A stretch of DNA of 64,000 bases from Escherichia phage JES2013: the sequence record KC690136. One strand, given 5' to 3'. How positions within the stretch are numbered: the stretch's first letter is position 1; every line of letters starts with the position of its first letter. The notes below the pieces were generated by a model that searched no databases, was not told the DNA's origin, and was given only the letters and a program-made list of their open reading frames with translations. Below are positions 1 through 64,000 of the stretch, piece by piece. A program made the translations under genes and the position numbers.

Positions 1-247
1 CCCACACATGTTAACAGACCTGCATGTATGCACTTCTGTTATTGTGTGCACTATGGAGGCCCGGCATCTCGCCCCTCGTAGGCGAGTGCCAATGAAGGGC
101 CGACACTACCCATAGTAAGTAATAAATTTAAAACATGGTACTTAGGATCTAATATATTCTACATAAGTTAAGTATATGTACTTTAGTACCATAAGTACTA
201 GATCTTTTATTTTTTATTATTCAGTTATTTTAGTTATATTCTTTATG

Positions 248-307
248 TGTCCGTATCACGGACAGTTAGTGTCCGTATTACGGGCAGTAGTGTCCGTATC
301 ACGGACA
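248..307. repeat. Three phased copies of a 17-bp palindrome TGTCCGTATCACGGACA (middle copy imperfect), operator-like
   Basis: Copies at about 248-264, 270-286, 291-307, spaced 21-22 bp (two helical turns); perfect inverted symmetry in copies 1 and 3. Confidence 0.6.
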
Positions 308-382
308 GTTAGTGGACTCTGTTCCAGAGCGAACATAAAACATACGAATCCTTATAGTACAGATATTTAAGTTTTTACTGGT

Positions 383-733
383 CTAACCAGTTGTTGACAT
401 CCGAATAACCTCTTCTGGTGGCAAAACTTTGGAAAATGTGCATCTTTTACCTCTCCCTTGTGTGGATGTTTCAACCACCCCCGCACACTCTAAAGTTTTA
501 ACGCACGCTGCTGCTTTTGTTTTCTTTATCCCAACATCTGCTGCAATTTTCCTTGTGCTTGGTGTGAAGCGTGAATTTCCTCCAAGCTTATACCAGTTGT
601 GCAGGTAGCAGTATACAATCTTGTCATACAAGTCAAGAACAACAACCTCTCCAGTTGTGTCATTCAAAACTTTTGACATAGACAGTATTTCAAGGGGGAC
701 TTTAAGATATAGCAGCTTATCCCCATCTTTCAT
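383..733 (-). CDS. Hypothetical protein, possible helix-turn-helix DNA-binding protein
   Basis: 116-aa ORF; segment TRKIAADVGIKKTKAAACVKTLECAGVV looks HTH-like; no firm motif. Confidence 0.4.
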   Translation of the reverse strand: MKDGDKLLYLKVPLEILSMSKVLNDTTGEVVVLDLYDKIVYCYLHNWYKLGGNSRFTPSTRKIAADVGIKKTKAAACVKTLECAGVVETSTQGRGKRCTFSKVLPPEEVIRMSTTG

Positions 734-780
734 ATCTCCTGATTCTCCTTGTGTGGCAATTTTCTTTAAAATAGCAGGGA

Positions 781-1335
781 TTACTCCCCGCTGTCAATAG
801 CAAAACTCATTGCAATACGGTATGCTTCTTCTAATGGTAAGAGTCTCCCCCACACATCCCAACCGACATCAAGCTGCCTGCCAAACAACTGTTGTGTGGT
901 TCCGTGAGCATGACCGAACAGTTGGACTGATCCATGAGGCTTTCTGTTCCACTTTGCAAACTGGTAATGGCTCATACAGATCAAATTCTTGTTGTGGCGA
1001 AGCTCGTAATAATCTACAACCTCGTGATAGAACTCTTTCATAATTCTGACAGTCGTCCTTGTGTCATGGTTGCCACGAACAAGAATAATATGTCCGTTCA
1101 ACATATTTAGAATATCCGGGAGTAAGTTGTTGATATTCTTATCATTAGTGCACGCAATATCTCCCAAGTGGAACACAGTGTCTGCAGGTGACACAACAGA
1201 GTTCCACTCGGCGATGATTCCTGCATTCATACTGTCAAGATTGTGATCATACTGAGATCTGTGTTTTTGACATGAATCAAACTCCATGACCCGCTGGTGG
1301 AGAAAGTGTGTGTCGCTTGTTACAAAGTATTTCAT
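781..1335 (-). CDS. Calcineurin-like metallophosphoesterase (putative 2',3'-phosphatase partner of kinase)
   Basis: Motifs SDTHF, GDIA, GNHD, GHAHG; start refined to internal ATG (MKYFVTSDTHF) with GAGGAA SD; 7 nt downstream of kinase stop. Confidence 0.7.
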   Translation of the reverse strand: MKYFVTSDTHFLHQRVMEFDSCQKHRSQYDHNLDSMNAGIIAEWNSVVSPADTVFHLGDIACTNDKNINNLLPDILNMLNGHIILVRGNHDTRTTVRIMKEFYHEVVDYYELRHNKNLICMSHYQFAKWNRKPHGSVQLFGHAHGTTQQLFGRQLDVGWDVWGRLLPLEEAYRIAMSFAIDSGE

Positions 1336-1342
1336 ACATTCC

Positions 1343-1753
1343 TCATTTAAGTTTAATGCAGTTTTTAAGCTGGCGTTCCATACGATCCACAACCCTGTCT
1401 GGAACATCATGAATGCTTTTATTACCGTGGCGGTTTTCAACCACGATCACGGTATAACTATACCCATGACTGATTGCCATGTCAACATATTCCTGCACAT
1501 GTTTTTCTTTTGTAAACGTATTACTTACCACGATACGGTCGTATCCCATACGCATCATATCTTCTACGTTATCTTTGCACCATTTTGCTGCGAGTGTTAC
1601 TTTACTTGCATCCCAGTTGTAATTGCCGTCATCGTCATACCAGAACATGTCGTTCTCAAAATGTGGATACAGACCTTCTAAAGATAGCGCATTTGCCAGT
1701 GTTGATTTGCCAGACCCTGGCAGACCACGCACGATATATAGCATTTTAGACAT
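1343..1753 (-). CDS. P-loop polynucleotide kinase-like protein
   Basis: Walker A GLPGSGKST near N-terminus; start refined to ATG preceded by GGAGG; adjacent to phosphoesterase. Confidence 0.65.
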   Translation of the reverse strand: MSKMLYIVRGLPGSGKSTLANALSLEGLYPHFENDMFWYDDDGNYNWDASKVTLAAKWCKDNVEDMMRMGYDRIVVSNTFTKEKHVQEYVDMAISHGYSYTVIVVENRHGNKSIHDVPDRVVDRMERQLKNCIKLK

Positions 1754-1853
1754 AGCAATCCTCCGTTTTAATTTTAATGATAGTATACCTAACTGTTTTG
1801 TTAATTTCAAGTGTTGACACTAGGTTATTTGTGTGGCAGGATAGACTGACAAA

Positions 1854-2789
1854 ATGACAAATGAGGAACGTATGATGAAGTATTTTAATGCAGACGATCT
1901 AGTTGACAAAGGTCTTGTAACCAGCAGATATTACCCAGATCTTGGATTAAAGATTTATAAATATGCCAGAAAAGTATTTTACAACAATTTATGGCATTTG
2001 TCCCCTCGTTTGCTGGAGTGCCGAGGCATTGTTGTCGGTAATGAAGGAAATGTTGTGGCATGGCCCTTCACAAAAGTGTTTAACTTGGGAGAAAATCACA
2101 CCAACCTGCCTGACAATAAGCTTGTGACGGCGGTAGAGAAAAAGAACGGATTCCTCGGTGTGGTGTCATCTCATAAAGGTGAACTATTGTTCTCAACAAC
2201 CGGATCTCTTGATTCCCCATATTGTAACCTCGCAAAGGAAACCATCCGGGAGCAATGTGGTAATTTAGATCTTATCAAGAAGGTTATGGGCAATGAAAAC
2301 ATGACATTCATGTTTGAAATTTGTCACCCTTCAGATCCGCATATTGTTCAGGAAGATCATGGCGCATATTTGATAGGTTGCAGATATAATGATTCTGGAA
2401 TAATGCTACCAGAAGCAGCTTTAGATGGGATTGCCAAATACCTTGGCGCAAAACGTCCTCACACTGTGCGTGAAATTCCGTTCAGCTATGCAAAAGAATT
2501 GGCTGCAGAAACAAGAGGTGAAGGGTATATGATTCGTAAGCCTTACTACCCTTATGATCTGCAGCTGAAGATCAAGTCTCCATACTATCTGGCACGGAAG
2601 GCCGTAATGAGGGGTAAAGCTTGGAAGATTTGGGATGATGATATCTTTAAACGTGTTGACGAAGAGTTTTACGGCATGGTAAACTTCATTCGTAGCAATT
2701 ACACAGAAGATGTGTGGAACTGCCTACTGGAGCAGGAACGCAGGGAGATACTCGACCACTATTTCCACAACGAGGACTATATGCAATGA
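1854..2789 (+). CDS. rnlA: RNA ligase 1 (T4 RnlA-like)
   Basis: LECRGIVV and VFNLGEN match T4 RnlA LECRGIMF/FFNLNEN; nucleotidyltransferase motif I EKKNG; FMFEIC motif. Confidence 0.8.
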   Translation: MTNEERMMKYFNADDLVDKGLVTSRYYPDLGLKIYKYARKVFYNNLWHLSPRLLECRGIVVGNEGNVVAWPFTKVFNLGENHTNLPDNKLVTAVEKKNGFLGVVSSHKGELLFSTTGSLDSPYCNLAKETIREQCGNLDLIKKVMGNENMTFMFEICHPSDPHIVQEDHGAYLIGCRYNDSGIMLPEAALDGIAKYLGAKRPHTVREIPFSYAKELAAETRGEGYMIRKPYYPYDLQLKIKSPYYLARKAVMRGKAWKIWDDDIFKRVDEEFYGMVNFIRSNYTEDVWNCLLEQERREILDHYFHNEDYMQ

Positions 2790-3136
2790 AGAAGTTGATT
2801 GTGTGGCTGGATGATTTGAGAGATCCGTCAAATTATGGACTCCCAGACGCTGTTTGGCTGAAGAATTCCTCCGAGTTTATGGATTTTATTAACGATAAGG
2901 GAAAGCTCTACAGACGCGTTTCTGAGTGGCATATGGACAACGACCTAGGAGAAGTATTCGAAGGATATGATTGCCTATCCATGTTGGAGGAAAAATTTGT
3001 ATTCGGTAAGCCTCCCGTGGTTGACAACGTGAAGATTTTCGTACATACTTCTAATCCATCAGCGGCTCGTAAATTCATGCTTGCAGCTGACTCGTTTAAA
3101 AAGTTTGGAATAGAGATTAAACAAAACATCTACTGA
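2786..3136 (+). CDS. Hypothetical protein
   Basis: ATG overlaps rnlA stop (ATGA); 116 aa; no recognised motif. Confidence 0.45.
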   Translation: MKKLIVWLDDLRDPSNYGLPDAVWLKNSSEFMDFINDKGKLYRRVSEWHMDNDLGEVFEGYDCLSMLEEKFVFGKPPVVDNVKIFVHTSNPSAARKFMLAADSFKKFGIEIKQNIY

Positions 3137-3144
3137 GGACACTT

Positions 3145-3906
3145 ATGCGACGACTGATTATTATCTCCGGTGCTGGTTTGAGCGCTGAATCTGGTATTCC
3201 CACTTTCCGATCTGGTAGCACTGCAATGTGGGAGAATTTCAGCATCGATGAGGTGTGCAACATCCACACCTTTGCCAAGAACTACTATAAGGTGCATGAC
3301 TTTTACAATGCACGTCGCGTAGCTCTGGGCAGTGTTGATCCTAACCTTGCACATCTTCGGATCGCTGAGTGGTATTCCCGCTGGTCTGGTCGTGTGATCA
3401 ACCTTACCACCAATGTAGATGATTTGCTGGAGCGTGCTGGTGTAAAACATGAAGATATTTTACATGTCCACGGGTATTTGCCTGAAATCACCTACGAAGA
3501 TGCTGAAGGTAATGATGTAATTAAAAATATCGGATACACGGAGGTAGATACAGGCAAGTATACCTGGGTTAAGCCCAATGTAGTGTTCTTCGGTGAGGTT
3601 GCTCCTAAGTATACAGACATGTATGACCTGTTGACATCTCTCACAAGCAATGATATGGTGATCCTGGTAGGTTGTTCTAACACAGTTATTAATTTTAACT
3701 GGGAATTGTTTCCTGCTACTTGTAAAGGCACAAAACTGCTGATTGTAAACAAGTATGATTCGCAGAGTGCAGATGGAAGTGGCATTTCACGTAGCGACCT
3801 TTATCAATATGAGGATCGCGGGATCCCTGTATGGTTTAACGGTGCTGTTGACGCTTTCTCTGATAAAGTATTTATTGAAACTGTAGAAAACTTTATGGAA
3901 CTTTAA
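3145..3906 (+). CDS. Sir2 family (sirtuin-like) NAD-dependent protein
   Basis: GAGLSAESGIPTFR matches sirtuin GAGxS..GIPxFR NAD-binding signature; TTNVDDL matches TQNID motif. Confidence 0.75.
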   Translation: MRRLIIISGAGLSAESGIPTFRSGSTAMWENFSIDEVCNIHTFAKNYYKVHDFYNARRVALGSVDPNLAHLRIAEWYSRWSGRVINLTTNVDDLLERAGVKHEDILHVHGYLPEITYEDAEGNDVIKNIGYTEVDTGKYTWVKPNVVFFGEVAPKYTDMYDLLTSLTSNDMVILVGCSNTVINFNWELFPATCKGTKLLIVNKYDSQSADGSGISRSDLYQYEDRGIPVWFNGAVDAFSDKVFIETVENFMEL

Positions 3907-3919
3907 AAGGAGACCTTTA

Positions 3920-4633
3920 ATGCTGAATACTAAACTGATCGACAACCTGGAAAAACTGTCTCAGCCTGAAAACTACCTTTGGTCTGCCAACTGGGTGGAA
4001 AACTGGAACCGTGTGGCAGCTAAGGTGAAAAAATCATACACACCATTCGAATTACAGCTTAGCTTCATTGAGGAAGAGTTCAATGAAGTTTTGGAAGAGC
4101 TGGAGAAAGGTGATGGTGGAGATCACTTGCTAAAAGAGGCCTGCGATCTTCATGTTGTCACAAGTTATGCCGCTTATCTTGTTAATGACAATCACGAAAA
4201 GTGGTCAAACCTGTTTGATAATCCACGAGGTATTAAGTTCAAGATTGGTGAGTTCTATGATACACTGATCGCTGCGAAAAACACCTCTAAGCAAAGAGCG
4301 TCTGCTTACCGCTTAGCAGAGTTGTCAACAGCTTTGCTGTTCCAGCTTCGCGGCGATGTGTGCGGGATGATGCGTAAGGTTCTCAAATCGAATGACAGCA
4401 AGTTTGCACGGGTCAACCATCTACGGTATTCACACGGTGCCAGTGCAGATATGCCTGCTGAACAACTCATCGAGTTGGAGATTAAAGATCTTGAGCGACG
4501 CTTTGATGGTCGATATGAAGGTTTTGTTGCTAAGGAAGAATTCTACAACGGTAATAAAGTTATCATATTCCTTGACAGTAAAGGTAAGATCATGAAGCCT
4601 TCAAGCTTCAAGGATGTAACAGAGTATATTTAA
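3920..4633 (+). CDS. MazG-like nucleoside triphosphate pyrophosphohydrolase domain protein
   Basis: EEEFNEVLEELEKGDGGDHLLKEACDL resembles MazG EExxE...E.GD...DL metal-binding helices. Confidence 0.5.
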   Translation: MLNTKLIDNLEKLSQPENYLWSANWVENWNRVAAKVKKSYTPFELQLSFIEEEFNEVLEELEKGDGGDHLLKEACDLHVVTSYAAYLVNDNHEKWSNLFDNPRGIKFKIGEFYDTLIAAKNTSKQRASAYRLAELSTALLFQLRGDVCGMMRKVLKSNDSKFARVNHLRYSHGASADMPAEQLIELEIKDLERRFDGRYEGFVAKEEFYNGNKVIIFLDSKGKIMKPSSFKDVTEYI

Positions 4634-4638
4634 CAACA

Positions 4639-4656
4639 TAGCCGGGATCACCCGGC
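4639..4656 (+). terminator. Stem-loop AGCCGGG-atca-CCCGGCT after gene stop
   Basis: 7-bp perfect stem directly after stop of 3920..4633; weak T tract. Confidence 0.4.
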
Positions 4657-4666
4657 TTTACTTGTT

Positions 4667-5005
4667 GTGGAAAGTATGCAAGTGAGGCAGATAGTTATGT
4701 ACAAGCACTCTAGAGATCTTGAAAACGATGCTGTGTTTGGGGATCAGATGAAAGAGTTGGTTAAACTCATAGGCAGGATAGAGGATAAGTTTGACACTAA
4801 GATCTACATCGACAGCAAAGTATTCAACCACAAAATATGGACAAATCTGTGTGTTGGACTACATGGAGATAAAGATGTTGTAAATTTAGTTGTAATTAGG
4901 TTCATAGTGTGGCAGAATAAAACTATAAATTATTACGATCCACACCTGCTTGTTTACCCGATAAAAGACCTATTAGATAAGGAGGACTGCAATGCCGTTA
5001 TTTAA
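4667..5005 (+). CDS. Hypothetical protein
   Basis: ORF in co-oriented block; start uncertain. Confidence 0.35.
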   Translation: MESMQVRQIVMYKHSRDLENDAVFGDQMKELVKLIGRIEDKFDTKIYIDSKVFNHKIWTNLCVGLHGDKDVVNLVVIRFIVWQNKTINYYDPHLLVYPIKDLLDKEDCNAVI

Positions 5006-5261
5006 TCTTGCTAAACCTGTAGAAGCACACCAGTTTGACGGAAGCTCTTCATCAGTATCTGATCTGCAACGGTGGATTGATACAGGTGTGTTTACATCGT
5101 CACCTGTTCGGACCAGAGATCTTCGTCGTATGTGTGAGCTTGTAGAGCCGTTTGGTAACCTAGTCTTGTACCAGGGTGATTGGCTTGTTGATTTTATGGG
5201 GGACTGGTTGGTAATGAGTAAAGAAGAGATGTTTAAAATTTTTAAGGAAGAGGTAGAGTAA
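4992..5261 (+). CDS. Hypothetical protein
   Basis: 89-aa ORF ending at ligase start. Confidence 0.4.
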   Translation: MPLFNLAKPVEAHQFDGSSSSVSDLQRWIDTGVFTSSPVRTRDLRRMCELVEPFGNLVLYQGDWLVDFMGDWLVMSKEEMFKIFKEEVE

Positions 5262-6544
5262 TGCATCAAATCAAAACAACACTGTACGCACTGAACAAAG
5301 ATGGCAGCTACCAACAGTGGAAAGTATTCACGGATGGTGATAAGGTTATCGTAGAGTTTGGCAAGCTTGATGGTAAACTGCAATACAAAGAGACGATCTG
5401 CACACCTAAGAACGTAGGTCGTGCCAACGAGACTACAGCTGAGCAACAGGCCGAGCTTGAGGCTATCAGTAAGTGGGAAAAACAAGTCCGTCTGGGGTAT
5501 GTTGAAAACATGGAAGATTGCGAGCAGGGTGTTGACCTTTTACCCATGCTGGTGCATGACTATCTGAAGCGTGGCAAGGCACTTAAATTACCTTGCTGGA
5601 TCTTGCGTAAGTTAGATGGCCTTCGTCTGCTTGTTGTTTTCCAAAATGGTGAGCCTAAATTTATTTCCCGTGGTAATAAGTCCTACCCTATTCAAGGAAA
5701 GCTTTTAGAGCAACTTCGTTCTTTCCATTCTACCACTGGGATTAAACAACTTGATGGGGAACTATACATTCATGGTCTTCCTTTGCAGAAAATAGTGTCT
5801 CTTGCTAAACGGTGGCGCACACAGGAAGAGATTCAGGCCGAGATCGATAAAGACTATGAGGCAGATAAAAAACGCCGTCATGCCGCAATTAAGGCAGGCT
5901 TATCAACATACAAAAACTTCAACAAGGTAGATATTCCTGTCGATGTTGATCCTGTTCGTGATGATTTGCGTTACGGTGGGTACTGTAGCTACGATCTGGA
6001 GTATCACATTTTTGATATTCCTAGCGACAAGGTGTGGTGGGATCCAGAAACAGAGTCTGGACGCTGCAAGGATCTTATGGATGCAGAGGATACCGTTACC
6101 ACTCTGATGCTTGACCATATCAAGGTTGTTGACGCAGAGCTTGCGTACACAGTTGATCATTGCGAAGAATCTGTTGGTATATTCATGTCCGAAGGATATG
6201 AAGGTACCATTATGCGTAACTTCTGTGGTAAATATGAGTACGGTCAGCGAACATCTGAAGCATTGAAATGGAAAAAGTTCAACGACGCAGAGGTGAAAGT
6301 TATTGACGTTGAGAAAGATAAGAATGATGAAGGTGTTCTTATCTGTGTTGACAAGGAAGGTATTGTTGTTAAAATGAAGATGAAAGGTACGCACGAGGAG
6401 CGTAGCTATGACAGAATGCAGGAAATGATCGGCAAGTTTGTCACCTTCAAATATCAAGCAAGGACAGAAGACAACAACTACCAATTCCCTGTCGGTATCT
6501 GCGTCCGAAATGTTAACCCAGACACTTGGGAGGTGCTGGAATAA
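5261..6544 (+). CDS. ATP-dependent DNA ligase
   Basis: Motif I KLDGLR (KxDG), EGTIMR (motif IV-like), WKKF (motif V-like). Confidence 0.8.
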   Translation: MHQIKTTLYALNKDGSYQQWKVFTDGDKVIVEFGKLDGKLQYKETICTPKNVGRANETTAEQQAELEAISKWEKQVRLGYVENMEDCEQGVDLLPMLVHDYLKRGKALKLPCWILRKLDGLRLLVVFQNGEPKFISRGNKSYPIQGKLLEQLRSFHSTTGIKQLDGELYIHGLPLQKIVSLAKRWRTQEEIQAEIDKDYEADKKRRHAAIKAGLSTYKNFNKVDIPVDVDPVRDDLRYGGYCSYDLEYHIFDIPSDKVWWDPETESGRCKDLMDAEDTVTTLMLDHIKVVDAELAYTVDHCEESVGIFMSEGYEGTIMRNFCGKYEYGQRTSEALKWKKFNDAEVKVIDVEKDKNDEGVLICVDKEGIVVKMKMKGTHEERSYDRMQEMIGKFVTFKYQARTEDNNYQFPVGICVRNVNPDTWEVLE

Positions 6545-6686
6545 TTTAGGTATGTTTAGTAGCCAATTGAATAAGTGTTTTCAATTTGCACCTACATATG
6601 CCCTGATGTATGAACTGTGCAACCTAGCCACACCACACAGTGGTGCTGATCGGGGCTCGTTATGAGTGAACTGGAGAGTATGAAAA

Positions 6687-7157
6687 ATGAAACTTGATAA
6701 AAATGTTCAACGAAAGGCTTTCTTGGATATGATCGCATATTCGGAAGGCACAGATAATGGTAGACAACCTACCAAGGATCGGGGATACGATGTCATAGTC
6801 GGAGGCAAGCTGTTCAGCGATTACAGCAAGCATCCCGGTGTTTACGTTAAGCTAAATGCTAAACTTACCTCCTCCGCTGCTGGGCGTTACCAGGTTTTGG
6901 AGAAGTTTGCTAAACACTACATGGAACAGTTAGGATTGCCAGATTTTGGCCCTGCCAGTCAGGACAAGATTGCGTTGCAACTGATCCGTGAGTGCAAGGC
7001 TCTCGCCGACATTGACGAAGGGCGTATCCACGAGGCTATCCATAAATGCCGTTCCCGCTGGGCTTCGTTACCTGGTGCTGGATATGGTCAGCATGAACAG
7101 AAGATCGAGAAGTTGATCGAGGTGTTTAAAAAGGCAGGCGGTGTTGTCCTTGATTGA
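6687..7157 (+). CDS. Endolysin, lambda R-type lytic transglycosylase/lysozyme
   Basis: Near full-length similarity to lambda R: QRKAFLDMIAYSEGTDNGRQ, GYDVIVGG, AAGRYQ, WASLPGAGYGQ. Confidence 0.9.
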   Translation: MKLDKNVQRKAFLDMIAYSEGTDNGRQPTKDRGYDVIVGGKLFSDYSKHPGVYVKLNAKLTSSAAGRYQVLEKFAKHYMEQLGLPDFGPASQDKIALQLIRECKALADIDEGRIHEAIHKCRSRWASLPGAGYGQHEQKIEKLIEVFKKAGGVVLD

Positions 7158-7160
7158 TCA

Positions 7161-7189
7161 TTGACATAACCACACGGACGTGGTATTGT
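7161..7189 (+). promoter_or_regulatory. Sigma70-like promoter TTGACA-N17-TATTGT with palindrome CCACACGGACGTGG in spacer
   Basis: Consensus -35, 17-nt spacer; upstream of 7221 ORF. Confidence 0.5.
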
Positions 7190-7220
7190 TACCTCATAAA
7201 ATGTTTAGGAGGGTTTAACC

Positions 7221-7427
7221 ATGAAAGATTTTCTGTTGGCAATTTTGTTCATGGCCGCATGTCTGGCCTGTGGTGTCGTGTTTGCAGGTGAAACAGCGTA
7301 TCTTGTCGATGTATACCGGGACAATGGTAAACGTATTTGCCTTTATGAGACAAGCCAAGGTGAGCTCTACGAGCTTGTGAAACAAGGTGAGGCAGGTTCC
7401 TGCCCTCGCACCCATTTCTTTGAATGA
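7221..7427 (+). CDS. Small membrane or secreted protein
   Basis: N-terminal hydrophobic segment FLLAILFMAACLACGVVFAG; directly downstream of endolysin. Confidence 0.5.
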   Translation: MKDFLLAILFMAACLACGVVFAGETAYLVDVYRDNGKRICLYETSQGELYELVKQGEAGSCPRTHFFE

Positions 7428-7437
7428 GGGAGAACAC

Positions 7438-7902
7438 GTGGAAGACGGACGTTTAATGAAGTCTGAACGCAGGCTTATTGTGCAACTGATCCCAGAAACA
7501 GCTTGGTATAATAACCTCCGAAACGCTGTGAAGAAGGGTGAGTGGGATAAGATCCGCAAGAAGTGCTATAGAGAAGCCAACTACACCTGTGAGGTGTGCG
7601 GCGGTAAAGGCAGCAAACACCCAGTGGAGTGTCATGAACTTTACACTTTCGAAGAGGGAGTGATCCGGCTTGTCGGACTGATAGCGTTGTGCCCAGATTG
7701 TCACACATCGGTGCATCCTGGGTTAGCAAATATCCGTGGAAAGTATGCTCAGGCAGTTAATCAGTTGGCTAAGGTGAATAAGATCACCAAAGGTATGGCA
7801 GAGGCGTATTACCGAGACTGCTTTGCAGAGTGGCGTGAGCTTAGTAAAGTTCCAGAATGGAAGACTGACTTTTCGTGGATAGAGGGTTACCTTGATGGCT
7901 AA
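7438..7902 (+). CDS. HNH endonuclease-like protein
   Basis: CEVCGG...ECHE...CPDCH...H cysteine/histidine pattern; GTG start after GAGGGAG. Confidence 0.5.
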   Translation: MEDGRLMKSERRLIVQLIPETAWYNNLRNAVKKGEWDKIRKKCYREANYTCEVCGGKGSKHPVECHELYTFEEGVIRLVGLIALCPDCHTSVHPGLANIRGKYAQAVNQLAKVNKITKGMAEAYYRDCFAEWRELSKVPEWKTDFSWIEGYLDG

Positions 7903-8185
7903 GAGACCTGTAAAAGAGAAATTTGATAAGACAGCTTTTGTATTCGATACACCTTTGGACGATATCATCAGAGGTATGCAAGCTTTGTATCGGAAGGCTG
8001 AATCGGAGCAGCTGTCAGAATCAGAGCTTTACTGGTTGGGTTGGTGGGAGCTTAATCTACCTAAAGCTGAAAGATCTGATCTAAAAACCGTTAAAACGTG
8101 TGCCCAAGAAAATGCTGCACTTGGAATTTACCACAAAAGAAAAAGATCAACAAAAAGCTCTCCAAGAAAGACTAAAAAGTCTTGA
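7892..8185 (+). CDS. Hypothetical protein
   Basis: 97-aa ORF, basic C-terminus. Confidence 0.4.
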   Translation: MMAKRPVKEKFDKTAFVFDTPLDDIIRGMQALYRKAESEQLSESELYWLGWWELNLPKAERSDLKTVKTCAQENAALGIYHKRKRSTKSSPRKTKKS

Positions 8186-8211
8186 CAAATGAGTCTCTGA
8201 TCTGATATTAT
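8182..8211 (+). promoter_or_regulatory. Sigma70-like promoter TTGACA-N18-TATTAT; -10 inside palindrome CTGATATTATCAG
   Basis: Consensus hexamers upstream of 8245 ORF. Confidence 0.5.
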
Positions 8212-8244
8212 CAGTTAACTATTTATTAACTAGGAGAACTAGGT

Positions 8245-8553
8245 ATGCTTAAAATTTTCATTGTTGAAGATAAAGATATCGTCCAGTTGTATGCAAATGA
8301 GAATCACAAAGGTATGATTCTGAAGAAGGCAAAAAACCTTCATGAAAACACAATTCAACCGGGCGATGTAATTAAGATCTGTGGTTATATGATACCAGAC
8401 TCCTTGATGAAAATAACCTACCACTGGGGGTCTAATCCGTTCCTTTTTGAAAAGTATTGGGATGTTGAGTCACTTATTGCAGAGAGTGATGATGCATTCC
8501 ATTACAGCATCCAACCATCTTGCAGAATAACTAACAGGAGGGTCTTTGAGTAG
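8245..8553 (+). CDS. Hypothetical protein
   Basis: 102-aa ORF with AGGAG SD. Confidence 0.45.
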   Translation: MLKIFIVEDKDIVQLYANENHKGMILKKAKNLHENTIQPGDVIKICGYMIPDSLMKITYHWGSNPFLFEKYWDVESLIAESDDAFHYSIQPSCRITNRRVFE

Positions 8554-9685
8554 AGAATATCCACTTATTGAGTCCATAGATTGTCTGGCTGATCTTCTTG
8601 AACCTGACGCTATAGTTTATTATGACTTCGATCAGGTTGCATATCAAGCTGCAGCAAGTTGTGAAAAAAGGACAATTGAGGTAACACACAAAGCCTCCGG
8701 ACGTAAGAAGATGTTTAAAACACGAACAGAGTTCTGGGGGCGGCAGAAGAACACCGTTGGTGGTTGGTTAAAAGCTGAGAATACCAACCGTGAAGCTGCA
8801 TGTAAAAAGGCTGGCAAGGAGTTTATTCCGTGGACACGGGAAGATTTCGATGTCTTGGATATCCAAACCCCTGATCCTGTAGAGAACTGCTTGCACACAA
8901 TTAAGTGTAAAGCTAATGCAGTCCTTAATTATCTCGGTATTCCGGAAGATCGGTGCGTGGGGGTACTTGGAGGCACAGGTAATTTCAGACTAGATCTTCC
9001 CATGCCGGAAAGATATAAAGCCAACCGTAACAATACTCTTCGACCACTGCTGCTTGGAGATGCAAGACAGTATCTCCAAAAGCAGTATAATGCTCAAGTG
9101 ATCAACGGTATCGAGGCTGATGACTGGTTAGCTATCCAGCAATTTGAAGGTTGGAACCACTACCAAAAAACAGGTAAGTTCAACAAGTTTATTATCTCTA
9201 TTGATAAGGACCAAAGAACACTACCGGGGCTTGTGTTCGATCCCATGCGAAACGATAAGGGAGATTTTGTAAGGGAAACCCCTATGCTGATCGATAACGG
9301 TATGGGTAACATCTTCATGAAGCCTAATGGAGAGGTTGGTGGTTACGGAATGCTGTTCTTCGGATACCAAATGCTGTGTGGTGACTCTGCTGACAACATC
9401 AAGCCGTATCAAGGACTTATCGGTAAGGGTAAGTTCGGGGATGCCTCAGCATTCTACCTGCTGTCTCAGTGCAGCACTCCAAAGGAGATGTGGGTGGCTA
9501 TTATTGATCAGTACAAGAAGTGGTTCCCGAAAGGTGTTGTTAAGTATACTGATTTCAATGGTATTGATCGTAGAATTTCCGTAGGTCAGTGGATGAGTAT
9601 AATTTTTGACTGTTTGTATATGAAGCGAACATTCAATGATCAAACAAAACTTGTTAACGTTCTTAGAAATGTTGGAGCAATTTGA
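8546..9685 (+). CDS. 5'-3' exonuclease / flap endonuclease (FEN, RNase H-like)
   Basis: GIEADDWLA (EADD motif as in T4 RNase H) and CGDSADNIKPYQG (GDxxDNIPG-like motif). Confidence 0.7.
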   Translation: MSREYPLIESIDCLADLLEPDAIVYYDFDQVAYQAAASCEKRTIEVTHKASGRKKMFKTRTEFWGRQKNTVGGWLKAENTNREAACKKAGKEFIPWTREDFDVLDIQTPDPVENCLHTIKCKANAVLNYLGIPEDRCVGVLGGTGNFRLDLPMPERYKANRNNTLRPLLLGDARQYLQKQYNAQVINGIEADDWLAIQQFEGWNHYQKTGKFNKFIISIDKDQRTLPGLVFDPMRNDKGDFVRETPMLIDNGMGNIFMKPNGEVGGYGMLFFGYQMLCGDSADNIKPYQGLIGKGKFGDASAFYLLSQCSTPKEMWVAIIDQYKKWFPKGVVKYTDFNGIDRRISVGQWMSIIFDCLYMKRTFNDQTKLVNVLRNVGAI

Positions 9686-10017
9686 TGACTAAAAACTCTG
9701 TAGATAGTGCAATTATGGAAGCTGTTTTTGAGGATGATCATACAACAGGGGCCCTTAAAACAAAAAATACATTCGTTGTTGCCACAGGTATGTGGCGGTT
9801 GTATGAAGATGACACCATTTCATACATCCTGTACACAGATGATTACGCAGATGACCGTGTATGGTCTGCTGTTTTAAAAGAGGATTGTGAGTTGATTGAG
9901 GGCGAGCGGTTATGCATGTTCACCAGTGTGGAAACAGATGTTAAGCTTTGCTCTCTCGTCTTGTTCAAAGATAAGGCTTATGCTCCTGATGAAGGAGAGG
10001 AGGATGAGGAAGCATGA
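9682..10017 (+). CDS. Hypothetical acidic protein
   Basis: 111-aa ORF, acidic C-terminus. Confidence 0.45.
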   Translation: MMTKNSVDSAIMEAVFEDDHTTGALKTKNTFVVATGMWRLYEDDTISYILYTDDYADDRVWSAVLKEDCELIEGERLCMFTSVETDVKLCSLVLFKDKAYAPDEGEEDEEA

Positions 10018-10643
10018 GAGAGCGTCTATTATCCATAGACCAGTCGTTGACACACACAGCTTGCGTTGTATGGGACGATGGAAAGCCTGTTCACAAGGTT
10101 GTGTTACGAACTCAAAGCTCATCTGCAAAAGAGAAGAAACCAGGGACGGTTTCTTTTGCAACAGCTGCTGAGCGTATTGACTGGATCTGCAAACAGGTCA
10201 GATATTATATCCACACGCACGGCGTTGACACCGTGGTTATGGAAGGGCTTTCCTTTGGATCACGCGGGGATGCCACACGTGAACTGGCTGGGTTGTTTTA
10301 CGGTCTTGAAGTTATGCTTTGGGATGCTTTGGCTGATTGTGAAAATGACGGCCTGTTTAAGGTCCACACAGTGACACCAACAACTGCCAAAAAGTTTGCT
10401 CGTAGTCATCTTCCTGAGGAACTTGCTTTTGAGGAGAAGAAAAAGCTTGACAAAAAGACAGGTAAAGAGCATACTGTGAAGAAACCTGTTACGATGGATA
10501 AAAAGTTGATGGTTAAGGCCTGCGAAGTATCTGAACCTGGGTTCCTAGACGGGATCAATTTGGTACAAGGTAAGGCCGATCTCGCAGATGCTTATTGGAT
10601 AGGCAGGGCGCATCTGGAGGGATTATCGCAAAGCGTAAAATAA
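10014..10643 (+). CDS. RuvC-like (RNase H fold) nuclease, putative resolvase
   Basis: LSIDQSLTHTACVV and VVMEGLSF resemble RuvC LGIDPG...AIEQVFM; weak. Confidence 0.4.
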   Translation: MRERLLSIDQSLTHTACVVWDDGKPVHKVVLRTQSSSAKEKKPGTVSFATAAERIDWICKQVRYYIHTHGVDTVVMEGLSFGSRGDATRELAGLFYGLEVMLWDALADCENDGLFKVHTVTPTTAKKFARSHLPEELAFEEKKKLDKKTGKEHTVKKPVTMDKKLMVKACEVSEPGFLDGINLVQGKADLADAYWIGRAHLEGLSQSVK

Positions 10644-11200
10644 GAAAGAAAGCTGTCAAAGCACCCGTTCATAACGGGTGGCTAAAAGATTCTAAGGACA
10701 TAGCCAACTTTCGAAAAGAATTGTCAGAGGAGCAGGATGGTCTTGATCCGATCTTGTGCGAGCCACTTCGTAAGCCTTGTTTAGATCATGATCATCTGAC
10801 TGGTCGTTGCAGGGGTGTTTTGTCTCAGTGCACTAATACCTTTGAGGGGTATGTGCTTAAATACTGGATGAAATACTGTAACGAGTATACAGATTGCAGT
10901 TTATCAGAGGCGTTGCGCCGGATGGCTGACTATTTGGAGAAAGACTACAGCGACTTCCCGCTCCACAAAAACTACAGAGATGATATGACAAAGTTCTTGA
11001 GGAGATGCTCTAAAGCTACGATCATTGCACGAGCAGAATCAGATCTCAATCTTGTCATTAATCCAGAGTGCACCAAGCATGAGGCTATTGAGCTCTACAT
11101 GCAGGAGTTTATAAAGAAAACTGAGGAGAGAGATTTCTATGGGGATGAAAAAGGTATTCAATCCTTGCGACTCAGTCCTGATCAGGATGAAATACCGTAA
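10595..11200 (+). CDS. Endonuclease VII-like recombination endonuclease
   Basis: LCEP..CLDHDHLTGRCRGVLSQCTNTFEG matches T4 gp49 CxxC...LDHDH...RGLLC..CN..EG; 5' end overlaps upstream ORF, true start uncertain. Confidence 0.65.
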   Translation: MDRQGASGGIIAKRKIRKKAVKAPVHNGWLKDSKDIANFRKELSEEQDGLDPILCEPLRKPCLDHDHLTGRCRGVLSQCTNTFEGYVLKYWMKYCNEYTDCSLSEALRRMADYLEKDYSDFPLHKNYRDDMTKFLRRCSKATIIARAESDLNLVINPECTKHEAIELYMQEFIKKTEERDFYGDEKGIQSLRLSPDQDEIP

Positions 11201-11360
11201 CTGGAAAGGTGTTGTTGCAGATCGCTGCGTTACTGAGCCCAATTTATGGTTTGGCTCTACAGAGTATCATAAAGAAGAGCAGTGGTTGATGCGTGCCTTC
11301 GATGTAGACAAGGGCGAATATCGTGACTTCGCTTTAAAAGACATTCTTCAGTTTTACTAA
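11139..11360 (+). CDS. Hypothetical protein
   Basis: 73-aa ORF overlapping end of endonuclease VII gene. Confidence 0.3.
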   Translation: MGMKKVFNPCDSVLIRMKYRNWKGVVADRCVTEPNLWFGSTEYHKEEQWLMRAFDVDKGEYRDFALKDILQFY

Positions 11361-11372
11361 GGAATCTTAACG

Positions 11373-12356
11373 ATGATGACAAAGTTAACTCTTGAGCAAA
11401 TTTTAACACTAAAGCAACAAGGATACACTAATAGACAAATTGCTCGTGAATTTTTAGGCCGTGAGTCACGTGAGAGCTGGATCCGACTACAGCTTAAACG
11501 TGCACAAGAGAATATGTCAGAGATTGTAGGAGAAGCAACGGAGCGCTTCCTTGAAGAGCACAAAGGTGCTAAAGTTTGGGTGTATGATACAGAGACATCC
11601 CCAACAAACGGCTGGTTCTTTGGGCACTATAAGACCAACATTCAAACCTGTGGTATTGAAGTTATGCCCTATATGCTAACTTTCGCAGGTAAGTGGTTAG
11701 ACAGCCCTAGTGTGGTTGACTGCGCTCTTCCAGATTACAAAATGTGGGATGAGGATATTCACAATGATCTCGAATTGATTCAGGATTTGTGGTATTATCT
11801 GGATAAATGCGATGTCGCAGTAGCCCACAATTCAGGTTTTGACTGCGGGTGGGCCAACCAACGATTTGCATTTCACGGGTTGCCTCCAACAAGCCCCTAC
11901 AAAGATGTTGACACCCTTAAAATGATCAAAAAGGCATTCCGTTTGAATGCAAACACTTTGGAGTATGCATGCAAATACTTCCAACTGGCCCGACAGAAAC
12001 TTATTGATCACACATTTGAAATGTGGATCAAGTGTGTCCATGGTGATCTTGAGGCATTTAAACAGATGCGGGAGTATAATGTTGGTGATATCCTGTCTCT
12101 GGAAGGACTGTATTTGCTGGCTCGCCCGTTTGCTAAGCAGCACCCAAACATGTCATTGTACTACCAGGACGAGGAGCCAAAGGTTCGTTGCCCACGCTGT
12201 GGTGGAGAACACCTTCACGAGGAAGAAGCTTTGGCATATACTCAGCTGAGTGCATTTAAAACATACCGCTGTGAAGGTTGTGGATCTGTTGTTCGTGATC
12301 GTAACAACATCCGTACCCGAGAAGAGATGAAAAACACCCTGATTCAGATAATCTAA
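11373..12356 (+). CDS. DnaQ-like 3'-5' exonuclease with N-terminal HTH and C-terminal zinc ribbons
   Basis: Exo I VWVYDTETS, Exo II VAHNSGFDCGW, Exo III YNVGDILSLEGLY; CPRCGG and CEGCGS. Confidence 0.65.
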   Translation: MMTKLTLEQILTLKQQGYTNRQIAREFLGRESRESWIRLQLKRAQENMSEIVGEATERFLEEHKGAKVWVYDTETSPTNGWFFGHYKTNIQTCGIEVMPYMLTFAGKWLDSPSVVDCALPDYKMWDEDIHNDLELIQDLWYYLDKCDVAVAHNSGFDCGWANQRFAFHGLPPTSPYKDVDTLKMIKKAFRLNANTLEYACKYFQLARQKLIDHTFEMWIKCVHGDLEAFKQMREYNVGDILSLEGLYLLARPFAKQHPNMSLYYQDEEPKVRCPRCGGEHLHEEEALAYTQLSAFKTYRCEGCGSVVRDRNNIRTREEMKNTLIQII

Positions 12357-12363
12357 CAAGTAT

Positions 12364-12386
12364 AGGGAGGCGCAAGCCTCCCTTTT
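12364..12386 (+). terminator. Rho-independent terminator GGGAGGC-gcaa-GCCTCCC + TTTT
   Basis: 7-bp GC stem, tetraloop, T tract, directly after exonuclease stop. Confidence 0.6.
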
Positions 12387-12401
12387 CCTTTTGGAGGCAC
12401 T

Positions 12402-13220
12402 TTGAGTAAGAAAGAGTCCAACGACAAATATTACACAAACCCTGAGTATGCAGAATATCTTGTTGGTAAAGTAAAAGATAAGTATGGGAATTGTGCATAC
12501 GTTGAGCCTTCTGCTGGAAGAGGTTCTTTTTCAAAACTATTTTCAGAGATACTGTCGTACGATTTAGTACCAGATCCTGAATTTGAAGGACCAACACCGT
12601 GCATTCAGGCAAACTTCTTGGAGGTGCACCCCAAGGCAGATGTCTTCATAGGTAACCCACCGTTTGGTAAGAATTCATCTTTAGCTTGCAAATTCTTTAA
12701 CCATTGTGCATCATTGCTAGAGCTTGGCGGGGCTATAGCCTTCATCTTGCCACGGACATTTGAAAAAATATTTTTTTCAAACAAACTGGACATGTCTATG
12801 CACCTTGTCTACAGCGAAAGGTGCCCTAAGAACTCGTTTTTACTTAATGGCAAACCTTATGACGTGCCATGTGTTTTCCAAATTTGGGAGAAAAAGGCGT
12901 GCAATAGGGATCCTGTAGATATTGGAGAGAATAAGTTATTTTCTTTTAGCACACCGGATGACTACGACTTCTGTGTAAGACGTGTTGGGTATAACGCTGG
13001 AAAAGTATTGGGTGATGATGATCCAAAATCTGAAGAATCTACATATTTCATAAAATCTTTAGTTGACGGTGTTGACAGAGTGTTTGCTGAATGCTATTCT
13101 TCTTTTCAAGAAGAAGCAGGTAAGACTGCTGGAATGAAGAGTATAGGCAAGAAAGAACTACAATACATTTTGGAGACCCGGTATGATCAAAAGCATAGAC
13201 TTGACCAAAGAACTTACTGA
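12402..13220 (+). CDS. DNA N6-adenine methyltransferase-like
   Basis: Motif I VEPSAGRGSF and motif IV NPPF; TTG start after GGAGG. Confidence 0.7.
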   Translation: MSKKESNDKYYTNPEYAEYLVGKVKDKYGNCAYVEPSAGRGSFSKLFSEILSYDLVPDPEFEGPTPCIQANFLEVHPKADVFIGNPPFGKNSSLACKFFNHCASLLELGGAIAFILPRTFEKIFFSNKLDMSMHLVYSERCPKNSFLLNGKPYDVPCVFQIWEKKACNRDPVDIGENKLFSFSTPDDYDFCVRRVGYNAGKVLGDDDPKSEESTYFIKSLVDGVDRVFAECYSSFQEEAGKTAGMKSIGKKELQYILETRYDQKHRLDQRTY

Positions 13221-13641
13221 TGCAAAAGCTTTTGGTGAGACAGCGGTACAAAGAGGCCAGGCTATGGGACTGGCACTACCTTTCGTCTTAAAAGAGCACT
13301 TTACAGATTTTCAACTTATCAAGGGTGATAAGGGAATTCTTATCCTGGAGCATAAGTTGAGTAAGAAACGCTATAAAGTTGTTTTTAATTCTAAAGCTCC
13401 AACAAAACTGGGATTCAGAACTTACAATCTTAACCCATCCTACACTAAGGGTGTAGGAAGAGTAGAACAACAGCATTTCAGTGCTAGAGCTTCTTTAGCT
13501 CCCTTGATGCTAAATTTTTCAGGGGTGGCTTTAGGATACCTTGACAAGAAAAGAGTTCTTCATGTCCGTTTCACAGACTTTGTAACGCTTTTAGCTAACA
13601 ATGAGGTAGATGAAAAGGGACGTGTAAAAACAAACTTCTAA
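13183..13641 (+). CDS. Hypothetical protein
   Basis: 152-aa ORF. Confidence 0.4.
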   Translation: MIKSIDLTKELTDAKAFGETAVQRGQAMGLALPFVLKEHFTDFQLIKGDKGILILEHKLSKKRYKVVFNSKAPTKLGFRTYNLNPSYTKGVGRVEQQHFSARASLAPLMLNFSGVALGYLDKKRVLHVRFTDFVTLLANNEVDEKGRVKTNF

Positions 13642-13656
13642 TAACGCATAGTATGA

Positions 13657-13860
13657 TTGGAGACCGCAATGACACTAAAGTTAACAGTTCCAGACAGCTT
13701 TTCAGAAAACTTTATCCCAGAAATGATGGATAAGATGCGATCATTGCTTGATCAGATTGAAGAGGCTGTTTGGGAAGACGATGCTGTAGTGGCTAACGAG
13801 CTGGTAGATAAGTGTAAAAGTATTATTGATGCAGTTGAAGAATACCACGGAGGTTTTTGA
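13657..13860 (+). CDS. Hypothetical acidic protein
   Basis: 67-aa ORF. Confidence 0.4.
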   Translation: METAMTLKLTVPDSFSENFIPEMMDKMRSLLDQIEEAVWEDDAVVANELVDKCKSIIDAVEEYHGGF

Positions 13861-14474
13861 TGGATATTATTGTTCTTAACGCCCCACCTAGTAGTGGTAA
13901 GGATCACATTGCAGATCTCTTGTTGGAAGCTATTCCTAACTCACACCATCGTGAGGTTAAGGAGATGCTCTTCAGCGTGGCAATTAAGGCAGCTGGTGTA
14001 ACTCCTCAACTCTGGAATGCACTTTATGACCGCCACTACAAAGAAGAGCCTTGCCCTTTCTTAATGATAGACGGTAAGCATGTTTCTCCGCGAGAGTGGA
14101 TGATCCATTGTAGTGAAAATCTGATTAAACCTATCTTTGGTGAAGATGCTTTCGGTAAGGCCGCAGTCACATCCTTGAAGAAAGATTTCCCTAAAGGTAA
14201 AGGGGTTGTTGTTTACTCCGATGGTGGATTCAAAGAGGAGCTGGCATGCCTTAGTGAGTACGCATACAGCACAGGTGGAGATCTGTTGTTGTTCCGTATT
14301 CACCGTGTTGGATATGACTGGGGAAATGATTCCAGAACCTATCTAAGTCTGGAAAAGAACGGAATAAAAGGGATTGAGTTCGATGTTGTAAATCCTGAAG
14401 GTGCACCTTGGGAATGTGCATCGGAGATTGTGTGCAAGTATATTGATGCTAAAGAGGCCCAAGAAGAATGTTAA
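13857..14474 (+). CDS. dNMP kinase-like P-loop protein
   Basis: IIVLNAPPSSGKDHIADLL resembles T4 gp1 LSGVKRSGKDTTADFI. Confidence 0.5.
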   Translation: MMDIIVLNAPPSSGKDHIADLLLEAIPNSHHREVKEMLFSVAIKAAGVTPQLWNALYDRHYKEEPCPFLMIDGKHVSPREWMIHCSENLIKPIFGEDAFGKAAVTSLKKDFPKGKGVVVYSDGGFKEELACLSEYAYSTGGDLLLFRIHRVGYDWGNDSRTYLSLEKNGIKGIEFDVVNPEGAPWECASEIVCKYIDAKEAQEEC

Positions 14475-15062
14475 TCGGAATTGATGTAGATTTGACACTG
14501 GTAGATTCAGGAACAGCATGGTGGGAGTGGTTGGAGCGTTTGTATGGTCCAGCCAGTAAGACAGTCGTTAAACCTTCTAATGGGCTGATGTATTACGATC
14601 TGTCAAAGTATTGGCCTGATCGCCCCAAAGAAAACATCATAGGACCTTTTGATTTCTGGAGTGATCCGTTCCTCTACGACTTTCTTAAGCCTGAAGAGGG
14701 GGGCTATTGAGGTTATGAAAGATTTGGTGGCTCGCGGTCACAAGCTCGCATTTATCTCGGTATGCAAGAAAGGTCACCTTGCATCTAAATCAAGGTTCTT
14801 AAAGCGTTGGACCAGTGATTTTATGGATCTGGATGATCACACCCAGGGTCACGGCTTCTACGCCACACATTTTAAAGGAAATGTGGCTGTAGATGTTATA
14901 ATTGACGACAGGCATGAATACCTGAACCAATTCGCTTCACGACCTGAAGTTATTAAAATCCTAAAAGATACGCCTTATGAGCAATTTGAGGAGTTAAAGG
15001 TCAGTGTTGACTATACCGCTGATAGCTGGTATAAAATAGGAAAGTTTTTAGAAGGTATTTGA
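14468..15062 (+). pseudogene. HAD-family phosphatase (nucleotidase-like) split between two frames at a poly-G tract
   Basis: ORF 14468-14710 has HAD motif I IDVDLTLVD; ORF from 14649 has HAD core and IIDD motif; frames join at GAGGGGGG near 14693-14701. Confidence 0.45.
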
Positions 15063-15063
15063 A

Positions 15064-15264
15064 ATGGGCAGATGTTCTAAAGGTGGCGATCCTGTAGTCA
15101 GATACGGTGACTGGCTAGAGGTGTATGATCTGGGAGGTAAGCTAGTGTATGCCTCCAGGATCACCCAAGATATGTGCTCTGACATGTTTAACAGATACCT
15201 TGCATTTAAGGCCAACATAAACCCAGACGAAATTTCCAAAATTAAAACAAGGAGAGCTAAATAA
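15064..15264 (+). CDS. Hypothetical protein
   Basis: 66-aa ORF. Confidence 0.4.
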   Translation: MGRCSKGGDPVVRYGDWLEVYDLGGKLVYASRITQDMCSDMFNRYLAFKANINPDEISKIKTRRAK

Positions 15265-16247
15265 TGCTAAAACTGTGCACTGCAAAGATTATTGCTGACA
15301 GCATTTCCGAGAAAGGTAAGCGTATCACCACTTTTGAACTAGAGTATCCTCGAATTATTCACTCAGAGCTTATGACGCACCGAGTGTTCAGCCGAAACGC
15401 CATGTCTTCCCGTGCAGTGCCTGTCGGCAAGATGCTGCAACAGATTGTGGAGAATCCGGCAATGCCAGTTCGCTTCGGTGTAAATAAGCGAGGGATGGAA
15501 GATGGTGGGGAACACGATCAAAAGATCCGTGTAGAGTACACTGACATGGAGTTAACTCCTGAAGAGTTTTGGAAAGAAGCTGCAAAAAACGCCGCTTGGC
15601 ATGCAGAGAAGTTCGCCCTTGCTGGTTACCATAAGCAAGTATGTAACCGTTTAGTGGAGCCGTTTCAGCGCATGAAAACAGTTGTAACAAGCACAGAGTG
15701 GAATAATTTCTTCCATCTCCGTTGCTGGCACGATGCTGACCCTACTATTCAGATGTTAGCGAATTGCATGTGGGAGGCTCTTATGAATAGCACTCCTGAA
15801 ATCCTTAAACCTGGTCAATGGCACACACCATATGTAGAGCACGTTTATTTGGACGGCGAGTTTAACTATGCTGTACGTGACACAGAAGGAAAGCTTTGCA
15901 TTCTCGATACTGGAGAAGCTCTGTCTATTAGTGCTAGTTGCTGTGCACAAGTATCTTATCGAAATATTGACAGCACGTTTGAAAAGGCAGACAGTGTGGC
16001 TAAAAAACTAATTGGTGGGGATCGTATTCATGCAAGCCCTTACGAGCACCAGGCAACACCTATGGATCATGATAACGCAATGGAACGTTTAAACTACTAC
16101 CTGTCTTCATGTGAAATCACACAAGACATTAGTACTTGGCAGGAAGGTGTAACCCATCAAGACCGTGATGGTAAATTCTGGTCTGCCAACTTTTGTGGGT
16201 GGGTTCAGCACAGACAGCTGCTTAATAACCACTTCGTGAAAGGTTAA
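15264..16247 (+). CDS. thyX: Flavin-dependent thymidylate synthase ThyX
   Basis: ThyX signature RHR-x7-S present as THRVFSRNAMSSRA. Confidence 0.8.
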   Translation: MLKLCTAKIIADSISEKGKRITTFELEYPRIIHSELMTHRVFSRNAMSSRAVPVGKMLQQIVENPAMPVRFGVNKRGMEDGGEHDQKIRVEYTDMELTPEEFWKEAAKNAAWHAEKFALAGYHKQVCNRLVEPFQRMKTVVTSTEWNNFFHLRCWHDADPTIQMLANCMWEALMNSTPEILKPGQWHTPYVEHVYLDGEFNYAVRDTEGKLCILDTGEALSISASCCAQVSYRNIDSTFEKADSVAKKLIGGDRIHASPYEHQATPMDHDNAMERLNYYLSSCEITQDISTWQEGVTHQDRDGKFWSANFCGWVQHRQLLNNHFVKG

Positions 16248-16250
16248 TCC

Positions 16251-16267
16251 TATCACAGCGATAGGTA
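16251..16267 (+). terminator. Stem-loop CCTATC-acagc-GATAGG after thyX
   Basis: 6-bp stem directly after stop; followed by TAACTTTT. Confidence 0.4.
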
Positions 16268-16276
16268 ACTTTTGTG

Positions 16277-16305
16277 TTGACTAATAGTATCAGATAATCT
16301 ATAAT
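16277..16305 (+). promoter_or_regulatory. Sigma70-like promoter TTGACT-N17-TATAAT
   Basis: Near-consensus hexamers about 40 nt upstream of 16307 ORF. Confidence 0.55.
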
Positions 16306-16306
16306 A

Positions 16307-16807
16307 ATGGCTCACTTTGTTAGTGAGCCAGAAATGGAGACAGATATGAGTAATGTTATGATTCCTAAAAAGACATTTATTTCAGTTACTTTGGATTTCC
16401 TATCTACCGTTCCCGGGTTTAACGTTCGCACACGAAACGGTCTCCGAGCTGCACTCTTTGCCGTAGGGTTTGATTTAAAAAGTATTGATGTTCTTCGTGG
16501 AAAAAACGTTCGATGCAAAAATAAGCCAACACATTATCGAAAGGCAGATGTATTTGCTGGTGTCATGCGTGCAGACTTTAGATACCCGCAAATGTATAAC
16601 GGTGTAGATATTTTAGATGTAGATAAAGCACCCGGTGAGGCAATGCTTGTTCAAGATCTTCCGTATGATATCCCTGTGGAGGATCGTGTTAATGTAAGAA
16701 AGTATACAAAACAATCTGAAAAGGCTGAAGATATTCATATTGTTGATGAACCTTTCAATTTTGAAGATCTGCATCGCCTGGAAAAATTATTCGGTATTGA
16801 AAGCTAA
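16307..16807 (+). CDS. Hypothetical protein
   Basis: 166-aa ORF downstream of promoter. Confidence 0.45.
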   Translation: MAHFVSEPEMETDMSNVMIPKKTFISVTLDFLSTVPGFNVRTRNGLRAALFAVGFDLKSIDVLRGKNVRCKNKPTHYRKADVFAGVMRADFRYPQMYNGVDILDVDKAPGEAMLVQDLPYDIPVEDRVNVRKYTKQSEKAEDIHIVDEPFNFEDLHRLEKLFGIES

Positions 16808-16817
16808 GGTGGTGAAG

Positions 16818-17048
16818 ATGAGTCATAACTCCAAGTGGAAGGATCTTGGTTTTGCAAGTCGGGCAGAGTATGTTGGTTGGCTTTGGTTCAATGGCCTGAC
16901 AAACGATATTAAAATGTATGATGATGTCTATTATGACGAGTATACAGGTAAAATTATAAATATCTCTGTAGAAGAGGATACTTTTATCCAGCAAGATACT
17001 GATACCTGCCTTGATAAATACGTTAGTGAAGTGGAGGAAGCAAATTGA
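16818..17048 (+). CDS. Hypothetical protein
   Basis: Start refined to ATG after AAGGTGGTG (MSHNSKWKD). Confidence 0.4.
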   Translation: MSHNSKWKDLGFASRAEYVGWLWFNGLTNDIKMYDDVYYDEYTGKIINISVEEDTFIQQDTDTCLDKYVSEVEEAN

Positions 17049-19360
17049 TCACCAAGGTAATTAAAAGCAACGGATGTGAAGTGGCATTCGATCCAGAACG
17101 TTTAAATAAGGCAGCTATTTTCGGTGACGACGGTAACGGCAATTGGTCACACATTGCACTGGATGCATACAAACGACTGTATGATGGATGTACAACCAAA
17201 GAAGTTAACCAAGCTATCATAGACTCCTGTGTTAGCCGTAAAGACGAAGCACATTCCCGTATGGCTGGTCGTGTTCTTATTGGTCAGATTTATAAAGAGG
17301 CTTTTGGAGGGTTTACAAAGATCCCTTCCTTACCATCATTTTACAATACCATGGTTGAGAAAGGGTATTGGGAGGATATGGGATATAGCTTTACCGAGCT
17401 AAACACTTTAGACGCTGTTATTGACCACAGTAAAGATCTCGGTTATGGCTATGCAGTCCTTAAACAGTTTCGCGACAAATACGGGATCAAGGATACTCTT
17501 AAAGACACCTTGTTTGAATCTCCCCAGATGATGTTTATGGGGATAGCAATGGCTGTCATGAAGAATATGCCGAAAGAACGTCGTATCAACGATGTTGTAA
17601 AATTATACACTTATCTGTCCGACTTAAAGATCAATGCCCCAACACCGTACTTAAACGGGCTGCGCACAGGTAAGACAGGGTATGCATCTTGTTGTGTAAT
17701 AAAAGCTGACGATACAGCAAAATCTATTGGTGTGGCACGTGAAGTTGCGTACACAATGACGGTTAACCAAGCAGGTATCGGCTACTATTTATCATCAAGA
17801 TCTGCAGGCGATGGTGTTCGTGGTAACACTATTAAACACATGGGTAAGATTCCATATTATCGAGGTATTGATGCTGGGGTTAAGGAGAACAGACAACAAT
17901 CACGTGGCGGTTCTGCAACAGTATCATTCCTTGCACTAGACCCACAGATTGATGAGCTAATCCGTTTGAGAAACCCTATGACTGTTGCTTCAAAAAGAAT
18001 CAACACCATGGACTACTCTATAGGTATTAACAGGTCGTTTATCAACCGTGTGGCTAAGAATTTAGATTGGATGCTTGTTTCTTATAAGCACGCGCCTCAA
18101 CTGCATGAAGGTATCTTCACCATGTCTATGGAGGAGTTTGATGCAGAGGTTGATCGTATCGCTAAAGATGACAGTATTCCTAAAACATGGATCCGAGCTA
18201 GAGATCTTGCTGTTGAGCTGATCACGCAGCGTACCGAAGTGGGAAGGCTGTACGTATACTGGACAGATGAGATGAATAGACATACACCTTTTAAAGATGT
18301 GATCTATTCAAGTAACCTGTGTGCAGAAATAGCCCTCCCGACAAAAGGCTATTCAGATATGCGTAATATCTTCAAGTACGATGTTGATGATGGTGAGGTT
18401 GCATTGTGCTTCCTGTCATCTCTTGTAGCTGGAAGGGTTACCCCAGAGGAGTATGAGGATGTTGCATACTATACGGTGCTTATGATTGACAATGTTATGG
18501 AAATCATGACATATCCATATGAAAATATGGAGAGCACTGTTAAAAAACGCAGATCCATCGGGGTTGGCCTTACCAATGTTGCACATTTTATTGCCAGCCA
18601 CAAGGTTACTTACGGATCTCCTGAAAGTAAACAGCTTGTTCACGATCTTGCAGAACTTCACAGCTACAGCTTGCATAAGGCAAGTTTACGGTTGGCAAAA
18701 GAGCGTGGTGTCTGCGAGTGGATGCATAAAACAAAATATCCAGAAGGTTGGTTACCAATCGACACCTATAACAAAGAGGTAGATAGCGTGGTGAAAGATC
18801 CTTCTCTTAAACAGGATTGGGAAGGGTTACGTAAAGAAATCATTGAAAATGGTGGGCTACGTAATAGCGTTCTTGAAGCATATATGCCTAATGAAAGCTC
18901 TTCGCTGGCAACAAACACCACTAATGGGGTTTATCCTGTCCGTGAGCACATCATCTTTAAAAAATCGCCACAAGGGCAGGTGCTGTTTATCGTTCCTGAC
19001 TATGATGAGTTGAAAGAGTATTACACCTCGGCTTGGGACGTTGATACTAACGACATGATCGATATGTATGCTGTGATTCAAAAATTCACAGGTCAGGCAA
19101 TCAGCGCGGATTTATACATAGACTACACCAAGTTGAAAGATGGTAAAATTTCAATGAAGGAGCAGCTAGGGTACCTTATCCGTGCCACTAAATTTGGGAT
19201 GAAGACATGGTATTATTTAAACTCTAGGGTTGGTGCTGGTGACTCCTTGGCAGAGGAACTTCATGCCAAGAAACAGGCTGAAGATGAAACCAGAAAGAAC
19301 TACCCTTTGATTGCAGATAGTTCAGTTGAAGATCCGTATTGCGAAAGCTGTGCACTATAA
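17045..19360 (+). CDS. nrdA: Ribonucleoside-diphosphate reductase class Ia alpha subunit
   Basis: 771 aa; ATP-cone-like N-terminus; NLCAEI active-site region; C-terminal CESC; followed by nrdB. Confidence 0.9.
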   Translation: MITKVIKSNGCEVAFDPERLNKAAIFGDDGNGNWSHIALDAYKRLYDGCTTKEVNQAIIDSCVSRKDEAHSRMAGRVLIGQIYKEAFGGFTKIPSLPSFYNTMVEKGYWEDMGYSFTELNTLDAVIDHSKDLGYGYAVLKQFRDKYGIKDTLKDTLFESPQMMFMGIAMAVMKNMPKERRINDVVKLYTYLSDLKINAPTPYLNGLRTGKTGYASCCVIKADDTAKSIGVAREVAYTMTVNQAGIGYYLSSRSAGDGVRGNTIKHMGKIPYYRGIDAGVKENRQQSRGGSATVSFLALDPQIDELIRLRNPMTVASKRINTMDYSIGINRSFINRVAKNLDWMLVSYKHAPQLHEGIFTMSMEEFDAEVDRIAKDDSIPKTWIRARDLAVELITQRTEVGRLYVYWTDEMNRHTPFKDVIYSSNLCAEIALPTKGYSDMRNIFKYDVDDGEVALCFLSSLVAGRVTPEEYEDVAYYTVLMIDNVMEIMTYPYENMESTVKKRRSIGVGLTNVAHFIASHKVTYGSPESKQLVHDLAELHSYSLHKASLRLAKERGVCEWMHKTKYPEGWLPIDTYNKEVDSVVKDPSLKQDWEGLRKEIIENGGLRNSVLEAYMPNESSSLATNTTNGVYPVREHIIFKKSPQGQVLFIVPDYDELKEYYTSAWDVDTNDMIDMYAVIQKFTGQAISADLYIDYTKLKDGKISMKEQLGYLIRATKFGMKTWYYLNSRVGAGDSLAEELHAKKQAEDETRKNYPLIADSSVEDPYCESCAL

Positions 19361-19398
19361 TTTTAAAGGGGCTTCGGCCCCATTTTAGAGGTAGAATA

Positions 19399-20487
19399 AT
19401 GGCTGTATTTAATGCTGAGAACACCGCTCATAAAACTGGTGACTATCCGCTGTTTCTGGGACAGCAAATGGGTATGTACGACTCTATCAACAAAAAATAT
19501 CCACAACTGTTCGAACTGTACAAAAAACAAAAAGAACAAGACTGGGCAGAGGATGAAGTGGATTTGTCGCAATCTATTTCAGATTTTGTAACATGCTCCA
19601 AGTCAACTTATGATGTGATGGTGCAGACCTTGATGTGGCAATGGGAGGCTGATAGCGTTGCGGCAAGATCGATCATCTGCCTCTTTTCACCATTCATCAC
19701 TAATAGTGAGCTTTTCACTCTATTGATGAAACAGTCAGAGATTGAAGTTCTTCACGCACTAACTTACTCAGAGATTGTTAGACAATGCCTCCCCAATGCC
19801 CGTGAGATTATAGAAGAGATTCAGGAAAACCAAAACGTTCTGAGCAGATCTGGCGTTATTGTCAAATACATGCAAGAGCTTGAGGTTATTGGTGCAAAAT
19901 ACCGACTGGATCCTTCTAGTGTTGAAGAAGATATTGTGCGGAAATGCATTCTTAGAGCGCTTTTTGCACTTTTAGCCCTGGAAAGTATTGAGTTTATTGC
20001 AAGTTTTGCATGCACTTTCGCAGTAGCTGAACAGGGTATTTTTGTTCAGGTGGCGCAGCTTGTTCAAAAAATCATGCTTGACGAAATGCTACATTCGAAA
20101 GGTGATTTTGCCATCATTGATATCCTGCTTAATGATCCGGCATGGGAGAAAAGCTTCCTTGAGATAAAAGGGGAGTTAAAAGAGATTCTTGATGAAGTAC
20201 GAACCAAAGAGTACGGTTGGAGTGACTATATTTTCAGCGAAGGAAGAGCGATTATAGGTCTTAACTCACCGTTGCTTAAAGAATGGGTTGACTATAACTG
20301 CTCACCGATTTATGATTACTACGGCATCGACAAAGACTTTGTGCCGCCAACAAAGGACCCTCTACCGTTTATGCAGGTGTGGATGAAACCTTCATTGCAA
20401 CAGACGGCGAACCAAGAAATGTCGAACACTGACTACCGCGTCAACACAACTGTTAATGACGCTGAAGAAGAAATTTGGGAGTTTTAA
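19399..20487 (+). CDS. nrdB: Ribonucleoside-diphosphate reductase class Ia beta subunit
   Basis: Ferritin-like di-iron helices; start refined to ATG after stem-loop GGGGC-ttcg-GCCCC and GAGG SD. Confidence 0.85.
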   Translation: MAVFNAENTAHKTGDYPLFLGQQMGMYDSINKKYPQLFELYKKQKEQDWAEDEVDLSQSISDFVTCSKSTYDVMVQTLMWQWEADSVAARSIICLFSPFITNSELFTLLMKQSEIEVLHALTYSEIVRQCLPNAREIIEEIQENQNVLSRSGVIVKYMQELEVIGAKYRLDPSSVEEDIVRKCILRALFALLALESIEFIASFACTFAVAEQGIFVQVAQLVQKIMLDEMLHSKGDFAIIDILLNDPAWEKSFLEIKGELKEILDEVRTKEYGWSDYIFSEGRAIIGLNSPLLKEWVDYNCSPIYDYYGIDKDFVPPTKDPLPFMQVWMKPSLQQTANQEMSNTDYRVNTTVNDAEEEIWEF

Positions 20488-20490
20488 TAC

Positions 20491-20769
20491 ATGAGCTGTG
20501 AAAAATCTTTTTTCTTTATTATTTACGGTAAAGATAACTGCCCACATTGTGTAAGAGCAAAAGAATTTGCAGTCAGTAAAGGTCTGCCTTTTGTATATAA
20601 GACACTTGGCGAGGGTTACACAAAAGAAGAGCTTATCGAGAAGTGCAGTCCAATCGTACCCAGAACGTTGCCGCAGATCTTCTTAGAAAGCAATCTTGAA
20701 AGTGTCCATATAGGCGGTGCCGACGATTTCATCTCTTTTGTTAAGAATGGTTTTGGAGAGAAAAAGTGA
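20491..20769 (+). CDS. Glutaredoxin/NrdH-like redoxin
   Basis: CPHC active site in IIYGKDNCPHCVRAKEF; sits between aerobic and anaerobic RNR genes. Confidence 0.7.
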   Translation: MSCEKSFFFIIYGKDNCPHCVRAKEFAVSKGLPFVYKTLGEGYTKEELIEKCSPIVPRTLPQIFLESNLESVHIGGADDFISFVKNGFGEKK

Positions 20770-22889
20770 AAGTTGTAAAACGGGACGGTAGAGAAGAGGT
20801 CTATAACGGAATTAAGGTGATCAAGGCGGCAGAGTCCGCCTTACTTGAGTCTGGACATACTGAAGAAGAAGCTTACCGGATCGCCTGCGCGGTTAATGAA
20901 GTTGTTGCTAACAATCTACCAACCGACCAGTGCACGATCTCTGTAAAAAATATCCATATCCTTGTTGAAGACGCTCTTATGGATATGGGTTTAAAATGTG
21001 CAGCCAGAGAATACATCCAGTATAGGCAGACAAGAGATAATAACAGAGAGGCAGGTGGAAAACTGCTTGCAGATATTAGTGGCTTCTTGGATCGCACTTG
21101 TGATGAATTTACAAAAGAAAACGCAAATAAGCCTACCAATCATGTACACACTCATCGTGACCTGCTTGCAGGCATCCTTAGCAAACACCTTGCATCAACA
21201 CAGATCCTGCCAGACCGTGTCTCAGAAGAGCACAATAAAGGCTTCATCCATGTGCATGATCTTGACTACTTGATCAGTCCGTTAACAAACTGTTGTTTGG
21301 TAAATTATCCAGATATGTTGGAAAACGGATTCAACATTGGCAACGCCCATGTCAGTAAGCCGAAGTCAATAGGGGTTGCAACAACAATCCTTAGCCAAAT
21401 CTCTAGTGCAGTAGCTAGTGCTCAATATGGAGGTCAGACTATGAGCCATATTGATCATTATCTGGCACAGTATGCTGAGGCGACCTATGAGAAGAATCTT
21501 AAATTTTGCCAGGAACACTGGTTGCCAGATGCTGAGACTGTTGCAATGCAAATGACAGATAAAGACGTATTTGACAGCATGCAGACTTTGCTCTATCAAA
21601 TCAATACGTTAACCTCTGTCAACGGGCAAACTCCATTCATCACATTAAGTTTAGGACTGGATACCTCGGTCTTTGGTAGAATGATTACCAAAAACTACTT
21701 GAAAGTCCACAAAATGGGTCTTGGTGAAGAACGTATCACACCTGTGTTCCCTAAAGTGCTGTTCTTCCTAGAAGAGGGTGTCAACATGAGCCCTGGAGAT
21801 CCCAACTATGATTTGAAACGATTAGCTCTGGAATGCTCTGCAGAGCGGATTTATCCTGACTTTGTTTCTGTTCCACTAAATCGTAAAGTGACAGGCTCGA
21901 CAGATGGCAAAGTAACGAGCATGGGTTGCCGGAGTTTTCTTAGCAAATACAATGACTTGGAAACAGGCGAGGAGAAATACCTTGGTAGATTTAACTTAGG
22001 CGTTGTTAGCCTTAACCTGCCAATGATTGCGGCAAAAGCTAAAACGGAAGGTGTTGATTTCTTTGCAGTTCTTGACGAATACCTGGATCTTGCATACGAG
22101 GCTCACCTTGTAAGGGTTAACCGTCTAAAAGGAACAAAGGCAGGGCAGAACCCTATCATGTGGTGTGAAGGCGCTCTTGCTCGCCTGGATCCTGAAGAGA
22201 GTATTGATAAACTCTTCTATGACGGGTACGCTTCCATCAGTATTGGGTATATTGGTGTGTATGAAACCTGTCAGATTTTGGGCAGGGAGGGTGACAAGGC
22301 TTTAGCTCTTGGAATACTCCAGCACATGAGAGATGCTTGTGAGCGATACAAGAAGGAAAGTAGACTAGCGTTTAGCTTGTACGGCACCCCTTCTGAGAGT
22401 CTATGCTATAAAGCTGCAACCTGTCTGGATCGTGAATATCCTGAAGTGTTGAAGCATGAGCATGAATACCTCACCAACAGTTTCCATCAGCCAGTATGGA
22501 TAAATAGCTCTCCTTTTGATAAGTGGGAATACGAGGAAGGTTTTGCTATGATCTCCTCTGGTGGCAACATCGGATACGTAGAGACACCAAATCTGAAAAA
22601 CAACTTAGATGCTTTAGAGGCTCTTGTTGACTTCGGGTATAAACACATTATGTATTTTGGTATCAACCAGCCTGTGGATAAATGTCTTAAGTGTGGTTTC
22701 TCTGGTGAGTTCAGTGCAACAGCTAAGGGATTCGTATGCCCGGAGTGTGGAAACCATGAAGAGGGAACGATCAGTGTGATCAGACGTGTATCCGGGTACC
22801 TGTCTAGTCCAAACTCCCGTCCTTACAATAAAGGTAAGCAAGCGGAAGTTATAGAACGGGTTAAGCACTACGGAAGTTGTGGTTGCTGA
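20766..22889 (+). CDS. nrdD: Anaerobic ribonucleoside-triphosphate reductase
   Basis: 707 aa; C-terminal glycyl-radical-like RRVSGYL and zinc ribbon CLKCGF...CPECGN; followed by activase. Confidence 0.85.
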   Translation: MKVVKRDGREEVYNGIKVIKAAESALLESGHTEEEAYRIACAVNEVVANNLPTDQCTISVKNIHILVEDALMDMGLKCAAREYIQYRQTRDNNREAGGKLLADISGFLDRTCDEFTKENANKPTNHVHTHRDLLAGILSKHLASTQILPDRVSEEHNKGFIHVHDLDYLISPLTNCCLVNYPDMLENGFNIGNAHVSKPKSIGVATTILSQISSAVASAQYGGQTMSHIDHYLAQYAEATYEKNLKFCQEHWLPDAETVAMQMTDKDVFDSMQTLLYQINTLTSVNGQTPFITLSLGLDTSVFGRMITKNYLKVHKMGLGEERITPVFPKVLFFLEEGVNMSPGDPNYDLKRLALECSAERIYPDFVSVPLNRKVTGSTDGKVTSMGCRSFLSKYNDLETGEEKYLGRFNLGVVSLNLPMIAAKAKTEGVDFFAVLDEYLDLAYEAHLVRVNRLKGTKAGQNPIMWCEGALARLDPEESIDKLFYDGYASISIGYIGVYETCQILGREGDKALALGILQHMRDACERYKKESRLAFSLYGTPSESLCYKAATCLDREYPEVLKHEHEYLTNSFHQPVWINSSPFDKWEYEEGFAMISSGGNIGYVETPNLKNNLDALEALVDFGYKHIMYFGINQPVDKCLKCGFSGEFSATAKGFVCPECGNHEEGTISVIRRVSGYLSSPNSRPYNKGKQAEVIERVKHYGSCGC

Positions 22890-22893
22890 TACT

Positions 22894-22925
22894 TGACAAA
22901 AGCCACAAGGATGTGGCATATTATT
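22894..22925 (+). promoter_or_regulatory. Promoter-like TTGACA followed by hairpin GCCACA-agga-TGTGGC and TATTAT
   Basis: Consensus -35; spacer about 19 nt; palindrome shared with element at 29863-29879. Confidence 0.4.
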
Positions 22926-22949
22926 GACACACAGTGAGCTAGGAGGTAC

Positions 22950-23069
22950 AGTATGTCTACAGGTATTTATAAAATTTGCAAGTGTGGTTGTCGTTGCAAT
23001 CTTCGTTGGTGCAAGGCACTGGACGATTTTATTTGGCATTGCCCTAAATGTGATGCGGAGTATCTATGA
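22950..23069 (+). CDS. Small cysteine-rich (zinc-ribbon-like) protein
   Basis: 39-aa ORF MSTGIYKICKCGCRCNLRWCKALDDFIWHCPKCDAEYL; AGGAGG SD; stop overlaps nrdG start. Confidence 0.35.
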   Translation, partial: SMSTGIYKICKCGCRCNLRWCKALDDFIWHCPKCDAEYL

Positions 23070-23539
23070 ATATTGCCGGATACACAGAAATATCTTACAC
23101 CGAAGGGCCAGGTATTAGAACTGCCTTATGGGTATCTGGGTGCCCACACGCTTGCCCTGGTTGCTTTAATCAGGCATTTTGGTCAAAAGATAAGGGGAGA
23201 GAGTTTACTGAAGAAGACTTGCAAAAAATCTTGTCAGATTTAGATAACCCGTCTGTGTGCGGTATCTCTCTGCTGGGTGGAGAACCCTTAGCATACTATA
23301 ATGAGCCAGATATTATTAGCCTGATGGAGAAAATTAAGGAAAAATTTGGTGACAAGAAAACTATTCTTGTATATACTGGGTTCACATTTGACCATATCTC
23401 TAGTGATGTTCTTAAACTGGCTGATATCATCATTGACGGTAAGTATGTAAAAGATTTACCAACCAAGAAACCGTTCCGAGGCAGTGATAACCAAAGAATG
23501 TTTAAAAAAGTATCAGGCGGTTGGGTCCAGGTAGACTAG
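23066..23539 (+). CDS. nrdG: Anaerobic RNR activating protein (radical SAM)
   Basis: CPHACPGC matches radical-SAM CxxxCxxC; directly downstream of nrdD. Confidence 0.85.
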   Translation: MNIAGYTEISYTEGPGIRTALWVSGCPHACPGCFNQAFWSKDKGREFTEEDLQKILSDLDNPSVCGISLLGGEPLAYYNEPDIISLMEKIKEKFGDKKTILVYTGFTFDHISSDVLKLADIIIDGKYVKDLPTKKPFRGSDNQRMFKKVSGGWVQVD

Positions 23540-23543
23540 CTGT

Positions 23544-23572
23544 TGACAAAGCTTTGTTTAGATAGGTATAAT
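23544..23572 (+). promoter_or_regulatory. Sigma70-like promoter TTGACA-N17-TATAAT
   Basis: Consensus -35 and -10. Confidence 0.6.
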
Positions 23573-23603
23573 TATCGTAAAATGAAAGCAGAGGAGGTGC
23601 CAA

Positions 23604-23717
23604 ATGGCTAAAAAAGCCTTGAAGAAGGCGTACAAAAAAGAAATTGCGCTTGAGCTCAAGAAAAAACACAAGCGTGAAAAGAAACATCATGAGGATGAAG
23701 AGGGGGTGCAACAGTGA
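23604..23717 (+). CDS. Small lysine-rich protein
   Basis: 37-aa ORF MAKKALKKAYKKEIALELKKKHKREKKHHEDEEGVQQ; GAGGAGG SD; stop overlaps next GTG start. Confidence 0.3.
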   Translation: MAKKALKKAYKKEIALELKKKHKREKKHHEDEEGVQQ

Positions 23718-24064
23718 CACAAGAACGTATCGATTTGGCTAATAAGTTTGTAGATCTCATTTTGCCACGGTTAGTTACTCAACATGCAGACGCTATTTCT
23801 ACTAATCTTGATGGCTTACGCCTAATGCTGAATCGCACAGATGACCCTCGTATTCGGGCTGATTTAGAAGCCTCTGCCAACAAACTGGAAAAGTTCTTGC
23901 AAGTAGACACGCAAGAAGCCTTACACAAGATTATGGTGGAAGGTTTCTCTAAAGAATTTACCATTAAAGAGCTTAAGGAGCTGATCCACCAAGAAGAGAT
24001 GAATATCCGAGTTCAGGCTGTTGCAAGCAGCATGGAAGCGGCTATTGAAAAACTGTTGCAGTAA
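23714..24064 (+). CDS. Hypothetical protein
   Basis: 116-aa ORF, GTG start. Confidence 0.45.
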   Translation: MTQERIDLANKFVDLILPRLVTQHADAISTNLDGLRLMLNRTDDPRIRADLEASANKLEKFLQVDTQEALHKIMVEGFSKEFTIKELKELIHQEEMNIRVQAVASSMEAAIEKLLQ

Positions 24065-24102
24065 AAGTACTTGGCACATCTCAATCTGAAAGGAGTCCCA
24101 AC

Positions 24103-24891
24103 ATGGGTCGAGCTAAAGAAACAAAACGCATGCGTGATGAAGCTAGAGAGGCTCGCAAATCTGATCGCCTGCGTAAGGCTGCTGAGAAATTTGCTGACGA
24201 AAGAGAGCACACCGCTCCAGCTCTCCGACCAATGAATAAGAAGCAGCAAAAGTATCTTGATTATCTAGGGTCACGTAAGATTATCATTGTAAACGGTGTG
24301 TTTGGATCTGGTAAGACATTCATGGCATCTGCCTATGCAGGTGATCTTCTGCGTAAGAACGAGATTGATAAGATCATTGTTGCACGTCCTTACGTTCAGA
24401 CAGGAAAGACTTCAGGATTTAAACCTGGAAATGCAATGCAGAAACTGTGGCCCTATCTTCGAAGCATGATGGACACGATTTGTCGTCGTGTTGGCAAAGG
24501 TGCTTTTGCCGCAATGCTGGGAGACGGTCAGAACAGCCGTATCGAGATTTGTGAGGTTGAAAGCATTCGTGGTCGTAGTTTCGATGAGCGATGCTTTGTC
24601 CTGATTGACGAGGCACAGCAAACTAACCCTGAAGAAATGTTGTCAATTATCACAAGGATCTCTGATCAGGCCACCCTTGTAATTATGGGCGATAATAGCC
24701 AACGTGACATCCCTGGTAAATCTGGCCTTGCATGGGTGACGGATTTCTTTACTCGTCATCCAGATCCTGAGGTTGGAATGATCAGCTTTGATAGTCCAGA
24801 CGATGTTGTTCGTTCCGGGTTGGGTCGTCAGATTGCACTCAATCTTATTGAGGATCGTGCAAATCATATTTGGACCCCTGTTTCCGAGTAA
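24103..24891 (+). CDS. phoH: PhoH-like ATPase
   Basis: Walker A GVFGSGKT, Walker B-like VLIDEAQ, PhoH-like length. Confidence 0.85.
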   Translation: MGRAKETKRMRDEAREARKSDRLRKAAEKFADEREHTAPALRPMNKKQQKYLDYLGSRKIIIVNGVFGSGKTFMASAYAGDLLRKNEIDKIIVARPYVQTGKTSGFKPGNAMQKLWPYLRSMMDTICRRVGKGAFAAMLGDGQNSRIEICEVESIRGRSFDERCFVLIDEAQQTNPEEMLSIITRISDQATLVIMGDNSQRDIPGKSGLAWVTDFFTRHPDPEVGMISFDSPDDVVRSGLGRQIALNLIEDRANHIWTPVSE

Positions 24892-24935
24892 TACAGAAGG
24901 GTGGTTATTCCACCCTTAGATATCTAAAACAGTTG

Positions 24936-24964
24936 TTGACAAACAGGTAAGATTTAGATATTAT
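24936..24964 (+). promoter_or_regulatory. Sigma70-like promoter TTGACA-N17-TATTAT
   Basis: Consensus hexamers; preceded by hairpin AGGGTGG-ttatt-CCACCCT after phoH stop. Confidence 0.6.
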
Positions 24965-24994
24965 TACCGGACAAGACAAGGAGAAGGAGATAGT

Positions 24995-25306
24995 ATGGCT
25001 ACAATACAAGAGAGACTGAATAAAATATACTGCCTGTTTGTCTATAACGGCGAGACAATTTTGGCAAATAAAGGATCCAAGAATGTGTGGATCAAGGACA
25101 GGGGTGGTAATATAATCAACTTAGCGTTGCTACGTGAGCGCCGACACAGATTCTTTATCGAGTCTCGGATTATTGAAAGCAGCACCTGCTACAGAACAGG
25201 CGATAAAGTAATTGTTGACAATGATACGTGGTATGTGGTAGACTGGCAATCATTGAGCTGTGATGCTTCTGACAATCGTAAGTATTCCCTAGTGATTGCT
25301 AAATAA
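24995..25306 (+). CDS. Hypothetical protein
   Basis: 103-aa ORF. Confidence 0.5.
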   Translation: MATIQERLNKIYCLFVYNGETILANKGSKNVWIKDRGGNIINLALLRERRHRFFIESRIIESSTCYRTGDKVIVDNDTWYVVDWQSLSCDASDNRKYSLVIAK

Positions 25307-25366
25307 AGGTAAATGTGAATCAGGTTTAAATAAATAGCTTTCAACTTCCAATATTAAGGATTTCTC

Positions 25367-26416
25367 ATGAATTTAACACCTCGCAGCACCATGGTACACG
25401 GCATGAAAGAAAAACAGAACGGTTTCGAACCTATGAGTAATAAAATGTTTGGTATGCCGGGTGGTATTATGGAAACATACAGCTACCCAACACCTGTTGT
25501 TGACCACGTTCTTTATATCGACGATTTGGAAGACTTACAAGATCATATGTCTCGTCTGCAGACGATCCGTATGGCTCAGCCGGAAGAAAGCATTCGGGTG
25601 ATCATCAATAGCCCTGGGGGTTGCGTGCACATTGCAATGGCTTATCTGCAGGCATTCCGCGAGTCTCAGGCAAGCGTTGTTGCACATGCTGAAGGGATGT
25701 GCTGCTCTGCTGGAACAATCTTATGGCTTGGTTGTAAAGAACGTACTGTGGCTCCGGACACAGAGTTTATGTTCCACTACTATCAAGGTGGCACTTATGG
25801 TAACGGTGTGAACATGAATACTCAGGTCAGCTACTGGAAAAAACGTTTTGAACGCCTGATCGAAAAATACTACGGTGGGGTGCTGACAGAAGATGAGATC
25901 GCATCCATCACAGCTGGTGGCGAAGTGTGGTTGGACGGAGAAGAGCTGGCAGCACGCACTGGAGCTATTATTCTGGATGAAGGCAACATACAACGCATCC
26001 AGAACGGACAAAAACCGAAAAAGCTTCTGGCAAAAGGTGATGAAGAAGGCGTGTTAGGTGAAGCAGGTCTTCCGGAGATTCACCAGTGCACATCTTTAGA
26101 TGAGTTAGTTCATGCTGTTGAATCTGCAAAAGCGGGTGGTTCGAAAGGTGATGTTCACACTGTGTTCCTGAATCTGCAGATGGAAAGTGGCGAGACCGTC
26201 AGAATTGCCCTGGGTGAGATTACTTCAGAAGATCTGCAGAGATTCTCTGTCGTTGAACTTCAGGATATTCTGTCTCAATTGAAGACTACTCTGAACGGCG
26301 GTGAAGAGGTTAAGGTGAAAGATAAGACGCGCAAGCGTCTGGTGGACAATATTATTAAAACAGCAAAAGAGCTCAATGAAAAAATCCTGGGTGCAGGAAT
26401 TGTCGAAGAAGCTTAA
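25367..26416 (+). CDS. ClpP/S14-family serine peptidase-like protein with C-terminal extension
   Basis: INSPGG, GMCCSAGTIL (active-site Ser region) and MFHYYQGG (His region) parallel ClpP. Confidence 0.6.
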   Translation: MNLTPRSTMVHGMKEKQNGFEPMSNKMFGMPGGIMETYSYPTPVVDHVLYIDDLEDLQDHMSRLQTIRMAQPEESIRVIINSPGGCVHIAMAYLQAFRESQASVVAHAEGMCCSAGTILWLGCKERTVAPDTEFMFHYYQGGTYGNGVNMNTQVSYWKKRFERLIEKYYGGVLTEDEIASITAGGEVWLDGEELAARTGAIILDEGNIQRIQNGQKPKKLLAKGDEEGVLGEAGLPEIHQCTSLDELVHAVESAKAGGSKGDVHTVFLNLQMESGETVRIALGEITSEDLQRFSVVELQDILSQLKTTLNGGEEVKVKDKTRKRLVDNIIKTAKELNEKILGAGIVEEA

Positions 26417-26427
26417 ACATTAATTCT

Positions 26428-26450
26428 AAAGCCCTCTTCGGAGGGCTTTT
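26428..26450 (+). terminator. Rho-independent terminator AAAGCCCTC-ttcg-GAGGGCTTTT
   Basis: Perfect stem with tetraloop and T tract after peptidase stop. Confidence 0.7.
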
Positions 26451-26467
26451 ATGATCTGGAGATTTGC

Positions 26468-27001
26468 ATGACTTGTGCTAGAAAACCTGATGAACAACGT
26501 AACGCCTACGATGAGTATGTGACACCGGAGTGGTGTGCAGAAGGGCTGTATGACCTTATTCCGTTCCCAGAAGACTGGACCTACTTAGAGCCTTGCAGGA
26601 ATAGTGCCTCAGGTGTGTTCTACTCCCGTATGCCGTTAGGATCTGCATGGGGAGAAATCCAAGAAGGTGTTGACTATCTGAATACAGAATACAACCATGT
26701 TGACTGTATTATCACCAACCCGCCGTACAGCCTGGCTCGTGAGTTTGTGGACAAGGCGTTGAAAGATGCCGACGTAGTTATTATGCTTTTGCGTCTTAAT
26801 TTTCTGGAAAGCAAGGCCAGATTTGAATGGTGGCTTGATAATGCACCTACCACTGTGATCACAATATCTAAGCGCCCGTCATTCCAATCCAATGGTAGAA
26901 CGGATGGGCAGGCATATGCATATTTTGTATGGGACAAGAAAAACCGTCTAGACTTGCCGCCATTTATGTGGTTGGCACCACCAGAGGCAGATTTGAAATG
27001 A
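26468..27001 (+). CDS. DNA methyltransferase-like (NPPY motif)
   Basis: ITNPPYS catalytic motif IV of N6-adenine/N4-cytosine methyltransferases; short, 177 aa. Confidence 0.55.
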   Translation: MTCARKPDEQRNAYDEYVTPEWCAEGLYDLIPFPEDWTYLEPCRNSASGVFYSRMPLGSAWGEIQEGVDYLNTEYNHVDCIITNPPYSLAREFVDKALKDADVVIMLLRLNFLESKARFEWWLDNAPTTVITISKRPSFQSNGRTDGQAYAYFVWDKKNRLDLPPFMWLAPPEADLK

Positions 27002-27282
27002 AAATGAGTGCTAAGGACAAGTTGCACCAGTTAGCGCTAAAACGTCCTGTAACGCTCCCTGACGAGCTTAACTCCATTTATGATGCGATTGTAGGGGAGA
27101 TACAAAATAAAGCGTTAGCAGGCTTTCTGGGATGCGGATTTTCGATAAATCTACCCTCACATCTCTCAGATTACTTCCCGCATATTGTTGGGGATTTGAG
27201 GGCAGGAGGTCTGCAGGTAGATGTTGTTGGCATCTCTCCAGAGAAAAATAACACGGTTGCCTACTTGACAGTAACCTGGTAG
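26998..27282 (+). CDS. Hypothetical protein
   Basis: ATG overlaps upstream stop (ATGA). Confidence 0.45.
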   Translation: MKMSAKDKLHQLALKRPVTLPDELNSIYDAIVGEIQNKALAGFLGCGFSINLPSHLSDYFPHIVGDLRAGGLQVDVVGISPEKNNTVAYLTVTW

Positions 27283-27317
27283 TTATGTATTGTTGTTCTC
27301 AACAAGGGGGGTCATTT

Positions 27318-27557
27318 ATGTACAAGTCATTTTCAATTTACTCAAGACAGGCGAAACACTACACAGAGATCCTGATTACTCAGAAAAAATCTGTAGAAGG
27401 TGAGTGGGAATATCACCATAAAATGTTGCGTCCAGATTGGGTTTTTGATAGACTTATTGCTATGATCCCTCTTGGAGAAGTATACCCTCTGACAGGTCAT
27501 AGGGATGCTTGGGATTTAATTGATTACATAGATTCATTTAAGGAGCCCAGTGTATGA
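27318..27557 (+). CDS. Hypothetical protein
   Basis: Start refined to ATG after AAGGGGGG. Confidence 0.4.
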   Translation: MYKSFSIYSRQAKHYTEILITQKKSVEGEWEYHHKMLRPDWVFDRLIAMIPLGEVYPLTGHRDAWDLIDYIDSFKEPSV

Positions 27558-27952
27558 AGATTGAGATCACTAAAGAAGGTAAGAAAGTGTCTGGAGACTA
27601 TGCAACAGTAATTCGAGATTTAATGTTTGAAACCACCAAGTTCGGCACATCTAAAGTTGGTCAAACGGTGAGTGTGCAAGGTAATATCACCTCAGGAGAG
27701 AAGATAATCATCGTGATCAAAGGACAAGATCCTGTGGAAGGAACAGTGGGCCGAGGAGGCTACCTGTGCATTTCTGAAGAACCGCGCATGCTGGTTGCTG
27801 ATGACTCCACAGGTAAAAAGCGGGTATGTAACACTGACGAGGTGATGATTATCTATCCAGTCAACCCAGATGATCCTGCAACATGGATTGTGGGGAATGA
27901 AATCTTCTCTTTAGAAGAGTTATCATTCCCAGCTCCGCGCTCTGTTCAGTAA
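27554..27952 (+). CDS. Hypothetical protein
   Basis: 132 aa, begins MKIEITKEG. Confidence 0.5.
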   Translation: MKIEITKEGKKVSGDYATVIRDLMFETTKFGTSKVGQTVSVQGNITSGEKIIIVIKGQDPVEGTVGRGGYLCISEEPRMLVADDSTGKKRVCNTDEVMIIYPVNPDDPATWIVGNEIFSLEELSFPAPRSVQ

Positions 27953-27991
27953 TAATTTATCTTACCAGGGACGGTAGAAGTAGGAGGTAGC

Positions 27992-28225
27992 ATGAAAGTT
28001 AAATTTCTTACAGATTTAGGGTACCCTTCCTTGGTTGACTGCGTTGGTAAAATTGTGGAAGCAAAACGACTATCTGCAAACGATAATGTTGTCATGGTTA
28101 AGGGAAAAGATTTACTATCTGCAGGTGCAGAGTCTGGCAGGATCTCTCCTGACTATACGTATTACCTGTCTTTAAGTAATCTACCAGAACGAGGCGGCAA
28201 AGGCCTTGAAGTTGTGGAGGAGTGA
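27992..28225 (+). CDS. Small acidic protein, paralog family A
   Basis: MKVKFLTDLGYP...VKGKDLLSAGAESG...GLEVVEE; shares motifs with 31616, 31827, 33709, 33950 ORFs. Confidence 0.5.
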   Translation: MKVKFLTDLGYPSLVDCVGKIVEAKRLSANDNVVMVKGKDLLSAGAESGRISPDYTYYLSLSNLPERGGKGLEVVEE

Positions 28226-28230
28226 CAGGT

Positions 28231-28749
28231 ATGCTACTGGTTGATTGGAAAGATTTTTATGGCGATAAAGACCCGAAAGCATTTATATATAAGCCTTGGA
28301 GATACTCAGAGAGTCAAATTGCTGCAATAAACCTTACAGCAAAGCGCCGAAAAATTATTGAAAGTAAATATAGATACGCCCAGCTAGTGGCTGGTGTTTC
28401 TCCACAGGTAGAGGGTTTTGTACTTAAACTGTACGAAAAGTTTATGAATTACGATTTGTCATTCGTGAAGGTGGGCGAGGATTTATCCCCTGGTAACAAC
28501 GTAACTCGTTGGAAAGTTTCGTGTGACAAAAAACTCCCGATCAGTATTGAGGTGTGTCGATACTGGGGGTATCATGATTGTGGATTGTATGACTACCATG
28601 ATGTGGAAATAAAGCCACGCAATCATCTAAGCGACACAGAAAAAGATTACTTGAAGCATGTGATTCTTTCCATGTTTGGAGGGTATATCACAGAGAAAAA
28701 TAGCGAAGACAGAGTATCCTTTCTTAACAGTTTGAACCAGGAGATGTAA
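28231..28749 (+). CDS. Hypothetical protein
   Basis: Start refined to ATG after GGAGGAG. Confidence 0.5.
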   Translation: MLLVDWKDFYGDKDPKAFIYKPWRYSESQIAAINLTAKRRKIIESKYRYAQLVAGVSPQVEGFVLKLYEKFMNYDLSFVKVGEDLSPGNNVTRWKVSCDKKLPISIEVCRYWGYHDCGLYDYHDVEIKPRNHLSDTEKDYLKHVILSMFGGYITEKNSEDRVSFLNSLNQEM

Positions 28750-28750
28750 T

Positions 28751-28987
28751 ATGGCCATAGATACTGTGTTGGTTTGGTATTGCGCATTGACCTTTCTGAC
28801 AATGGTTGTTTTAGCAACTCTTTGCATCATATCTTGTAGAAAAATTAAGTTTGACGACTTTATAACTATAATCACTGCCGCACCTTTTTGGCCTGTCGTT
28901 CTCTTCATTGTTGTTATGTGCTTGGTAGATCACTGTAAAACCGTCAGAAAAATGAAGGAGGCAGATAAGAATGGTAACAGTGACTGA
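28751..28987 (+). CDS. Small membrane protein (two predicted TM helices)
   Basis: Two hydrophobic segments: LVWYCALTFLTMVVLATLCIISC and IITAAPFWPVVLFIVVMCLV. Confidence 0.5.
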   Translation: MAIDTVLVWYCALTFLTMVVLATLCIISCRKIKFDDFITIITAAPFWPVVLFIVVMCLVDHCKTVRKMKEADKNGNSD

Positions 28988-29101
28988 AACTGTTTATACT
29001 GTTCTTAGGGAGATTGCATTCTATACAGACCTTAGTTCAGTATCTTCATGGGAAAAGAGTGTGTATTTAAAATGGTGCGTGAAATTAGAGGGGACCTTCT
29101 A

Positions 29102-29221
29102 ATGTTTCAAGCCATGTTTATTGAAATGCTCTCCGGAGTATTACTGCTGGTAGCCATTTTGGGTGGTGCGGCACTAATGTATAATTATCTTGAAAAAGGA
29201 GACAGCAATGGTAAAAAATAA
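29102..29221 (+). CDS. Small membrane peptide (39 aa)
   Basis: sORF MFQAMFIEMLSGVLLLVAILGGAALMYNYLEKGDSNGKK; GAGGGGA SD; below ORF-track size cut-off. Confidence 0.3.
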   Translation: MFQAMFIEMLSGVLLLVAILGGAALMYNYLEKGDSNGKK

Positions 29222-29393
29222 ATCTTTAGAGCAGGCTGAAAACCTTCTCCACGAGCTGGTAAAGGAGTGGAAAGTTGAATACTCAGATTTTAATGCACGA
29301 GAGGGTGAAGATTATTGGCCTACGGAGCGCTCAGAGGGTGAATGGTATCAAGATTTTATAGAGTGGTTATATCAGACGTGCGATGAGGGGTGA
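29208..29393 (+). CDS. Hypothetical protein
   Basis: Start refined to ATG after AAAGGAG. Confidence 0.4.
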   Translation: MVKNKSLEQAENLLHELVKEWKVEYSDFNAREGEDYWPTERSEGEWYQDFIEWLYQTCDEG

Positions 29394-29851
29394 CGATGTT
29401 TGTTAAATATGTAAAAACGTGCCTCAACAGCCTTGGCAGAGAGCATTGGTACACCTTGCTTGAAAAAGGAGAGATTTTAACAAAATCTGGAAAGATAACT
29501 TTGATACCTCTTGACAGTAAAGACCCGTCACTACTTGTTATAGATGATTACGTTACAGGTGTGACGTTCGAGGTCTCTGTGGAGAGGTTAATACGCAGAG
29601 CTGGCGGCCCTTGTGATCAAAGAGAGTATGTTTTCGATTCCGTTACAGAGAGGGATCATCCGTCTTTAATGTTCAGGATGGTAATCAGAGATATGAGGTC
29701 ATCTATAGATAGGATCGTAAAGGACATTAAGGAACCTTTTAGAGTAAAAGTTAAGAAGTTTTTTGATTCTAAGATTAACATACTTGCCGTTGTGCTAGGC
29801 GTAATTCAACTTCTGTTAATTTTGCACTATTTTGAACTGTTGTCTAAGTAG
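29390..29851 (+). CDS. Hypothetical protein with C-terminal TM segment
   Basis: C-terminal hydrophobic LAVVLGVIQLLLILHYF. Confidence 0.5.
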   Translation: MTMFVKYVKTCLNSLGREHWYTLLEKGEILTKSGKITLIPLDSKDPSLLVIDDYVTGVTFEVSVERLIRRAGGPCDQREYVFDSVTERDHPSLMFRMVIRDMRSSIDRIVKDIKEPFRVKVKKFFDSKINILAVVLGVIQLLLILHYFELLSK

Positions 29852-29911
29852 TGTGCAACAAGGCACAAAGGATGTGCCATAATTAAACAAATTAAGAAAG
29901 AGGTAGAGAGA

Positions 29912-30259
29912 ATGTCAAAGATTAAATCGATATTAATGTGGGTAGCTGTTGTGGCTTTTATAGGGTACTGGGTTTGGGAAACTGAATTAAAAGATATCGG
30001 ATATACCAGTCTTGAGAGCAAGGCGTGCATTGGCATAACCGATGCGTTCAGGCAAAACGCTATGGATCACGAATGTGTTGATGCAGATATAGATGAGAAA
30101 CTGTCTAAGGACAAAGATTTTTACCATGGGCATGCTTTGCTTGATAGTGGTGACACTGTAGAGTTCTGGTCGTGGTTCCGTGAAGATGGAACAATAAAAA
30201 CAGCAGTAAAGATCTCTAACAAAGAGTTAATGCTGTTGCAGCAGAAGGAGGCTCAATGA
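29912..30259 (+). CDS. Membrane-anchored protein
   Basis: N-terminal hydrophobic segment ILMWVAVVAFIGYWVW. Confidence 0.5.
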   Translation: MSKIKSILMWVAVVAFIGYWVWETELKDIGYTSLESKACIGITDAFRQNAMDHECVDADIDEKLSKDKDFYHGHALLDSGDTVEFWSWFREDGTIKTAVKISNKELMLLQQKEAQ

Positions 30260-30543
30260 TCTGGATATCCTATACTGATGGCACCATGCTGTATACTGCA
30301 GGTACCCGATATGAGGTTCAGGAGGACGATAAAAAATTTATCGTAAAAACATTTGACAAGGACGACAACCTTTTGCTAGAATTGACTTACAAGGTTGGAG
30401 AGGTATCCGATATCCAATTGGATTGTGGTCATAAAGATAATCCACTCAAAAAACCTGGAATAGGCAAGGCTTCAGAAGAACGTTTGTCTCGTATTGCAGA
30501 AAGCGTTTCTCCCCAAAAATCTAAGAAGAGGAGTAGAAAATGA
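30256..30543 (+). CDS. Hypothetical protein
   Basis: 95-aa ORF with overlapping start/stop. Confidence 0.5.
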   Translation: MIWISYTDGTMLYTAGTRYEVQEDDKKFIVKTFDKDDNLLLELTYKVGEVSDIQLDCGHKDNPLKKPGIGKASEERLSRIAESVSPQKSKKRSRK

Positions 30544-30740
30544 GTGACAAAATTCTTAAATTTAATACCTACTATGAGAATGATTTGAACGATCTGTATT
30601 ATATAGTGCGTAGCGAAAACCCGAATGTAGTACTGTTTTGCCGAGAACCTTTCAAAGGAGAGGAGATTGAATCTACCATGAATGTGGATCAGATTTCACA
30701 CCTGCTGCTCCTTGGATCATTAAAAGAGGCTGTATTCTAA
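30540..30740 (+). CDS. Hypothetical protein
   Basis: 66-aa ORF. Confidence 0.45.
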   Translation: MSDKILKFNTYYENDLNDLYYIVRSENPNVVLFCREPFKGEEIESTMNVDQISHLLLLGSLKEAVF

Positions 30741-30759
30741 ACCAGGGTGGAGGGTTTTT

Positions 30760-30945
30760 ATGAAGCACTATTGTCTGTCTGGTAGAATGGGTGCAGATTG
30801 TGATTGGGTTTTCTTAAAACTTGTCAGTATTCGAGAGTTCATTCCAGAGGAAGAGCAAGAAAGTGAGCTGATGTCATGGATCAACCATTACGGTAACACT
30901 TTTCGGCATGTTAAGGTGGAAGAGTTGCCAAGCGAGGCTGATTGA
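30760..30945 (+). CDS. Hypothetical protein
   Basis: 61-aa ORF. Confidence 0.4.
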   Translation: MKHYCLSGRMGADCDWVFLKLVSIREFIPEEEQESELMSWINHYGNTFRHVKVEELPSEAD

Positions 30946-30947
30946 CT

Positions 30948-31037
30948 ATGATTGCATCAATATTAACGTTTATGGGTGGCGTGGCATTCGGATTCATTGT
31001 TTGCCTGTTTATAGTGATTATGTCTATGCGAGGCTGA
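30948..31037 (+). CDS. Small hydrophobic peptide (29 aa)
   Basis: sORF MIASILTFMGGVAFGFIVCLFIVIMSMRG fills gap between flanking ORFs. Confidence 0.3.
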   Translation: MIASILTFMGGVAFGFIVCLFIVIMSMRG

Positions 31038-31040
31038 ATT

Positions 31041-31334
31041 ATGAAACTTTTTGAGTGGTTTAAAAAGTTTAAATATAAAGCTGTAGCCATCGTGCCGTGG
31101 TCCATTCAGTGGGTGGACGATGAGGGATTACCAATTCCAGGTGATAAAGACACGGGATACTGGATCATGCTTGAGAACGGGTTCGGTAAACGGAAATATT
31201 CCTGCACGGATACCTCAGGAGCATCTTTTAGGAGAATTCCTGGGTATAAATGTATGATTGTGTGGAAGATGTCTGGTGTACCTCCGGCCAATGCACAATA
31301 TCTTACTACCAATCCAACCACAGAAGAGGACTAA
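31041..31334 (+). CDS. Hypothetical protein
   Basis: 97-aa ORF. Confidence 0.5.
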   Translation: MKLFEWFKKFKYKAVAIVPWSIQWVDDEGLPIPGDKDTGYWIMLENGFGKRKYSCTDTSGASFRRIPGYKCMIVWKMSGVPPANAQYLTTNPTTEED

Positions 31335-31337
31335 GTA

Positions 31338-31619
31338 ATGAAAAAGATTTGCGATACAGATGTGGAGTTCAAGGTGTGTAGTAAGGAGACCTATTGGGAA
31401 GTGAGACAAAAGGTATATTTGTTTGGACTTATCCCATATTGGTCTAAATTCTACTGGGGAGCAGATGAATTAGGGAGATATGCCACCAAAGCTATGGCGC
31501 TTATAGGTATAGCTGAATATATTGCTGCTAGGGACAGGGCTGGAAAAACCTGCTACTACACTGCTGACGAGATTCGTAACAGTGTTTACGTCCCCCAACC
31601 ACCTGAAGGAGACCGTTGA
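31338..31619 (+). CDS. Hypothetical protein
   Basis: 93-aa ORF. Confidence 0.5.
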   Translation: MKKICDTDVEFKVCSKETYWEVRQKVYLFGLIPYWSKFYWGADELGRYATKAMALIGIAEYIAARDRAGKTCYYTADEIRNSVYVPQPPEGDR

Positions 31620-31843
31620 TGAAAGTTAAAGTTTTAGATTCAAGCTTCTATATTGGTCAGGAGCCTTTAGTGGGTAAAGTGTTTACCGCTGTCCCTAACG
31701 AAGATTATCCTGATCTTTTAAAAATAAAGGGCGCAGATCTTATTGCCGCTGGTGCATCTCAGGACTGCTTTGACAGCCAGTGGACCTACAACTTTGCCCT
31801 AGGTGAGGATGTAGAGATAGTGGAGGATGATCATGAAGGTTAA
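31616..31843 (+). CDS. Small acidic protein, paralog family A
   Basis: MMKVKVLDSSFYIGQEPLVGKV...IKGADLIAAGASQD. Confidence 0.5.
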   Translation: MMKVKVLDSSFYIGQEPLVGKVFTAVPNEDYPDLLKIKGADLIAAGASQDCFDSQWTYNFALGEDVEIVEDDHEG

Positions 31844-32087
31844 AATTCTTGACTCTAACGTCTACTTGGGGCAATCCTTCCTGAAAGGAAAGGTCATCCC
31901 TGCGGTATACTTTGAAGGGTTGCCGTGGGATGATCCTGTGCGGCAACATCACAGTTATGTAGGCCACAACGTGGTGTTTATCTTAGGATCAGACCTGATC
32001 ACCGCTGGTGCACCTGAATATTATTTCGGGGAAGAGTCCTATTATGCCTTTGGGGTAGGGTCAGATGCAGATATTGTAGAGCTGTGA
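31827..32087 (+). CDS. Small acidic protein, paralog family A
   Basis: MKVKILDSNVYLGQSFLKGKV...ILGSDLITAGAPEY; tandem to 31616 ORF. Confidence 0.5.
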   Translation: MIMKVKILDSNVYLGQSFLKGKVIPAVYFEGLPWDDPVRQHHSYVGHNVVFILGSDLITAGAPEYYFGEESYYAFGVGSDADIVEL

Positions 32088-32099
32088 TGGGTAACCGTT

Positions 32100-32498
32100 G
32101 TGAAAAATAAACTGTTCAAAGTTACAATGAAAATTCGCGGAGCTTGGAGCGTAAAGCAAGGGCGTATCCCAGAATTTGAGAAAGATTTCTACGTAGTCTC
32201 CACCTCGGAGGAGGCTGCATGCTGGCAGGCTGGCTATGCCTATGCAAGAACCTGGTACGAAGGATACCAGACTGGGGGCTATGACGGAGAAATTATCAGC
32301 AAGGGTGTAGAAGAAATTAATGTGTTGACAAGTGAAAAAGTTTTTGTTATAGTGCATCCAGATTCCAGAGTGAAGCATTACTGGAATGCCAGAACAAAAA
32401 CTTGGACACCGTTTGCAGATTCTGCTACGCCACTTTTAAACCAGAAAGCTCTTGACTCTGCCCCAAGTTATGGGGTTGTTGAAGAAAAGCTAAACTGA
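32100..32498 (+). CDS. Hypothetical protein, paralog family B
   Basis: HPDSRVKHYWNARTKTWTP parallels HPHSNIAYYWDVLNNEWTP in 34309 ORF. Confidence 0.5.
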   Translation: MKNKLFKVTMKIRGAWSVKQGRIPEFEKDFYVVSTSEEAACWQAGYAYARTWYEGYQTGGYDGEIISKGVEEINVLTSEKVFVIVHPDSRVKHYWNARTKTWTPFADSATPLLNQKALDSAPSYGVVEEKLN

Positions 32499-32515
32499 AA
32501 CAGTGAGGTGTCACC

Positions 32516-32806
32516 ATGATGGATTTAATTCTAAATATTGATAACGCAGAAGAATTTAAAGACGATGGTGTAACAAGCATGGGCAAACCATGCTCTGCTA
32601 AGGTTGACTCAAAATGGACCTACAAGTTTGACGGAGAGATCTTCGCAAATGATGAGAAGGTTGTAGATGCTGCAGCCATTTTAAACGCTCTAGGGTACGA
32701 CCCTGTGAATTCTTTGATCAAGGATCCTGTTGAGTTTGCAGAGTATGTTCGAAAAATGGCAGATCTTGCTGTGGATATTTTAAAAACTATCGACAACAAG
32801 CTGTAA
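32516..32806 (+). CDS. Hypothetical protein
   Basis: 96-aa acidic ORF. Confidence 0.5.
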   Translation: MMDLILNIDNAEEFKDDGVTSMGKPCSAKVDSKWTYKFDGEIFANDEKVVDAAAILNALGYDPVNSLIKDPVEFAEYVRKMADLAVDILKTIDNKL

Positions 32807-32812
32807 AAACTG

Positions 32813-32841
32813 TTGACACAACGCTTCAGATTTAGTATCAT
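32813..32841 (+). promoter_or_regulatory. Sigma70-like promoter TTGACA-N17-TATCAT
   Basis: Consensus -35, 17-nt spacer; about 50 nt upstream of the hibernation factor gene. Confidence 0.55.
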
Positions 32842-32888
32842 TGTTTTCAAAGAGGGTTTGGTTCCCTCTTCTTTAAAAGGAACATGTT

Positions 32889-33206
32889 GTGCAAATTGAA
32901 ATCACTGGCAACGTAGAGATCACTGAAGGTATGGTGTCTTTCATTTCCCACAAAATGTCTAAGCTGGAGCGTTTGCACCCCTCTGCCAACTATGCACGTG
33001 TGAGTGTAAAAGTTGAAAATGATCACCAGGAAGTCATGGCGTTCATTTTTGACACTTCCGGAAAAGAAGTTATTGCCAAAGCTAAAGGCAGTAACGCTTA
33101 CGAGGCAACTGACCGTATGGTAGATGTTGCAGCACGTCAGTTGGCTAAATGCGGTGGAAAGAAAGGTAAAGGGAAAGGCAAAGTAAAGATTGACTTTGGA
33201 GAATGA
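32889..33206 (+). CDS. hpf: Ribosome hibernation promoting factor / RaiA (YfiA) family protein
   Basis: MQIEITGNVEITEGM...KLE...VSVKVE...AKAKGSNAYEATDRMVDVAARQL parallels E. coli HPF MQLNITGNNVEITEAL...; GTG start; lysine/glycine-rich tail. Confidence 0.8.
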   Translation: MQIEITGNVEITEGMVSFISHKMSKLERLHPSANYARVSVKVENDHQEVMAFIFDTSGKEVIAKAKGSNAYEATDRMVDVAARQLAKCGGKKGKGKGKVKIDFGE

Positions 33207-33215
33207 GGTGCTACA

Positions 33216-33317
33216 ATGGGCGTGATTAAGAAATTAGTCCCAAATGTAGAGATTGCATGCTTTGAAATTATGTTTGCAATCGCAGTTGTAGTTAATGTGT
33301 TAGGTTACGGCTATTAA
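33216..33317 (+). CDS. Small membrane peptide (33 aa)
   Basis: sORF MGVIKKLVPNVEIACFEIMFAIAVVVNVLGYGY; GGTG SD 5 nt upstream; just after hpf. Confidence 0.3.
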   Translation: MGVIKKLVPNVEIACFEIMFAIAVVVNVLGYGY

Positions 33318-33343
33318 TATCAAATAATTGAGGAGACCTCTAA

Positions 33344-33613
33344 ATGAAAATTAAATTATTCAAAACTGAGCTGGCAGACAAAAACTGTGGACTGGTTGAA
33401 GGCATGATCGTTGAAGCACAACCAGTGGACTACATGAAGGTAGTTCGTGATGCCTTGGGTGAAGGCTTTGATCTGATGGAGCCAGCTCTGCGAGAAGATG
33501 TTATCGAGATGGCTAAAAAGCACACACCTGAAGGCTTGGTGGTGTTTGTTGCACCGGGTAACGGAGAAGAGTTGATTGTAACTCCTGATGTGTATGAGAT
33601 TGTAGAAGAGTAA
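33344..33613 (+). CDS. Small acidic protein (possible diverged family A member)
   Basis: MKIKLFKTELADKNCGLVEGMIVEA...YEIVEE; acidic C-terminal YE[IV]VEE tail. Confidence 0.5.
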   Translation: MKIKLFKTELADKNCGLVEGMIVEAQPVDYMKVVRDALGEGFDLMEPALREDVIEMAKKHTPEGLVVFVAPGNGEELIVTPDVYEIVEE

Positions 33614-33708
33614 TCCTGCTCGGATTAGCATACTTCTCTCAATAAAAAGAAAAGTTTGTAATTATTTGTGGGAAAGGAATCCCCATCTCTTGCCAGAGGT
33701 GATACTAT

Positions 33709-33972
33709 ATGATTGTTTATTTTAAAACTTCAGGTGGATACCCTGATTCTCAAAGCTTGATCGGAAAAACGTGCACAGCATACTCACCTCTTGATGAGGA
33801 GGTAAGCGATATTCTACGAGATATGTATCGGATTGATCCCCAAAAAGCTTTTGATCAAAACCTTGTATTTGTCAAGGGCTCAGACATGAAGTCTTTGGGA
33901 GCATTCCCTGAAGCAGATGATGATGCCGTTTATTCGTTCATGACTCCTTTTGAAGCTATGGTTGTTGGGTGA
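33709..33972 (+). CDS. Small acidic protein, paralog family A
   Basis: GYPDSQSLIGKTCTA...VKGSDMKSLGAFPE. Confidence 0.5.
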   Translation: MIVYFKTSGGYPDSQSLIGKTCTAYSPLDEEVSDILRDMYRIDPQKAFDQNLVFVKGSDMKSLGAFPEADDDAVYSFMTPFEAMVVG

Positions 33973-34309
33973 GAATATGAAAGTACGATTTATTGGTGAA
34001 ACAATTCCTGTGCATCTCCGGTCGCCTGAAGATTCTGCAGATCTTGCATCTCAGAAGGCGAGAGGTTATGATAAGAAAGTAATCTCAAACGCTGTAGAAC
34101 TTGAGGCTACTAGTTTACCTGACCCTGCCGCATTCTTTAATCATTATGGATACTATTTCAGCAATCTGATGAATATCGGTGAGCTTGTGTTTATTAGTGG
34201 TGGAGAAATTGTTAGCAAGCTTGGCGGCGATCCGGATGTCTTTCATGAAACCTGTCCTTTTGCATTTGTGGTAGGTTCAGATGTGGAAGTTATTGAGGAG
34301 GTGCGGTAA
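33950..34309 (+). CDS. Small acidic protein, paralog family A-like
   Basis: FISGGEIVSKLGGDPD...VEVIEEVR; probable true start at internal MKVRFIG. Confidence 0.5.
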   Translation: MKLWLLGENMKVRFIGETIPVHLRSPEDSADLASQKARGYDKKVISNAVELEATSLPDPAAFFNHYGYYFSNLMNIGELVFISGGEIVSKLGGDPDVFHETCPFAFVVGSDVEVIEEVR

Positions 34310-34704
34310 TGGTAAGACTATACCGTGTTGAGTATAGCTCAGATACTGTATACAACGTAAGAAGCAAAGATCGCAGCGACAGAGTGCAAGAAATGTATGT
34401 TCTTGCCGACAGTCCGTTATCTGCAGCGTTCAAGGCAGGGTCTCTTGCATCTCGTTGGAAATTTGAAGGTGGATCTTTCTATGAAGAAACCCTTGAAGAT
34501 TCTGTTGTTATTTCTTCTGCAGAGGTTTCAGATGACTACGAAGGGAAAAAGTTCGTAATGCGGCACCCACACAGCAACATTGCGTACTACTGGGATGTTC
34601 TGAACAACGAGTGGACCCCAGATCTTCAGAAGGCCACTGTGCTAACACCGTTTTTGGCAGATAAGTTTCCACCAGAAGGTAATTTATCCGCACTGTTTCA
34701 GTAA
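34309..34704 (+). CDS. Hypothetical protein, paralog family B
   Basis: Shares HP.S...YW......WTP motif with 32100 ORF. Confidence 0.5.
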   Translation: MVRLYRVEYSSDTVYNVRSKDRSDRVQEMYVLADSPLSAAFKAGSLASRWKFEGGSFYEETLEDSVVISSAEVSDDYEGKKFVMRHPHSNIAYYWDVLNNEWTPDLQKATVLTPFLADKFPPEGNLSALFQ

Positions 34705-34722
34705 TTTTCTTGCACACAGGTG

Positions 34723-34751
34723 TTGACAACGCCAACCCTGTGTGAAATAAT
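34723..34751 (+). promoter_or_regulatory. Sigma70-like promoter TTGACA-N17-AATAAT within palindrome CACAGG...CCTGTG
   Basis: Consensus -35; inverted repeat spans the -35 and spacer. Confidence 0.5.
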
Positions 34752-34780
34752 ACCTTCATCTTAACAAGACAGGAGACCGA

Positions 34781-35041
34781 TTGATGAAGATTAAATTGAA
34801 AAACCTTGAAACGGCAGAGATTCAGGACGGTGTGGATTTCCGTTCTAAAGATGGTGACATCTTAGAGGTAAATATTCCAACCTACGAGCTGATCAAAGGT
34901 TTTGGCAACGTCCCCGAGGAAGGTATCGCAGACGTTCTTATAATGTTAATCGTTAGTGGGACAGTGTTCTTGGGGGAAGGTGAGAACGCTATTGCAATCC
35001 CAAGCCATTTTTATGAAGTAGTTGACGAAGAGGCGCTGTAA
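34781..35041 (+). CDS. Small acidic protein
   Basis: MMKIKLKNLETAEI...FYEVVDEEAL. Confidence 0.5.
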   Translation: MMKIKLKNLETAEIQDGVDFRSKDGDILEVNIPTYELIKGFGNVPEEGIADVLIMLIVSGTVFLGEGENAIAIPSHFYEVVDEEAL

Positions 35042-35392
35042 ATGAAAGTAGAAATTACTGGTTTTGATGTGAATGTGGTTCCGGAAGATATTTTAGCTAA
35101 ACTCCCGGAAGGTTTTGGTAACGGTGTTGTGGTGGATGCTGTTCCTCCTACCAAAGACATTCTGCTGCAGTATGGTGTAGCAGAGGAAGATGTTGATAAA
35201 GTTCTTACAATGATGGCAATCGATCGTGTTGTCGTTGTTAAAGGTCTCGATAATTTTGAGAGTGATCCTCTGATTATTCGTGGAGATGACTACAAAATCA
35301 TCGATAATGAAGGCCAAGAGTTCTATGAGCCTTGTGCAGAAGATATTCTTAACTTATTACTGGAAGCAGGCACCGAAGAGGAGGACGAATAA
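35042..35392 (+). CDS. Small acidic protein
   Basis: MKVEITGFDVNVVPED...; acidic C-terminus. Confidence 0.5.
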   Translation: MKVEITGFDVNVVPEDILAKLPEGFGNGVVVDAVPPTKDILLQYGVAEEDVDKVLTMMAIDRVVVVKGLDNFESDPLIIRGDDYKIIDNEGQEFYEPCAEDILNLLLEAGTEEEDE

Positions 35393-35721
35393 TGAAGATT
35401 GACCCGTTACTGAAGGCTCGTGCAGAAAAAGCGTACACCATTAAGCTGACCAACCTGGTTCCTACTTGTCATCCAGATGTAGGTTGGCCCGAAGGTTTGG
35501 TGGAGGGAACTGTAACAGCTGCATACCTTCCTAACATCAAATACCTCATGGAGATCTTAGAGATGGATGAGGAAACTGCAGAACAGTTCCAGTTGGATAT
35601 GAAACAGAGTGGGACTCTGGTTATTCACGGGTGGTATAATACTAAAGATGCAGAAGACCCTCTGGTAACTTCTAATCTGGCATATGAAATCTTAGGGCCT
35701 TTGAACCTGGAGGAAGACTAA
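35392..35721 (+). CDS. Small acidic protein
   Basis: 109-aa ORF, overlapping start/stop with neighbours. Confidence 0.5.
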   Translation: MKIDPLLKARAEKAYTIKLTNLVPTCHPDVGWPEGLVEGTVTAAYLPNIKYLMEILEMDEETAEQFQLDMKQSGTLVIHGWYNTKDAEDPLVTSNLAYEILGPLNLEED

Positions 35722-36008
35722 TGAAAGATCTGGTTAAGATTAAGATTAAAGATACCAATGGGGAGCTCAGCCATTTTGGAATTAATGATGGTGACGAGCT
35801 GATCGCACACCTGCCTACCAAGGAGGTTGTAAGCAAAGCAGTTGCCGGAGAAGAAGCTGCAATGCAGGCTGCAGGTGTGGATGAAAACTATGTAGCTATG
35901 TGCATGTGCCGAGATCAGGTTGTTCTGTATAAAGCGTATCGACCAAACGGAGCCACGGAGTGGCTTGTATTCCGACCCGAAGGATATGAAATCTTAGAGG
36001 CACTATGA
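35721..36008 (+). CDS. Small acidic protein
   Basis: MKDLVKIKIKDTNGE...GYEILEAL. Confidence 0.5.
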   Translation: MKDLVKIKIKDTNGELSHFGINDGDELIAHLPTKEVVSKAVAGEEAAMQAAGVDENYVAMCMCRDQVVLYKAYRPNGATEWLVFRPEGYEILEAL

Positions 36009-36088
36009 TAAATCTTGCCAAGGTTGCAACGGCACTGTTAATTATTTGCTGGTCAGTAACCTTAACACTGTGTCTTGTATTTCAGTGA
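36005..36088 (+). CDS. Small hydrophobic peptide (27 aa)
   Basis: sORF MINLAKVATALLIICWSVTLTLCLVFQ; ATG overlaps upstream stop. Confidence 0.3.
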   Translation: MINLAKVATALLIICWSVTLTLCLVFQ

Positions 36089-36097
36089 GGTGCTTGT

Positions 36098-36361
36098 ATG
36101 AACATCCTGATGTGGGTTATAGCAGTGGCGTTTGTTGCATGTTTTTGCTGCTGGGTTGCGGTGAGGATTTCTGTAGCTACCCTTCGGAAGTTGGGGTTCT
36201 CAGAATGGGATATTAATATCCTTTCTTTTCGCAATGAGACAATATCAGCCGCCCTGCTTTGTAAGAAATTCAAGTGGGAACCTTGTGAGGTCATGAACTA
36301 TCTAAGAACGGGAGATATCCCTGAAAGATTTAAAAAAGTTCTTGACGGTAAGGATAAATGA
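36098..36361 (+). CDS. Membrane-anchored protein
   Basis: N-terminal TM MNILMWVIAVAFVACFCCWVAV. Confidence 0.5.
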   Translation: MNILMWVIAVAFVACFCCWVAVRISVATLRKLGFSEWDINILSFRNETISAALLCKKFKWEPCEVMNYLRTGDIPERFKKVLDGKDK

Positions 36362-36389
36362 TAGTATAGTGACTAACAAGAGGTGAGGA

Positions 36390-36530
36390 ATGACAGATTT
36401 TACTGAAGCTTTAATGATGGCCTTGTCTGTTTTAGCGCTATCGGTGTGTTTTGGGGCGTTATTCACATCTCTGGTTAAAGTTTTACATACAGTATTATTA
36501 CCCAAGGAGCGCAGTAATGACGAAGATTGA
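36390..36530 (+). CDS. Small membrane peptide (46 aa)
   Basis: sORF MTDFTEALMMALSVLALSVCFGALFTSLVKVLHTVLL...; GGTGAGG SD. Confidence 0.3.
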   Translation: MTDFTEALMMALSVLALSVCFGALFTSLVKVLHTVLLPKERSNDED

Positions 36531-36768
36531 CTTGAATGCTGGCGACCATGTTGTTGTCAAATGCATCGGAGATTATCTTGGATTCACAATCGGCAATACT
36601 TACGAGGCGGTAGTGGCGAAGGTTTATCATGATAAAGTCCTCAGTCTTGTATTTGACTGCGATGATGATGGGGATGACCGATACGTCTGTGAGGTGCTGG
36701 CACGAGACGATAGTGAAGACCAGAAATTCCTGGTTATTGAACTGAACGGTATTTTTGTAGAACGTTAA
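36517..36768 (+). CDS. Hypothetical protein
   Basis: Start refined to ATG after AAGGAG (MTKIDLNAGDHVV). Confidence 0.45.
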   Translation: MTKIDLNAGDHVVVKCIGDYLGFTIGNTYEAVVAKVYHDKVLSLVFDCDDDGDDRYVCEVLARDDSEDQKFLVIELNGIFVER

Positions 36769-36796
36769 TTTAAAACAACATAAGGAGACTCTTACT

Positions 36797-37102
36797 ATGG
36801 CTAAATCTAAAGTTGAACTGTTCACCTCTCTTCCTTCTGACACTGCAGAGCGTGATCGCCTTCGCAAAACAATCGAAGAACTGGTGGAACTCCAACTTCA
36901 GATTAAAGATCTGAAAGATGCCATCAAGGATATCATTCTTGTTGAGAAGCAGGATCATCTGTATTCTCCTAAATTCATCAAATCTCTGGTGGCTACCGAG
37001 TTCGATATTCGATATGAGGCTGAAAAACGTCGAGCTAAAATCGAAGAAGAGGTTGAGCACATGTCCGAGGCAGACATTCTGTTCAAACGCTCTGTAGAAT
37101 AA
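36797..37102 (+). CDS. Hypothetical coiled-coil protein
   Basis: Charged heptad-like sequence; AAGGAG SD. Confidence 0.55.
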   Translation: MAKSKVELFTSLPSDTAERDRLRKTIEELVELQLQIKDLKDAIKDIILVEKQDHLYSPKFIKSLVATEFDIRYEAEKRRAKIEEEVEHMSEADILFKRSVE

Positions 37103-37110
37103 TGACAAAG

Positions 37111-37135
37111 AGAGGGGCTTGGGCCCCTCTTTTTA
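37111..37135 (+). terminator. Rho-independent terminator GAGGGGC-ttgg-GCCCCTC + TTTTT
   Basis: Perfect 7-bp GC stem and T tract after stop. Confidence 0.7.
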
Positions 37136-37157
37136 CTATCTATGAAGGAGATTTGAG

Positions 37158-37484
37158 ATGGGTATACCGATCACTGTAAAAGAATTGAATGAACGTGATG
37201 CAGGTGGTCTATGGCCTGCACGAAAAATACGCTGCGTCTACATGAAAGAGAACCTTGAACATCTTGATCAACAGATCAAGGTCGGTGATATTTTCGAGGT
37301 CTTCTATTCCAATCGTCGCAACTGGGAAACCATTCAGCCTTCTGGTTTTGTTCTTGCCAAACTTGACACTGGAGAAGTGATTATCCCAGGGTTGGATATT
37401 GTCTTCGAAATTATCCAGGAGTGGGATCCGGATAAGATTAGATATGAAGAGTTATTCGGTGAAGGTATTATCAAACCTGTGTGA
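37158..37484 (+). CDS. Hypothetical protein
   Basis: 108-aa ORF. Confidence 0.5.
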   Translation: MGIPITVKELNERDAGGLWPARKIRCVYMKENLEHLDQQIKVGDIFEVFYSNRRNWETIQPSGFVLAKLDTGEVIIPGLDIVFEIIQEWDPDKIRYEELFGEGIIKPV

Positions 37485-37792
37485 GGTGGATTATGTCTAC
37501 AAAGACGGCTAAATACTCCTACATGCCATCAACCTCTGCAGAGGTAGATTTTAGTTTCGATGTGTTTCCACTGTTTGAGGTGGTTCTGGCATACCCAACA
37601 ATACTATCTACTCCGGAATCACTTGTGCCTGTTAAGTTGCAGAACGCCATGCATTCTATGCACTACAACAATAAATGCAGGCACAGATGGTGTCAGGACG
37701 AGGAAAAAGATCTGGATAGTTTGAGAGATTTTGACAGTCACCTTTTGACACCTTTCAGCTACTCCAACCTTGATAAGCCATCATGGGTATAG
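37481..37792 (+). CDS. Hypothetical protein
   Basis: 103-aa ORF. Confidence 0.45.
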   Translation: MRWIMSTKTAKYSYMPSTSAEVDFSFDVFPLFEVVLAYPTILSTPESLVPVKLQNAMHSMHYNNKCRHRWCQDEEKDLDSLRDFDSHLLTPFSYSNLDKPSWV

Positions 37793-37816
37793 CAAAATAT
37801 CAAATTTAAGACACCT

Positions 37817-37844
37817 AGGACGCTCTGTGGCGTCCTTTTCTTTA
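37817..37844 (+). terminator. Rho-independent terminator AGGACGC-tctgtg-GCGTCCT + TTTCTTT
   Basis: 7-bp stem, T-rich tail, just after 37792 stop. Confidence 0.7.
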
Positions 37845-38005
37845 TCTGGTGCACGATTGCATACCTTGGACAGATAATCTCCTTACAGAGCGTTTAAGAG
37901 CTTCCTACAAACAACTCTCTTTTTCGAGCGTAGCGAGAACGCACGTCCGTTTTGACCAAAATCACCATACGCTCGGATTTTAACCAAACCCTCGCGGCGT
38001 TTCTG

Positions 38006-38034
38006 TTGACACATTGCCGCTCCAGTGATAATAT
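38006..38034 (+). promoter_or_regulatory. Sigma70-like promoter TTGACA-N17-TAATAT
   Basis: Consensus hexamers; lies inside track ORF 37952..38365, so that ORF's 5' part is unlikely to be coding. Confidence 0.6.
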
Positions 38035-38054
38035 CCACACATCATTTGGAGAAT

Positions 38055-38156
38055 ATGGAATACACAATGAAAACATTGTCCGAAGTTTTAGTGGTGATCC
38101 TGATGATCATTACGTCCATAGCGGCTGTTGCCGGAATACTCACGGGTGGAACATGA
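38055..38156 (+). CDS. Small membrane peptide (33 aa)
   Basis: sORF MEYTMKTLSEVLVVILMIITSIAAVAGILTGGT; GGAG SD; stop overlaps next ATG (ATGA). Confidence 0.35.
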   Translation: MEYTMKTLSEVLVVILMIITSIAAVAGILTGGT

Positions 38157-38365
38157 TCAACACACATGCATCTGAAGAGACATCAAAAGGAGTGACTATA
38201 TGTCCCTTGGCTGAGCCAGTGAAAGAGGAAAACTTCGATTCTGAAGATTCTCCATCTTCGCTCCAGGTAGACCCTGAGGCTGATGACCTAACGTGGGAAG
38301 ACATCGTAGATATCTGGTTCTCTGTTATGCCTGAGCACGAAGAGTTCAGGGGTGGTAGACTATGA
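38153..38365 (+). CDS. Hypothetical acidic protein
   Basis: 70-aa ORF translationally coupled to upstream peptide. Confidence 0.4.
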   Translation: MINTHASEETSKGVTICPLAEPVKEENFDSEDSPSSLQVDPEADDLTWEDIVDIWFSVMPEHEEFRGGRL

Positions 38366-38486
38366 AGCACCGAGCCCACACAAGTTCCTCATGCTAAAGC
38401 ATGGCCTGAAGAGGCAAACGTGCATAATTCCTGTGCATCGGAACGTATGAAACCTTGTTCACACTCTCATTTCCAGAGGAGATTTT

Positions 38487-38702
38487 ATGAAGATAGAAAT
38501 ATTTGGTGGAGCTGACAACACTCGTGGCCTGATTTACCTTGAATTCGATGAATCATACCTACCAGAGGTGTTAAATATAGACTCTGTTGCGGAGGCTTTG
38601 GGAGTAAACCCTAAAGAACTCCACTCTTGTGCTGAGATCGATGGTTGGGAAGAGACCATGAACATTGATTTCAGTGAAGTAGAGGATGAACCGCTGGACT
38701 GA
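38487..38702 (+). CDS. Small acidic protein
   Basis: MKIEIFGGADNTRGLIYLEFDE...; last gene of rightward block. Confidence 0.5.
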   Translation: MKIEIFGGADNTRGLIYLEFDESYLPEVLNIDSVAEALGVNPKELHSCAEIDGWEETMNIDFSEVEDEPLD

Positions 38703-39541
38703 CACACAATTAGCTGCCCGGCTAAAGTGCTGGAAGCACCTATAACACATCTTTCAACTAAATTTCCCACCACAACAATCACTTACCTCCCATACATGAC
38801 TGTTTGCTTGTTTAGTGAGCAGTCATGCCTTGACATTCTTGCCTATCCTGATAAAATTAAGTTCTTCTCTTTTCTTTTACCGAGTAATTCGGGTTTTCTG
38901 TTCTCTTCGGTTTGAAGGGGTATGGAGATACACCTGAGTGAACAGGGTGAACAACCGAACATTTGGCTATGGCATTAGCATGGCGAAGCGGACGGGTGAC
39001 GAAAGAGGGGCCGGAGGACACCAGTCACTGCCATATGGTATATGGGTGATAACCTGAAGAGTCTGAATAAGTGTTTAAGTACCAGTCAGAGGAAAAGGTG
39101 AATGGTAGCCGAAGGGGGAGGGGGGTTTCTTGTATCTTTAATTTGTATATTATGTATACACTTGTAAACCAATCTCATTTGAATTTGTTTACCACACAAA
39201 GTGGATAGAGACAAATATTACCTATTAAACTTGAATTATTTATAGAAAATACCACAACACTACTTAAGTCTTTGATTTTACACACAAATCCTGCAGATAT
39301 TCACCCTCCATATTTAACATACTTGTAACATATTCCATACTCTACCTGCCCGATCAATTCACCCAACTACATCCCCATATTTTCCCTGTCTGTACTACCC
39401 CTGCCCCGCCGGGAGTCCCGTCATATCTGGCTTTCCAGCAAATATCACACCCACAAATATCATTGCCTGAAGAGGGTTTCGTCCCATAATACATGCCTTA
39501 CCTGAAGAGCGCTTCATATACCCCGTAAATTTTTTAATTGA

Positions 39542-39574
39542 CCCCCTCCCCGCCGCCGGAGGGGTCGGCTTTTC
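39542..39574 (+). terminator. Terminator-like hairpin CCCCTCC-ccgccgcc-GGAGGGG + TCGGCTTTT
   Basis: GC-rich stem followed by T tract in gene-free region. Confidence 0.5.
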
Positions 39575-40120
39575 CCACACAGACCTGAAGAGTCAGCCAG
39601 AAATATCTGAATGGACCCAATTCTGCCCTGTTATGAGCCGTAGCGACTGGAGTGCTGCCAGGCGGACGAAATGGGAATACTTCTCATTCTTATAACAATT
39701 CTCAAATATCGAGGCAGTGAGGCAAATTAATAGGTAAGGCCGTTCACATAGTGGCACAACATTTGCAGTCTATCTGATGTGGTTGAATGAGAATACCTAT
39801 CATTGTGAGAATAGTTATCATTACGGGCAATTTAACATAATACCCATTATGCGCACCACTGGCGATACATACAGGGATTGATAACATGAGTTACTGTTTA
39901 CGCATATAACAATTATATTTCTTATCATTTGTGTGGGATATAGTTAGCAGCCGATAGATTAGATATTGACCTGCGGACTTCTGACCGTCTAGACGTCTAA
40001 ACGCCCACACAACAAGGCTTATACATACATCGCTGAATGTAAACATGGCCGCAAAAATGCTACCATACAAGATTGTAAATTTTTCATGCAGCACTTGACA
40101 AAGAGGAGAAAAACTTGTCT

Positions 40121-40162
40121 GACACTTTAGACATACTGGTGACACAATATGACACTTTAGAC
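40121..40162. repeat. Direct repeat GACACTTTAGAC (two copies, 30 bp apart), followed by iterated TGTTTAC/TGTTCAC motifs to about 40360
   Basis: Exact 12-mers at 40121 and 40151; at least eight (A)CTGTTTAC-like motifs in the next 200 bp. Confidence 0.55.
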
Positions 40163-40449
40163 TTAATTGACATGCCTGACTGTTTACGCTGTCACTATTC
40201 GCGCTATTACTATTCACTCCCTTTACTGTTCACGCTCTTACTGTTTACATGCTTAATGGTTTACATGCTTAATAGACTGCATGTCTAATAGTTTACATAG
40301 CTAACTGTTCACATACTTATCATTTACATGATTGACTGTTTACACAGAGATGATAAGCCATGACATTCGTTTGCATGACAATAATTAACAAGATAACAAT
40401 TGACAAGCTAACAGCCAACAAGCTGACAATTAACTTGTTTACAATAGAT

Positions 40450-40615
40450 GACATAATATAAAAGCAGGGCAACTATTAGAAGATCTATAGTTGCCTTGCT
40501 TGTTATGTCATGATTAACTAAATACAAGGCAACTATGATCTGATTAATAGTTTGCAAACAAACTATCACGGGGGTGATGGTTACTGCTTTTATATTATGT
40601 CGCGACTCCGTCGCG
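40450..40615. repeat. Nested inverted repeats: 18-bp arms GACATAATATAAAAGCAG / CTGCTTTTATATTATGTC around palindrome GGCAACTAT-N10-ATAGTTGCC, plus CGCGAC-tcc-GTCGCG
   Basis: Arms at 40450-40467 and 40584-40601 are exact reverse complements; inner palindrome 40468-40495; GGCAACTAT also recurs at about 40517 and 40634. Confidence 0.6.
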
Positions 40616-41295
40616 CCATGCCATTCGTTTGCATAGTTGCCTTATTGTTACAGATAAAATAATTGTATTGTTAATTATTTCTTATCTTTCTATTAGTCAT
40701 CTAATGATTCCAGTCAATATAGTAATGTACAGTAAACATTAGACGACTAAAGATTTATCTGCTTATAATAACTTACCGTGACAATTTCGGACTGTTTACG
40801 AAAAATGTTGGCACCTAAGCTGATTTATGTTATGCAGTTTACACGAATAATTATTTTATGCAGGTATTGACTATTCCATTATTCTATGGTTGGAATAAAT
40901 ACTTAGCAGACTATAGAATGGTGAGCGTACGTAAATTCTGAGATCTGGCGGCTATAGTTATACTCGATTTTTCACGTAGAGCACGCTTTTGTGGTTATGT
41001 AAGTGTATGACTTATAAAGATTTTTAGTTGTTGACAAGACACTGAAGATATGCATCAGGTTAAATTTTGTGCAATAGCTGCATTACGTGCAATTTTGGAA
41101 GGAAAAACGGGTAAAAATAGCCCTGCTACCACACAATGAAAAGTTATGCAATAGTTATTTTACATGTATATTTGTACAGTGTGTGGGGTTGATGGCTCGT
41201 CAATTATTCCACTTGCCAGGTAGGGCCGTTTATGGTAGGGGGAAGATCAGACAAAAAGAAAGGGGCCTAAGCCCCTTGATAATTCAGTTAAAAAA

Positions 41296-41715
41296 TTATA
41301 ATGATTCGTATATTTCAAAAATCCGATTTGCCAGGTCGTTACGGTACCGGAATTTTTCATCACGTTTGATCATAAGATCTTTATAGCCGTACTCTTTAAG
41401 CACTTCATTAACTTTATGGCGGCACACCTTCATATTATCCTGAGCGTCACCAATAAACCTGTTGCTATGGTGCATGGCTTTAATTTCTTCTTCCAGGACC
41501 AGGGCAACTATGCGGACCGGATCAAGCTGATAGGCGGTAACATCAATGCGGCATTGTAAACGGCTTTTTACGTCTGCCACCGGATATACTGCAACCTCTT
41601 CCCCGTCAACATTGACAATAATTAGTTTACCATCGATTTCGAATCCTTTCGCCGCCGGACCGTGACAAAAAGCGTTATCAAAGCTATATGCCGGATTATT
41701 AGATTTAATGTTCAT
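41296..41715 (-). CDS. Hypothetical protein
   Basis: 139-aa ORF; last gene of leftward block. Confidence 0.5.
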   Translation of the reverse strand: MNIKSNNPAYSFDNAFCHGPAAKGFEIDGKLIIVNVDGEEVAVYPVADVKSRLQCRIDVTAYQLDPVRIVALVLEEEIKAMHHSNRFIGDAQDNMKVCRHKVNEVLKEYGYKDLMIKRDEKFRYRNDLANRIFEIYESL

Positions 41716-41860
41716 GGTGTTTTTACCTCTTAGTTAATTTTCTTACAACTTCCCTTTAAAAAAGAATATAGCAAAACTGCCGATCCTTGTCAATAAGGAT
41801 AGCATAATTTTTATGTGATCAAGGGGCTTTATTGCCCCCCTGACCATGTAACTTGTTGTA

Positions 41861-42124
41861 TTATTTGTTATTCATCCAGTTTTCCCAAGCTGCCTGATAA
41901 TCTGCTTCACTGCGGCGGATCTCTTCTTGCTCTTCAAGTCGGATCTCTTCTTCCAGGTACCCCAGGATATCGGCTTTTTTGGTCTGGCGTAACATCCAAT
42001 CATCTTTTTTACGGGTAAAGATCTTATATGCTTTCTCGCAAACCTCTTTTTTGCTACCTTTTTGGACTTCAAGAACTTTGTAGGCCATGTACTGAACTAG
42101 TTTGAGCTGATCAAGACGTTTCAT
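41861..42124 (-). CDS. Hypothetical protein
   Basis: 87-aa charged ORF. Confidence 0.45.
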   Translation of the reverse strand: MKRLDQLKLVQYMAYKVLEVQKGSKKEVCEKAYKIFTRKKDDWMLRQTKKADILGYLEEEIRLEEQEEIRRSEADYQAAWENWMNNK

Positions 42125-42184
42125 GATGTTTACCTCTTTATGCGGTTCTGATTAGTGGGCCTTTTGGCCCGTGTCATTATCTTA

Positions 42185-42457
42185 TTACTTATGGCGGCAG
42201 AATTCAAGCGTTTTTAATTGATAATCTTCCTCAGCCTGGAGTACGACCGCCTCGATCATTTCGTTGGCATTGTTAAAGCCATAACCTTTAGCGAAATCAT
42301 CCGCGCCACCTTCGTGATCATGTTCTGCGTTCATCGCTTCCACAAAATGGAATTCCAAATTGTTGAGGTAGGGGCTTGATGTTCCGTCCTCTTTTTCGAT
42401 GAGATCCCAAATAGCATTAAAACGTGATTCTACTTCTTGATTAATCCAGCTTGACAC
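42185..42457 (-). CDS. Hypothetical acidic protein
   Basis: 90-aa ORF. Confidence 0.5.
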   Translation of the reverse strand: MSSWINQEVESRFNAIWDLIEKEDGTSSPYLNNLEFHFVEAMNAEHDHEGGADDFAKGYGFNNANEMIEAVVLQAEEDYQLKTLEFCRHK

Positions 42458-42668
42458 AGTGTTTTCCTCTCTTCTGGTTGTTGTGTGGGCACTTTTGCCC
42501 CTTCAAGATAAATGTTACCCCACCCCATGGCAGATGTCAACGGTTTTTATAGTTCTTATATGACAGGCAGGCCCGGTGATTGTCTCCCCCCGTCGCCAGG
42601 TGCCTGCCGTGAAACAAGTATAACAAAAAACAGGACCATTGCAAGCCCTGTTTTGTAGTTTATAAATA

Positions 42669-42860
42669 TTATATTTTTTCGCCTATGTAGTCCGGTCGGT
42701 TTTTCTCTGTCATGCGCTTTAGCAATTCTTGCATGTTGCTTATGGCTTGTAGTGTATCCCCTTCCAGGCTTGAATCGACATAATCAGGATCGTCTATGAC
42801 CTTTCTATGATTATGATAACGCAGTACCGCCAATACCTTTCTGACTTGTTCGATATTCAT
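42669..42860 (-). CDS. Hypothetical protein
   Basis: 63-aa ORF. Confidence 0.45.
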   Translation of the reverse strand: MNIEQVRKVLAVLRYHNHRKVIDDPDYVDSSLEGDTLQAISNMQELLKRMTEKNRPDYIGEKI

Positions 42861-43009
42861 TTTTACCGCTCTTTAAAACAAGGTGCCAACCGTTTCCAAT
42901 AGATCACTGACTGCCAGGACAATACCGATCAGCACATATCTAACCATAAGGGGAAAGAGCGCCAATATTGCCACCACAATCCCCAAGGTGATAATTATCT
43001 TTCTCATGG

Positions 43010-43294
43010 TTAACGGTTCACGTAAGTTTTCCCGTTCACGGTTATGGGCAGATCCTCCAGGTCTGGATCTTCCTTAAGGTCGCGAGCAAGCTCACCGCAC
43101 CGGATACCCTCGAATCCGTAGTACTCTGTTGTGCCGTCCTTAAAAGTTTTAGCGGCAAGGCATAAGCGATAAGTAACCCCGATTTGATTGACGGCATGAA
43201 TATCCGTTAGATTAACCTCTTTTGCCAGCTCTTTAGCCATTACAGGCGCATTAAGTCCAACAACCAGGGCAACCACTGCGATCATCTTTTTCAT
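43010..43294 (-). CDS. Secreted/periplasmic small protein with signal peptide
   Basis: MKKMIAVVALVVGLNAPVMA-KE resembles a Sec signal peptide with AxA-like cleavage site; start refined to ATG after GAGG. Confidence 0.5.
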   Translation of the reverse strand: MKKMIAVVALVVGLNAPVMAKELAKEVNLTDIHAVNQIGVTYRLCLAAKTFKDGTTEYYGFEGIRCGELARDLKEDPDLEDLPITVNGKTYVNR

Positions 43295-43385
43295 TGTGTC
43301 CATCCTCTTTCTGCTACGTTTAAGGCGGCGGTAACCGCCTGTTTATGCTTTGTTGGTTAATTTTCGGGTATAGGTATAAATTAAA

Positions 43386-43601
43386 CTATGCTGTACGCTC
43401 AACTATAACAACGGCTTGAGGGATCTCACCTTCAACCACTATCAAGGCTTTTTTCTGCGTGATAGATATCTTTACCCGCTTCAGCGTGGCGGTAAAATCT
43501 TTCATTTCGTCACGTGGTGTTTTAGTGCAATACCAGATCTCAGGCTTGCCGATCTGTAAGTTGCGTAAAAATTCTGTTTTGCCTGTTTTGTTAGTGATCA
43601 T
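43386..43601 (-). CDS. Hypothetical protein
   Basis: 71-aa ORF. Confidence 0.45.
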   Translation of the reverse strand: MITNKTGKTEFLRNLQIGKPEIWYCTKTPRDEMKDFTATLKRVKISITQKKALIVVEGEIPQAVVIVERTA

Positions 43602-43610
43602 TTGGCAACC

Positions 43611-43715
43611 TCACCCGATACCGTTGGAAGACAAGATCGCATTAGCCATGGTTGCAATCAGGCCAATACCCAGGGCAATAACCAAGATCACTGCATCGAT
43701 TAATTTCTGTTTCAT
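43611..43715 (-). CDS. Small membrane peptide (34 aa)
   Basis: sORF MKQKLIDAVILVIALGIGLIATMANAILSSNGIG in gap between listed ORFs. Confidence 0.3.
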   Translation of the reverse strand: MKQKLIDAVILVIALGIGLIATMANAILSSNGIG

Positions 43716-43792
43716 GGTGTTTATTCTCTTCTGTTAGTAACCTTATTCATGGGGCCGCTACCACAGCCCCAAGGTAAGGCAGCTATGTGCTT

Positions 43793-44038
43793 TTAGTGTT
43801 TCATTCCAACCATCGCGGCACGGATCGCCGTAGTGCTGTACTTGAAGCCGTCCGGGGTCTTATCTTGTCCGGTTAGCTCCAGAAAAAGCATCATATCCCG
43901 CGCCGCATCATTACGATTAGCATTGGCGTTAATAAAGCCTTGGGCCAACCGGTACAATGACTCATCGTTATTAATCCAAAGGCTTACATTCCAATGAGTT
44001 TTGTTTTTGTAACCGTTATAACCTTTATTGCTTTTCAT
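43793..44038 (-). CDS. Hypothetical protein
   Basis: 81-aa ORF. Confidence 0.45.
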   Translation of the reverse strand: MKSNKGYNGYKNKTHWNVSLWINNDESLYRLAQGFINANANRNDAARDMMLFLELTGQDKTPDGFKYSTTAIRAAMVGMKH

Positions 44039-44385
44039 GGTGTTTACCTCTTCTTTGTTCCAGGTGGCGGATCATTCTACCACCTTATGTATTATGCTTT
44101 GTTAGATGGTTGTTTGTTGTCAAACTATTTTACCGATAATCATCATATGCTTTATTTACCTGGCGAATATAACATTCAAAAGCCAAATCAATAGATTTAT
44201 ATTCACGGATATACTCACCATAGGAAACCACATACATTTCTATAGCTTCCTCATATGCGAGGAGAATAGAATCTAAGCCTACGATCTCAGTCTTTGCAAT
44301 AATAGCCATGATTTTTTATCCTCTTTGTGGTTGGTGGGGTTCGTTGCCCCCTTTGATTTATATATTACAGTCTTATATGGTCATG

Positions 44386-44619
44386 TCAACTATTTTCAAA
44401 AAATTTTTCTGCTGTGATATTCTTCCCGGTAGGGTTCGCTACTTTCAAAATTTTATCATGCACTGGACGCCCAAAAGAATAAGCGCCGTACACAGTAAAC
44501 CAATAATCGCCGTCAGGTTGTACTATTACTGCCGCATATGGTACGCCTTTTTCGTTTTTGCTGACAAAATAGATCACGTTGCCATTAATAGCCTCGGCGC
44601 GTTTAATTTGTTCCATCAT
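44386..44619 (-). CDS. Hypothetical protein
   Basis: 77-aa ORF. Confidence 0.45.
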   Translation of the reverse strand: MMEQIKRAEAINGNVIYFVSKNEKGVPYAAVIVQPDGDYWFTVYGAYSFGRPVHDKILKVANPTGKNITAEKFFENS

Positions 44620-44675
44620 GATGATTTGCCTCTCTTTATTTTCATAATTGGGGGGCCTTTTCGGCCCCGCCAGGT

Positions 44676-44960
44676 TTATTTATTGATAGCGTGCAGCGGG
44701 AAAGGTACGCCAGGTTGATAGATAACCTTTACAACCTCATCAGGACAAAAGAAGTTGCAGAACTCACCGCAATAGGCCTCATCCTCTTTCAACTCTTCAT
44801 CAACATACTCAAAAAAGTAGTCGATGCTTGGATAATCTTGACCAGGGTTATAATCAACCATAGTGAGGACCAGTTCAAGATCATTGCGGATGATATGCAT
44901 ACCAGCTTTTAAATACTTCGCTTCCATTTTTACTACATCGCCAGCGGTAACAATAGCCAT
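44676..44960 (-). CDS. Hypothetical acidic protein
   Basis: Start refined to ATG after AGGAG (MAIVTAGD). Confidence 0.45.
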   Translation of the reverse strand: MAIVTAGDVVKMEAKYLKAGMHIIRNDLELVLTMVDYNPGQDYPSIDYFFEYVDEELKEDEAYCGEFCNFFCPDEVVKVIYQPGVPFPLHAINK

Positions 44961-45185
44961 GGTTTTAACTCCTGTTTCTGTTAATGATTGGAGGCATAAC
45001 CCCCCTCGACAACTCTTATTATCCATATTGTAGGGCTTGATGCAAGTACTTCTTTAAAAAATTTTTAAGTGCCTTGGAGGCCGCTGTAACGCCAAAATAA
45101 TAAAGGCCATGCAACCGCATAGCCTTTATGTGATTATATCGCTGCAGGCCCTGCTAGGGGCCTTATTTTGCATCATTTGCCGGAA

Positions 45186-45494
45186 CTATACAGAGAAAAC
45201 ATCGTTCACAATAGCGATCACAATGCCGCCCACCTTGTCACGGTCAACAATGCACAAATCACCATAGATCATGTGGTAGTCTGGATGATCTTTCACGGAA
45301 TAGTCAATGAGCGTTTTCTTGTCGTCCAGCTTTGTAACTTCCATTCTCATAACGATATGAGAATCATCAAAGGCATTATTCCGAAAAGTCATAGCCTGAC
45401 CACCAGGGCACCCAGTGATCTCCACTTCCACACCGTCTACGATCTGACCATCAAAGAAATAAAGATTATTAGCCAGGATAAACATGTTTATCAC
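45186..45494 (-). CDS. Hypothetical protein
   Basis: 102-aa ORF; AAGGAG SD. Confidence 0.5.
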   Translation of the reverse strand: MINMFILANNLYFFDGQIVDGVEVEITGCPGGQAMTFRNNAFDDSHIVMRMEVTKLDDKKTLIDYSVKDHPDYHMIYGDLCIVDRDKVGGIVIAIVNDVFSV

Positions 45495-45534
45495 TCCTTG
45501 TTAACTGCGTGTTATTTTACCACGATTAAAATTT

Positions 45535-45578
45535 ACTTTACTGATGGCCCTGGCGTCAAGGCCATCTAAAAATAAATT
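45535..45578 (-). promoter_or_regulatory. Conserved 45-bp module, copy 1: palindrome GATGGCC-N10-GGCCATC enclosing TTGACG, then TAAATT
   Basis: Near-identical to copies at 49277-49321 and 49898-49942; abuts upstream stop codon; read on minus strand. Confidence 0.5.
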
Positions 45579-45778
45579 TACAGGCCTACAATCTCTTTGA
45601 TTCGTTTAACTGCTGCCTCAGCGCCTTGGGGGTAGAAATTATGGTAACCGATCACGCGAGTGATACTAATCGCAGTTTGATGATCTTCATAATAGCCCTT
45701 GAAGATTTCTTGACCGTCAATCAGCACGGCAATTTTTTCTTCTTTTTTGAAGTTAATAACGCGGATATTGTTGCTCAT
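45578..45778 (-). CDS. Hypothetical protein
   Basis: 66-aa ORF. Confidence 0.45.
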   Translation of the reverse strand: MSNNIRVINFKKEEKIAVLIDGQEIFKGYYEDHQTAISITRVIGYHNFYPQGAEAAVKRIKEIVGL

Positions 45779-45919
45779 TTTGTTTCTCCTTTCTGGTTTT
45801 TGTGTTGGTGGGGATTAGCTCCCCGTTGATTATTATTATCCATATTTCGGACCGGATTGCAACACCCCGGAAGAAAAATTTTTTGAAAAAGTTAGGCCCC
45901 CAGGGATCGGGGGCCGTTA

Positions 45920-46039
45920 TCAGTTACTTACAGCGATAAAATACATCCCTACGCCTAACAATATTTCAAGGGCGATGATCTCAAGCCATACCATAACCCG
46001 GCGCACCTTATCGGTGCGGGGCTTATCCTTGGTTGTCAT
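45920..46039 (-). CDS. Small membrane peptide (39 aa)
   Basis: sORF MTTKDKPRTDKVRRVMVWLEIIALEILLGVGMYFIAVSN; strong SD AGGGGGAG. Confidence 0.3.
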   Translation of the reverse strand: MTTKDKPRTDKVRRVMVWLEIIALEILLGVGMYFIAVSN

Positions 46040-46281
46040 CGTCTCCCCCTTTCATCCTGGTAGTAGTGACGTGGTTTACAATGGCCCCCAGGAGTACCAT
46101 CACCACGCACATCACAAGAAAAATTATCTCTGTCGTTGTTCGATCCATTGTTATAAAATTCCTTAAGATCAGGCCTGAAAATAAAGCGTTCGTTATTGAA
46201 TCCATCACGCCAGGCGGCTGGCTTCAAATCTTCATCAAAGGGATTAATTAACGTGGTATTATTTAAACGGCTGGCCCACAT
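46036..46281 (-). CDS. Hypothetical Asn-rich protein (uncertain frame)
   Basis: One of two overlapping candidate frames between 46040 and 46258; no motif support. Confidence 0.25.
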   Translation of the reverse strand: MWASRLNNTTLINPFDEDLKPAAWRDGFNNERFIFRPDLKEFYNNGSNNDRDNFSCDVRGDGTPGGHCKPRHYYQDERGRR

Positions 46282-46630
46282 ATTTTCTATTCCTCTCAAA
46301 TAGGCGATCCGCCTCAGTTAAACAAATCTCATGGGCGTGATCTCTGGTTTTAGCTTCATCGAAAACCTGTTGTGCAAGGCTGCAGCGTAGGGAGACTGGA
46401 AGATCACTATAATAGGCGTTGACAAATGTTTGCGCGTCATACAGGTCGGAAAATACTTTACCCTTTCTATTATCGCCTTTGTCAACAATTGCAAGGATAA
46501 CAAGTACAATAGTTGCAACCACCCCCAGGAAAATAGATATAATAAACCATAAAAAGGCGGATCTACCCATCTTGCCAGCGATCCAGGCGTTAAACAAGGC
46601 AACTAATACGGCCAAAATAATAAATTCCAT
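46259..46630 (-). CDS. Membrane protein (two predicted TM helices)
   Basis: FIILAVLVALFNAWIAG and FLWFIISIFLGVVATIVLVILAIV; start refined to ATG after GAGGT. Confidence 0.5.
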   Translation of the reverse strand: MEFIILAVLVALFNAWIAGKMGRSAFLWFIISIFLGVVATIVLVILAIVDKGDNRKGKVFSDLYDAQTFVNAYYSDLPVSLRCSLAQQVFDEAKTRDHAHEICLTEADRLFERNRKYVGQPFK

Positions 46631-46694
46631 TCTATGTACCTCTTTTGCAGTTCTGTTTAACAATAAGGCGGCAAATATGCCGCCTGTTACCTGA

Positions 46695-47075
46695 TTAAAA
46701 ATTATCGCCGTAAATCTTTCCGCTTTCTGCCCACACCACCACGCGGGGCATACTATCCCACACGTCTTGTTTTAGATTGAGCGCGTGCAATTCTTCGGTG
46801 GTGCCCATACCAGGCACGGGCTGATTGTATACTGCAAAACGACCACCTGCATAATCATAGGCCAGGGTTAAATCACACTGAATCATCTTTTTGATCATGG
46901 CGTTGAGCATAGCGTTAGCCGCATACTGGTCACGTTTTAAAGGCAACTCTTTGATTAGTTTGCGATAGTTTTCAATGTGATCGCACACTGTTTCACGTGG
47001 AAGATCTTTCATATCCTCGCGAAAGGTAACCAGGTTAAACATAACGGTGTCAATAGCTTTAGTAGTGTTTTTCAT
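46695..47075 (-). CDS. Hypothetical protein
   Basis: 126-aa ORF. Confidence 0.5.
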   Translation of the reverse strand: MKNTTKAIDTVMFNLVTFREDMKDLPRETVCDHIENYRKLIKELPLKRDQYAANAMLNAMIKKMIQCDLTLAYDYAGGRFAVYNQPVPGMGTTEELHALNLKQDVWDSMPRVVVWAESGKIYGDNF

Positions 47076-47166
47076 AATGTTTTCCTCTTTGTTTTGTGTG
47101 GGGCAAACGTCTTGCCCCCCCTTGAGTTTTAATATAGCAAGTTTTTAGATTATTGCAACACTTTAT

Positions 47167-47790
47167 TTATGAAAAACTCATCTCTCCATATTCATCCACA
47201 TCAAACCGCCAATCATTGGCCTCAATAAGGCCGATCAGGTTTTCGGTAGTGAACTGTTCTAGATAGGCCTCCTCCAGGTCTACGTAAACCTTGCGGGATA
47301 GCTCCCGTACCGTCTCGGTGATCAGCTCTTCCAGGTCTTCCACTTTGTTTTCTTGTTTGGCGGTCAGATCTAGCCAGGTGGTATCAATGTATCCGCTTAC
47401 AGTGTTTTCATGGCTGTAATGGCTGTACTTGTCGCGTTCAATACTGGCTGATAACTCGCCATCGTGCATTGTGCCAAACAAGTGACGAATTGATCGGAAC
47501 TTGGTCAGGGCCTTTACTTTACGCAAGAATTTTTCTAAATCCACGTTTTCAGCACTGATTGACGCGCCGTCACCCTGGCACCAAAAGCCGGACCAATGTA
47601 CATCGGTATCTTCAAGGCCGTACTCTGGAAAAACTTGCTCTTTATAATATTCAATTACACTTTCTGCGAAAAAATCCTCTCCGCTGTGTTCTTCTCTTTC
47701 GCGGACCATTTCAATAGCTTTTTCTTTTTGTTCGTCGGTCAGCACGTCGAAAGATAAATTGCAACCTGTGGTAATGTTAACGGTGGTCAT
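47167..47790 (-). CDS. Hypothetical acidic protein
   Basis: 207-aa ORF; no recognised motif. Confidence 0.5.
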   Translation of the reverse strand: MTTVNITTGCNLSFDVLTDEQKEKAIEMVREREEHSGEDFFAESVIEYYKEQVFPEYGLEDTDVHWSGFWCQGDGASISAENVDLEKFLRKVKALTKFRSIRHLFGTMHDGELSASIERDKYSHYSHENTVSGYIDTTWLDLTAKQENKVEDLEELITETVRELSRKVYVDLEEAYLEQFTTENLIGLIEANDWRFDVDEYGEMSFS

Positions 47791-47819
47791 GATATTTTCT
47801 CCTGTTTTCTTTGTTAGTG

Positions 47820-47838
47820 GCGGGAAGTTTTCCCGCCT
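47820..47838 (-). promoter_or_regulatory. 5'-UTR stem-loop GGCGGGAA-aac-TTCCCGCC between promoter and RBS
   Basis: Perfect 8-bp stem; same architecture upstream of 49664 and 50339 genes. Confidence 0.5.
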
Positions 47839-47847
47839 GTGTTTTTA

Positions 47848-47875
47848 ATTATACTTATTGAGATTTACTTGTCAA
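47848..47875 (-). promoter_or_regulatory. Sigma70-like promoter TTGACA-N16-TATAAT (minus strand)
   Basis: Consensus hexamers on the reverse complement, upstream of 47790 start. Confidence 0.5.
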
Positions 47876-48125
47876 CACTATTTTTTAAATTATTGTGGCG
47901 CAAAATGTTTAAAATCTCTTCAACGTCATCAACACGGCGGCAATTTTTAAACGCTACCAATTGCCCCATGATTTTAATCACTGGGCGGCCTTGCCAGTGC
48001 CCCTGGAGAAAGCGCGCCTTGACTTTATCAGTGGAACTATCACGCCACCAAACGGCCTTGTTATTGCAGTAGTAAAAATTATTCAGGACAATATCAACTT
48101 TATCAAAATTTTTTAATTTACGCAT
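47865..48125 (-). CDS. Hypothetical protein
   Basis: 86-aa ORF. Confidence 0.45.
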   Translation of the reverse strand: MRKLKNFDKVDIVLNNFYYCNNKAVWWRDSSTDKVKARFLQGHWQGRPVIKIMGQLVAFKNCRRVDDVEEILNILRHNNLKNSVDK

Positions 48126-48370
48126 AGTGTTTACTCCTTCCTTCTTGCTTTGATGTGGTTAGTATATCCGGACTATTCCAAGGTGTCAAGCTTTAAATAA
48201 AATCACTGTCAATGATATTTTTAACACCATAAAACGGCCCTGGGTGATGTTTTCAGGCTAAGAAAGGGGATTGCATAGGTAGGGGCTTTTGTGGCGTTTG
48301 TGGGGCCAACCAGGGGCGCTATTCGTAGGATAGAAATAAAAAGCCCCGCACAATGGCGGGGCGTTGGTTG

Positions 48371-48568
48371 TTATTTGTCTTTATGGCGGTATCGTTCCGC
48401 TTGTCGTTCACGTTCCAAAAGTAGGCCCGGCAATTTACGATCATAATGATTCCGCCAGATCTTCCCAAATCTTTTTGGCTTATTCAGTTTATTGTTGCGC
48501 TGGCGGCGTTCCGGCAACTCTTCGGAATCATGAGATCGCTTTACAATTTTCTCAAAATTAATCTTCAT
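48371..48568 (-). CDS. Hypothetical basic protein
   Basis: 65-aa Arg/Lys-rich ORF. Confidence 0.4.
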   Translation of the reverse strand: MKINFEKIVKRSHDSEELPERRQRNNKLNKPKRFGKIWRNHYDRKLPGLLLERERQAERYRHKDK

Positions 48569-48930
48569 ATATTCCCACCCTTGCTAACTTCAATATTGGC
48601 CTGAATCGCCCGGATACGGCGTTTTATAACCTCCTGATCCGTGCAATCGTATCCCCAAAAGTCTACAATTTTCGCGCCGCCAGCTTTTAAGCGGTATAAT
48701 GTTTCTTGCATTTTGTAAGCTGGGATCGGTCGCGGTGTTACCTGGTCGCCTTTTTCATCCTTGTACTTGATTATGTAGTCCTCGTTGTCGTTGAATACCC
48801 AAAAAGGGTACTCTGTAAGGGCGTTGCTTTCTTTTTCGTTTTTAGATTGGATCTTGTTTACAATTAAAGCCGTAGCAATAGCGCCAATAATAAAACTAGC
48901 CCCGCTGATCATGTTACTTTCTCCTTTCAT
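48565..48930 (-). CDS. Membrane-anchored protein
   Basis: N-terminal TM ISGASFIIGAIATALIV. Confidence 0.45.
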   Translation of the reverse strand: MKGESNMISGASFIIGAIATALIVNKIQSKNEKESNALTEYPFWVFNDNEDYIIKYKDEKGDQVTPRPIPAYKMQETLYRLKAGGAKIVDFWGYDCTDQEVIKRRIRAIQANIEVSKGGNI

Positions 48931-48987
48931 TGTGTTGATAAACTATCTTTATAGATGGCCCTGTTACCAGGACCACCGAAAAAATAA

Positions 48988-49233
48988 CTATTTCACAATG
49001 CCTACAAAACAGATCCCGCCTTCACCTATATAGGCAATATCGGTAATTTTATAATTTGTCAAGATCCGCGTGTTCAGATCATTAATAAAATCGGTCATCG
49101 CGTTGGTGTAGTTGTCTTCCGTGTCTAAGGCATAATCCCAGGTGTAAACCTTTTTACGTCCGAAGCCTTTTACCATGATACGGGCGCTTTTGGTGTTGGT
49201 AGGGGCATAATATTTGGTGATTAGTGCTGCCAT
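48988..49233 (-). CDS. Hypothetical protein
   Basis: 81-aa ORF; GGAG SD. Confidence 0.45.
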   Translation of the reverse strand: MAALITKYYAPTNTKSARIMVKGFGRKKVYTWDYALDTEDNYTNAMTDFINDLNTRILTNYKITDIAYIGEGGICFVGIVK

Positions 49234-49276
49234 GGTTTTAACTCCTCTGAATTAGTTCAGTGTTAACAGTATAAAG

Positions 49277-49321
49277 TTTACTTTATTGATGGCCCTGAAG
49301 TCAAGGCCATCTAAAAATAAA
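49277..49321 (-). promoter_or_regulatory. Conserved 45-bp module, copy 2: GATGGCC-N10-GGCCATC around TTGACT, then TAAACT
   Basis: Same element as 45535-45578; abuts stop of 49323..49664. Confidence 0.5.
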
Positions 49322-49322
49322 C

Positions 49323-49664
49323 TTACTCGTTTTCTTCCAGCTCCGCAAGCTCTTCTTTTGCTTCTTCTAACTCTGTCTGTAGTTCCTGGTATTCTTCATC
49401 GTCCTCAATATCCAGGCTGTCGATGTAGTCGCTAAATCCGCAGCGGTAAGCGATAGGATCTAGCTCCTTGAGGATACGCGACGGAAGAAAAGAAATGTTT
49501 CCGATCATAATTTCGCCGTAGATCTCGTCTAACCATTCATCATAGTTTTCGTCGTACTTGTCCTCGTCGATTTCAAAGTTATCGATCTTGTTCTCAAGGT
49601 CTGCGATCTGTTTTTTCAGCGCGGCGATCTGCATAGCTTTTTCTGCGGCGGTCATAGTAGTCAT
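49323..49664 (-). CDS. Hypothetical acidic coiled-coil protein
   Basis: 113-aa ORF; preceded by promoter TTGACA-N16-TATACT and hairpin GGGAA-aac-TTCCC. Confidence 0.5.
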   Translation of the reverse strand: MTTMTAAEKAMQIAALKKQIADLENKIDNFEIDEDKYDENYDEWLDEIYGEIMIGNISFLPSRILKELDPIAYRCGFSDYIDSLDIEDDEEYQELQTELEEAKEELAELEENE

Positions 49665-49743
49665 GGTGTTTTCTCCTTTTGTGTGCTCTGGGAAGTTTTC
49701 CCGTTTACGTGTTTAAGTATAGCGATCTAAGTTAGTTTGTCAA

Positions 49744-49863
49744 TTAAAAATTTAAGAAAAATTTTGCAAAACTGTTAGCGCTACTCATTAACATTTGCGC
49801 CAGGATGTAACCAATGATGCAAACGATAATAGTTACCTTTGTGTGCTGGCGTGTAGTACTCAT
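49744..49863 (-). CDS. Small membrane peptide (39 aa)
   Basis: sORF MSTTRQHTKVTIIVCIIGYILAQMLMSSANSFAKFFLNF; SD GAAAGGGGGG. Confidence 0.3.
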   Translation of the reverse strand: MSTTRQHTKVTIIVCIIGYILAQMLMSSANSFAKFFLNF

Positions 49864-49897
49864 CTTTAAGCCCCCCTTTCCGCTCAACTGTGGTTAG

Positions 49898-49942
49898 TTT
49901 ACTTTATTGATGGCCCTGGAGTCAAGGCCATCTAAAAATAAA
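49898..49942 (-). promoter_or_regulatory. Conserved 45-bp module, copy 3: GATGGCC-N10-GGCCATC around TTGACT, then TAAACT
   Basis: Same element; abuts stop of 49944..50339. Confidence 0.5.
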
Positions 49943-49943
49943 C

Positions 49944-50339
49944 TCAGTACGTTTTCAGTACTTTCCCGTCCAACCTGTCTAACTGAATCTCAATAGCTGC
50001 AGAAAACCTATTGTAAACCACATCGCCCAAGGAGTCCAGCCAATCTATAACGTTATACACCTGCTCTTTATTCTTGCAAGTCCGGATCCGTTTCATTACG
50101 TAAGACGGATCAATATTAGTACTCCCGTTGTTGTGGTCATGCGCCTGGCCTGCTGCACTGGTTATAGATTTTACAACCACCTGAAAGGGCTTTAAGGTGC
50201 CTTTTGCGTTCATCTCACGCGCTTTTGCGGCGCGGTTGTTATATGTTACACAACGGCGGCAAATGTTGAATAAATGCATGTCAATAATTTTTTCATCGTT
50301 TGCCAGTTCGTTCATGATGCGGCGTACGTTCTTATTCAT
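49944..50339 (-). CDS. Hypothetical protein
   Basis: 131-aa ORF; upstream promoter TTGACA-N16-TAAACT and hairpin GGCGGGA-aaca-TCCCGCC. Confidence 0.5.
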   Translation of the reverse strand: MNKNVRRIMNELANDEKIIDMHLFNICRRCVTYNNRAAKAREMNAKGTLKPFQVVVKSITSAAGQAHDHNNGSTNIDPSYVMKRIRTCKNKEQVYNVIDWLDSLGDVVYNRFSAAIEIQLDRLDGKVLKTY

Positions 50340-50422
50340 AGCTTTTCCTCTGTGTTGGCGGGATGTTTCCCGCCTTTTGTGTCTAGTTTACTTGAATTTT
50401 GCAGCGTGTCAATAATTTTTTT

Positions 50423-50821
50423 TTATTCGTGGGCACATGTTACAATGTGCTTTTTATAGCCCAGGTGGGCAGCAAGTGCCGCCAAAAACTCATCTTCATA
50501 GATCCAGCCGTTGGCAGTGATCCCCATAGCATTTAATGCGCTCTCAAGTGCTGCGTTAGCTTTATCATAACCGTGACCGCTCGCCTTGCCGCCAGTATAA
50601 CCGTACTTATTGTTCTTGTTGTCGTGTATCCAAAAAACGCAGTAGTTAGTGTTACCGCTGGCGGCGGCATAGTACCGGATCTCCGCTACTTCGTGCAAAT
50701 TATTATCATCGTCCAGGCCAACCAGATTATAAGCCTTGTAAAATCCACGATCACGGCGGCAGTTCTTGACATCAGAAAAAGAGAAGTCGGCATTGTCAAA
50801 ATTAAAGGTTGTGGTTTTCAT
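50423..50821 (-). CDS. Hypothetical protein
   Basis: 132-aa ORF; upstream TTGACA-N17-TATACT. Confidence 0.5.
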   Translation of the reverse strand: MKTTTFNFDNADFSFSDVKNCRRDRGFYKAYNLVGLDDDNNLHEVAEIRYYAAASGNTNYCVFWIHDNKNNKYGYTGGKASGHGYDKANAALESALNAMGITANGWIYEDEFLAALAAHLGYKKHIVTCAHE

Positions 50822-50885
50822 GATTTTATCCTCTTAGTGTCTTTTGTGATTTCAGTATATTTTGTGTCGGGGCGTATGTCAATAC

Positions 50886-51083
50886 TTATTTTTTATTAAA
50901 CCAGTGATTGATCTGACCTTTTGTCAGGGCGCAACGATTAAGCTGTTGCAGGGTATAGCTATGACCGCGACGAAATTTATAAAGGCCTTGCCCGTTGTTG
51001 ATGGTTACATCCACCAGGCAAACCACTTGATCGGTGACCACCTGGCGAGTGTTGCGACGTACTTTGATTCCGTATGCGTTCAT
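50886..51083 (-). CDS. Hypothetical protein
   Basis: 65-aa ORF. Confidence 0.4.
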   Translation of the reverse strand: MNAYGIKVRRNTRQVVTDQVVCLVDVTINNGQGLYKFRRGHSYTLQQLNRCALTKGQINHWFNKK

Positions 51084-51161
51084 GATTTTTTATCCTCTCT
51101 GTTAATTAGTGTGGTGTTGTTCACCTTGCGAGGATAAGAATAACAAGAACTGTCCGAGCTG

Positions 51162-51323
51162 TCAACCATTAGTTAAAATTATTTTTGCCCCTGCCAGGTT
51201 AACCATCATTTTTTCGTACTCTTCTTTATGTTCCAACGCTCCCGCCATAGCCTTTTCAACCAGGGCGATAGCCTCAGCGTCATTAATAGCTACATTTTCC
51301 AGGGGGATCATATTACCTTTCAT
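51162..51323 (-). CDS. Hypothetical small protein (53 aa)
   Basis: sORF MKGNMIPLENVAINDAEAIALVEKAMAGALEHKEEYEKMMVNLAGAKIILTNG; strong SD GGGGAGG; preferred over antisense track ORF 51109..51360. Confidence 0.4.
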   Translation of the reverse strand: MKGNMIPLENVAINDAEAIALVEKAMAGALEHKEEYEKMMVNLAGAKIILTNG

Positions 51324-51590
51324 TTTTGTACCTCCCCTTCAATTGTTACCTATCCTATAGCATAGGCCCACCAGGTTTACAAGCCTTCATTCTCTCCTGC
51401 CTGGTCAGTTAGGTCCTGCCAGGCTGGCCCCGCCAGGTTGCAGCGGTTAGCGCATCAGGTTAGAAAAATTTTTTGAAAAGTGTTGACAGCGGCCCCGCCA
51501 GGTGGCACAATATACCTATCGAAAGGACGGCAGGCACCGGTGACGGGGGAGGCAACCACCGGGGATGGACGCTGCATAAAATGAGAACGG

Positions 51591-51601
51591 TTATCATTAT
51601 C
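51591..51601. promoter_or_regulatory. Fur-box-like motif TTATCATTATC (module 1)
   Basis: Exact 11-mer of the reverse complement of E. coli Fur consensus GATAATGATAATCATTATC. Confidence 0.3.
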
Positions 51602-51718
51602 ATTTAAAAATTTATGCAAAAAATCCTTGCTTTCTTTGTCCTGTGTGATACTATAATAACAAGCCGGGGCAACAGGGGCCGGGAGACAATCACCGGGCCT
51701 GCCCGTTATTCTGCAAAC

Positions 51719-51735
51719 GAGAATGATTATCATTC
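51719..51735. promoter_or_regulatory. Fur-box-like 7-1-7 palindrome GAGAATGATTATCATTC (module 2)
   Basis: GAATGAT-T-ATCATTC perfect inverted repeat; contains AATGATTATCATT, an exact 13-mer of the Fur consensus reverse complement. Confidence 0.3.
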
Positions 51736-51864
51736 AAAATTCTAAATGAGAACTCCTCGCATTTAATAAATTTAATTAGCATGCTAATTACCCTCCGTAA
51801 CAATTTCCTATAAAACAGTATCCCATAAAATATTTCCATATAGAAATTTTAAAAATCCATTTCT

Positions 51865-52027
51865 GAAAACGAAAAATCGATTTCGTCCCCAAAAATTTCA
51901 GGTCGAGATCCGGAACGATTTCCAGAAAATCCGATTTAGAAAACGAAAAACAGATCGAGTACTGAGAAATTTATCGAGAAAAATTTTCAGAAAATTCAAT
52001 CTTTGAAACGAAAAACAGATCGAGTAC
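51865..52027. repeat. Direct repeats GAAA(A)CGAAAAACAGATCGAGTAC (two near-exact copies plus one degenerate)
   Basis: Copies at 51939-51962 and 52005-52027; degenerate copy 51865-51880; AAATCCATTTTAG also repeated nearby. Confidence 0.55.
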
Positions 52028-52339
52028 CTGGAAAGCTGCACTGCAACTTCAAGATAGTGGTTAGATTATTACCATAAAAGGTCAAGGGTAAGTGGAGGAA
52101 GTTCTAGTAGAAGGATGTGAGCATGTGTGGGAAATCTATAATGGTGGCCTGGAATATGGTGCAAACGATAGGATGAGTTATTCAGCTTGTCGCGCCTACT
52201 CTGAAAAATCCATTTTAGTTTTCGATCCATTTTCTGATTTTCTAAGAATTTTAAAATATCCAGCCCGGTGAAATATCAAAAGGAGGAAATCCATTTTAGA
52301 AATCCCCCTTATACTTGATATGCCAGGAATTTTCAAGTA

Positions 52340-52669
52340 TCAGTTGTCTTTGTTTTTAGGTTTGTACATGCGCAGAGGTATGGTCTTTGTAACATTCCAT
52401 TTCCTCAACCCTTCCCAGCTCCAGTTGTGGGCGTGGTATCCGGTTATGCATGCACTACTGGAGTGATCGTAAGCATAAGAGAACGCTAAGCGCACCAGGT
52501 GGGGCCAGTCCTTCCATGGTTGTGGACCGTAAGCTTTTCTCCAACACCGACACAAACTAAATGTCTCAAGGATAGGAAGGATAACAAACCCATACACTGT
52601 CACCAAAATAGTCAGTGCAATGATTGTCAGGAACACATACCCTGCAGTTGAAATGATGATCTCTGTCAT
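52340..52669 (-). CDS. Membrane protein
   Basis: N-terminal hydrophobic stretch TAGYVFLTIIALTILVTVYGFVILPIL. Confidence 0.45.
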   Translation of the reverse strand: MTEIIISTAGYVFLTIIALTILVTVYGFVILPILETFSLCRCWRKAYGPQPWKDWPHLVRLAFSYAYDHSSSACITGYHAHNWSWEGLRKWNVTKTIPLRMYKPKNKDN

Positions 52670-52869
52670 TTGTCGTCCCCTTTCTTACGGATATAGATGT
52701 GAGAACCTGCCTGTATATAAATTTCTCGACCATCTTCTGCGAAGATGTGGAATACACGGTCACCTTCGTACTCAATACGAGATATCTTCATAATGGTCTT
52801 TCCACCTGGGATACGGATCTCGTCCCCCACAGCGATGTTCCATGCAGATTTAAGCTTAAACATCTGCAC
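52666..52869 (-). CDS. Hypothetical protein
   Basis: 67-aa ORF. Confidence 0.4.
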   Translation of the reverse strand: MQMFKLKSAWNIAVGDEIRIPGGKTIMKISRIEYEGDRVFHIFAEDGREIYIQAGSHIYIRKKGDDK

Positions 52870-53101
52870 CCTCCTTTGGGAACTTGAACTCTGGCATAGC
52901 CATATACGCTACAACAGGGTTGTGATCAAAGTAGAACTGACCGTTAATTATCCCGGTTTTACTCACATAGTTACCAGATCCTGCAAGAACAACCTCGCAA
53001 GCTCCGAAATCTACATTGCCATCCTCATCAGCCATGGCTACGATATACTTTCCTAGAGGCATGTTTTTAACGCCGTCTACAAATGTCCACCCTTTGTTCA
53101 T
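52856..53101 (-). CDS. Hypothetical protein
   Basis: 81-aa ORF. Confidence 0.45.
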   Translation of the reverse strand: MNKGWTFVDGVKNMPLGKYIVAMADEDGNVDFGACEVVLAGSGNYVSKTGIINGQFYFDHNPVVAYMAMPEFKFPKEGADV

Positions 53102-53121
53102 ACTTTATCTCCTGCACTTTC

Positions 53122-53454
53122 TTAAGGTAACCAGTAAACAATCTCGCCTTTCAGCTTCATGTCGTTTCCAACATAAATTTCCCAGCCATCCATCTTAGCA
53201 ACTGTAGGCCCAAAGTCATCCGCACCCCTTACCTCTTTCCAGGCTCCGTAGTCAGGTTGCCAGATATAGAATCCACCTTCTTTGTCCCATGCTCCGTACA
53301 CTACGTTTAACAGGTTTCCCATTGCAACAATGGTGGGCCGTGGGAATAATACATCTACAGATGCGCCACAATTTCGGGTATCTTTTAAGTTGCAATCCCA
53401 AAAGATGTCTGCCAGTGTGGCGGCGATAGCTTTACGTCTTTCCAATGTTACCAT
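53122..53454 (-). CDS. Hypothetical protein
   Basis: 110-aa ORF. Confidence 0.45.
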   Translation of the reverse strand: MVTLERRKAIAATLADIFWDCNLKDTRNCGASVDVLFPRPTIVAMGNLLNVVYGAWDKEGGFYIWQPDYGAWKEVRGADDFGPTVAKMDGWEIYVGNDMKLKGEIVYWLP

Positions 53455-53464
53455 GGCACGATAC

Positions 53465-53656
53465 TCACTTGTTGTTAATAAGTTCTAAAACTTTCTGTCT
53501 TACTTTGTCAAGGTCTGTTGATTCAAAAACTGTGCGATATCCCCAACTTTGCCCATAGGAGTGACTGCAATCTCCGTAGCACCATTGCTCAATTTGATAG
53601 TATTCAAGGAAGGGGTGCTGTCTAACTATGATGCCATCCCGGTTAAAAATTACCAT
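53465..53656 (-). CDS. Hypothetical protein
   Basis: 63-aa ORF. Confidence 0.4.
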   Translation of the reverse strand: MVIFNRDGIIVRQHPFLEYYQIEQWCYGDCSHSYGQSWGYRTVFESTDLDKVRQKVLELINNK

Positions 53657-53719
53657 AATACGTCGCTCTCTGTTAGTCTGTGCGTATATTATACACTGTA
53701 GTTTTCAGATGTCAATCTT

Positions 53720-53914
53720 TTACAGGTTACTCCAGTATACTCGGCATTTACATTTCGGGCAATGAGGCTCTTTTATGTAATAACCATCAGTCTTTGGAAC
53801 ACTTTTTGGTGCAGTTTTAAGATTGTACCGAGTAAAACACCGGAAGCAGGTTACCTCTCCAACCTGTTGATCGTTTATCCACTCGCCAGAGTAAAGCTCT
53901 CTCTTGTTTCTCAT
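53720..53914 (-). CDS. Small zinc-ribbon-like protein
   Basis: CFRCF...CPKCKC pattern; start refined to ATG after GGGAGAG. Confidence 0.45.
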   Translation of the reverse strand: MRNKRELYSGEWINDQQVGEVTCFRCFTRYNLKTAPKSVPKTDGYYIKEPHCPKCKCRVYWSNL

Positions 53915-53940
53915 AATTCTCTCCCAAATCCTCTGCAATC

Positions 53941-54111
53941 TTATACCAAAATCTCCAGCCAGAAAGCACACGGGAACACTTTGATGATTGAATCTTTACC
54001 TGGTTCAGCAGTTCTTTTTCCGTAGGGTAGGTAGAAATACCCTCCTGCAGATTCGAACACAGCCCCTTCGGTTGTATCTATCACAGCCAGAATTAAGATT
54101 TTAGTCTCCAT
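53941..54111 (-). CDS. Hypothetical small protein (56 aa)
   Basis: sORF METKILILAVIDTTEGAVFESAGG...; SD GAGGGAG; below ORF-track cut-off. Confidence 0.3.
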   Translation of the reverse strand: METKILILAVIDTTEGAVFESAGGYFYLPYGKRTAEPGKDSIIKVFPCAFWLEILV

Positions 54112-54164
54112 AGTGCTCCCTCTCTCAATCGTTGTGGTGACTATACCATCTCAAAAACCCGCTG

Positions 54165-54662
54165 TCAACACTTTTTGTACTCCACCACGATAATATTCAT
54201 ATCAAAAGTGGCAAGGTTAATAACGTCCTCTACGTGCTCCCACTTCAAACCGCCTATGCCGCACCCGATCTTAGGGATGTAGAATGGTAAAGTCGATCCA
54301 CTGAATACCTCATTGACTAGCTCAAAGCCTTTCAGGATTGAGAAATATTCAGCATTAGGTCCTGGGTAGAACTGAGTATACAGATTGATTCCGTAGACAA
54401 TACCTCTCGGAGATAAGTGCTCCCATCGGGAGAACGCACCCAGTTTACTTAGGCAACCGTGTCTGGTCTCTTTGTCAGCTGCCAATGCTTGAGGGAACTC
54501 ACGGGCAATCTGTTTTGCTATCCCCTTGCCCATTGTGTGGAAGCAGTTACAACCGTGGATCAGGTGACCAGCACCGCTCTTAAAAAGGGAGATTAAATCT
54601 CCCTCTACAGTATCAATAATCACGGTATGCCAGCTCCTCTTCCGCAATTTCAAAAAACTCAT
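54165..54662 (-). CDS. Macro domain protein (ADP-ribose binding/processing)
   Basis: VIIDTVEGDL...GHLIHGCNCFHTMGKGIAKQI and IPKIGCGIGGL match macro-domain motifs; start uncertain. Confidence 0.65.
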   Translation of the reverse strand: MSFLKLRKRSWHTVIIDTVEGDLISLFKSGAGHLIHGCNCFHTMGKGIAKQIAREFPQALAADKETRHGCLSKLGAFSRWEHLSPRGIVYGINLYTQFYPGPNAEYFSILKGFELVNEVFSGSTLPFYIPKIGCGIGGLKWEHVEDVINLATFDMNIIVVEYKKC

Positions 54663-55038
54663 CCCAACCTTGTGGCATATTTGAGTTGCCGAAGTGGCTT
54701 TCATAGTAAAGGTTCTCACCACTTGGGAGATAGAAATCTGTTACCTCGTAGAATCCACAATCGTCGCACTCGCCTTCTTCAAACTTGGCCTCAACCTTAA
54801 TACCGAGGAAGGTGAAAAGTTTATGAATATCTTCAGTTTCGAACTCCCAGTGAATGTTGTTTTCCGCATCGGTGTAGAACTGGATCAGCAGACCATTGTC
54901 CAGTTTACCAAAATACTCTGTGAAGTAACTTCCTTCCCAGAAATCTCTATGACAAATAATATCCATGCGTTTGCCCATAATAATGGTGTGAGCGTTTTGG
55001 GCATCGTCGCGAATCAGTTTTGGCATTTCATAGATCAT
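54613..55038 (-). CDS. Hypothetical acidic protein
   Basis: 141-aa ORF; 3' end overlaps macro-domain gene. Confidence 0.45.
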   Translation of the reverse strand: MIYEMPKLIRDDAQNAHTIIMGKRMDIICHRDFWEGSYFTEYFGKLDNGLLIQFYTDAENNIHWEFETEDIHKLFTFLGIKVEAKFEEGECDDCGFYEVTDFYLPSGENLYYESHFGNSNMPQGWDEFFEIAEEELAYRDY

Positions 55039-55106
55039 CTTAGTTCTCCGGGTTCAACAGGTGGTGGTGCTACAGGAAGATCATAAAACATAGCTATCAC
55101 AGTCTC

Positions 55107-55304
55107 TTACACAGGAATTGCTTCAAACAGGCCGTTATCTATACCGTCCTTCAGATAGAGATTATATTCTATATCGGTATCTGTATAAAGGGCAGCATCC
55201 AGCATTCTATCTGTGAGTCCATCCATTGGGTGGAGAAACCACCACCCACGCCAGTCAAAGTAACAGCCTGGTGCATCTTCTCTTACACGGATTCGATAAA
55301 TCAT
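55107..55304 (-). CDS. Hypothetical protein
   Basis: 65-aa ORF; AGGAGG SD. Confidence 0.4.
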   Translation of the reverse strand: MIYRIRVREDAPGCYFDWRGWWFLHPMDGLTDRMLDAALYTDTDIEYNLYLKDGIDNGLFEAIPV

Positions 55305-55400
55305 GGGCAGTGGCCTCCTGTTAGTTATACATCCCAGTTTTCTTCGTTCATCGCGTCCTCCCGTTATATGAAGTTATAATTGCACACCTTTCAACCTGTG

Positions 55401-55817
55401 TCAACAGAAAACTTCAACAAATTCTTCCACAGTTTTAATGTCGTGGGAAAAAGGTTTACGGCTATAACGGGCAATAGCACTATCAACCACCGCCCGGTAC
55501 TCCAAATCTTCAGAATATTTCATGAAGCATTGCAGCGTCTCTGGGCAGATAGCTAAATAGCTCCACCACCCCTCTTCAGATTGGTAGTCGAATCCCATAC
55601 TCTCCAACCATGAAGCATATACTCCTGCACCCTCTAGCCAGTGGGTATTTTCATCAAGAAATTTATTCACCGACATGTGTGCTTCCAGGCACTCGTCAAG
55701 CTCTTTTCCGTTAACCAGCCATGCACTGACTGTGGCGCATCCGAGGTCTACAGATTGAGTTGACAGGTTGTATTGGTCATAGTTCTCAGGTTTAACAATG
55801 ATATCTTCTAATGTCAT
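55401..55817 (-). CDS. Hypothetical acidic protein
   Basis: 138-aa ORF. Confidence 0.45.
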   Translation of the reverse strand: MTLEDIIVKPENYDQYNLSTQSVDLGCATVSAWLVNGKELDECLEAHMSVNKFLDENTHWLEGAGVYASWLESMGFDYQSEEGWWSYLAICPETLQCFMKYSEDLEYRAVVDSAIARYSRKPFSHDIKTVEEFVEVFC

Positions 55818-55879
55818 TTTTCAGATCTCCTTATACAAAAATGCCCCACCCTTTCGGGCAGGGCTATGTCAGTTAGGTG

Positions 55880-56503
55880 CTAAAAGTATTCATAGAGGTA
55901 TCCATCGGGAGCTGGAATTTTTTCATGAATGTAGTAATCAACACATATTCCGGTTTCTCTTCTACAAGAATTGTGGGATACCCATTCTTTAAGAACGTTG
56001 CCATTCATGTCCAGCCTCCTTACATTTTTACACCGTCTACCGCTGGTGCTTCTATGCAACAGAATATCCTCCGTCTGCTTGTCTTTATTTTCTCCCCAGG
56101 TCGTTAAACGGATATTATCAAAAGAGTACCCTTTGAAATCATCTATCCTGTCACAAGAAGGCTTTTTCCTTTTGTCGTATCCGCTGGCTACCCACTGGTC
56201 ATACAACTCTTTGTAACCGTTCAGGTATAGCCACTCCTTAAACTCTTTTTTGGTGTAAGTCGGAGGAGGGTGACCTCTTTGCTTGCTGTTGCACTTTTGA
56301 GCCTTGTACAACACGCGTATTACACCTTTTTCTGAAGAGTCGTGGGAAAACTGGTCAGCCTCCCTACTGGCCTTCTTACAACACTCTTTGCACTTATTAA
56401 GATGACCGTCAGACATCTTTGGGTGTTTGTAGAACTCGGAGAGGTTTTTCACCTCTCCGCACTTGATGCATCTCTTACAATGCGTAGATTCTACTTTTGC
56501 CAT
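55880..56503 (-). CDS. Putative free-standing homing endonuclease (HNH-like)
   Basis: N-terminal CKRCIKCG...CKEC; [23 protein letters not shown] resembles HNH_3-type motif; overlaps 3' end of SSB-like gene. Confidence 0.45.
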
Positions 56504-57746
56504 ATTGCAGACCTACCGGAGCGAAAGGAATGTCATCACAGAAGTCATACTGTGCTGGATTCTGATCCATCGGGTCATCTTCCTCATCATTTACAGGAGG
56601 AGCGTCTACAGTGTTTTGCTGTGGAGCTGTTTCCTGTTTGGCAGCCTGAGGTTCTTGATGGTCAGTTGACCCAGCACCGTTCTTGATCCAATCGTACAAC
56701 GGCTCAGCCAGATTAGTCAAGACATCTTTTGCTTCTGCAGTAATTGCCGCTGCAAAATCATCAACTTTCGTTTTCTTGTCAATACGGCGACAAGCGTTCA
56801 ACACCGCATTACCGACACTGGCACCTACTTCATCTTCAGTTCGGTTGGTGGCTTGAGCATACTCTTTCTTAAGCTCAATGGTGACTACGTGCAGTGTTTT
56901 AGCCACGCCCAGTGGGTCGTCTACCTTAAACCCGCGATCCAGGATGATCTGCAACGCATTGATGCTATGCCCCGTTTCCACACCGATAGGGTCGTAAGAG
57001 GATTTACGCTTGCCACCAGAGCCTTGAGTGCCGTTCTCTGCCTTAGGAGGATAGGCCTTGAAACCACTGATAATGTTTCCGGTGTCTTTGTCAACAATGG
57101 CTGCAACACGACCACCTACCACCAGGTCTTTAAGCTGCTCATCAGTTACAACCATAGCACCTTCGCCAATCTTGTGGTCATTAACAGTAACCACGTTGCC
57201 AACAATCTGAGTCACATCACCATAGATGCGTAAAACGTCCTGATTGGCATTCTGCTGAGGTTTCTGCTTCTGGCCTTGTGATTGTGCACCTTGTTGCTGT
57301 TTTTGCTGCTGAGTCGCTGCTGGAGCCTCTCCTGCACCCAGCTTAACCATCTTAGCCAGTGAGCCCTTGTAATAGGTCTTACCGTTATGCTCGTTTGCCT
57401 TCAAAGGGATATTTACGATCCATCCTGGCGTTACGGTTTCCCACTTGTCATCAATCTTAACAGAGACAGAGTCTTGATGACCTGGTTTAAGCAGCTTATC
57501 ACCCATGCTGATCCAGACTTCTTCACCACCTTGAAGCAGGTTATCAGAGGAATCCAGTTCAGAAATCAGTAAAGAGATGGTGTGGCTGGATTCAATTTTC
57601 TTACCTTGCCACACAGTGGTTTTAATACCTGTTGTAGGATCAGCACCTTTGATAGGCTTGATGCTAACACGTTTAATCATGCCGTGAGCCAGTAAAACAG
57701 TTTCACGCGGATTCATTGGGTTAGCGAATTGTTGAATAACGCTCAT
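56475..57746 (-). CDS. Putative single-stranded DNA-binding protein
   Basis: Gln-rich linker [20 protein letters not shown]; acidic DEEDDP...YDFCDDIPF like the SSB C-terminal DDDIPF tip; neighbourhood of DNA polymerase. Confidence 0.4.
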
Positions 57747-58111
57747 TATTTGTCTCCTTGTTCTTCGTTAGTGCTTGCCGTGTGTGCGAACCCTGCTTGA
57801 ATTAATTTGTCCTGAACTTGAGCCAACAGGCCCATTGCAAAACTTGTGGTCCCAGAGAGGGCCATCAGCATATCCCGTTGTTGAGCTACCCAACCTAAGG
57901 CATAGTCCAAACGACGATATTTTTCTTCTTCACGCAAAGCTTGGAATAATTGTTCAGCCTCTGGCTGTTGTGTGAGCTCCTGAAGTCTTCCCATGAAAGA
58001 AGAAAGCACTAGCAAAAGAGACACTTGATCTTTACTTAACCCTAAGAAAAATTCTTGAGGTTGTTCTTGCTCGTTCATCGCAACCGACTCTTGATCGTTC
58101 ATTTGTTCCAT
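57746..58111 (-). CDS. Hypothetical protein
   Basis: 121-aa ORF. Confidence 0.45.
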   Translation of the reverse strand: MEQMNDQESVAMNEQEQPQEFFLGLSKDQVSLLLVLSSFMGRLQELTQQPEAEQLFQALREEEKYRRLDYALGWVAQQRDMLMALSGTTSFAMGLLAQVQDKLIQAGFAHTASTNEEQGDK

Positions 58112-58194
58112 TATGGAATCTCCGATTTTATTTGAACAACATAGAAGGAGACACTATTTTAGCATCCCCTTCTGTAAATTACAATAGGTATTTG

Positions 58195-58440
58195 TTAGCC
58201 AATCACTTCGAAAGTTCCCCAATTCCCGTCCAGCAGGCAGGTGATCGGATCCCCATCGTCGTCAAAGATTTCAAAGTTTTCAGCATCCAGGATGTGGCCC
58301 TCGAACACAATACTTTCGTCGCCACCACCAGAGATAACAGCGTATTCCTTACCTTGAGTCAAGTTTTGACACCCTTTGCCACCAAAACCTACTTCAACAC
58401 AACGTACTTTCTGTCCTGCGCGAGCAACTACTTCAGTCAT
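58195..58440 (-). CDS. Hypothetical protein
   Basis: 81-aa ORF. Confidence 0.45.
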   Translation of the reverse strand: MTEVVARAGQKVRCVEVGFGGKGCQNLTQGKEYAVISGGGDESIVFEGHILDAENFEIFDDDGDPITCLLDGNWGTFEVIG

Positions 58441-58457
58441 CTTAAGGTCTCCTGATA

Positions 58458-58778
58458 TTAATCGTCAAGTTCAAAATAGATTTTAACAGCTTCATCGAAG
58501 ATTGGAATCCCGATGTTGTTGATAAGCTGCCAAACTACCATATCTTTACCTGGATCTGGGAGAATGTCAACCTTTCTCCATGCGCTGTATACCCAGTTCG
58601 GACCGCCTTCTGCACTAACTGGCAGATTTTCACCAGCCTCCTGTAGATACTTATACAGCAAAAGATATTCTGGATACTCCAGAACACTGTCCTCTGTAGT
58701 ATATAGCAGTTCACGGTATACTTTTAAGAACCCTGCTGGGGTGATGTTTTCAGTCTTCATTTGCTGCTTCTCCTGCAT
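58458..58778 (-). CDS. Hypothetical protein
   Basis: 106-aa ORF. Confidence 0.45.
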   Translation of the reverse strand: MQEKQQMKTENITPAGFLKVYRELLYTTEDSVLEYPEYLLLYKYLQEAGENLPVSAEGGPNWVYSAWRKVDILPDPGKDMVVWQLINNIGIPIFDEAVKIYFELDD

Positions 58779-59139
58779 TCATCAGATCTGCCATAGCGTC
58801 ACCCACGAAGAGAACAACCACATCGTTTACCGCGTCAGCATCATCTTTGTTGACGTTGCTGAATTTAGGACACACAGCAATAATCATATAGACACCGTTA
58901 CCCACCTGAACTGTCCGTGTGGTGCACATCATGGCGGTATTTGTGCCTTCTTTGAAGGCGAAGCCTTGAAGACGCTCCTCTAGAGTGTTACCGGTAGACT
59001 TCAGAAGCGCCAGCTCGTCCAAGGCATAGATGATATCTCCGGAAGTTAGTGTTGCCTTGCCATCAGACACCATAATCACTTCATCAGCACCGTCAAGCTT
59101 AGAGGCTTCAAAGATATCAATATCCCAAATATTTTTCAT
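58750..59139 (-). CDS. Hypothetical protein
   Basis: 129-aa ORF. Confidence 0.45.
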   Translation of the reverse strand: MKNIWDIDIFEASKLDGADEVIMVSDGKATLTSGDIIYALDELALLKSTGNTLEERLQGFAFKEGTNTAMMCTTRTVQVGNGVYMIIAVCPKFSNVNKDDADAVNDVVVLFVGDAMADLMNAGEAANED

Positions 59140-59411
59140 TACGCTTCCTCGTCGTCTAAGTAATCATCAAGAGAGGTGAAGATTTCACCGAAGTATTCTA
59201 AGATTTCTAGCTCACGTGTGGTGCAGCAAACATAATCGCCTTGGTCGTCCTTAATAGTGGCCTCTTTACCCAGAATATCTACTTCAAGTTCATCGTTCAA
59301 CAGGACGGCCCCTGTGTAAACTTTGTCAGCTGTGCAGTCCCGAAAAGCAGAGTCCTTCTCCAGATAGTCTGGCTTAACCTTGGCTTTAATTCGTTGGTAT
59401 TGTTTGGTCAT
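59139..59411 (-). CDS. Hypothetical protein, paralog family C
   Basis: KPDYLEKDSAFRDCT...KDDQGDYVCCTTRE parallels 59475 ORF; start refined to ATG. Confidence 0.45.
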   Translation of the reverse strand: MTKQYQRIKAKVKPDYLEKDSAFRDCTADKVYTGAVLLNDELEVDILGKEATIKDDQGDYVCCTTRELEILEYFGEIFTSLDDYLDDEEA

Positions 59412-59474
59412 TGTTGTGGTCCCCTTTCGTTTTGATAGGACCATTGTATTAGGTCCTATCGCTGTTGTCAAGTA

Positions 59475-59729
59475 TTAATGTTCAGGTTTTACAAAAACGA
59501 CTTCATTAACAGTGCACCAGACAGAGTCTCCTTCATCATCTTTAAAGGTAAGGCACTGTGCTGAGTTTTCCAGCTCATCGATCTCTTCTTGTGATAAAGG
59601 GGCCCCTTCTTCCAGAAGGGCTTTTACCAGAGGGTTCTCACAAAACTCTGCTTCATAAATTGCACCGACTGTGCAATCTTTAAAAGCTCGGTCATTTGCA
59701 ACGCATTCTGGCTTCAAAGTAATTTTCAT
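59475..59729 (-). CDS. Hypothetical protein, paralog family C
   Basis: KPECVANDRAFKDCT...KDDEGDSVWCTVNE; tandem to 59139 ORF. Confidence 0.45.
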   Translation of the reverse strand: MKITLKPECVANDRAFKDCTVGAIYEAEFCENPLVKALLEEGAPLSQEEIDELENSAQCLTFKDDEGDSVWCTVNEVVFVKPEH

Positions 59730-59805
59730 CTTGGCAGTCTCCTTAGTTATTTAAAAATCACCGATCTGTTTGTGTGAAGCATCTTATATCTAATCTTACT
59801 TCTTG

Positions 59806-60204
59806 TCAATGGCTATTTTCAATCAGCCACACAGGGTCGAGGTAAATTTGTTGGCGTGTTGCCCAATGACAAACTTCATTGTACATCTGAATCTCTTTGT
59901 CCGTCAGTTCACGAATAGGCTCATCTATACCCTCATTTTTGTGGTAATCCCAGTCGGCATCGATTTCCCACAGCCATGACTTGTTGTCACCACGCTTACG
60001 CACACAGAAGTCACCGGGACGGCCTGCCAATGCATTTAAGAACTCGTTCTCCGCTCGCTCTTGGAGAATACTAAGGAGCAAAACGTTAGAACATGACCGT
60101 AGAATATGCTTCAGCTCACAATCATCAATCTCAACTTCAATACGTTGTTTGACTGTGTGGGTACCTTTTACTAACATCCTACCTCCTCTAAACGAACTCT
60201 GCAA
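59806..60204 (-). CDS. Hypothetical protein
   Basis: 132-aa ORF. Confidence 0.5.
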   Translation of the reverse strand: MQSSFRGGRMLVKGTHTVKQRIEVEIDDCELKHILRSCSNVLLLSILQERAENEFLNALAGRPGDFCVRKRGDNKSWLWEIDADWDYHKNEGIDEPIRELTDKEIQMYNEVCHWATRQQIYLDPVWLIENSH

Positions 60205-60382
60205 GGGTTGTGTTGTTCACTGCACCGCAGTAAATGGAGTATCCCAGCCCATTAGAGTGCAGAAACCACGGCGTGCCGAAATTATCTTTCACGTAGACAT
60301 CACCGTTGCTTGTAAAGGGCCAATATTCTTCACCAAGGGTGAAATACCTACTCATACCCTCAGCCAGATACTTTACTTTCAT
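60188..60382 (-). CDS. Hypothetical protein, paralog family D
   Basis: WFLHSNGLGYSIYCGAV...LAEFV parallels 60379 ORF. Confidence 0.45.
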   Translation of the reverse strand: MKVKYLAEGMSRYFTLGEEYWPFTSNGDVYVKDNFGTPWFLHSNGLGYSIYCGAVNNTTLAEFV

Positions 60383-60606
60383 AGGCCCTCTTCAACAGCT
60401 ACAAACTTGGCAAGCAGGGTGGTTCCGTAGATATGATACTCACCGTTTGCCAGATGGGAGATAAACCAGGCAATCCCTTCCTCGTCTTTAATCATCTTGT
60501 TTGCACGATTTTTATCGTAATAAACCTCGTAGGTCTTTCCTTCTTTAAAGAATGACAGGTCTGTCATCTTTTCTTCTACAAAAGTAGCTTTAACCAAAGT
60601 TGTCAT
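60379..60606 (-). CDS. Hypothetical protein, paralog family D
   Basis: WFISHLANGEYHIYGTTLLAKFV. Confidence 0.45.
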   Translation of the reverse strand: MTTLVKATFVEEKMTDLSFFKEGKTYEVYYDKNRANKMIKDEEGIAWFISHLANGEYHIYGTTLLAKFVAVEEGL

Positions 60607-60977
60607 TGATCGGTCTCCTTCTTGTTAAGTCTGAATACTGCAATAATAGCATTCCCAAGGTGCAGTGTCAAATCATTTCCAAGATACCACAACATTCCAC
60701 GGTCATCTTTAATGAAAGGGTAACAATCTGGTGCCTTCCAGACATTGTACACTTTCCCAACCTGAAAGAAATCAGGCCCTGTTGGGATTTTGGTGCCAGG
60801 CCACACTTGGGATACCTGAACACACTCCACCTGCATAATAACAGGAATAGTCATGGATGTAAATGTTTTTGTTGGTTCTACTACCATAAAAGTCTCCTCT
60901 TTGCTTAACAGCACCTCCCTGTGCTGATAGTTTACATTAGTGACAATCACCCCAGTTACGACCACACAAGTATTCAC
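60603..60977 (-). CDS. Hypothetical protein (possible family D relative)
   Basis: DDRGMLWYLGNDLTLHLGNAI; 3' of DNA polymerase gene. Confidence 0.45.
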   Translation of the reverse strand: MNTCVVVTGVIVTNVNYQHREVLLSKEETFMVVEPTKTFTSMTIPVIMQVECVQVSQVWPGTKIPTGPDFFQVGKVYNVWKAPDCYPFIKDDRGMLWYLGNDLTLHLGNAIIAVFRLNKKETDQ

Positions 60978-63714
60978 CTGTGATCTGGAACGGGACTCCC
61001 ATCATTTTAGAAGCTTGCCAGAAGCAATGTACCACCATCTCGCCCACAGGGCTCCAGATAAGTTCAAGCTTTCCGTCATCGTTCAGGATAGGATCGTACA
61101 CCGTGTTTCCGTCTCTGTCAACCACTTCGTTTCCGTTTTCATCCTTGCGTGCCTTTTTGTACTTATGACCGTCGAACACATGAAGTTTGGCCTCCTGCTC
61201 TGCCTTAAATGCTTCCAATTCTTCAATTGTGTCGAAGGTGTACACAGTCTTATACTTCGGTGTGTCAGGTACTTGAAGCTGATATTCGTCATGGTAATAG
61301 ATAATACGACGAACACCTTCATCGTACCACCCACGCTTCACCATTTGGTGGTGCATAAGTATCCCAACTAAGTCACACAGCGATGCACCACCATTCTGTT
61401 GGTATGCATTAAGTAAAGAGTGTTTAGATCGGGTCCAGATGGCATGACCATCAAAAGAGTAGATAAACTTCTTACCCGTTGCTTCCCAGAATTTCTCCAG
61501 ATCCTCTTTACGCCCCTTAAGACCAGGGTTGGCATCCCAAAGTGCATCGATCACCCTTTGTCCCAACTCTGGAGAGATGTCCAGCATATCTGCAACTTTA
61601 TCTTTTTGTGCCCCGTACATAACCCCATACGTGATAGGTTTACCGTCGTTACGAGACACCTCTCTGCCTGCTACTTTTGTATATGCCTCAGCATTGTTTT
61701 GGTGTGCGTCCCCGTTACTTACAACATCATAATACAAGCCGTTGTCGAACTCAAAGGCACCCCAAGCCCCGATAAGCTGCTCTAAGTTGGACCCGTCAAT
61801 ACCGATCTCAAAGTATCCTGGAGGAACACCCCACAAGCTACGCATCTCTTTACCCATAACCACTTTAGGAGAGGGTTTAGGCATGTTTGCACAAATACTG
61901 TGTTTCTGTCTGGAAGTGTTTGTTAATCCAGAGCTTTTAGCAGGAAGCTTATGGTCAATCTTCAAACGTGGGTGATTAAGAAGACCAGTGTCAACCTTAT
62001 CCTCCTTGATTGGATCAAGTACCGATCTGCGGTTTCGCAATGATAACCATAAGACGATATCTTTAGCCATCTCTCCGTTCAATTTTTCAAGATTCGGACA
62101 CAGGTGTCCAAACGTATCTTTCAGTTGCGGAGAAGTAATAAGTGCCCTAGCTTTTCTACGTATTTTCCCGAATACTTCCTTTTTAATCCTTTCGGAGTTA
62201 GGAAAGCTTCGGAACTTGTGCACGGTTGTCTGGAACTTAGCATCAGTTTTGTTCCAGAAGTTGATAATTAGGTCACAATACTCTGACTCTAAAAGCTCGT
62301 CCATATATGCATATACTCGTGCATCAACATCTGCATCAGGTAGAGCTTTCTTCTTGCTGTCTTTAGTTACATCCTTAGTTCTCCACATTGTCGGAAGCCA
62401 ACCAGCACTGATCAGGTATCGCTTAATGTCGTCCTGATTGCTGATTTTCATAGGTATCTTGCAGTCCGGCATTCGCTTCTGCTGTAGATCACTTATTGCC
62501 TGATCCATTAGCTCTTTAGGTAAAGGTTGTGGTGTGGAGGTGCCCTTAATATAACCTCTCAAGAAATCAGCCATCTTGTCGGGGTCTTTGCAGCCCATCT
62601 CTTCGCACCATTTTATCCCCATCTTGCTGACATCTCCTGTGGAGGTAAATGCTCGCTTAGGCGGGGCTTTGAACTCTAAAGCGCTCATGTCTACAGGATA
62701 GCCAAGCTTATCTTTTAACCATTTCCAACCATTATTGGAGATTGTCCCATCTTGGTTAAACGGCTTTTCAGGGAACTTGGGCCGCTGAGACATTGACAGC
62801 TCTTTTAAAGGTAGTTGTGGTTCAACACGATCAGCTATTTCTTTCATCCACGCATCACAACGGTCACGTAAAGCAATAGCTCCATCTATGTCAAAATACA
62901 CACCCTGACGGGCCTGCAGCTCCATCAGGAAGTGCTGCAGCATGCCTCGGCGTAGTGCGTTCTTCCAGGTGATCTTCTTGAACCCTTTCGGCTTCTCTTT
63001 GGCAGGATCGTACATAAAGTTCTGCATGTCAGATTTGCCGTAGAATACACCTTTTGATTCCGCTACCAGCTCTTTCCAGAGCAGCTCCTGGATGATAACG
63101 TCCTCGAATACACGATCCACATACTTCCACAATGGAAGATCGCGCCAGTCATCAATTTGAACTTTCTGGTTACCAAGGGCGTAGCCCCATGCCATAAGGC
63201 CGTGAGGACCAACAGGCTGCATTTTCTTAGTAACCGGGTTGAATACAGAGTCCGGACAACCTTTTGGTAAAGGGCGATCAGGCCACAAGATTCGGCTCAT
63301 CGCCAACGTATCAAACAGATTAACCTGGTGGTCGTTGATAGTCCCCATGCATTTAGGATCACGGAACATATCAAAATGAATACCGGATAATCTTTCCATC
63401 AGCATAAAGTCATAACTGTAGCAGTTATGGCAGTTCAAAGCTGTTGGTGACCAGTCGGAATTTCCTGTAAGCCAACCTTCCAACTCCGAAAAATCTGCTA
63501 TGCGAACTTCAAAATCTTTATAAAGAGTTTTCTTTGCCAGAATAAAGTTCTTAGCCTTCTCTATATCCTCCTCGGAGTAGTGTGTGCGGTCATTTAGAGG
63601 AAGGAACAGCATAAAACGGTTCTTATTCAGCTCTTTAAACAGGCCGCAATGATAATAAAGATCTGGGTCTTCCAAGAGCCCGGAGGCCTCCAGATCGAAG
63701 CACCAATTACTCAT
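60937..63714 (-). CDS. DNA polymerase, family A (T7 gp5-like) with N-terminal 3'-5' exonuclease
   Basis: N-terminus CFDLEASGLLE...HCG parallels T7 gp5; motif B-like KPITYGVMYGAQ; motif C-like YYHDEYQ; C-terminus GRNWGDCH vs T7 GPNWAICH. Confidence 0.9.
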   Translation of the reverse strand: MSNWCFDLEASGLLEDPDLYYHCGLFKELNKNRFMLFLPLNDRTHYSEEDIEKAKNFILAKKTLYKDFEVRIADFSELEGWLTGNSDWSPTALNCHNCYSYDFMLMERLSGIHFDMFRDPKCMGTINDHQVNLFDTLAMSRILWPDRPLPKGCPDSVFNPVTKKMQPVGPHGLMAWGYALGNQKVQIDDWRDLPLWKYVDRVFEDVIIQELLWKELVAESKGVFYGKSDMQNFMYDPAKEKPKGFKKITWKNALRRGMLQHFLMELQARQGVYFDIDGAIALRDRCDAWMKEIADRVEPQLPLKELSMSQRPKFPEKPFNQDGTISNNGWKWLKDKLGYPVDMSALEFKAPPKRAFTSTGDVSKMGIKWCEEMGCKDPDKMADFLRGYIKGTSTPQPLPKELMDQAISDLQQKRMPDCKIPMKISNQDDIKRYLISAGWLPTMWRTKDVTKDSKKKALPDADVDARVYAYMDELLESEYCDLIINFWNKTDAKFQTTVHKFRSFPNSERIKKEVFGKIRRKARALITSPQLKDTFGHLCPNLEKLNGEMAKDIVLWLSLRNRRSVLDPIKEDKVDTGLLNHPRLKIDHKLPAKSSGLTNTSRQKHSICANMPKPSPKVVMGKEMRSLWGVPPGYFEIGIDGSNLEQLIGAWGAFEFDNGLYYDVVSNGDAHQNNAEAYTKVAGREVSRNDGKPITYGVMYGAQKDKVADMLDISPELGQRVIDALWDANPGLKGRKEDLEKFWEATGKKFIYSFDGHAIWTRSKHSLLNAYQQNGGASLCDLVGILMHHQMVKRGWYDEGVRRIIYYHDEYQLQVPDTPKYKTVYTFDTIEELEAFKAEQEAKLHVFDGHKYKKARKDENGNEVVDRDGNTVYDPILNDDGKLELIWSPVGEMVVHCFWQASKMMGVPFQITGEYLCGRNWGDCH

Positions 63715-64000
63715 ACTGTCTCCTCCTGTGTCTTCTCAGCATTCTTTCTTGCAGCTATTGCATCGTCCCTGTTCTTGAAATACCCAAGGCATTTCCTTTT
63801 ACCATCTACATAAATTCTGGCTACCCATCTTTCATGGGTTTTATCCCAATTCACCCCTGAGCAACCGCTGGTGTTATTATACTGCACGGCTCTTCCACTC
63901 TTGTGCGAAAAACCATTATCTTCGAAGAACTTTCTTGCCCACTCTGCCTCTTCAAAAGTTCTGTACTGGCCTAGCCAGACCCTTTCACCTACAGAGTCTG
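63711..64000 (-). CDS. Homing endonuclease C-terminal fragment with AP2 DNA-binding domain (5' end outside window)
   Basis: SGCSGVNWDKTHERWVARIYVDGKRKCLGYFKNRDDAIAARKNA matches AP2-domain pattern; stop overlaps polymerase ATG (ATGA). Confidence 0.5.
   Translation of the reverse strand, partial: DSVGERVWLGQYRTFEEAEWARKFFEDNGFSHKSGRAVQYNNTSGCSGVNWDKTHERWVARIYVDGKRKCLGYFKNRDDAIAARKNAEKTQEETV

Follow-up and report, generated by a model that had tools for sequence, protein, structure and literature searches.

For rV5, a single minus-strand unit has been proposed (genes 10-1-238-164), and skew analysis of its genome found switches only where the direction of transcription changes; an origin was sought and not placed (PMC3606486). 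The rV5-like phage phiTE expresses a pseudo-ToxI non-coding RNA (PMC3475682), and a terminal repeat of 514 bp (116316-116829) has been reported for KPP-1. On the host side, a 22.3-bit Fur site at nohA (U00096.2 coordinate 1634624) has been confirmed by gel shift (PMC2189734). Here we consider a non-coding locus in an rV5-like phage, a Vequintavirus, that is undescribed in the literature searched; a search on rV5-like transcriptomes, small RNAs and Fur sites returned nothing relevant. The locus resembles that of the phiTE pseudo-ToxI RNA in being non-coding and repeat-containing and in belonging to the same subfamily, whereas the repeats at the phiTE locus are ToxI-like and 36 nt long, and modules, boxes and GATCGAG repeats of the kinds described below are absent from it. 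Its identification with a pseudo-ToxI or type III antitoxin-like array was rejected because it lies at another locus and its units are 62-75 nt long and 61-77% identical.

The window, the whole 64-kb stretch of DNA that was analysed, contains a gene-free island of about 1 kb (51324-52339). The genes to either side are encoded on the minus strand, the left one starting at 51323. An earlier, sequence-only reading had described a non-coding island here, and the strings that it quoted are all present at the positions it gave; its non-coding character is borne out by the absence of any conserved ORF in this interval. The only sizeable plus-strand ORF (52092-52271, 59 aa) was rejected as a gene because it sits in a segment that varies among Vequintaviruses with indels of 1-2 nt, and annotated minus-strand ORFs (rV5 ORF198/199, FFH2 ORF179-181) were rejected because they occupy indel-bearing segments or lie across promoters or modules. 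The window has no tRNA or tmRNA gene. No occurrence was found in bacterial genomes or prophages; a single GTDB match, on a Clostridium contig, is probably due to chance.

Along the plus strand, the island presents two predicted promoters, each with a G+C-rich module and a palindrome, then three 62-nt repeats and a conserved right end made up of short iterons (Table 1). The same architecture was found in Seunavirus, Certrevirus, Mydovirus, Henunavirus and Phapecoctavirus, and the layout is kept over Vequintavirinae and Stephanstirmvirinae despite divergence of most of the sequence. Module 2 and its palindrome are the only part of the island that can be aligned between genera; within the genus (seven Vequintaviruses), the functional blocks hardly vary, in contrast to the spacer. 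The purine and AT skew of the plus strand inside the island is the opposite of that in the flanks, which fits the plus strand as the transcribed sense. Outside the island, its box, module and AAATATCA motifs occur only within or next to the second large non-coding region, at 39-41 kb, and these two regions are the most conserved non-coding DNA found in this analysis. We read the island as a cis-acting control region conserved on rV5-like chromosomes rather than as a gene, and the label "regulatory hub" that it had been given is a fair one.

Table 1. Features of the island and of related sites elsewhere in the 64-kb window
Feature	Position	Strand	Description
GC-rich motif copies	51363..51507	+	GGCCC(C/A)(G/C)CCAGGT at 51363, 51412, 51426, 51491
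P1 (predicted promoter)	51483..51511	+	TTGACA 51483-51488, 17-nt spacer, CACAAT 51506-51511 after TG (extended -10); A/T tract upstream
Module 1	51517..51580	+	G-rich leader ACGGCAGGCACCGGTGACGGGGGAGGCAACCACCGGGG...; paralogue of modules 2 and 3
Fur-type box 1	51580..51604		Two overlapping 19-mers, 6-bp offset: AATGAGAACGGTTATCATT, AACGGTTATCATTATCATT
P2 (predicted promoter)	51627..51654	+	TTGCTT 51627-51632, 16-nt spacer, TACTAT 51649-51654 after TG (extended -10); A/T tract upstream
Module 2	51658..51715	+	4-bp hairpin (CCGG/CCGG), conserved loop GAGACAATCA, possible outer stem around
Fur-type box 2 and degenerate third box	51716..51763		AACGAGAATGATTATCATT, containing the perfect palindrome GAATGAT-T-ATCATTC
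Perfect 18-bp palindrome	51773..51790		TAATTAGCA/TGCTAATTA; read from the sequence; conserved in the genus
Three direct repeats, ~62 nt	51834..52034	+	51834-51895, 51908-51969, 51973-52034
Variable purine-rich spacer	52035..52195		Sole poorly conserved part; 1-2-nt indels between close relatives
Conserved right-end block	52196..52339	+	AAATCCATTTTAG twice (~52205, 52287); close AAATATCM pair (52254, 52271)
Module 3	~42540..42650	-	Terminator-like hairpin overlapping promoter TTGCAA-N16-TATACT, then ACGGCAGGCACCTGGCGACGGGGGGAGACAATCACCGGGCCTGCCTGTCAT
Four further Fur-type boxes	39670..39929		Inside the second non-coding region, 39021-41296

The promoter scan credits P1 with 10 of 12 consensus matches and the TG of an extended -10 element. 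P1 is invariant in the seven Vequintaviruses and has an equivalent in other genera. P2, which scores just under the threshold of the scan, was read directly from the sequence; its TTG and TAnnnT are kept in all genera of alignment A1. Two tandem plus-strand promoters, each followed by a related module, had been proposed for this DNA, and the conservation of the -35 and -10 elements and of module 2 in at least five genera upholds that proposal. A further promoter, P3, is predicted in the Seunavirus and Mydovirus islands. P1 and P2 are antisense to the flanking genes, as had been claimed, but the module itself is not exclusively antisense, a third copy standing in sense orientation at ~42.6 kb. 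The P1 spacer is itself one copy (51491) of a GC-rich motif that has five matches at two or fewer mismatches against 0.53 expected, and the promoter spacers of relatives are likewise GC-rich and contain CCNGG. These copies lie in a zone of divergent promoters, with the minus-strand gene start on one side and P1 on the other. No intrinsic terminator was found on the plus strand after either module or anywhere between 50500 and 53000, and transcripts from the predicted P1 and P2 would therefore run into the repeats.

A G-rich module lies at about +30 to +50 of each promoter, with the core CCGG-AGRMAAnYCA-CCGG set in a possible longer stem. The GC-rich segments said to be shared by the two modules are indeed present, as CAACCACCGGGG at 51556 and CAATCACCGGGC at 51690. 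Module 2 is 72-88% identical to its counterparts in the five other genera named above and matches covariance model R1 at 51658-51734 with 53.6 bits; the match of module 1, which is near-invariant within the genus, is weak (51531-51598, 19.5 bits). Module 3 was found through an exact 15-mer match. It is followed directly by a second promoter and then by the gene at 42457..42185, before which it stands as a leader in sense orientation. This copy is present in rV5, and other genera have equivalents on the opposite strand, 7-9 kb from the island. A role as a general leader of early promoters was rejected, as only 3 of 134 promoter-like sites (two flagged by the scan and the sub-threshold P2) have a module after them. 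An invariant GCCGGTAG in module 1 of relatives, absent from the window, resembles CGGTAG, the core of the RfaH ops element.

The AT-rich ends that the sequence-only reading had assigned to the modules are present (GAGAACGGTTATCATT at 51583, GAGAATGATTATCATT at 51719) but are better read as protein sites of the Fur-box type than as RNA. We compared them with the 19-bp Fur consensus GATAATGATAATCATTATC and its 7-1-7 core TGATAATnATTATCA. Box 1 agrees at 16 of 19 positions, its rV5 counterpart at 17 and box 2 at 15, and a degenerate third box (51745-51763) follows 29 bp beyond box 2. The same 29-bp spacing is seen in the arrays of two to four boxes in ESCO5, KaOmega, CR3, KpS8, 4MG and rV5. Across these island arrays, the scores are 14-17/19 for the box beside module 2 and 10-15/19 for copies farther away. 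The palindrome motif has seven raw matches in the 64 kb (six after two overlapping ones are merged), compared with 0.24-0.27 expected from shuffles, and all of them fall in the two non-coding regions. The 4MG box agrees at 22 of 22 positions with a site from a lambdoid prophage, and the 16 nt at the centre of the 4MG box, TGATAATGATTATCAT, are those of the K-12 nohA site; box 2 of the window differs from the nohA site at 2 of these 16. With an offset of 1976 added, the published nohA coordinate coincides exactly with the midpoint of GATGATAATCATTATCAC in NC_000913.3, and the nohA site adjoins lambda cosQ. The half-sites of the boxes diverge independently and without compensation, which fits a protein site and led us to reject the box as an RNA hairpin. 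On sequence grounds, the boxes are of the Fur-box type, with Fur as a candidate ligand. None of them overlaps a -35 or -10 element of the promoters; the distance is about 60-90 nt from P1 or P2, which they follow, and about 20-45 bp to the next -35 downstream.

Beyond the 18-bp palindrome, a stretch reaching to about 51860 has 20-30% G+C, with C over G, and the minimum of 20% is at about 51797-51860. Each of the three long repeats consists of an A/T tract, AGAAAATCC and GAAAACGAAAAA(C)AGATCGAGTAC, and the units are 61-77% identical to one another. Exactly three units, at a spacing of 63-78 nt, are also found in 4MG, SSE121, CR3 and Hena1. Both direct repeats pointed out earlier stand: GAAAACGAAAAACAGATCGAGTAC occurs at 51939 and, with two mismatches, at 52004, where shuffles give none, and AAATCCATTTTAG occurs twice in the right-end block. 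A CRISPR-like mini-array was considered and rejected, given that the "spacers" are themselves repeated and the units diverge to the extent just stated. Runs of AAATATCA close the island here and in 4MG, SSE121, CR3 and KaOmega.

We propose, with a probability of roughly 0.3, that the island is a transcription-driven, Fur-connected cis-acting site, most likely origin-like. Transcripts made by host RNA polymerase would start at P1 and P2 (in some genera also at P3), cross the G-rich leaders and enter the AT-rich repeat array; Fur-Fe2+ on the box array would gate or shape their synthesis, and a phage or host protein would bind to the three long repeats. Such a combination of tandem promoters, G-rich transcript, AT-rich DNA and repeats would most resemble a transcription-activated (primer or R-loop) replication origin, and the 39-41 kb region, which shares box, module and iteron motifs, could be a related terminal or secondary site. 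A cis-acting, origin-like function is suggested by an architecture that is conserved while most of the sequence has diverged, without a conserved ORF. It is suggested also by conserved promoters that, as predicted, direct transcription into the 20%-G+C stretch with no terminator intervening, and by three repeats adjoining that stretch here and in four other genera. The near-invariant blocks of the genus, the plus-strand skew, the Fur-type boxes with their uncompensated half-sites and the motifs shared with the 39-41 kb region are counted on the same side. Several observations count against an origin, among them the rV5 skew analysis mentioned at the outset (PMC3606486), whose switches all coincided with a turn in the direction of transcription. 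No DnaA (TTWTNCACA) or IHF (WATCAANNNNTTR) consensus is conserved in the island, GATC is not enriched (4/kb in the island vs 5.9/kb in the whole window), and no initiator gene is adjacent, the flanking proteins being of unknown function. The position of the boxes away from the -35 and -10 elements is not that of classical Fur operators, and module 3, an mRNA leader before genes, would be superfluous in an origin.

The two modules had been taken for candidate paired small RNAs. The predicted P1 and P2 would provide such RNAs with promoters of their own, but nothing delimits discrete RNAs: the module stems are followed by A-rich sequence and not by a terminator or a U-rich 3' end, Rfam 15 gave no match at E <= 1 in the window and nothing at E <= 5 in seven relatives except one chance miRNA match, and the folding that had been suggested as a check proved unremarkable (single-sequence z of -0.06 and -2.18). 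A non-coding RNA locus in a wider sense, in which modules 1 and 2 would be transcribed from P1 and P2 as structured leaders and function at the RNA level, is possible though doubtful. Released by Rho-dependent termination or by processing, such leaders could be trans-acting small RNAs, and the C-rich, G-poor stretch after the boxes could be a Rho loading site. Alternatively, they could work in cis on the polymerase or the transcript, for example by antitermination in the manner of put/nut, by stabilising the 5' end or as an RNase III site. Their functional face would be the conserved loop GAGACAAUCA. This fits the fixed distance that separates every module copy from the promoter before it (3 of 3 copies in the window, and every copy in relatives), the sense orientation of module 3 as a leader, and wobbles in the proposed stems that are G-T on the module strand and would be C-A mismatches on the other. 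The inner hairpin is closed by CG (23), GC (4), UA (1) or UG (1), 88% of cells pair against 38-50% in slid controls, and module 1 of other genera has a 19-pair consensus with three compensated pairs. However, the covariation score in an alignment fitted to the structure (0.175, with 3 of 12 pairs double-changed) is matched by that of a control slid by +3 (0.193), and RNAalifold on an unbiased MAFFT alignment of module 2 recovered the palindrome alone. The outer stem is broken in some variants (L026, L038 and the A.C class), and the Fur-type boxes and the three long repeats would be left unexplained. If the modules do act as RNA, they form an uncatalogued family.

The island interrupts the minus-strand unit proposed for rV5 (PMC3606486), and both of its neighbours are antisense to P1 and P2. 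Together with a minus-strand terminator-like hairpin at 51896-51859 and a promoter of its own before each downstream gene in the scan, this would suit a transcriptional boundary or antisense switch, in which plus-strand promoters would fire head-on against the minus-strand early/replication unit, with Fur as a roadblock, and the small early genes downstream would be insulated from read-through or timed by host iron status. We judge this unlikely, as an insulator needs neither conserved modules nor three 65-75-bp repeats nor a span of 1 kb, and module 3 is co-directional with its genes. The boxes could instead serve as a decoy, titrating host Fur on a high-copy phage genome and so de-repressing Fur-controlled functions, including iron uptake; iron supply for ribonucleotide reductase and TonB-dependent receptors are examples. 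A genome carries 6 to 10 Fur-type boxes or more, concentrated in non-coding DNA, and their regular 29-bp arrays suggest cooperative coating. The boxes are conserved among phages that infect Escherichia, Klebsiella, Salmonella, Cronobacter and Erwinia, all of them bacteria with Fur in common. Yet Fur is abundant in the cell, at thousands of copies, and the constant placing of the boxes immediately behind each module speaks for a local function; we consider a decoy quite improbable. Least credible of all is a packaging or terminal site of the cos, pac or DTR type, an idea that derives from the Fur-type box adjoining cosQ/cosN in lambda-type phages. Module 2 has the 8-mer ATCACCGG in common with the lambda cosN-cosQ spacer, and the first or last base of several GenBank records falls within about 2 kb of the island. 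Outside the box, however, the similarity to cos is not significant (local alignment of module 2, p about 0.1), and homology to lambda cosN/cosQ was rejected with the Fur-type box alone significant; a 15-nt match, AAGGYGGATCGCCGG, between module 1 of relatives and one prophage cos has p of about 0.001 before correction for 27 tests and may be due to chance. Vequintaviruses and phiTE are reported to be circularly permuted. The KPP-1 terminal repeat lies in the equivalent of the 39-41 kb region, along with at least five boxes and about 8 kb from the KPP-1 island, and its position led us to reject the island as a genome terminus.

A wider idea, which we consider rather unlikely, is that Fur has been recruited, in rV5-like virulent phages and independently in lambda-type cos regions, to a structural or gating role at cis-acting DNA sites. 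In the phages, box arrays of 29-bp period stand between tandem promoters with leader modules on one side and an iteron block on the other. Phage replication or chromosome-end processing would then be switched by, or built on, Fur-Fe2+, and in the promoter-proximal module there would be a cis-acting leader RNA of a new class. Binding of Fur to the boxes, if it takes place, would tie a strictly lytic phage family to the iron status of its host, a matter of relevance to phage performance in the iron-limited gut, and would give a meaning to the long-known, unexplained Fur site beside lambda cos. The rV5-like phages are widely isolated and are candidates for therapy and biocontrol. The island and the 39-41 kb region offer small, concrete targets for deletion, reporter and binding experiments.

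Like HK022 put and lambda nut, the module is short, possibly structured, terminator-less, present in several copies per genome and placed directly after early promoters; unlike them, it has no Rfam match and weak structural support, and two of its three copies precede no gene. The boxes share with E. coli Fur operators the 19-bp 9-1-9 palindrome of GATAAT-type hexamers (15-17/19) and overlapping sites 6 bp apart, whereas many phage copies have G for T (TGAGAAT), and the boxes miss the -35 and -10 elements, lie downstream and form arrays of 29-bp period in a virulent phage. As in the iteron origins (lambda ori, P1 oriR, SPP1 oriL/oriR and P4 ori/crr), direct repeats lie beside an AT-rich stretch, and, as in P4 ori/crr and SPP1 oriL/oriR, two separate non-coding regions share short motifs; the unit is, however, 62-75 bp compared with about 20 bp, occurs in three copies only, is 61-77% identical and is not accompanied by DnaA boxes. 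The likenesses to T7, T4 and ColE1 rest on established knowledge. Tandem promoters lead into an AT-rich segment as in the T7 primary origin (promoters 1.1A/1.1B and an AT-rich region), T4 oriF/oriG and ColE1, the leader RNA would likewise be G-rich, and the second similar region lies near the presumed genome ends, as do T7 phiOL and phiOR. What sets the island apart from the T7, T4 and ColE1 origins is that its promoters are of the host sigma-70 type and point against the neighbouring genes, and that Fur-type boxes and three long repeats are added to them.

Judged from its sequence, the island (window about 51324-52339) is a conserved, multi-part, non-coding control region with predicted plus-strand transcription, linked to Fur-type sites. 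The phage is a Vequintavirus, an rV5-like myovirus. Across 51300-52400, identity is 100% with E. coli O157 typing phage 4 and 88-98% with some 110 further Vequintaviruses; the rV5 counterpart of the island lies at about 116612-117667. All neighbors are small minus-strand genes with products of no known function, and the leftward unit "genes 10-1-238-164" proposed for rV5 takes in these genes (PMC3606486). The best database match, KP869102.1, is a "partial genome" record. Because it is not collinear with the window (38900-41200 maps to 17500-19800 and 51300 to 134045, with part of the region present twice), its annotation is not transferable by simple offset. In addition, 16-19 unannotated GenBank records (MG0656xx) share 93-97% identity with E. 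coli Vequintaviruses over both the island and a second non-coding region. They bear the name "Campylobacter phage" (host C. jejuni), and this host label looks doubtful.

Every string quoted in the sequence-only reading was located in the window, and both promoter-like elements with their -10 hexamers (P1 and P2) face the minus-strand neighbors on the plus strand. The two modules, G-rich leaders 3' of each promoter, are indeed related, sharing GGGAG(G/A)CAA(C/T)CACCGGG (repeat family D4) and a 33-nt AT-rich end (family D6). The direct repeats proposed downstream are present, but their actual form is three 62-nt units at 51834, 51908, and 51973 (family D1). The island codes for no protein, as had been supposed; its sole sizeable plus-strand ORF sits in 52035-52195, which varies, with 1-2-nt indels, among seven Vequintaviruses in which promoters, modules, palindromes, repeat units, and right-end block are near-invariant. 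Skew reverses sign within the island (plus-strand AT up to +0.29, GC up to +0.32, flanks negative), as expected under plus-strand transcription.

More copies of the CCAGG-containing GC-rich motif are found at 51187-51199 and 52494-52506, inside the flanking genes just beyond the island, and every copy of this motif holds a Dcm site (CCWGG). At 44640-44690, an exact GGCCCCGCCAGGT copy forms the 3' half of a plus-strand hairpin (GGGGCC-TTTTC-GGCCCC, T-rich sequence after it) within a minus-strand gene block; this hairpin may be a terminator of antisense transcripts.

Features of the island, of its counterparts in other genera, and of the second non-coding region (L numbers are loci of relatives' islands)
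Feature	Position	Strand	Details
P1 (promoter scan)	TTGACA 51483	+	17-nt spacer; CACAAT with TG before
P2 (read from sequence)	TTGCTT 51627; TACTAT 51649	+	16-nt spacer; TG before TACTAT
Small ORF before P1	L004 1066-1257; L006 1067-1258; L003 1129-1341; L007 about 1097-1280	+	
Cross-genus layout 1			optional small ORF (DUF7170 in some), plus strand
Cross-genus layout 2			P1, then module 1
Cross-genus layout 3			P2, then module 2
Cross-genus layout 4			palindromes, 1-4
Cross-genus layout 5			third promoter, some genera
Cross-genus layout 6			three direct repeats, 62-67 nt, spaced 63-78 nt
Cross-genus layout 7			AAATATCA iteron block
Second region, Fur-type boxes	39670-39929		four
Second region, CCTGAAGAG			three or four copies
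Second region, AAATATCA	39440/39455		close pair
Second region, ACTGTTTACATGCTTA-like repeat arrays	40166-40350		16/31-nt period

Conservation among relatives had been suggested as a check, and the island layout recurs in Vequintavirus and in other genera. In a sensitive search, alignment beyond the genus was confined to module 2, its palindrome, and their surroundings (~60-160 nt, 72-88% identity), with matches in Phapecoctavirus (ESCO5), Mydovirus (KpS8, BIS47), Seunavirus (4MG, SSE121), Certrevirus (CR3, KaOmega), and Henunavirus (Hena1). Each of these loci has the same layout in a 0.7-1.3-kb gap without genes, amid minus-strand genes. The small ORF 5' of P1, with its own promoter, is found in Mydovirus, Seunavirus, and Phapecoctavirus (a 63-aa DUF7170 protein in KpS8, an unrelated 70-aa protein in ESCO5) and is absent in Vequintavirus, Certrevirus, and Henunavirus. 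Metagenomic and IMG/VR scans gave extra variants and no new genomic context for the pattern; 185,579 bacterial genomes essentially lack it (one match, on a Clostridium contig).

The palindromes at the AT-rich module ends are, by sequence, Fur-box-type sites. One position in each half-site sets their consensus, AATGAGAATnATTCTCATT, apart from the Fur 7-1-7 core, TGATAATnATTATCA. Against the 19-bp Fur consensus, copies in the window score 16/19 and 15/19 (rV5, 17/19). The 64-kb window has six motif matches (two overlapping ones merged) where 0.24 are expected, all within the two non-coding regions. In relatives (L003, L005, L009, L004, L006), boxes repeat in tandem exactly every 29 bp, each unit being a 19-bp palindrome with a 10-bp spacer (CAAnAAnCTA); box starts are 1601/1630/1659/1688 for ESCO5 and 1538/1567/1596 for both CR3 and KaOmega. 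Because half-sites vary independently of each other, the boxes behave as protein sites, not RNA hairpins; none overlaps a -35 or -10 element, and thus they are not classical repressor operators of P1 or P2.

The only E. coli genome matches to the 4MG boxes are in lambdoid prophages, in the gap that separates the lysis genes from the small terminase gene. In K-12 Qin, the box-bearing gap is a lambda-type cos region, GATGATAATCATTATCAC-TTTAC-GGGTCCT(cosQ)...ACG^GGGCGGCGACCT, and the palindrome center, after an offset of +1976, is the exact coordinate of the 22.3-bit nohA Fur site, which was confirmed by gel shift by Chen et al. (PMC2189734). This palindromic site (L054, the Qin locus, 3593-3610) lies 13 nt away from cosQ, and its conservation is 99% in lambda, HK629/630, and DE3. 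We know of no role assigned to Fur at cos.

The modules had been proposed as paired small RNAs. An RNA role is plausible but unproven, and the structural evidence is mixed. The modules and their relatives have no Rfam match, no terminator lies 3' of any copy, and single-sequence folding is unremarkable. A conserved loop is closed by a 4-bp hairpin (CCGG/CCGG), with the outer pair seen as CG, GC, UA, and UG, and a possible 8-bp outer stem, broken in several variants, includes G-T wobbles that form only on the module strand. In an alignment fitted to the structure, 88% of cells pair overall, but the covariation score (0.175) does not exceed that of a control slid by +3 (0.193). Module 1 of other genera yields 19 consensus pairs, three of them compensated. 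It also carries (L004-L009, L011, L012, L014) an invariant GGATCGCCGGTAG containing CGGTAG, the core sequence of ops, the element that recruits RfaH; the modules of the window itself lack GGATCGCCGGTAG.

Only 3 of the window's 134 promoter-like sites have a module 3' of them. Module 3, on the minus strand (~42650-42540), lies in sense orientation between two small genes, where a terminator-like hairpin overlapping a promoter is followed by the module (exact GGAGACAATCACCGG) and directly by a second promoter and gene. Its 3' arm differs from that of rV5 by a CC/GG dinucleotide, implying a register shift of the long stem (ACGGCAGGC/GCCTGCCTGT versus GGCAGGCACC/GGTGCCTGTC). With a covariance model derived from module 2 of Certrevirus, a similar extra copy was detected in four other lineages, on the opposite strand and 7-9 kb from the island, each with a promoter and a Fur-like box.

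Among models of function, we rank highest, with a probability of about 0.3, that the island would be a transcription-activated, origin-like site, because it combines tandem promoters, a G-rich leader, an AT-rich region, and repeats and has a partner region close to the ends. On this model it would be analogous to the primary and secondary origins of T7, to T4 oriF/oriG, and to ColE1. Host-origin signatures (DnaA, IHF, or GATC clustering) were not found in the island. The constant distance from promoter to module, the pattern of wobbles, and partial covariation favor a non-coding RNA or leader-RNA locus, a possible reading that we place second and hold tentatively. That the island interrupts a long minus-strand unit would suit a head-on transcriptional insulator, which we consider unlikely, and the conservation and number of boxes per genome would suit a Fur sponge, which seems less likely again.

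A packaging site, suggested by the Fur-type box adjoining lambda cosQ, is the least credible role and very improbable, as the position of a terminal repeat speaks against it. The Mydovirus KPP-1 has a reported 514-bp direct terminal repeat (PMC9862379), which falls in the counterpart of the second, larger non-coding region (window 39021-41296), where plus and minus gene blocks converge. This region is the gray "non-coding" box of the rV5 paper (rV5 104014-106617), and its KPP-1 equivalent has at least five boxes and a promoter-plus-module-like unit. Given that repeat and these shared elements, the terminal-repeat or packaging region would probably be the second region, not the island.

No description of the island, modules, or Fur-type boxes was found in the rV5 paper or the literature searched. 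The one non-coding RNA locus known in the subfamily, phiTE pseudo-ToxI, lies elsewhere in the genome than the island. The single parts are of known kinds; their composite and its conservation are new.

Follow-up and report, generated by a model that had tools for sequence, protein, structure and literature searches.

A gene-free region of Escherichia phage JES2013 (sequence record KC690136) carries two clusters of Fur-like boxes, one in each of two duplicated modules made up of a predicted promoter, a GC-rich stem-loop and a box. The identity of these sites as Fur boxes is well supported by our computational analysis. We consider it an evenly balanced proposition that the two sites are host Fur operators that would gate rightward non-coding transcription into a neighbouring set of AT-rich repeats. 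Their rank when scored with a Fur matrix, their 6-bp phasing, the 16-mers that they share with known Fur operators and their conservation in at least five genera together indicate that the boxes are not chance AT-rich palindromes. Throughout, the window is the whole stretch of 64,000 nucleotides that was analysed, and positions are counted from its first letter.

A gene-free gap with two promoter, stem-loop and box modules

Both boxes lie inside a gap of about 1 kb that contains no genes (51324-52340) and is flanked by small minus-strand genes belonging to a long leftward transcription unit. None of the flanking protein genes is an obvious Fur target. Over 51300-52350 the sequence is 100% identical to KP869102, the record of E. 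coli O157 typing phage 4, which belongs to Vequintavirus and is a relative of rV5. In gene order the window is colinear with rV5 (DQ832317), while the partial genome KP869102 is ordered differently. The paper describing the rV5 genome identifies no origin and is silent on Fur. The cluster formed by KP869102 and rV5 also contains records titled 'Campylobacter phage' that are near-identical to E. coli phages.

The features on which the analysis turns are these, in order along the window:

39667-39932, no strand: second, weaker Fur-like cluster, in a 2.4-kb gene-free gap (39673, 12.0 bits; 39807, 13.6 bits; 39914, 13.6 bits)
42566-42644, minus strand: third promoter and stem-loop module (TTGCAA-16-TATACT, exact GGGAGACAATCACCGGG)
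51483-51511, plus strand: P1, predicted sigma-70-type promoter of module 1 (TTGACA-17-CACAAT with TG; 10/12 in the promoter scan)
51529-51575, plus strand: GC-rich RNA stem-loop of module 1, with loop motif GGGAGGCAACCACCGGG at 51547-51563 (from fold and motif search)
51577-51607, no strand: Fur-like box cluster 1, with 19-mers 6 bp apart at 51577 (12.2 bits), 51583 (20.9 bits) and 51589 (9.9 bits)
51627-51657, plus strand: P2, predicted extended -10 promoter of module 2 (TTGCTT-16-TGaTACTAT overlapping a perfect TATAAT; read from the sequence)
51667-51704, plus strand: GC-rich RNA stem-loop of module 2, with outer stem GGGCA/UGCCC and loop GGGAGACAATCACCGGG at 51681-51697
51713-51737, no strand: Fur-like box cluster 2, with 19-mers 6 bp apart at 51713 (13.5 bits) and 51719 (18.6 bits)
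51745-51763, no strand: weak third box AATGAGAACTCCTCGCATT (14/18 to the phage-type consensus; 5.5 bits)
51834-52034, no strand: AT-rich iteron-like repeats of 62-74 bp (direct repeat family D1), into which P1 and P2 are predicted to transcribe

Two other readings of the region were rejected. A 92-aa minus-strand ORF that runs across both modules (rV5 ORF198 and others) is most likely spurious. In Klebsiella phage OY978796.1 the homologous promoter and box region (10891-11044) is annotated as tRNA-Met/tRNA-Ile, and a tRNA remnant was rejected when ARAGORN lent it no support: it found no tRNA gene in the window or at the OY978796 locus, and the sequence has no cloverleaf.

The boxes score as Fur operators

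The initial annotation had placed a Fur-like palindrome in each of the two modules, and both strings are found where it put them. TTATCATTATC at 51591-51601 is an 11-nt match to positions 9-19 of GATAATGATTATCATTATC, and GAGAATGATTATCATTC at 51719-51735 contains a perfect 7-1-7 repeat (GAATGAT-T-ATCATTC) and a 13-nt exact match to the Fur consensus, AATGATTATCATT; both exact matches and the repeat in module 2 were verified in the letters. The palindrome stands, but its register has to be adjusted, for the unit that recurs in related phages is AATGAGAATnATTCTCATT, offset from it by 3 bp. Taken as 19-mers, the site at 51583 (GAGAACGGTTATCATTATC) agrees with the Fur consensus at 16/19 positions and the site at 51719 (GAGAATGATTATCATTCAA) at 15/19; the best match in the remaining 64 kb is no higher than 14/19.

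We scored the window with a symmetric 19-mer weight matrix trained on 11 footprinted E. coli Fur operators, using coordinates from Chen et al. 2007 (PMC2189734) and sequences from E. coli K-12 (NC_000913.3) that were checked as Fur-operator-like; the consensus served as the seed of the matrix, which therefore keeps some dependence on how the sites first came to notice. The sites at 51583 (20.9 bits) and 51719 (18.6 bits) are the two best in the window, the next best reaching 14.3 bits. Both fall inside the range of the footprinted training operators (11.5-22.8 bits; 8.3-21.1 on leave-one-out). Simulation of 100 windows under a first-order Markov model gave a mean of 0.04 sites at or above 18.6 bits and a maximum score of 19.5. 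Across all 137,947 bp of rV5 the orthologues of these sites rank first and second, at 22.3 and 18.6 bits, and the third best, at 17.1 bits, is the orthologue of the site at 39807, so that the top three all lie within the two large non-coding regions. The initial annotation had named a low matrix score relative to genome background as grounds for refutation; the score is high, the sites being the best in the window and their rV5 orthologues the best in the genome, and the observation is stronger than that annotation had supposed. The two sites sit in duplicated modules and therefore amount to roughly one independent event; it is their conservation across genera that rules out chance independently. 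The motifs of DnaA, IHF, ArgR, PurR, Zur and NsrR were compared with the boxes by eye, and none fits.

In footprinted Fur regions neighbouring sites are exactly 3 or 6 bases apart (Chen et al., PMC2189734). Around the main boxes every site of at least 5 bits is in exact phase (51577, 51583 and 51589; 51713 and 51719), and both clusters show what that work leads one to expect of a Fur operator, namely overlapping sites 6 (or 3) bp apart that span about 25 bp or more (PMC2189734). An operator length of 25-31 bp fits two Fur dimers. At the position of the weak third box (51745-51763) a better box is present in Mydovirus, 4MG and Certrevirus. Some 10 nt past that box lies a perfect 18-bp palindrome, TAATTAGCATGCTAATTA (51773-51790), which close relatives keep with one or two substitutions.

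The second, weaker cluster is likewise phased, by 3, 6 or 12 bp (39667/39673/39685; 39783/39789/39801/39807; 39902/39905/39908/39914). The 2.4-kb gap that houses it (38940-41290) separates convergent transcription units and is the 'non-coding' box of the rV5 paper. Also in this gap are CCTGAAGAG repeats at 39050-39600 and, at about 40170-40350, densely arrayed repeats of the CTGTTTAC(A) type. Possible roles for the gap are those of an origin, a terminus or a packaging region.

The boxes match operators that Fur binds

Read on the opposite strand, 51714-51729 (ATAATCATTCTCGTTT) agrees at all 16 nt with the operator of the E. coli fhuA promoter, a site that was outside the matrix training set and that Chen et al. 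confirmed by gel shift (PMC2189734). At the orthologous position the sister phages L097 and L135 carry GAGAATGGTTATCATT, whose reverse complement forms the core of the fecIR oligo from a Fur EMSA (PMC2928814). Phage boxes share sequence with experimentally bound operators in two cases, the 16 nt of fhuA and the fecIR 16-mer in L097 and L135. The consensus drawn from all of the phage boxes, AATGAGAATnATTCTCATT, is letter for letter the Xanthomonas Fur box AATGAgAATcATTctCATT, the Fur-box consensus of Fur-regulated TonB-dependent receptor genes in Xanthomonas campestris (PMC1790865). A full-text literature search with six phage box strings returned only four papers: two print the string as a Fur box or as a Fur-binding oligo (PMC1790865, PMC2928814), and the other two are, to judge from their titles, about gut microbiomes rich in siderophores.

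The phage boxes are like the chromosomal Fur operators of E. coli (fhuA, fecIR, fepB, entC and fhuF) in their 19-bp pattern, in their 6-bp-phased overlap over 25-31 bp and in their range of scores. They differ in where they lie: the chromosomal operators overlap the -35/-10 elements of iron-uptake promoters, whereas the phage boxes are downstream or upstream of promoter starts and have no protein gene. Most Fur clusters, but not all, overlap the -35 or -10 element of the promoter that they repress.

The boxes are conserved while their flanks diverge

The boxes are kept in Vequintavirus, Mydovirus, Seunavirus (PVP-SE1, 4MG), Certrevirus (CR8, CB7), Phapecoctavirus (anhysbys) and one Serratia phage. 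Boxes likewise follow a homologous GC-rich element in several IMG/VR contigs, which were filtered from pattern searches that returned mostly chance matches. In all of the groups examined the boxes, from one to five per phage, stand directly after this element. Sixteen lineages from at least five genera have a box of 14.5-23.9 bits right after the stem-loop in spite of divergent flanks, and only the tail of module 2 is still found by BLAST in other genera. The cluster 2 box has an orthologue in all genera examined. The core of cluster 1 is kept in eight Vequintavirus genomes, reaching 23.9 bits in the divergent L135, a phage that has kept box 1 and lost box 2.

Within the phage boxes the high-information Fur positions (AAT at 4-6, ATT at 14-16, G7 and C13) are invariant. 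In Vequintavirus the box cores are fixed and the bases just after box 1 are variable; such changes as occur inside box 1 (C to T, G to A) increase the Fur score. The G at position 3 (GAGAAT) is near-invariant in the phages, compared with a frequency of about 0.15 in the E. coli training sites, and may reflect another constraint or another protein.

The modules themselves are capable of rearrangement. Phage AlexBoehm (L136, MZ501048) has a single hybrid module at 900-1100, in which P1 and the 5' half of stem-loop 1 are fused to the 3' half of stem-loop 2 and to box 2, which is kept. Evidently the two modules recombine, and a single module is sufficient for viability.

Promoters and the placement of the boxes

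P1 is conserved among Vequintavirus relatives and P2 is invariant in relatives; the equivalent module promoters of other genera read TTGCAA-17-TATATT or TTGATC-16-TATTAT. Relative to the predicted P2 start, box 1 lies at about -60 to -80 (with centres some 70 and 64 nt before it), immediately 5' of an A/T-rich stretch found ahead of the P2 -35 hexamer, and box 2 lies at about +52 to +76, 9 nt past the stem-loop. Seunavirus and Mydovirus have a strong plus-strand promoter (TTGACA-17/18-GAAAAT with TG) 13-15 nt beyond the end of the last box; it matches P2 in position and in the conserved gtgtga before its -10. Certrevirus and Phapecoctavirus have no strong promoter after the boxes.

No strong promoter overlaps the boxes on either strand, and P1 and P2 are clear of them. 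The minus-strand candidates that cross the boxes are weak: TTGAAT-18-CAGAAT scores 8/12 and has a -10 that Mydovirus and L053 do not share, and the spacer of TTCTCA-15-GATAAT is short, at 15 nt. Because the boxes lie off the strong promoters, we can only infer their regulatory target. A search for a U-tract terminator on the plus strand found none. In the homologous 700 bp of PVP-SE1 the promoter-like sites all point rightward, five being present against 1.1 expected.

Several other motifs accompany the promoters. A GGCCCCGCCAGGT-type motif occurs four times (51187, 51412, 51426 and 51491), once inside the P1 spacer, and may be an operator for some protein. The intergenic motif AAAAATTTTTTGAAAA is present at 44396-44410, 45872-45886 and 51462-51476, the last copy being just upstream of the P1 -35, and is a candidate UP element or common module of promoter-upstream regions. 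Phages of Mydovirus, Seunavirus, Certrevirus and Phapecoctavirus (L003, L005, L007-L012) have a GTAAA-N5-GTAAA repeat just upstream of the -35 of the module promoter, about 30 nt upstream of the module transcript. This direct repeat, which has the form of a CpxR-type site, is absent from the window. About 100 nt further upstream the same phages carry a strongly conserved GC-rich element (ACGCCACCCCACGGCGAAAAGGCGGGGCTAAC...GGAAGGTGGATCGCCGGTAG) that has no Rfam match and is also absent from the window.

The stem-loop is a candidate structured RNA

The stem-loop is about 45 nt long and has the conserved loop GAGACAAUCACC, with the box following 2-9 nt further on. Three copies of the GGGAGACAATCACCGGG motif occur in the window against 0.05 expected. 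One belongs to module 3 (42566-42644), where no good Fur-like box follows the stem-loop; in the CR8-like (Certrevirus) counterpart of this module a 20.7-bit box does follow. The -35 of module 3 lies inside a terminator-like hairpin, and another promoter (TTGACA...TAACAT) comes directly after the module.

Folds of single sequences agree with one another: an outer stem encloses an inner hairpin, and AGACAAWCA lies in the loop. Compared with shuffled sequence, module 2 folds with z = -2.1 and module 1 folds no better. The outer stem, AU(A/G)GCG / CG(C/U)(U/C)AU, was anchored by hand in nine non-Vequintavirus lineages and its strand was assigned from the numbers of G.U pairs and mismatches in orthologues: read on the plus strand it has 44 Watson-Crick pairs, 8 G.U pairs and 2 mismatches, and read on the minus strand 44/2/8. 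One of its pairs covaries between A-U, G.U and G-C. The difference in pair counts between the strands argues that the stem-loop is an RNA structure on the promoter strand, where it is predicted to begin at or near the 5' end of the transcript. Owing to misalignment of the 5' halves in the MAFFT alignment that it was given, RNAalifold predicted no pairs.

Rfam returned no family at gathering thresholds, nor at E <= 10 for the region or E <= 0.1 for seven related loci. A search of 185,579 bacterial genomes for the loop and box pattern gave only 10 matches, all in unrelated non-enterobacterial taxa, and no convincing copy; a host origin for the module was rejected on this evidence. Intramolecular pairing between loop and box was also rejected: the loop varies between U and A while the box is constant, with no covariation.

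RyhB and PrrF1/PrrF2 are Fur-repressed small RNA genes in which the Fur box overlaps the promoter and an intrinsic terminator lies at the 3' end. The phage modules share with RyhB and the tandem PrrF genes the combination of a short promoter-driven RNA with Fur boxes, and with PrrF the tandem duplication. A gene for a small RNA of the RyhB/PrrF type is nonetheless not what we found: in those genes the Fur box is on the promoter of an RNA with an intrinsic terminator, while in the phage the box is downstream of the stem-loop, no plus-strand terminator was seen and no Rfam family matches.

A candidate origin downstream

The repeat region (51738-52040) is 68% A+T, compared with 57% for the window. 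Three iteron-like direct repeats with (A)GATCGAGTAC and GAAAACGAAAAA are found at 51834-52034 and 52206-52299, together with two exact copies of AAATCCATTTTAG; within the corresponding repeats of other genera are CTCGATCGAG palindromes with AAAAATTTTTT tracts, and also promoter-like sites that point rightward. The repeat region holds no conserved ORF. A protein gene downstream of P1 and P2 was rejected, the 59-aa plus-strand ORF at 52092-52271 having stops in PDX, AlexBoehm, rV5, L138 and L057.

The T7-like DNA polymerase and primase-helicase of rV5 (annotated as ORF228 and ORF230) make the AT-rich repeats at 51.8-52.0 kb a possible transcription-primed origin. At the primary origin of phage T7 an AT-rich stretch follows the tandem promoters 1.1A and 1.1B. 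Gene content and layout here are of that kind, with tandem promoters that lead into an AT-rich region and with the T7-like polymerase and primase-helicase of rV5, and the likeness is one of resemblance only. Where the phage differs from T7 is in having host sigma-70 promoters, each with a structured RNA and a Fur-like operator, in front of what is a candidate origin.

A model for iron-responsive transcription and its alternatives

On the plus strand each module presents, in order, a predicted sigma-70 promoter, a GC-rich stem-loop and a putative Fur operator. These observations suggest a circuit in which, when iron is sufficient, Fe2+-Fur would occupy the operators. Occupation of box 2 would place a roadblock to elongation just past the stem-loop, and occupation of box 1 would occlude the A/T-rich region upstream of P2, a possible UP element, and so damp P2. 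Rightward non-coding transcription into the repeats at 51.8-52.0 kb would be limited as a result. When iron is scarce Fur would leave the DNA and read-through would rise. A rationale for such a coupling to iron is provided by the iron-dependent reductases NrdAB and NrdDG, both of which rV5 encodes.

Several observations sit uneasily with gating. The boxes are clear of the -35 and -10 elements of strong promoters, module 3 has no box and the number of boxes varies from one to five. The lack of a strong post-box promoter in Certrevirus and Phapecoctavirus makes a poor fit to purely local promoter control. The near-invariant G at position 3, found in about 15% of E. coli sites, also counts against the reading of the boxes as Fur operators.

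An alternative is that the boxes act as a decoy for Fur. Here the boxes would regulate no phage promoter; instead, hundreds of genome copies would soak up Fur and de-repress iron uptake and RyhB, which could help to feed iron to the iron-dependent ribonucleotide reductases. In favour of a decoy, the boxes are clear of the strong promoters; their copy number is flexible, with arrays of three to five near-perfect palindromes in Certrevirus and Phapecoctavirus; a second cluster lies in another gene-free region; and the presence of NrdAB and NrdDG in rV5 supplies a use for the iron. Multicopy Fur boxes titrate Fur in vivo, an effect that Stojiljkovic is said to have turned into the FURTA in 1994. 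A replicating phage genome would act like the FURTA plasmid, which is high-copy DNA with strong Fur boxes, although FURTA is a laboratory artefact used as an assay and its use by a phage is hypothetical. Although this is the main rival to gating, we think it unlikely. A pure sponge does not need the fixed place that the boxes occupy in every lineage, directly after the stem-loop, and PVP-SE1 and AlexBoehm make do with only one or two boxes. Titration would also come late in infection, by which time changes in host expression may matter little.

It is similarly improbable that the boxes bind a different dimeric protein, either a phage protein (such as an origin-binding or regulatory protein) or another host factor, and that their likeness to Fur sites is incidental. 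The GAGAAT motif and the AAATG...CATTT flanks are kept more strictly than in E. coli Fur sites, and the arrays of near-perfect palindromes adjoin iteron-like repeats. Yet an identical consensus is documented as the Fur box of Xanthomonas (PMC1790865), the fhuA and fecIR operators contain 16-mers identical to those of the phages, and phasing by 6 bp is characteristic of Fur sites. Other repeats have diverged between these genera and the two subfamilies to which they belong, but the motif has stayed the same, a pattern that a conserved host factor would explain better. The boxes have no DNA-binding gene as a regular neighbour, and the small plus-strand ORFs upstream differ between genera.

We regard as very improbable the idea that the palindromes act in RNA, as hairpins that terminate or process the small RNA from P1 and P2 or form its functional tail. 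They would be transcribed directly after the stem-loop, and some copies would give perfect hairpins of 8-9 bp, but the changes seen in them are non-compensatory. Their centre of symmetry moves by 3 nt between phages (GAATGAT-T-ATCATTC here, TGAGAAT-G-ATTCTCA in PVP-SE1), and rV5 lacks the predicted AAAUGA/UCAUUU hairpin of box 1, whose Fur score there rises to 22.3 bits. The absence of a plus-strand U-tract terminator and a module 1 fold no better than shuffled sequence also weigh against it.

That the boxes are functionless AT-rich palindromes, arisen by chance in an AT-rich inter-module region and doubled by duplication, is scarcely credible: the worry, voiced in the initial annotation, is contradicted by the scores (with about 0.04 such sites expected per window and the best matches in the 138-kb rV5 genome), by the 6-bp phasing and the shared 16-mers, and is effectively refuted by conservation across at least five genera despite diverging flanks.

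Putative Fur operators in virulent phages

Fur operators are textbook elements, and the known case in a phage is the stx1 toxin promoter of a temperate phage. Calderwood and Mekalanos reportedly described this Fur box, at the stx1 promoter of the Shiga-toxin phages, in 1987. There too a host Fur operator is carried on a phage genome and makes a phage-borne function responsive to iron. The stx1 operator, however, sits on the promoter of a toxin, a protein gene, in a temperate phage, whereas the boxes described here are in the non-coding DNA of virulent phages and are kept across a subfamily. Our literature search found no report of Fur operators in rV5-like or other virulent phages. Host Fur-type operators in a conserved non-coding control region of virulent phages, beside an RNA element that has not been described, would appear to be new.

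A broader proposal, doubtful but possible, is that the Vequintavirinae and Phapecoctavirus carry fixed Fur operators next to a new structured RNA in a possible origin. Non-coding or primer transcription of the phage, and perhaps the initiation of its replication, would then track host iron; with rising copy number these sites would draw Fur off the host chromosome and turn on iron uptake to serve the iron-dependent reductases.

The boxes mark a conserved and unannotated RNA element and a candidate origin in genomes that have no known origin. If Fur binds to them, then a group of phages in wide therapeutic and biocontrol use (rV5, PVP-SE1, relatives of phi92/phAPEC8 and the BASEL collection) would sense or manipulate the iron status of the host. 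Were this true, it would have a bearing on the performance of these phages in the iron-limited gut and in infected tissue.

Follow-up and report, generated by a model that had tools for sequence, protein, structure and literature searches.

A Gln-Type Macrodomain Protein of Escherichia Phage JES2013 and Its Putative Role in Counter-Defence against DarTG2

The stretch of 64,000 nucleotides analysed in this work (hereafter, the window) derives from Escherichia phage JES2013 (sequence record KC690136) and harbors, in its leftward block, an open reading frame which a preliminary description, made from the sequence alone, assigned to the macro-domain proteins, i.e., proteins binding or hydrolyzing ADP-ribose. 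The same description proposed that this gene, together with the Sir2 gene of the window, might form a split NAD-metabolite module. The question raised by this locus is on which ADP-ribosylated molecule the encoded protein might act: DNA modified by a bacterial defence system, a small derivative of ADP-ribose, or a product of the Sir2 enzyme.

Extent of the Gene and Macrodomain Identity

The ORF list and the corresponding translation include a minus-strand ORF spanning positions 54165..54662, with an ATG start and 165 amino acids, which is the extent assigned to the gene in the preliminary description; the longest version of the same frame begins at the GTG in position 54722 (minus strand). The presence of the ORF stands, but its start had to be revised. 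The comparison of four related phages revealed that another GTG, in position 54623, and the GAGGAG Shine–Dalgarno sequence located 10 nt 5' of it (54634..54639, minus strand) are invariant, whereas the ATG in position 54662 is not kept across relatives, being replaced by CTG in rV5_ev168. Furthermore, the close homologs are all 150–155 residues long and start with MII..., with T4 Tk.4 starting with MIVKY... at the same position; the N-terminal extension of 13 codons is absent from every aligned homolog, and the length of the macro gene in the GenBank annotation of the relatives is mostly 459 nt. On the basis of these data, we took the gene as 54165..54623 (minus strand), most likely coding, from a GTG start, for a protein of 152 amino acids (plus the stop codon). 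The codons of the extension (54624..54662, minus strand), which are embedded in the upstream ORF, are probably not translated within the macro protein. The start of the macro gene overlaps the stop of this upstream ORF (54613..55038, minus strand) by 11 nt.

The search against the Macro family of Pfam (PF01661) returned a significant match, with 28 bits versus a gathering cut-off of 22 and an E-value of 2.3e-6. Moreover, the protein matches PHROG 335 with an E-value of 1.5e-58, and a family profile obtained from 50 sequences matches macrodomains of the PDB with E-values ranging from 1e-17 to 1e-14. The AlphaFold2 model, for which an alignment without the T4 sequence was used, has a pLDDT of 96.4 and a pTM of 0.91; the three-layer alpha/beta macro fold was found together with the conserved Asn, the G-x-G loop, and the glycine-rich diphosphate loop. 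These data confirmed that the macrodomain match is far above chance, in agreement with the assignment made in the preliminary description. Taken together, the Pfam, PHROG, and PDB profile matches and the predicted structure assign the 152-residue protein to the standalone macrodomains of the ALC1-like (TARG1/DarG/Poa1p) class, of which it is the "Gln-type" variant.

In Escherichia phage EPFV3, a protein of identical sequence has been deposited under the name "macro domain protein"; the labels used in other relatives are "phosphatase", "O-acetyl-ADP-ribose deacetylase", or "hypothetical", the first of which is also the name given to the family by both PHROG and Pharokka. The gene is part of a phage family that had been catalogued before and whose characterisation is recent.

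The two motifs on which the first assignment had been based, GHLIHGCNCFHTMGKGIAKQI and IPKIGCGIGGL, are both present and, according to the profile and PDB alignments, do represent elements of the ADP-ribose pocket. The former (54507..54569, minus strand) comprises strand 2 and the G-x-G loop of the pocket, with the stretch H-G-C-N ... G-x-G, and the latter (54246..54278, minus strand) is the diphosphate-binding glycine loop, P-x-I-G-C-G-I-G-G. The residues H23-G24-C25-N26 (54546..54557, minus strand) correspond to H24-V25-C26-N27 of SCO6735 in the alignment to 5e3b, while in the stretch N80-L-Y-T-Q84 (54372..54386, minus strand) Q84 takes the place of the catalytic Lys. The alignment of 92 family sequences revealed that N26, G34, A36, and P117 are invariant (92/92), that N80 and G120 are each shared by 91 sequences, that H23, G24, Y82, and Q84 are each shared by 90, and that T83 is present in 88. 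All the invariant residues of the family (H-G-C-N-C ... N-L-Y-T-Q ... P-x-I-G-x-G) are harbored by the 152-residue protein of the window.

Regarding the position of Q84, it aligns with the catalytic Lys of DarG (K80 in the Thermus aquaticus protein, and also that of Mycobacterium tuberculosis DarG), of TARG1 (K84), and of PhiKZ gp104; it also aligns with a Gln in BT1257 and in SCO6735 (Q85). By counting the residues along the 5e3b alignment, H24, V25, N27, Q85, G126, and G128 of SCO6735 are equivalent to H23, G24, N26, Q84, G120, and G122 of the window protein, respectively. A counterpart of TARG1 Asp125 is absent, since this residue aligns to G124; the K84/D125 dyad of human TARG1/OARD1 is, in other words, replaced by Q84 and G124. 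The same G124 is aligned with F152 of yeast Poa1p, in a sequence alignment covering the N- and C-terminal parts only.

Phylogenetic Distribution and Gene Organization

The megablast search carried out with positions 53000..56000 retrieved 118 phage records, 114 of which with a coverage of at least 80%; all of them are Vequintavirus (rV5-like) E. coli myoviruses, sharing 90–99% identity with the query. At the protein level, the distribution is much wider: tblastn retrieved homologs from 2,716 phage records, among which T4-likes, Felixounavirus, Pakpunavirus, phi92-likes, and Ackermannviridae are represented. The window protein shares 39% identity with T4 Tk.4 over the full length (E 4e-40, 119 bits) and 67% with the Tk.4 of RB49; a metagenomic homolog, P0013, shares 59% identity, and its gene lies between vs and tk in the order regB-vs-[macro]-tk, corresponding to the tk.4 position. 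The closer relatives of the window protein (RB49 and P0013) are, hence, encoded in the tk.4 locus. According to these comparisons, the window protein can be assigned as an ortholog of T4 Tk.4/AdfM (PHROG 335, Tk.4 family). A neighbour-joining tree also places it next to T4 Tk.4, with weak support since the tree is star-like and un-bootstrapped. Both proteins are standalone macrodomains of about 150 residues, whose genes are part of a block of small accessory genes, and the invariant residues, NLYTQ(F)xPGPN among them, are common to both. However, T4 belongs to the Straboviridae and the window phage to the Vequintavirinae; in addition, the macro gene of the window has neither vs nor tk as a neighbor, and the gene upstream of it is unrelated to vs.

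The leftward block that includes the macro gene also harbors the DNA polymerase gene (60937..63714), and the macro gene is surrounded by numerous small ORFs with no assigned function. It belongs to an apparent three-gene unit (55304..54165, minus strand), together with a first ORF of 65 amino acids (55107..55304, minus strand; PHROG 9903) and the aforementioned upstream ORF (54613..55038; 141 amino acids, PHROG 8157), both with unknown function. A terminator-like hairpin (55864..55843, minus strand) lies upstream of the unit, which is preceded by a sigma-70-like promoter (TTGACA-17-AATTAT with TG; 55376..55404, minus strand) recognized by consensus match only. Consensus matches also correspond to a second candidate promoter (TTGACA-17-TATAGT, 11/12, with TG; 54140..54168, minus strand), which overlaps the stop codon of the macro gene and would start the next unit, and to a third one matching the consensus perfectly (12/12; 53715..53688, minus strand). 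In the 6 kb considered, 18 promoter-like sites were detected versus 10.0 ± 2.9 in the shuffled sequences, an excess that would fit an early transcription by the host polymerase. Since the small ORFs are preceded by strong sigma-70 consensus promoters, the macro gene is probably expressed early. No match was retrieved when the window was scanned for tRNAs and Rfam families.

As for the translationally coupled ORF upstream, we considered whether it might represent the DarT-binding portion of a split DarG, or else a homolog of vs, and both possibilities were rejected. It did not retrieve any sequence match from PADLOC, Pfam, or the PDB, it has no similarity to T4 Vs, and it does not adjoin the macro gene in other phages.

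Candidate Substrates of the Gln-Type Active Site

The DarT2 toxin attaches ADP-ribose to the thymidines of single-stranded phage DNA, and this modification blocks replication. By analogy with the T4 protein, we consider it reasonably probable that the macro protein counters bacterial DarTG2 by stripping the ADP-ribose off phage DNA. For T4 Tk.4, the nearest relative studied by experiment, a transposon screen performed on a host with DarTG2 yielded the gene as its only significant hit, and a clean knockout of it sensitises the phage to DarTG2 (genetic data from a preprint, bioRxiv 10.1101/2025.11.20.689424); it is because of this sensitisation that the gene has been named adfM (anti-DarT factor macrodomain). 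Moreover, T4 lacking both adfA and adfN is still resistant to DarTG2 (PMC11825919).

A Gln-type macrodomain active on DNA has been described in SCO6735, which, without the Lys/Asp pair, removes ADPr linked to thymidine in ssDNA and confers protection against DarT; its Q85A variant is inactive and the N27S one almost inactive, and the mechanism proposed involves a backbone-positioned water molecule, the distal ribose being oriented by Gln85 (PMC9411070; PMC12879935) and the conserved macrodomain Asn holding the Gln (PMC9411070). Starting from the fold, the family membership, and the residue conservation observed in this work, and extrapolating the substrate and the Gln-assisted mechanism (the latter from SCO6735), we can depict the following scheme: ADP-ribose would be bound through the H-G-C-N/G-x-G and P-x-I-G-C-G-I-G-G loops; Q84, kept in place by N26, would position the distal ribose; a water molecule would then cleave the C1''-N3(thymine) bond, restoring unmodified DNA and releasing ADP-ribose.

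The resemblance with SCO6735 (PDB 5E3B) concerns the Gln in the catalytic-Lys position and the equivalents of its His24, Asn27, and Gly128 (H23, N26, Q84, and G122 in the window protein), within an overall identity of 21–23% for both SCO6735 and BT1257 of Bacteroides thetaiotaomicron (2FG1/2AFC). Differently from the window protein, whose corresponding loop is F-Y-P-G-P-N with no Lys, SCO6735 has a longer, basic, and mobile loop with Lys89, credited with DNA processivity; furthermore, it is the product of a cellular, DNA-damage-inducible gene of Streptomyces coelicolor and not of a phage gene. Given the identity of 39% with T4 Tk.4, the substrate preference could differ also from that of the T4 protein.

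A DarG antitoxin was also considered, DarG being the sole match from both PADLOC and NCBIfam, limited to its macro part; the score against NF048014 (the DarG equivalog of NCBIfam) is 47.4 bits versus a cut-off of 250, over model positions 3–139 of 338. This candidate was rejected: the window protein has no catalytic Lys (P-T-K), no C-terminal DarT-binding domain, and no adjacent darT, the neighbors of the macro gene being small ORFs without any Pfam or PADLOC match. In contrast, the DarG macrodomains of T. aquaticus (5M31/5M3E) and M. tuberculosis (5M3I) carry Lys in F-P-T-K in the position of Q84, and DarG, besides adjoining darT, ends with a domain that binds DarT. The catalytic Lys in F-P-T-K also distinguishes PhiKZ gp104, a Lys-type protein likewise called AdfM, which in vitro frees DNA of the ADP-ribose added by DarT2 (PMC13309987) and shares about 24% identity with the window protein.

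The name "phosphatase" given to the family by PHROG and Pharokka points to a different reaction, that is, the removal of the 1''-phosphate from ADPR-1''-phosphate (as in Adpp or Poa1p), instead of or besides the de-ADP-ribosylation of DNA; the substrate would, in this case, derive from RES-domain defences (aRES), from RES toxins, or from RNA repair, as an end product of the 2'-phosphotransferase type. Such an activity, which we regard as rather unlikely for the window protein, is that of the NARP1-AP macro protein of Vibrio phage Gary (Adpp, gp137), which converts ADPR-1P into ADPR and is needed against aRES (bioRxiv 10.64898/2026.01.28.702374). The Adpp homolog Brizo gp167, encoded between Adps and Namat, shares 35% identity with the window protein (E 8e-22, 73 bits) and 33% with T4 Tk.4, and the tblastn search with the Brizo protein retrieved 2,710 phage records versus the 2,716 obtained with the window protein, with a similar genus breakdown. 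Since Brizo gp167 is similar to both proteins and recovers a nearly equal number of records, Tk.4/AdfM and Adpp can be regarded as branches of one family; the Adpp proteins (Gary gp137 and Brizo gp167) also carry the Gln in the position of Q84 and share the H-x-C-N-C, N-x-Y-x-Q, and glycine-loop motifs. In addition, both reactions would displace a leaving group from C1'' in the distal ribose, and so one site might plausibly carry out both. However, the function of Adpp is to supply ADPR to NARP1, without which the product of the phosphatase is not usable for NAD+ reconstitution. Probing with the Brizo sequences did not retrieve any homolog of Adps or Namat, which flank Adpp, from either the window or the complete PQ014731.1 genome, which was joined from five loci and is 98.4% identical to the window over the 3-kb region compared (best E-values, 0.31 and 1.2). 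The phage lineage is without NARP1, and this makes an Adpp role less likely here. Further differences concern the score, which is 119 bits with T4 Tk.4 versus 73 with the Adpp-type protein, and the sequence around the Gln, in that the window protein lacks the seven-residue insertion found after the Gln in the Adpp type and carries T83 where the latter has Gly. Moreover, T4, for which NARP1 has not been reported either, uses its copy against DarTG2. The absence of NARP1, the higher score with T4 Tk.4, the sharing of T83 and of an uninterrupted loop, and the position in the tree are the reasons for which we favor the action against DarT2. Much less room is left for a non-catalytic binder or sponge of ADP-ribose, or for a hydrolase of protein- or RNA-linked ADP-ribose (acting, for example, against an mRNA ADP-ribosylation of the CmdTAC type or by sequestering immune signals derived from ADPr), which we consider highly improbable. 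Some macrodomains do bind ADPr only and, according to Iyer et al., phage macros mostly target small ADPr derivatives (PMC9503650), while SCO6735 also removes protein-linked ADPr (PMC9411070). Nevertheless, the conservation of all the catalytic residues of SCO6735 in the window protein argues against a mere binder, no member of the family is known to target RNA or immune signals, and the two members with experimental support are T4 Tk.4, against DarTG2 (genetic), and Adpp, on ADPR-1P (biochemical).

The last possibility is that the macrodomain is a functional partner of Sir2, either hydrolyzing the O-acetyl-ADP-ribose that a Sir2 deacetylase would make or reversing or cleaning up Sir2 ADP-ribosylation, as in a split module similar to SirTM-macro. 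The Sir2 gene (3145..3906, plus strand; PF02146, E 7e-28) and the macro gene do occur in one genome, and sirtuin–macro pairs are known from bacteria and some actinophages (PMC9503650). Moreover, a KptA/Tpt1-like sirtuin of the V5 type would yield ADPr>P and then ADPR-1''P, and the family includes a proven ADPR-1''P phosphatase. However, some 50 kb separate the two genes, which lie on opposite strands and belong to distinct transcription blocks, whereas in the SirTM-type two-gene systems sirtuin and macro genes adjoin in one operon. The Sir2 gene sits in a compact RNA-repair cluster of its own, together with the genes for a calcineurin-like phosphoesterase (781..1440, minus strand), a kinase (1343..1810, minus strand), an Rnl1-type RNA ligase (1854..2789), a protein with the cREC cyclic-phosphate-processing domain (2714..3136), and a MazG-like protein (3920..4633). 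This neighborhood of the phage V5 sirtuin was described by Iyer et al., who proposed a KptA-like role for the V5-type sirtuin and stated explicitly that it has no coupled Macro gene (PMC9503650). In addition, in evenly spread samples of the two tblastn match lists (as distinct from a genome-by-genome table), T4-likes were present in the macro list only and T5-likes in the Sir2 list only; large phage clades, that is, carry one of the two genes without the other. Finally, in the closer relatives of the window protein, the macro gene is housed in the vs-tk locus. The distance, the opposite blocks, the separate RNA-repair cluster, and the clades with only one of the genes do not bear out the split NAD-metabolite module of the preliminary description, and a partnership of this kind appears very unlikely. 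A further scenario is that the Gln macrodomain of the Tk.4 type is a bifunctional "C1''-leaving-group" hydrolase, with one active site working on both the thymidine-ADP-ribose of phage DNA and ADPR-1''P, the second activity finishing the KptA-like Sir2 pathway of the rV5-like phages. We consider this scenario unlikely; if it were true, the link with Sir2 would be metabolically real (from Sir2 to ADPr>P, to ADPR-1''P, and to the macro protein) even though the genes are unlinked.

Implications for the rV5-like Phages and the Tk.4 Family

In view of the action against DarT2 that we favor, a gene that more than 100 Vequintavirus genomes carry under the labels "phosphatase", "macro domain protein", or "hypothetical" may be annotated as a probable anti-DarTG2 factor, orthologous to AdfM. 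An annotation of the AdfM type bears on how the host range is predicted for the rV5-like phages, which are employed against E. coli O157 in therapy and biocontrol. For Bas54, a phage of the Vequintavirinae, a HIDEN-SEQ transposon library is already available.

From a more general viewpoint, the Tk.4 family of phages carries a Gln where DarG and TARG1 use a catalytic Lys. Since one and the same family is tied to both anti-DarT2 and anti-aRES roles, the specificity, or the bifunctionality, of its members becomes directly testable.

Genes and promoter-like sites around the macro gene

The macro gene, which encodes a macrodomain protein on the minus strand, is preceded on its upstream side by two small minus-strand ORFs identified by their PHROG matches, both of them Vequintavirus-specific: PHROG 8157 (54613-55038) and PHROG 9903 (55107-55304). 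Both appear to be co-transcribed with the macro gene, and the former overlaps its start by 11 nt. Searches of Pfam, PADLOC and PDB sequences with the ORF at 54613-55038 did not retrieve any match, and in other phages this ORF shows no linkage to macro genes. Another small minus-strand ORF (53720-53971), located two genes downstream from the macro gene, matches PF23903, a zinc-binding domain of phages, at E 1.6e-22.

In the leftward block, the minus-strand genes that include the macro gene, short groups of genes are separated by near-perfect matches to the sigma-70 consensus. The candidate promoters, all on the minus strand, are located at 53686-53715 (12/12 consensus positions), 54140-54168 (11/12) and 55376-55404 (10/12); the scan of 6 kb returned 18 promoter-like sites versus 10 expected.

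Sixteen GenBank records labeled "Campylobacter phage" (MG0656xx), all without annotation, share 95-98% identity with window positions 53000-56000, a region of an E. coli Vequintavirus; their host label looks doubtful.

The sirtuin RNA-repair neighbourhood and other regions of the window

A complete V5-type sirtuin RNA-repair neighbourhood spans positions 383-4633. It embeds, on the minus strand, genes for an HTH protein (383..733), a calcineurin-like phosphoesterase (781..1440) and an AAA_33/zeta-like kinase (1343..1810) and, on the plus strand, those for an Rnl1-type RNA ligase (1854..2789), a cREC protein (2714..3136), Sir2 (3145..3906) and a MazG-like protein (3920..4633). The Sir2 sequence of the window retains the GAGxS, TTNVDD and HVHG motifs, and no CxxC zinc-ribbon pairs are present in it.

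The product of a plus-strand ORF at 32889-33206 contains S30AE/RaiA (PF02482, E 7e-12), a domain of ribosome hibernation factors; in the relative VB-EcoM-WM, genes for RaiA (ribosome-associated translation inhibitor) and a sigma-54 modulation factor are annotated in what is apparently the corresponding stretch.

The rightward and leftward gene blocks meet at about 40300-42900, a junction containing an ORF-poor stretch that is left unannotated in relatives. According to the HIDEN-SEQ preprint, an intergenic region of about 2 kb between oppositely transcribed genes of Bas54 (Vequintavirinae) tolerates zero transposon insertions.

A macro homolog on a metagenomic contig

A macro homolog 45% identical to the window protein is encoded on the metagenomic contig SRR33375160_1766 (L012:3274-5737). 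A Thg1-like gene overlaps its start, NADAR is encoded two genes downstream of the homolog, and Rnl2 and PTH2 are close by. This locus is an island that combines macro with NADAR, with possible anti-DarT2 plus anti-DarT1 functions, or else one of RNA repair.
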